Positions 1 through 12,795 of a DNA stretch of 12,795 nt are shown one piece after another. Where the stretch lies: positions 1 through 12,795 of the forward strand of contig JBKGZT010000037.1 of the NCBI GenBank assembly GCA_046543235.1. Reading direction: 5' to 3'. Position numbers and translations under genes: made by a program. Below the pieces are notes generated by a model, which searched no databases, was not told the origin of the DNA, and worked only from the letters and a program-made list of their open reading frames with translations. Origin of the DNA: Candidatus Acetothermia bacterium (GTDB lineage Bacteria; Bipolaricaulota; Bipolaricaulia; M55B111). Each line of letters begins with the position of its first letter. Within the stretch, counting starts at the first letter, position 1.

Positions 1-12
1 TCCCACTTTTAT

Positions 13-40
13 TTGCAATCCTTTGGACCCTGGTTATACT
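13..40 (+). promoter_or_regulatory. Putative sigma70-type promoter of the maltodextrin operon
   Basis: TTGCAA (13-18) and TATACT (35-40) are separated by 16 bp and lie directly upstream of the first gene. Confidence 0.65.
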
Positions 41-66
41 TACTTTAGTAAATTAATAAAGTAAGT
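38..66. promoter_or_regulatory. Palindromic operator, probably bound by the adjacent ROK repressor
   Basis: ACTTACTTTA (38-47) and TAAAGTAAGT (57-66) are perfect inverted repeats. The 9-bp centre GTAAATTAA is also symmetric apart from one pair. The site overlaps the -10 box and the predicted +1, and resembles the AT-rich operators of XylR-type ROK repressors. Confidence 0.8.
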
Positions 67-76
67 CAGGGTGACC

Positions 77-1306
77 ATGAAAAACTTACCGAGCAGGGAC
101 GGACCCAGCAGCATAAGCCGTAACCTAATGCATGATCTTAATACCCGCGCAGTAACCTCCTTGCTCTACAATAACGGGGCGCAATCTAGGACGGAGATAG
201 CCAGCAACACCAATTTAACCCGCCCCACCATTTCAAATATAACGTCCAAGCTCCTATCGGCAGGCTTAATTGAAGAAGTAGGTGTAGGGGAATCCACCGG
301 CGGCAGAAAACCTACTCTCCTGGACATAAACGAGGAATTCGGCTACGTAATGGCCGTTAAAATAGAAGCGCGCAAAGTCATAACCGGGCTTTACGACTTG
401 AAAACGAACAAGGTAACCGGAAAGATAACCGACCATCCGGCCAACCCGGCACCCGAGCTGGTTTTAAGACATGTCAGAAAGGATTACGAAGACTACGCGG
501 ACCGCGAGGGGGTCGTCGGGCTGGGTATCGGGGTTTCGGGGCTAATTTCCGACTCGGGGGAAATAATCTACAGCCCGATTCTGGACTGGAAGAGGGTTCC
601 AATCGCCGAAAAGCTGGAAAGTCAGCTCTCCCTGCCGGCAACCGTGGATAACGACGTCAACTCGTTGACCCTGGCAGAAAGTTGGGTGGGAGCTGGCAAG
701 GAATTCAGCGAGCTACTCTGTGTAACTGTAGGAGAGGGAATCGGTGCCGGCTTGATGGTAAACGATAGGCTTTACCGCGGCTCCGTCGGTGGAGCCGGGG
801 AAATAGGCCATATAACACTTGACAGACAGGGGCCTCGGTGTCGCTGTGGCGAGGAAGGATGCCTGGAAGCACTTGCTTCGGATTATTTTCTGCAAAACGA
901 GATGCAAAGGAGGGGGCTAGTTCCTTCCACTGTCGAAAACCTGGCGAGCCTCGCCTCCAGGGGGCAAGCCGAGGGTCTGGAGATATTCCGAGAGATGGGG
1001 CACAACTTAGGCCTGGGAATCAAGAACTTGGTGAATACGCTCAACCCGGAGGCCGTTGTCCTCGGAGGAGAGAGAATGGAGCAGTCGGAATTCTTCCTCC
1101 AGGAAGCGAAAGGGGAGATCCTCAACCACTCTTTCCCCCGGGAAGCGAAGGACCTGGAAATCGTCCGTGCTTCACTCGGCAAGGAAGGATGGTTGATCGG
1201 GGCGGCCCTCCTGTCCATCAGAAACTTCCTGGGGCTACCACTTCACCGGAGGGCGTTCAAATCAAACCGGGAGTCCAGAGGTGTCCTGCAAACGGGAACC
1301 CAATAA
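77..1306 (+). CDS. ROK-family (XylR/NagC/Mlc-like) transcriptional repressor
   Basis: N-terminal winged HTH (SRTEIASNTNLTRPTISNITSKLL...GGRKP), ROK motifs DNDVN, GEGIGAG and GEIGH, and the zinc site CRCGEEGCLE. ATG 77 is preferred over GTG 71 because the SD-like AGGGTGA lies at 68-74, but the start is uncertain. Confidence 0.93.
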   Translation: MKNLPSRDGPSSISRNLMHDLNTRAVTSLLYNNGAQSRTEIASNTNLTRPTISNITSKLLSAGLIEEVGVGESTGGRKPTLLDINEEFGYVMAVKIEARKVITGLYDLKTNKVTGKITDHPANPAPELVLRHVRKDYEDYADREGVVGLGIGVSGLISDSGEIIYSPILDWKRVPIAEKLESQLSLPATVDNDVNSLTLAESWVGAGKEFSELLCVTVGEGIGAGLMVNDRLYRGSVGGAGEIGHITLDRQGPRCRCGEEGCLEALASDYFLQNEMQRRGLVPSTVENLASLASRGQAEGLEIFREMGHNLGLGIKNLVNTLNPEAVVLGGERMEQSEFFLQEAKGEILNHSFPREAKDLEIVRASLGKEGWLIGAALLSIRNFLGLPLHRRAFKSNRESRGVLQTGTQ

Positions 1307-1319
1307 AAGGGGTGAAAAT

Positions 1320-3647
1320 ATGTTAGGAAGTCGACAGGTGAATCAATGGTTTTTGCTGATTGGTTTATTGATTATAACATTAGCTATCACCGGGGTGAAT
1401 GATCCCGTGAATGCAGAGGAAGTCCGCTTTACCTACAAGCCGCTACCCGGGGAGGAAATTGATTCGCTATACCTACGCGGCTCCTTCAACGGATGGGGCA
1501 AGGATGAGATGTCAGAAAGGGCGGACGGAAACTGGTCAACCACGTTAGACCTACAGCCGGGACGGTATCAGTACAAGTTCTTTTCCCAGGACTTCGCCTG
1601 GGCATCCGACGGTTGGCCCGGGGACATGGAAACCGCACGGGAAGGAGAACCGGTCGACCCGGACGCGGATGATTACGCCGACGACGGATTTGGTGGACAA
1701 AACGCAGTCATGGTAGTAGGGGGTGGTGAAGTGGACGCCGACGTCGGGGACGGAAAGATAGATCGAGAGGGCCTCCGGTTCGAACAGGACGAACTGCGTT
1801 TCTTCAACCTCGTTCCCGGCGGAAAACTAGTTGTCACGTTCGCGGCCACGGAAACCGACGTCGAAGAAGTCGTATTCCACTACGGCGAGGAGGACGTGAC
1901 GCTGGAGAGGTTCGCCACCATGGACGGGAAGGATTTCTTCCGGGGCAAGGTTAGCCCACCCGAAGATGAATTCGAATATAACTTCCTGGTAAAAGACGGA
2001 GAAGAGTCGGTCTGGTACAACCCCGCCGGGGAGGTAAGCGGGTCCGAAAAGGACCCCGGGATCTTTCGGCCTCGGGACAAAAAGGTTTTCCAAACCCCCG
2101 ATTGGGTAAGGGATGCGACGTTCTATCAGATCTTCCCGGATAGGTTTTATAATGCGGTTGAGGACAACGATCCGGAGAAGATCGAACTATACAGGAAACC
2201 CGGCAAACGCTACGACGCATTCATTCCCGACTGGGACCAGGGAGTACCGGAAGGATCGCCGCCGGTCCTCAGGGATCCCTCCGAGCTGACTGACCGCTCC
2301 AACGAGGTAAAACCGGAGGGCGGATACTACGTCTTTTATGGCGGAGACCTGCAGGGGATCGAGGAGAAGATACCTTACCTGAAAGAACTGGGTATAAACG
2401 CCATCTACTTCAACCCTCTTTTCGAATCCAACTCCAACCATCGGTACAGCACCGCCGACTATAGATACATCGACGGGAACCTGGCCTACAAGGACGATCC
2501 CGAAAAATCCAACGAATACGCATTTAAGCTCATTGAAAAGCTGCACGATCACGGGATCAGGGTCATCTTCGACGCAGTATTTAACCATTCCGGTTACGAG
2601 CACTGGGCTTTTCAGGACGTGGTTGAGAATGAAGAGGAGTCCGAGTATAAAGATTGGTTCTTTATCGATAGCTTTCCGATCATCCCGCTGGCAGAACAAA
2701 GTGAGAGCACCGAGCCGAATTACGGAGCCTGGTGGGGGTACGGATCCCTGCCGGAACTGGACACGGAAAATCCCGAGGTGCGCCAGCACCTTTTCGAGAT
2801 AACGGAAAAATGGATGGATCCAGATGTCGGGGAAGGGGTGGACGGCTGGCGCCTGGACGTACCCAACGAGATCGCCAACCGGGATCCTGATTTCTGGCGG
2901 GAGTGGCGGGAACACGTTAAATCCATCGACGAGGACGCGTACATAGTGGGAGAAATATGGGAAGATGCCTCTTCCTACCTGAACGGAAATCAGTTCGACG
3001 CCGTAATGAACTATCGATTCCGAGACGCCGTAATGGACTTCATCGCCAGCGGCGAAATTACTAGCCAGGAGTTTGCCGAAGAGATGACCCGGTTAAAGCT
3101 GGATTATCCCTCTCAGAGTTTTAATTCACTGCTAAATCTAGTCGACAGCCATGACACGAAGCGTTTCTTGACGGCAGCAGGGGGGGACAAAGAAAGACTC
3201 AAACTCGCTGCGCTGCTTCAATTTACACTGCCGGGCGCCCCGATGGTATATTACGGGGACGAGCGAGGTATGAGAGGTGGCGAAGATCCGGACTGCAGGA
3301 GGACGATGCTATGGAAGGACCGAGGCTACAAGGAACCCGATAAAAACTTGCAGGGATACTACGAGACACTAATCGACTTGAGAGACGAAAGGATTGCTTT
3401 ACGTCGCGGGGATTTCACCCAGCTAGACTTTAAACCCGAAATGGTCTACGGTTTCGAGAGAAAGACCGACGAGGAAGAGATCCTCGTGATCCTAAATGCG
3501 GGTAAAGATCCCACAAAAGTTGTAATACCCATCGAATCCGACCACAACGAACCTTTTGATCTTTTGAACAACCGTAAATTAAAAGCAAACGAGGAAAGCC
3601 TGGAGCTAGAACTCGATTCTCTCCAGGGGGCTATTATAACTTTTTGA
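1320..3647 (+). CDS. Secreted GH13 alpha-amylase-family enzyme (neopullulanase/cyclomaltodextrinase/amylopullulanase-like) with an N-terminal CBM48-like domain
   Basis: Hydrophobic signal peptide ending VNA|EE. CBM48/AMPK-like segment YLRGSFNGW...LQPGRYQYKF. Catalytic motifs PDWVRDATFYQIFPDRF, GGDLQG, DAVFNH, DGWRLDVPNE, GEIW, DSHD, YYGDE and DPDCRR. ATG 1320 follows SD GGGGTGA (GTG 1338 is an alternative start). Confidence 0.92.
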   Translation: MLGSRQVNQWFLLIGLLIITLAITGVNDPVNAEEVRFTYKPLPGEEIDSLYLRGSFNGWGKDEMSERADGNWSTTLDLQPGRYQYKFFSQDFAWASDGWPGDMETAREGEPVDPDADDYADDGFGGQNAVMVVGGGEVDADVGDGKIDREGLRFEQDELRFFNLVPGGKLVVTFAATETDVEEVVFHYGEEDVTLERFATMDGKDFFRGKVSPPEDEFEYNFLVKDGEESVWYNPAGEVSGSEKDPGIFRPRDKKVFQTPDWVRDATFYQIFPDRFYNAVEDNDPEKIELYRKPGKRYDAFIPDWDQGVPEGSPPVLRDPSELTDRSNEVKPEGGYYVFYGGDLQGIEEKIPYLKELGINAIYFNPLFESNSNHRYSTADYRYIDGNLAYKDDPEKSNEYAFKLIEKLHDHGIRVIFDAVFNHSGYEHWAFQDVVENEEESEYKDWFFIDSFPIIPLAEQSESTEPNYGAWWGYGSLPELDTENPEVRQHLFEITEKWMDPDVGEGVDGWRLDVPNEIANRDPDFWREWREHVKSIDEDAYIVGEIWEDASSYLNGNQFDAVMNYRFRDAVMDFIASGEITSQEFAEEMTRLKLDYPSQSFNSLLNLVDSHDTKRFLTAAGGDKERLKLAALLQFTLPGAPMVYYGDERGMRGGEDPDCRRTMLWKDRGYKEPDKNLQGYYETLIDLRDERIALRRGDFTQLDFKPEMVYGFERKTDEEEILVILNAGKDPTKVVIPIESDHNEPFDLLNNRKLKANEESLELELDSLQGAIITF

Positions 3648-3736
3648 AGCGTGAGGAGGTGGTTAACCGGCCACTGACGTTTCGGCCATGGTCTTAAAGC
3701 CTTTTAACAGAAATCCAAAACGGGAGTGATCTTCAG

Positions 3737-4927
3737 ATGAAAAAGCTAGTAGCTTTAACTCTAGCAATTGTTTTACTAGGAGTTGGCTTTTCGGCGCTCG
3801 GTTCGACCAGCGGCGAGCTAAGAATATGGGGAGATGAACGCATCACGGCTCTGGAACCTCTGGCTGAGGACTTCGAAGAGGATTACGGCGTGGAAGTGGA
3901 ACTGGTCGAGGTTCCTTTCGGGGACATTCGGACGAAAATGGAAAACGCCGGACCCTCCGGGGAAGGACCGGACATACTGATTGGCGCACATGACTGGACA
4001 GGAGAACTTGCCAAGAACGGCCTCATAGACCCGCTCCTGTACATGGAAGACCAGCAGGACGACTTCGTCGATGTATCCGTAGAGGGATTCACTTACAGCG
4101 ACAAAATCTACGGGTTGCCTTACGCATTTGAGGCAATCGCCCTCATTTACAACACGGAGATGGTACCGGAAGCTCCGGAAACCTGGGAAGAAGTAGTTGA
4201 AATTTCCAAGGAACGCAGGGAAAGCGAAGAGGAAAACTACGGCTTTGTCTATCCAGGGACAGGTGACCCCTACCACACGTATCCGTTCATTAGCGCCTAC
4301 GGCGGTTACATATTTGCCTATGACGGCGGATTTGACCCGGACGACATCGGTTTGGATACGGAAGGCGCCATCAAGGGACTGGAGAAACTCGACGAGATGT
4401 ACAAAGAGGGCTACCTGCCCGAAGGCATAGATTACGGAACCGCCGCCAGCTGGTTCAACGATGGCAAGGCCGCGATGTTCATGACCGGCCCCTGGGAGAT
4501 ACCCGCGATCAGAGAAGCCGGGATTGACTTCGAAGTAGCACCGCTGCCGGCAATGGATGGTAACCAAATGAAGCCTTTCGTCGGAGCACAGGGCTTCATG
4601 CTGAGTGCCTTCAGCGAGAACAAGGTACTGGCCAACGAGTTCCTCAAGAGCTACATAGCCACCGACGAAGCGATGACCTTGATTTACGAGGAAAACGAAA
4701 GACCTCCGGCATACATACCCACCCTGGATAAGGTCGAGGAGGAACCGGTGGTCTCGGCCTTTTCCGAAAGTGCTCGGGTCGGAGTGCCGATGCCCAACAT
4801 ACCGGAAATGGGCGCGGTCTGGGAAAATCTAGGAAACCAGCTCCAGTTGATTTCGCAACAAAAACAGGAACCGAAAGCGGCAATGGAAGACACGGTCGAG
4901 ATAATAAAACAATCGATAGACGAATAA
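3737..4927 (+). CDS. malE: Maltose/maltodextrin ABC transporter substrate-binding protein
   Basis: Signal peptide MKKLVALTLAIVLLGVGFSALG without a lipobox Cys. MalE-like motifs GPDILIGAHDW, YGLPYAFEAIALIYN, GKAAMFMTGPW, KPFVG and MPNIPEMGAVW. SD GGGAGTGA at 3722-3729. Confidence 0.9.
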   Translation: MKKLVALTLAIVLLGVGFSALGSTSGELRIWGDERITALEPLAEDFEEDYGVEVELVEVPFGDIRTKMENAGPSGEGPDILIGAHDWTGELAKNGLIDPLLYMEDQQDDFVDVSVEGFTYSDKIYGLPYAFEAIALIYNTEMVPEAPETWEEVVEISKERRESEEENYGFVYPGTGDPYHTYPFISAYGGYIFAYDGGFDPDDIGLDTEGAIKGLEKLDEMYKEGYLPEGIDYGTAASWFNDGKAAMFMTGPWEIPAIREAGIDFEVAPLPAMDGNQMKPFVGAQGFMLSAFSENKVLANEFLKSYIATDEAMTLIYEENERPPAYIPTLDKVEEEPVVSAFSESARVGVPMPNIPEMGAVWENLGNQLQLISQQKQEPKAAMEDTVEIIKQSIDE

Positions 4928-4938
4928 CAGGAGTGACC

Positions 4939-4971
4939 GGGCCCCGTCGATAAAGCGGGGCCCTATTTATT
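4939..4971 (+). terminator. GC-rich hairpin after malE (mRNA stabiliser or leaky intrinsic terminator)
   Basis: Perfect 8-bp stem GGGCCCCG (4939-4946) / CGGGGCCC (4956-4963) with a 9-nt loop, followed by TATTTATT. Confidence 0.7.
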
Positions 4972-6540
4972 ATGAAAAACTATCTAAAAAGTACGCTTCT
5001 CGGGACCAGCCTGAAAATCCTGGTGTTCGGATTACTCGATGCCCTGGTGGTCTGGGCGGCCAGCTTTCTCTACCTCAACGAAGGAACGTGGCTTGCTCTT
5101 GCTTTAGTAGTTGCCACGGGCTTGATAAACTGGATATTCCTATCGAAAAGAACTTATCCTTTGAGGTACCTGGTTCCAGGGCTGATATTCCTTTTTGCTT
5201 TCGTAGTTTACCCGATAGGTTATACCGTCTACCTTTCTTTCACAAATTACGGCACAGGGCACCTCCTTTCGAAATCACAGGCGATTGACAACCTGGAGGA
5301 CCAATATTACCAACCGGAAAATCCCAAAGGTTTCGACTTTGACGCTTACCACAACCCTGACGGGGAGCTGAAAGTTATCCTCCGTTCAAGTTCCGGCGAA
5401 GAGACTTACCTCACAGGGGGGAAGGAGCTGGAGCCGATAGATCCGGAGAGTGACCGTTTCGTCGATTCCGACGGGGATGGTACGATAGAGGAGTTTGACG
5501 ATTACGAACTGCTCCCTCGTAGCGAACTGATAGGCTCCCTTTCCGAACTCCAGAACTGGCGACCGGAGCGTGAAGAACTGGCAGTACGAATTACCGGAAT
5601 GAACCAATTCACCCAGTTGAATCAGCAGTACGTTTATCAGCCAGAAAAGGATAGAATGGTCGACCAGAAAACCGGAGAAGTATACGTTCCCGAGAACGGT
5701 GCCTTCGTCTCGCCTGAGTCGGGCAAGGAACTCGAACCGGGCTTCCAGATACACGTGGGCTTTGCGAACTTCCGGCGCGTCTTTACCGACCCACTGATAA
5801 CCGGGCCTTTTTTCCGGGTATTCACCTGGACCTTCGTCTGGGCTTTCTTGAGCGTACTTACCACTTTTCTCCTGGGCCTCGGTGCGGCATTGTTGTTAAA
5901 CGACGACGACCTCAGGTTTCAGCCGCTTTACAAGGCCGCGCTAATTATGCCATATGCGATACCGGCTTTCATCTCCGCCCTGATGTGGCGCGGTTTCTTC
6001 AACACCAACGCGGGAGTTGTGAACGCGAAGATATTCGAGCCCCTATTTAACGTGGCGGTACCCTGGTTCCAGAGCCCGATGCTGGCCAAAGTAGCCGTCC
6101 TAATCGTCAACCTCTGGCTCGGGTTTCCCTACATGATGGTGATTACCCTCGGGGCTCTCCAGAGCATCCAGCCCGCGTACTACGAGGTGGCCAAAGTGGA
6201 CGGCGCCAACCCCTGGCAGCAGTTTAAAAACATAACCCTGCCGCTCCTAATGATCTCTATCGCCCCGCTCTTAATTGGTTCATTTGCTTTTAACTTCAAC
6301 AACTTCAACGTCATATTTCTCGTCACGGAAGGAGACCCACCGATTGTAGGCGCCACGACGGCCGGCTCAACCGACATACTCATCTCCTACACCTACAAGA
6401 TGGCTTTTCAGGGTGAGGGCTCAAGCTACTATGGACTTGCGGCTGCCGTTTCGATAATTATATTCCTGATCATTGGGGCTATATCCGCATTTAATTTCCG
6501 TTACACGAACGTGCTTGAGGAGATGAGCGAAAATGTCTAG
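4972..6540 (+). CDS. malF: Maltose/maltodextrin ABC transporter permease with a large extracytoplasmic (P2-type) loop
   Basis: Three N-terminal TM helices (YPLRYLVPGL...YPIGYTVYLSFTNYG), a hydrophilic loop of roughly 170 aa, then VNLWLGFPYMM, the EAA loop YEVAKVDGANPWQQFKNITLPLL, FNFNNF and TDILISYTYK. Confidence 0.92.
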   Translation: MKNYLKSTLLGTSLKILVFGLLDALVVWAASFLYLNEGTWLALALVVATGLINWIFLSKRTYPLRYLVPGLIFLFAFVVYPIGYTVYLSFTNYGTGHLLSKSQAIDNLEDQYYQPENPKGFDFDAYHNPDGELKVILRSSSGEETYLTGGKELEPIDPESDRFVDSDGDGTIEEFDDYELLPRSELIGSLSELQNWRPEREELAVRITGMNQFTQLNQQYVYQPEKDRMVDQKTGEVYVPENGAFVSPESGKELEPGFQIHVGFANFRRVFTDPLITGPFFRVFTWTFVWAFLSVLTTFLLGLGAALLLNDDDLRFQPLYKAALIMPYAIPAFISALMWRGFFNTNAGVVNAKIFEPLFNVAVPWFQSPMLAKVAVLIVNLWLGFPYMMVITLGALQSIQPAYYEVAKVDGANPWQQFKNITLPLLMISIAPLLIGSFAFNFNNFNVIFLVTEGDPPIVGATTAGSTDILISYTYKMAFQGEGSSYYGLAAAVSIIIFLIIGAISAFNFRYTNVLEEMSENV

Positions 6541-7426
6541 AACCAGAGAATGGATGGAACGTTTCGTCAGCTGGTTTCTCGATATCGGGTTCAAACATCT
6601 GTTAATGCTGGTCCTCGTGGCCTTTGCCCTATTTCCGATCATCTGGATTATATCCGCCTCGATTAACCCCGTCGGATCGTTGGCCGGACAGCAGTTGATT
6701 CCCGAAAACGCCAATCTGGAGAACTACCGTATTTTCTTCACCAACGGCGGCGACGAATACAATGCCCCGTTTTTGCTCTGGCTCTGGAACAGCCTGAAGC
6801 TAGCAGTTCTAACCGGGGTGTTTGGGACCTTCATGTGTGCTCTCGGAGCATACGCCTTCTCCCGTTTCAGGTTTACCGGACGGAGAACCGGGTTGCTCGG
6901 GTTACTATTGATTCAGATGTTCCCCCAGATGCTGGCCATGGTTGCCATTTACGCCCTCCTTCTAAACTTAGGGTCATTTATTCCCTGGGCCGGGCTAAAC
7001 ACTCATCTGGGACTGCTGATGGTTTATCTGGGTGGAGCGCTGGGCTTCAACACCTGGCTTATGAAGGGGTACTTCGATTCCATCCCCCACTCGCTGGAAG
7101 AGTCGGCGCAGGTCGACGGGGCTTCACACTTCCAGGCATTTGTCCGGATAATTTTGCCCCTGGCACGACCGATTCTTACCGTTATCTTTATTTTGACAGT
7201 AATATCCGTCTACTCCGATTTCATCCTGGCCAGCATACTGCTGCAGGATTCGTCCAAATACACGCTCGCAGTCGGACTGAAGTTATTCATCTTCAACAAC
7301 TACGACGCCCGCTGGGGGATCTTTGCGGCCGCAGCCATAATCGGTGCCATCCCTATAGTGGTGATCTTCCTGGCCCTTCAGGATCAACTTATCAGCGGGT
7401 TAACCCAGGGTTCCGTGAAGGGTTAA
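6533..7426 (+). CDS. malG: Maltose/maltodextrin ABC transporter permease
   Basis: Motifs WLWNSLK, AYAFSRFRF, IQMFP and WLMKGYFDSIP, plus the EAA loop LEESAQVDGASHFQAFVRIILPLARP. C-terminus SGLTQGSVKG. Overlaps malF by 8 bp, with SD GAGGAG upstream. Confidence 0.93.
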   Translation: MSRTREWMERFVSWFLDIGFKHLLMLVLVAFALFPIIWIISASINPVGSLAGQQLIPENANLENYRIFFTNGGDEYNAPFLLWLWNSLKLAVLTGVFGTFMCALGAYAFSRFRFTGRRTGLLGLLLIQMFPQMLAMVAIYALLLNLGSFIPWAGLNTHLGLLMVYLGGALGFNTWLMKGYFDSIPHSLEESAQVDGASHFQAFVRIILPLARPILTVIFILTVISVYSDFILASILLQDSSKYTLAVGLKLFIFNNYDARWGIFAAAAIIGAIPIVVIFLALQDQLISGLTQGSVKG

Positions 7427-7463
7427 AAGAAAGATCAATAAAGCATCAAAAGGAGAGATAAGC

Positions 7464-9065
7464 ATGAAAGACCGACCATCCGTTGCGTATTTCTGCATGG
7501 AATACGGGCTTGCGGAAGAGATGAAGATCTACGCCGGCGGTCTCGGTATCCTGGCCGGAGATATCCTAAAATCAGCCCGACAGTACGATTACCCGATTCG
7601 GGGAATAGGAATTCTCTGGCGTCAGGGCTATACGAAGCAGACGATAAACGAAAAGGGTCGACCGGTCGACAGCTATCCTAGAAACGACTACATCTACGAT
7701 TACCTGGAAGACACCGGGATAAAGGTATCCGTAACCATTCGGGAAGAAGACGTAAGCTGTAAAGTCTGGAAGCTCGATAAGTACGGAAACGCTCCGCTCT
7801 ACCTGCTCGACACCAACCTCGAGGAAAATTCTAACAAGTGGATAACCGGCCAGCTCTACGGCTGGTTTGAGGAGGAGAGGATCGCACAGGAGATCGTCCT
7901 TGGTATAGGTGGAGTAAAGGCGTTGAGAAAGCTAGATTTCGAGCCCGATATATATCACTTCAACGAAGGCCATGCCGTCCTCGCGGGGACGGAGCTTATC
8001 AGGGAAAAAATCGAAGCCGGCCTCGGGTTCGAAGATGCGTACGATAAAACAAGGGAGGAGATTGTCTTTACTACCCACACGCCCGTCGAGCAGGGAAACG
8101 AAGAACATGGCTTCCGGACCATGAAGTACATGAACGCCTTTAACGGGCTGGCCGAATCGGAAATGAAGAGAATCGGCGGGAAACCCTTCAACATGACGGC
8201 AGCGGGCTTACGACTGGCTAAGGCGGCCAACGGGGTCTCCCAGCTCCACAAGGAAACGGCCAGAGAAATGTGGGACCACGTTGACGAGAGTCCTGAAATT
8301 CAGGGGATAACCAACGGGATTCACCGCGATACCTGGGTCGATTCGGAGATATCGGGGGCGGACGGAAAGGAAGAAATCTGGATGAGACACATGCAGCTCA
8401 AGAGTGATCTGATCGACTACGTCGAGGATAAGTCCGGAGTAAGGCTAGACGAGGACAAAATGATTATCGGCTTTGCCCGAAGGGCTGCCCCCTACAAACG
8501 GGCGGACCTAATATTTTCGGACGAGGAGAAAATATCCCCCTACCTGGAAAGCGGCGATATCCAGATCGTGTTTTCCGGCAAAGCCCATCCGCTCGACGAT
8601 ACAGGCAAAGCGATTATTAACGAACTCGTAGAAAAGGCCGAGCAATATCCTGAGAGCGTGGTCTTCCTCGAGGACTACGGGATCGAAATCGGGAGGAAGC
8701 TGACGCGTGGTTCCGACGTCTGGCTTAACAACCCTAGGAAGCCGCTGGAAGCCAGTGGTACCTCGGGAATGAAGGCCGCCATGAACGGAGTCTTGAACGT
8801 AAGCATACTTGACGGCTGGTGGCCGGAAGCCTGCGAACACGGCGTTAATGGCTGGCAGTTCGGGGATGGTTACGAAGGTGAAGACCAGGACGAGCACGAC
8901 AGGGAGGCGCTGTACGACGTTCTCCTTAATGAAGTTATACCAACCTACTACGAGGACAGGGGAAAGTGGAAGGAGATGATGGTAGAAAGCACGGAGAGCA
9001 CCTACCGGAAGTTCTCCGCGAAAAACATGCTGGAGGACTACTACGAGAGGATGTACGAAAAATAG
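7464..9065 (+). CDS. glgP: Alpha-glucan (maltodextrin/glycogen) phosphorylase, GT35, short form
   Basis: Motifs VAYFCMEYG, YAGGLGILAGD, HFNEGH, FTTHTP, ITNGIH, GFARR and GKAHP, plus the PLP-lysine motif EASGTSGMKAAMNG (Lys codon 8772-8774). SD AAGGAG at 7450-7455. Confidence 0.95.
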   Translation: MKDRPSVAYFCMEYGLAEEMKIYAGGLGILAGDILKSARQYDYPIRGIGILWRQGYTKQTINEKGRPVDSYPRNDYIYDYLEDTGIKVSVTIREEDVSCKVWKLDKYGNAPLYLLDTNLEENSNKWITGQLYGWFEEERIAQEIVLGIGGVKALRKLDFEPDIYHFNEGHAVLAGTELIREKIEAGLGFEDAYDKTREEIVFTTHTPVEQGNEEHGFRTMKYMNAFNGLAESEMKRIGGKPFNMTAAGLRLAKAANGVSQLHKETAREMWDHVDESPEIQGITNGIHRDTWVDSEISGADGKEEIWMRHMQLKSDLIDYVEDKSGVRLDEDKMIIGFARRAAPYKRADLIFSDEEKISPYLESGDIQIVFSGKAHPLDDTGKAIINELVEKAEQYPESVVFLEDYGIEIGRKLTRGSDVWLNNPRKPLEASGTSGMKAAMNGVLNVSILDGWWPEACEHGVNGWQFGDGYEGEDQDEHDREALYDVLLNEVIPTYYEDRGKWKEMMVESTESTYRKFSAKNMLEDYYERMYEK

Positions 9066-9084
9066 CCATAAGGTGGAAACCTAC

Positions 9085-10524
9085 ATGGGAAAACCGGATG
9101 ACAAGCTAAAGCATTTCGACGAAGCTGGTATCCGGAACCTCCGACCCCCTGACTGGGTAAGGGACACGGTATTTTACCAGATATTCCCGGATAGGTTTTA
9201 CAACGGCGATCCCTCCAACGACCCGGAGGACGCCGTGACGTGGGATGCTAACCCGACCCGTGATAACTTCTTCGGCGGAGACCTGGCCGGCGTTATGGAA
9301 AAACTGGATTACCTGGAAGAGCTGGGGGTCAACGGGATATATCTAAACCCGATATTTAAATCGCCCTCGAACCATAAGTACGATACCACGGATTACTACG
9401 AGATCGACCCGGCATTCGGCGATACTTCTCAACTAAAAGATCTCGTAAAGGCGGCCCATGAGAGAAACATCCGTGTAATTCTCGACGGCGTTTTTAACCA
9501 CTGCGGGGAAAACTTCCCTCAGTTCCAGGACCTCAAACAGAAGGGGCAGGAGTCGGAACACTGGAACTGGTTCGATGTCGACGATTTTCCCCCGAGAAAG
9601 GAACCGGAACCGAACTACCGATGCTGGGCAGGCGTACCAGAAATGCCGGAATTCGATCGGAGCAATCCTGATGTCAGACGGTTCCTGCTGGACGTAGCCA
9701 GGTACTGGATAGACGAGGCAGATATCGACGGATGGCGGCTGGATACCACCAACTACCTCGAACCGGGCTTCGTCAGATCCCTACGGATCGCTGCCCGGGA
9801 AGTAAAATCCGATGCTTACGTAATGGGAGAGGTCGTCGGCCCAGCGGCATCCTGGTTCAAATCGGGCTCTCTCGACGGAGTAATGAACTACGAGCTCTAT
9901 AAACTCTTGGTAGACCTCATTGCTAAAAGGCGTTATGGCCCTGAAGCCTTCCGACAGAGGCTATATTTCCTTCGCCGTTCCTATCCAGAATGGGCAAACT
10001 TTGCCAACTATAACCTACTCGGCAGCCACGACCGCCCGAGGTTTATGACTCTCTGTGAGGGGGACGTCGAAATATTCAAGCTTGGATATTTCCTCCTATT
10101 TGCTTTGCCGGGCGCTCCGGCGATCTACTACGGTGACGAAATCGGAATGGAGGGCGGAGACGATCCGGACTGCAGGCGGACTTTCCCATGGAAGGAAGAC
10201 ATCAGGAAGGAAGACCTCTTCTCTTTTTTTCAAGAACTGCTCAAACTCAGAGAAGAGCAGAGGCCGCTCAGGCGGGGGGAAGTTAAGGAAATTACTGCTC
10301 CCGCCCCGATATTTGCCCTGGTCAGGAAGACCGGAAGCGAGTTGGCTCTCGCTGCGGTAAATCCGAGCTCAAAATCGTGTAAGGCCGAAATAGCGTCAGA
10401 CCAGTTTCCGACAGCGGACAACCCGGAGACCCTGTTTGGACAGGGTTCCTGTTCATTCAGTTCCGGAGCGCTGAAGCTGGAGCTTCCCGGTTATGGTTTT
10501 TCCCTGCTGAAACTGGATGGCTAA
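9085..10524 (+). CDS. Cytoplasmic GH13 (cyclomaltodextrinase/maltodextrin glucosidase-like) lacking the N-terminal domain
   Basis: Motifs PDWVRDTVFYQIFPDRF, GGDLAG, SNHKYDT, DGVFNH, DGWRLD, MGE, GSHD, YYGDE and DPDCRR, with no signal peptide. ATG 9085 lies 8 nt after SD-like TAAGGTGG (9069-9076), so it is preferred over GTG 9073. Confidence 0.9.
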   Translation: MGKPDDKLKHFDEAGIRNLRPPDWVRDTVFYQIFPDRFYNGDPSNDPEDAVTWDANPTRDNFFGGDLAGVMEKLDYLEELGVNGIYLNPIFKSPSNHKYDTTDYYEIDPAFGDTSQLKDLVKAAHERNIRVILDGVFNHCGENFPQFQDLKQKGQESEHWNWFDVDDFPPRKEPEPNYRCWAGVPEMPEFDRSNPDVRRFLLDVARYWIDEADIDGWRLDTTNYLEPGFVRSLRIAAREVKSDAYVMGEVVGPAASWFKSGSLDGVMNYELYKLLVDLIAKRRYGPEAFRQRLYFLRRSYPEWANFANYNLLGSHDRPRFMTLCEGDVEIFKLGYFLLFALPGAPAIYYGDEIGMEGGDDPDCRRTFPWKEDIRKEDLFSFFQELLKLREEQRPLRRGEVKEITAPAPIFALVRKTGSELALAAVNPSSKSCKAEIASDQFPTADNPETLFGQGSCSFSSGALKLELPGYGFSLLKLDG

Positions 10525-10560
10525 TACATTAGAATACTTTCCTGGTACTGGAGGGGGAAG

Positions 10561-10989
10561 ATGTCCGGGAACACGAAGAAGTTAAAAATATATACCGACG
10601 GGGCTTCCCGGGGCAACCCCGGAGATGCCGCCTGGGCTTTCCTCATTCTGGATGAATCGGGAGACCCGATTGTCAAACGGTCCGGATACATAGGCCAAAC
10701 CACCAATAACCAGGCCGAGTATTATGCCGTAATACGGGCGTTACAACGGGCCCGTGAGTTTCCCTCCGAAAGAATACGGCTCCACTCGGACAGCCAGCTG
10801 CTGGTCAAACAGGTTACGGGCCAATGGAAGGTAAAGGACCCGGAACTGAAGCGCCTCCACGGACGGGTAAAAAGGGAGGCAAAGGGGGCTGCAAAAGTTA
10901 ATTTTGAACACGTTCCGAGGGACAACCGCTACGTAGCCCAGGCCGACCAGCTCTGTAACGACAGGCTGGACGAAATTCAGGATAAATAA
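10561..10989 (+). CDS. rnhA: Ribonuclease HI family protein (archaeal/actinobacterial-like RNase HI type)
   Basis: IYTDGASRGNPG, TNNQAEY, HSDSQLLVKQ and HVPR...ADQL supply the D-E-D-D acidic residues. SD GGAGGGG at 10550-10556. Confidence 0.9.
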   Translation: MSGNTKKLKIYTDGASRGNPGDAAWAFLILDESGDPIVKRSGYIGQTTNNQAEYYAVIRALQRAREFPSERIRLHSDSQLLVKQVTGQWKVKDPELKRLHGRVKREAKGAAKVNFEHVPRDNRYVAQADQLCNDRLDEIQDK

Positions 10990-11004
10990 TTTCACCCAAA
11001 GAGG

Positions 11005-11032
11005 TTTAAATCTCCCTCTACAATTATATAAT
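11005..11032 (+). promoter_or_regulatory. Putative promoter for hpt-tsaD
   Basis: Perfect TATAAT (11027-11032) with a weak -35 TTTAAA (11005-11010) and a 16-bp spacer, in an AT-rich intergenic gap. Confidence 0.5.
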
Positions 11033-11068
11033 TATTCTGTCAATTGGGGGTTAGTCGAGGCAGAGATC

Positions 11069-11656
11069 ATGAACAATCACGAGTACGACATTGAAACCGA
11101 CATCGACCGGGTTATCTACACGTCAGAGGAGATCCAGGAACGGGTGAAGCAACTGGCCCGGCAGGTCGACGAGTACCTGAGGTCCAAGGTAAGCCGAAAG
11201 GAGATATGGGAACGCCCCCCGATCGCGGTATGTATTCTCCGGGGTGCTTCCGTCTTCATGGCGGACTTGACCAGGTACATGGACGTGCCGATCGAGTTCG
11301 ACTTCATGTCCGTATCGACCTACGGCGACGCAACCGAGCCAGGCGAGGTAAGAGTGATAAAGGACCTGGACCGCTCCATAAACGGGAGGATAGTTATCGT
11401 CGTCGAGGACATAGTCGACACCGGGGAAACCCTTCACCACCTGCTGAACAGCTTCAGGACGCGTAACCCGAAGGCCGTCAAGGTTAGTGCCCTGCTGGAC
11501 AAAAGCAGCAGAAGGAAAAAGGACGTAGAGATAGACTTCAAAGGGTTCGAGCTGGAGGAGGACCTGTTCCTGGTGGGCTACGGCATGGATTACGCCGGAC
11601 GATACCGCAACCTTCCATTCATCGGTACGTTAAGAGAGGAGTTGACCGAACAATAA
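11069..11656 (+). CDS. hpt: Hypoxanthine(-guanine) phosphoribosyltransferase
   Basis: Motifs CILRGASVFMADL and DFMSVSTYG, the PRPP motif VVEDIVDTGETL, LLDK, and FLVGYGMDYAGRYRNLPFIG. Confidence 0.95.
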   Translation: MNNHEYDIETDIDRVIYTSEEIQERVKQLARQVDEYLRSKVSRKEIWERPPIAVCILRGASVFMADLTRYMDVPIEFDFMSVSTYGDATEPGEVRVIKDLDRSINGRIVIVVEDIVDTGETLHHLLNSFRTRNPKAVKVSALLDKSSRRKKDVEIDFKGFELEEDLFLVGYGMDYAGRYRNLPFIGTLREELTEQ

Positions 11657-12666
11657 GCTCTTTTTACACCCTTGGTCTGGAGTCTTCCTGTGACGAGACG
11701 GGCGTGGGGATTGTCGAAGGAACGGATCGGATACTGACCAACAAAATATACTCCCAGGCCGACCTGCACGAAAAATACGGCGGTGTCGTACCGGAAATTG
11801 CCTCCCGTAATCACCTGAAGAAGTTCCATCCGCTTATAGAGGAGGCACTGGCCGAGGCCGACCTCACGCTGGACGAGATAGACCTCGTGGGAGCAACCTA
11901 CGGACCCGGTCTGGTCGGCCCGCTGCTGGTGGGGCTTTCCCTCGGCAAGTCACTCGGGTACTCGCTTGACGTTCCTTTCTTGGGGGTAAACCACCTCGAA
12001 GGGCACGTATTCGCTCACTACAGTTCTAACCGCTCCTCGCCACCTTTCCTCGCCCTGCTCGTTTCGGGTGGTCATACAAGCCTCGTGCTCGTCGAGGACT
12101 GGGGAGACTATCGGGAGCTTGGCTCCACGCGGGACGACGCTGCGGGAGAGGCCTTCGACAAAGTTGGCCAGATGACCGGGCTCGGCTACCCCGCCGGACC
12201 AAAGATCGACGAGATGAGCCAGGAAGGAGACCCGTTAGTTTACGACTTCCCCCGGCCAATGGTCGAGGAGGGGCTGGACTTTTCCTTCGCCGGATTAAAG
12301 AGTTCTGTCGCCAGAAAAGTGGAGCTTTCCGAAGAAGACTACGACCTTCCCGACCTGCTGGCGTCCTTCCAGGAGGCAGTAGTAGAGACCCTGGTTACCA
12401 AGGCGGTAAGGGGAGCCAAAGAGGCGGGAGTCGAAAAGATATCCGTAATGGGCGGCGTCTCGGCTAATTCCCGACTTAGAGACAAAATGAACGAGGCCGC
12501 CGGTGAAAACGGGATGGTCGCGACTTTTCCGCCCTTCGAACTCTGCACCGACAACGGAGCGATGATCGCCGTCACGGCAGCCTACAGGCACCTGACCAAA
12601 GGGGAATCATCCCCGCTCGACCTCGGGCCCGAACCCTCTCTGAAGCTGGGTCGTGAGGGTACCTGA
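11653..12666 (+). CDS. tsaD: tRNA N6-threonylcarbamoyladenosine (t6A) biosynthesis protein TsaD (Kae1/YgjD family), probable ATA start
   Basis: Motifs YGGVVPEIASRNH, GPGL, HLEGH, LLVSGGHT, TRDDAAGEAFDK, FSFAGLKS, GGVSAN and CTDNGAMI. The conserved N-terminal LGLESSCDET is in frame at 11671-11700, upstream of the ORF-track start 11704. Gene identity is secure, while the start position is inferred. Confidence 0.93.
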   Translation: MSSFYTLGLESSCDETGVGIVEGTDRILTNKIYSQADLHEKYGGVVPEIASRNHLKKFHPLIEEALAEADLTLDEIDLVGATYGPGLVGPLLVGLSLGKSLGYSLDVPFLGVNHLEGHVFAHYSSNRSSPPFLALLVSGGHTSLVLVEDWGDYRELGSTRDDAAGEAFDKVGQMTGLGYPAGPKIDEMSQEGDPLVYDFPRPMVEEGLDFSFAGLKSSVARKVELSEEDYDLPDLLASFQEAVVETLVTKAVRGAKEAGVEKISVMGGVSANSRLRDKMNEAAGENGMVATFPPFELCTDNGAMIAVTAAYRHLTKGESSPLDLGPEPSLKLGREGT

Positions 12667-12669
12667 TCA

Positions 12670-12689
12670 CGTCTTTTCGGTTTAAGACG
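12670..12689 (+). other. Weak hairpin just after tsaD
   Basis: CGTCTT (12670-12675) pairs with AAGACG (12684-12689) around an 8-nt loop. There is no U-tract, so it is not a clear terminator. Confidence 0.25.
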
Positions 12690-12795
12690 CCCGTACCACA
12701 AAAGCCAAACCCGAGTCTCAATGATAGTGTAGGAACAGCTGTGTAAAATGAATTTATAGCTTTGGAAACCGTTCAGAAAAATCCCAACCGAGGCG

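Follow-up and report, generated by a model that had tools for sequence, protein, structure and literature searches.

A probable AUA start codon overlapping the hpt stop codon in tsaD of an uncultured bacterial clade

Background

Initiation at AUA has been described in Staphylococcus aureus, in which mapped AUA starts of infC, ccpN and citZ give approximately 10-30% of the output of AUG reporters, according to the available text of the report (PMC13009471). Stop/start overlaps of the ATGA (-4) type are translated by termination-reinitiation, as set out in the accessible portions of two studies (PMC6728339; PMC10666635), and Escherichia coli infC begins with an AUU codon through which IF3 regulates its own synthesis (PMC4705826, in the part available). 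The candidate start codon considered here, an AUA lying on the stop codon of the gene upstream of tsaD, can be compared with each of these systems. Like the AUA and AUU starts of S. aureus infC, ccpN, citZ and cvfC1, it is a near-cognate AUH codon with a Shine-Dalgarno (SD)-like motif and is kept among relatives, reduced output having been shown for the S. aureus genes (PMC13009471, available text). However, the S. aureus sites are free-standing, carry an extended SD at normal spacing and, as that same text describes, were mapped experimentally, whereas the tsaD AUA overlaps the upstream stop codon, has its GGAG 11 nt away inside hpt and is proposed from sequence comparison.

The hpt-tsaD pair also resembles ATGA pairs, in that the two genes are co-directional and share a 4-nt start/stop overlap. 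Nevertheless, canonical -4 overlaps need NTG together with TGA, whereas hpt-tsaD has ATA together with TAA or TAG. As in E. coli infC, the tsaD start would belong to the weak class against which IF3 discriminates, and a similar dependence on IF3 may be supposed; TsaD is not itself an initiation factor, and therefore an autoregulatory loop of the infC type is not expected. Within the library searched, no paper was found on a tsaD gene with a non-canonical start. AUA initiation as such is rare but already known in bacteria, from S. aureus, and tsaD is a probable further case.

The hpt-tsaD junction

The window, meaning the whole stretch of DNA that was analysed, is 12,795 nucleotides long and comes from a metagenome-assembled genome (G000) of 97 contigs and 87% completeness. 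The host lineage comprises uncultured bacteria of salt lakes and hypersaline mats. The features of the junction are as follows.

11069..11656, forward strand: hpt (hypoxanthine phosphoribosyltransferase), 195 aa, stop codon TAA at 11654-11656, from the open reading frame and TIGR01203
11637..11641, forward strand: AGGAG, Shine-Dalgarno-like, inside the hpt coding region and 11 nt 5' of ATA
11638-11645, forward strand: GGAGTTGA, the stretch first proposed as the SD motif
11653..11655, forward strand: ATA, proposed tsaD start, overlapping the hpt stop codon as ATAA (11653-11656)
11653..12666, forward strand: proposed tsaD coding sequence, 337 codons plus a TGA stop (12664-12666), from TIGR03723 and PDB alignments
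11665..11700, forward strand: YTLGLESSCDET, conserved TsaD first strand and SCDET motif, 5' of the first canonical start and kept in all relatives
11704..11706, forward strand: GTG, first canonical in-frame start codon, a Val within the conserved GVGI segment, judged not to be the start

Every coordinate in the preliminary description of this DNA was confirmed, including the junction, the stop codons and the 337-residue product read from ATA to TGA. In a profile search the upstream gene product scored 182.5 bits against TIGR01203 (cut-off 150) and is thus an HGPRTase, whilst the downstream product scored 400.3 bits against the full-length equivalog profile TIGR03723 (cut-off 296.1), identifying it as TsaD, the threonylcarbamoyltransferase subunit for t6A37. 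Proteins of this family make t6A37 on ANN-reading tRNAs. A single full-length TsaD match was found in each genome, second matches being short and TsaB-like, and the gene is under purifying selection, with 175 of 319 residues invariant compared with 5 of 319 third bases.

The tsaD frame follows a TAG at 11485-11487, is open from 11488 and contains no ATG, GTG or TTG until the GTG at 11704. With numbering from ATA, TsaD residues 7-312 align with positions 2-312 (of 314) of TIGR03723, and residue 6 aligns with residue 3 of the native-length solved chains 6nak_B, 4ydu_A, 8iey_A and 3zet_B. Judged by these profile and PDB-chain alignments, a start at GTG 11704 (residue 18) would lose the first strand and SCDET, dropping profile positions 2-12, and only a start at or near ATA places the N-terminal strand and SCDET at the distance from the N-terminus found in solved TsaD proteins. 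The ATA at 11653-11655 thus appears to be the only plausible tsaD start in its frame.

A shortened TsaD might instead begin at this GTG, the first canonical codon in frame, or at a CTG (11677-11679, in Gly-Leu-Glu) situated 8 codons 3' of ATA. The CTG recurs at codon +4, as the Leu of GLE, in 8 of the 9 ATA-only species, although its presence there is accounted for by the conserved Leu, and one species (G017) has TTA at this place, leaving ATA as its only canonical or near-cognate codon before a GTG at +13. Where the window has GTG 11704, four of the 9 species lacking a canonical start (G005, G012, G003 and G009) have GTC or GTA instead. In addition, either start would cost the protein its first strand, wholly or in part; this strand aligns with solved chains from residue 3 and with the profile from position 2 onwards. 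A shortened protein is consequently considered quite unlikely, though the CTG might conceivably act as an alternative or an additional start.

Conservation of the ATA codon

Of the 12 family genomes that carry tsaD, 9 have the ATA(A/G) junction and lack a canonical start, and an ATA stands 4 codons ahead of the conserved Tyr in all 11 tsaD-bearing genomes of the two genera g1 and g2. In the nine species without a canonical start (the window and eight others), no near-cognate codon other than ATA is conserved ahead of the conserved N-terminus. Initiation of tsaD at the ATA on the hpt stop codon, as originally proposed, is therefore the most likely reading, and the alignment of the junction across related genomes, which the preliminary description had called for, revealed a conserved ATA rather than relatives that all have ATG. 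The arrangement appears to be common to the whole genus-level clade. Outside it, all 18 outgroup loci of the class have a canonical start just ahead of the conserved N-terminus, and in all 80 loci of a diverse background set (distant TsaD loci of 44-52% identity) one lies 3-20 codons ahead of SCDET.

Two g2 species have an ATG directly 3' of the ATA and retain the ATA as well. Since both ATG-bearing species keep it, part of the conservation of ATA may reflect shared ancestry, and on the tree an ancestral and a regained ATG each require two events.

Metagenomes were scanned with a pattern in which the start region was left as N, so that no codon was imposed. Five contigs were recovered, all five with ATA and without ATG, and four of these are new variants with 76-81% identity. 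Altogether at least 13 distinct ATA-only sequences, with 69-81% TsaD identity, share the junction, which reads ATAA or ATAG in 13 of 13. A G>A error in the consensus and a recent mutation from ATGA to ATAA, both raised at the outset, are thereby ruled out. A sequencing or assembly error, or an inactivating ATG>ATA change in a decaying tsaD, might have been suspected in an incomplete metagenome-assembled genome, but has next to no probability when ATA occurs in eight other species genomes and five metagenome contigs and when tsaD is under strong purifying selection, with one full-length match per genome. Moreover, a 701-base stretch of the window showed no differing letter in four separately assembled Logan runs at a word depth of 29-43, which is agreement among assemblies of one study, possibly including the source sample, and not per-read support.

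The in-frame stop codons of relatives also bear on where the protein begins. In G012 and G009 the distance from such a stop to the Tyr is 11 and 19 codons, so that the N-terminus is confined to the short stretch after them. An Hpt-TsaD fusion, made through programmed -1 frameshifting near the end of hpt, could be envisaged from the window, in which no stop interrupts the tsaD frame over the 59 codons ahead of the Tyr, and from three relatives that have A-AAA-AAG as a heptamer read in the hpt frame. However, most relatives have in-frame stops 11 to 21 codons upstream, no X-XXY-YYZ heptamer is present in the last 25 hpt codons of 9 of the 13 ATA-only sequences (the window included), and a slippery heptamer occurs in only 4 of 13, so that a conserved heptamer with a stimulator is absent. 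Nor was there conserved downstream structure, and a fusion is thus highly improbable. Conserved RNA structure at the junction was not found (consensus energy -1.41 kcal/mol, 0 covarying pairs), and folding of the window junction compared with shuffles gave a z-score of 0.73. A hairpin in the window, formed between GAGAGGAG and the opening codons of tsaD, was also considered and rejected, being no better than shuffles and not conserved.

The gene order itself extends more widely. Upstream of tsaD, hpt was found in 15 of 19 further class loci (L013-L031, one of them from the third genus of the family), and four of the further class hpt-tsaD loci, from another family of the class, have -4 overlaps of the ATGA or TTGA type. 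Linkage of hpt and tsaD appears, from this distribution, to be old.

Constraint on hpt and the Shine-Dalgarno-like motif

Across 11 species, only 4 of 187 third-codon positions in hpt are invariant, by a simple count in which all columns share the same tree, and three of these four are the first A of ATA, a wobble position of hpt, and the two Gs of AAGGAG. The species are related and their counts are therefore not independent. The last hpt codon varies in the amino acid it encodes (CAA, AAA, CCA or GAA) and its third base is always A; in this genome CAA makes up 21% of Gln codons, CCA makes up 11% of Pro codons, and an A immediately precedes the stop codon in 309 of 1159 genes. Both ATA and GGAG are thus conserved more than the coding of hpt demands. 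The comparative signal is uncommonly clear, and that three of the four invariant synonymous hpt sites serve tsaD supports selection on a weak start, rather than mere tolerance of one. The junction accordingly has the attributes of a conserved near-cognate start, in that a canonical start is absent and the same codon is kept in orthologues beyond coding constraint.

The hpt stop codon points in the same direction. It is TAA in 6 of 11 species and TAG in 5 of 11, and the third base of ATA is never G. TGA as the hpt stop would create ATGA; none of the 11 species shows this A-to-G change, with its TGA stop and ATGA overlap, even though synonymous sites are saturated elsewhere. The pair is co-directional with a 4-nt overlap (ATAA, 11653-11656, in the window) and does not form the canonical NTGA, having ATA as start and TAA or TAG as stop. 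In this genome 414 of 1159 genes terminate with TGA, and the most frequent overlap is ATGA (51 pairs); tsaD, for its part, has a TGA stop in 4 of the 11 species. The suggestion that the ATA is a way to lower TsaD levels is plausible in the light of an hpt stop that is never the TGA that would give ATGA.

The SD-like stretch lies at 11638-11645, as in the preliminary description, and 11 nt separate its GGAG core from ATA. The GGAG is identical in 15 of 15 aligned hpt-tsaD junctions, yet this distance lies beyond the 5-8 nt mode of GGAG-ATG pairs in the genome, of which 24 of 310 have an 11-nt spacing, in the tail of the distribution.

Other near-cognate starts and the initiator tRNA

Near-cognate starts occur at other genes of the lineage. 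The start of infC is ATC in 18 of the 18 family genomes in which it was found, and that of prmC is CTG in 19 of 19. Within G000, a downstream frame open across the upstream stop codon, at a gap of 25-150 nt, occurs in 29 gene pairs, five of which have an ATA overlap; the other four have a good GGAGG-ATG downstream, and tsaD is therefore the only such junction in that genome. A looser survey of G000, for an SD with a near-cognate codon, gave 76 of 650 in-frame compared with 107 of 1221 out-of-frame matches, a weak enrichment, and most matches were accounted for by a nearby canonical start. Among the candidates from near-cognate searching, gatA, lysS, an aminotransferase and rarA were set aside as compatible with canonical starts.

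A variant initiator tRNA matching AUA was not found. In the single CAT tRNA of G000 the first position is paired (GGGTCC...GGGCCCACCA). By the usual criteria this tRNA is presumably not an initiator, so that the initiator gene would not have been assembled in this genome, and relatives were checked. In the eight genus relatives that have an initiator-type anticodon stem-loop, the anticodon is always CAT and never TAT. Of four initiator-type loci examined with ARAGORN, two were called as tRNA-Met and the other two are cut at contig ends; the program called no gene at L134, a locus with a GAT match.

The AUA has also been viewed as a sensor of the t6A pathway, in which low t6A would alter initiation fidelity and raise TsaD. 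In favour of such feedback, the product of TsaD is t6A37 on ANN-reading tRNAs, and the ATA is conserved and apparently protected from turning into ATG. Nevertheless, two sister species have an ATG right after the ATA, and infC (ATC) and prmC (CTG), genes unrelated to t6A, have near-cognate starts in the same lineage, so that such a start is not specific to the t6A pathway. Furthermore, among the ANN-decoding tRNAs of bacteria the initiator alone is without t6A, as stated in the available text of PMC4705826, and hence there is no direct route from TsaD activity to AUA initiation. The proposed fidelity-sensing feedback is thus without support, and a sensor is very unlikely.

A broader proposal is that the weak starts of infC (AUC), prmC (CUG) and tsaD (AUA) constitute a selected, IF3-responsive post-transcriptional regulon on translation-quality genes, which would tie t6A synthesis and release-factor methylation to initiation-fidelity status, with the tsaD AUA actively kept from becoming AUG. 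This is regarded as speculative and rather unlikely.

Proposed mode of tsaD initiation

The comparisons above favour, as the probable reading, a functional tsaD that is initiated at the AUA of 11653-11655 and coupled to termination of hpt. A ribosome that has just finished terminating hpt, or a 30S subunit held at AAGGAG 11 nt upstream, would position the initiator, and fMet-tRNA with its CAU anticodon would be set on the near-cognate AUA. The geometry would be that of the common ATGA overlap with a weaker start codon, and TsaD output might consequently be low and proportional to hpt translation. Initiation at the AUA would presumably be subject to discrimination by IF3. The codon actually used, the coupling and the low level are all three what we infer from the junction and its relatives.

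Significance

Gene finders limited to ATG, GTG and TTG would call the essential gene tsaD from GTG 11704, with the loss of 17 residues that include the first strand, and the same mis-call is expected in every species of the clade. Overlaps of 4 nt between stop and start codons would not be confined to NTGA, as ATAA and ATAG exist and are invisible to surveys of canonical annotation. Together with infC (ATC) and prmC (CTG), tsaD lends weight to the idea that gene junctions may recurrently carry near-cognate starts that go under-annotated, and that these may set low, coupled expression.

The hpt-tsaD junction

The window comprises the whole of contig C36 of a metagenome-assembled genome (1.32 Mb, 97 contigs, 87% completeness). 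The elements of the junction are:

11069-11656, forward strand: hpt open reading frame, with its TAA stop at 11654-11656
11485-11487, forward strand: TAG in the tsaD frame, which is open from 11488 and has GTG 11704 as its first ATG, GTG or TTG
11653-11655, forward strand: ATA, the proposed tsaD start, overlapping the hpt stop

The four bases ATAA thus contain both ATA and the hpt stop, and translation of tsaD from ATA gives 337 residues. Both reading frames, the hpt stop, the open tsaD frame, ATA, GTG 11704 and the protein length agree with the preliminary description. The upstream gene is identified as HGPRTase by NCBIfam TIGR01203 (182.5 bits against a cut-off of 150) and the downstream gene as TsaD by TIGR03723 (400.3 bits against 296.1), with profile positions 2-312 matching residues 7-312, numbered from ATA. 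Four solved TsaD chains that retain their native length (6nak_B, 4ydu_A, 8iey_A and 3zet_B) each place their residue 3 opposite residue 6, which means that the N-terminus must lie no more than a few codons ahead of the Tyr at 11665.

The gene pair is an old unit, given its adjacency across the class: of the 19 loci L013-L031, which represent one genome of a third genus (g3) of the family and 18 genomes from its other families, 15 have hpt as the immediate upstream neighbour of tsaD. Four of these pairs stand at -4 (ATGA or TTGA), and the remaining ones are 0 to 65 nt apart, except one at 524 nt. The ATAA or ATAG junction has a geometry like that of the ordinary ATGA overlap; a survey of the window's own genome (G000) found no second start of this junction type. 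Upstream of the pair, the window carries a maltodextrin-use cluster (71-10989) that comprises malE, malF and malG together with genes for a ROK-family regulator, a 788-aa GH13 glucosidase, an alpha-glucan phosphorylase and a cyclomaltodextrinase-like enzyme. Next, just ahead of hpt, comes a gene for RNase HI.

Conservation of ATA among relatives

Searches of 41 genomes found full-length tsaD in 34. The window's genus (g1) accounts for eight of these, out of 15 genomes, the other seven being 71-86% complete. In all eight, ATA lies four codons upstream of the Tyr, and no ATG, GTG or TTG occurs between the upstream in-frame stop, just 11 (G012) or 19 (G009) codons before the Tyr in two relatives, and the Tyr itself. 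G017, of the sister genus g2, has ATA at the same position and likewise lacks ATG, GTG or TTG before the Tyr. The remaining two g2 species carry ATA ATG, which overlaps the hpt stop as TAATG; the single g3 genome has ATG immediately before the Tyr. Canonical starts are found in 18/18 outgroup loci of the class (17 ATG, one GTG), and lie 3-20 codons before SCDET in 80/80 diverse bacterial TsaD loci. Metagenome contigs were also scanned with a pattern that fixed GGAG, the spacing and the conserved strand and left the start region as N. Five contigs matched and all have ATA without ATG; one corresponds to G017 and four are new variants (76-81% TsaD identity).

The comparison across relatives that the preliminary description had suggested thus reveals ATA to be conserved in nine species with ATA alone and in five contigs. 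A recent ATGA to ATAA mutation, an alternative raised there, is contradicted by the sharing of ATA between g1 and G017 and by the contigs. A consensus error, also raised, is refuted by the relatives and opposed by the 701 bases around the junction, which have no differing letters in separately built contigs from four runs (word depth 29-43), all of one study of hypersaline lake and microbial mat metagenomes that may include the source sample. The comparison with relatives is more decisive against error than the agreement of runs. The TsaD tree unites g1 and g2 in a clade with support 99/98, outside which g3 falls, and places G017 as sister to the pair of ATA-ATG species (97/91). The ATG beside ATA may have been either lost twice or lost once and regained.

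A start elsewhere in the tsaD frame, at GTG 11704 or at the CTG of Gly-Leu-Glu, is unlikely. The GTG (residue 18) was rejected, as its use would cost the protein its first strand and SCDET motif, and the codon at its position is GTC or GTA in four of the nine species with ATA alone. The CTG is kept in eight of these nine, but G017 has TTA there and a CTG start would shorten the first strand.

Evidence of selection on ATA and GGAG on behalf of tsaD

A codon alignment of hpt from 11 species of g1 and g2 contained 187 gap-free columns without Met or Trp, of which just four have an identical third base throughout, indicating that synonymous sites are essentially saturated. Three of the four fall within the last six codons: two are Gs forming AAGGAG, and the third, the last base of the final codon, is the A of ATA. 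This codon varies (CAA in seven species, AAA in one, CCA in one, GAA in two) and its last base is always A; in G000, CAA accounts for 21% of Gln codons and CCA for 11% of Pro codons, and A precedes the stop in 309/1159 genes. Given 4/187, the probability that three pre-named columns are all invariant is about 4e-6, as a simple count over related species and not a phylogenetic test. The fourth position (alignment column 175) lies away from the junction, roughly 25 codons upstream of the end of hpt.

The third base of ATA doubles as the second base of the hpt stop, which is TAA in six species, TAG in five and TGA in none. TGA ends tsaD itself in 4/11 of the same species and 414/1159 genes in G000. 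A single A-to-G change would still leave hpt with a stop and make ATGA, the commonest overlap in G000 (51 pairs), and is seen in 0/11 species. The tsaD gene is under purifying selection: invariant columns number 175 of 319 for residues and 5 of 319 for third bases.

Probable initiation at AUA

The ATA start first put forward in the preliminary description is the best-supported reading, by its conservation and the absence of a canonical start, and initiation there probably employs the ordinary initiator tRNA. A ribosome fresh from hpt termination would start tsaD at AUA; alternatively, a 30S subunit held by AAGGAG 11 nt upstream could do so, a GGAG spacing in the tail of the G000 distribution (24/310 pairs; mode 5-8 nt). 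Synthesis of TsaD would then be low, proportional to hpt and IF3-sensitive. AUA starts are real in bacteria, with Staphylococcus aureus infC, ccpN and citZ at ~10-30% of AUG output (PMC13009471), and re-initiation in Escherichia coli is reported to depend on formylated initiator tRNA and to weaken when IF3 is in excess (PMC2268962). PMC10666635 describes -4 overlaps as requiring NTGA, so surveys of that kind would miss an ATAA overlap.

A special initiator tRNA finds no support, the initiator-type anticodon stem-loop carrying CAT in all eight genus relatives where it was found; the G000 assembly has 28 tRNAs and lacks an initiator tRNA gene. Loci from two genus relatives (L120:1472-2334, G009; L127:1472-2298, G003) hold a tRNA cluster with three tRNA-Met(CAT) genes, two with the initiator-type stem-loop and ~270 nt apart, and a tmRNA gene directly after it. 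Production of TsaD by frameshifting, as an Hpt-TsaD fusion, is extremely improbable, since no X-XXY-YYZ heptamer occurs in the final 25 hpt codons of 9 of 13 sequences with ATA alone, the window included. No conserved RNA structure was found at the junction (consensus energy -1.41 kcal/mol, 0 covarying pairs), and the window's own junction fold does not surpass shuffled sequences (z = 0.73). At 11634-11665, in G000 only, GAGAGGAGUU could pair with AGCUCUUUUU across ATA, hiding the Shine-Dalgarno-like motif; this pairing is not conserved in relatives.

Other apparent near-cognate starts in the lineage

Outside the window, further G000 genes have apparent non-canonical starts:

G000:C23:3885-4385, reverse strand: infC, ATC start behind AGGAGGAGGGAGAAA
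G000:C86:49020-49886, reverse strand: prmC (release-factor glutamine methyltransferase), CTG at the start position
G000:C44:8049-9035, forward strand: oppD-like ABC ATPase, apparent ATC start 5 nt past the upstream stop
G000:C67:4642-5523, forward strand: aldo/keto reductase, ACG ATC at the start position
G000:C48:6607-7812, forward strand: amidohydrolase-family gene, ATC ATT behind GAGGAGGGATAA

In G000, infC has no ATG, GTG or TTG ahead of its conserved region, and profile positions 3-167 match residues 3-164, numbered from ATC. The ATC follows GGAGGGA in 18/18 family genomes in which infC was found; several further families of the class have ATT or ATA instead. Many g1 genomes lack a canonical prmC start before the conserved N-terminal WTVKEILDWT segment; the CTG occupies the place of the ATG of an f2 genome (G019), and in 19/19 family genomes it stands 6 nt downstream of GAGGGA or GAGTGA, with ATA, ATC or ATT preceding it in 18 of these and an in-frame TGA two codons ahead in five genomes. 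The oppD-like gene matches profile position 1 at residue 5 and has its first canonical codon at residue 30; the ATC arrangement recurs in G011 (86%-identical gene), and 50%-identical homologues have ATG. For the aldo/keto reductase, 10 of 13 relatives have ATG then ATA, ATC or ATT at the ACG ATC position and the other three have ATG at the second, and the Pfam domain starts 31 residues ahead of the first canonical start; the ACG may mark a loss of the start codon specific to this species, or else serve as a near-cognate start. The amidohydrolase-family gene, with weak profile matches from residue 6 and a first canonical codon at residue 12, is a possible further case.

These genes bear on the proposal, made in the preliminary description, that a weak AUA start provides feedback from the t6A pathway on TsaD. 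Such feedback is very doubtful, as the lineage's near-cognate starts also occur on genes unrelated to t6A. Moreover, the bacterial initiator tRNA is the sole ANN-reading tRNA without t6A according to PMC4705826, which leaves TsaD activity without a direct way to affect initiation at AUA.

Near-cognate starts, including AUA, are already known and experimentally mapped; no report of tsaD with a non-canonical start was found in the literature searched. The hpt-tsaD case is well supported and bears a clean mark of selection in the comparison of species, and the ATA start of tsaD has a practical consequence for annotation.
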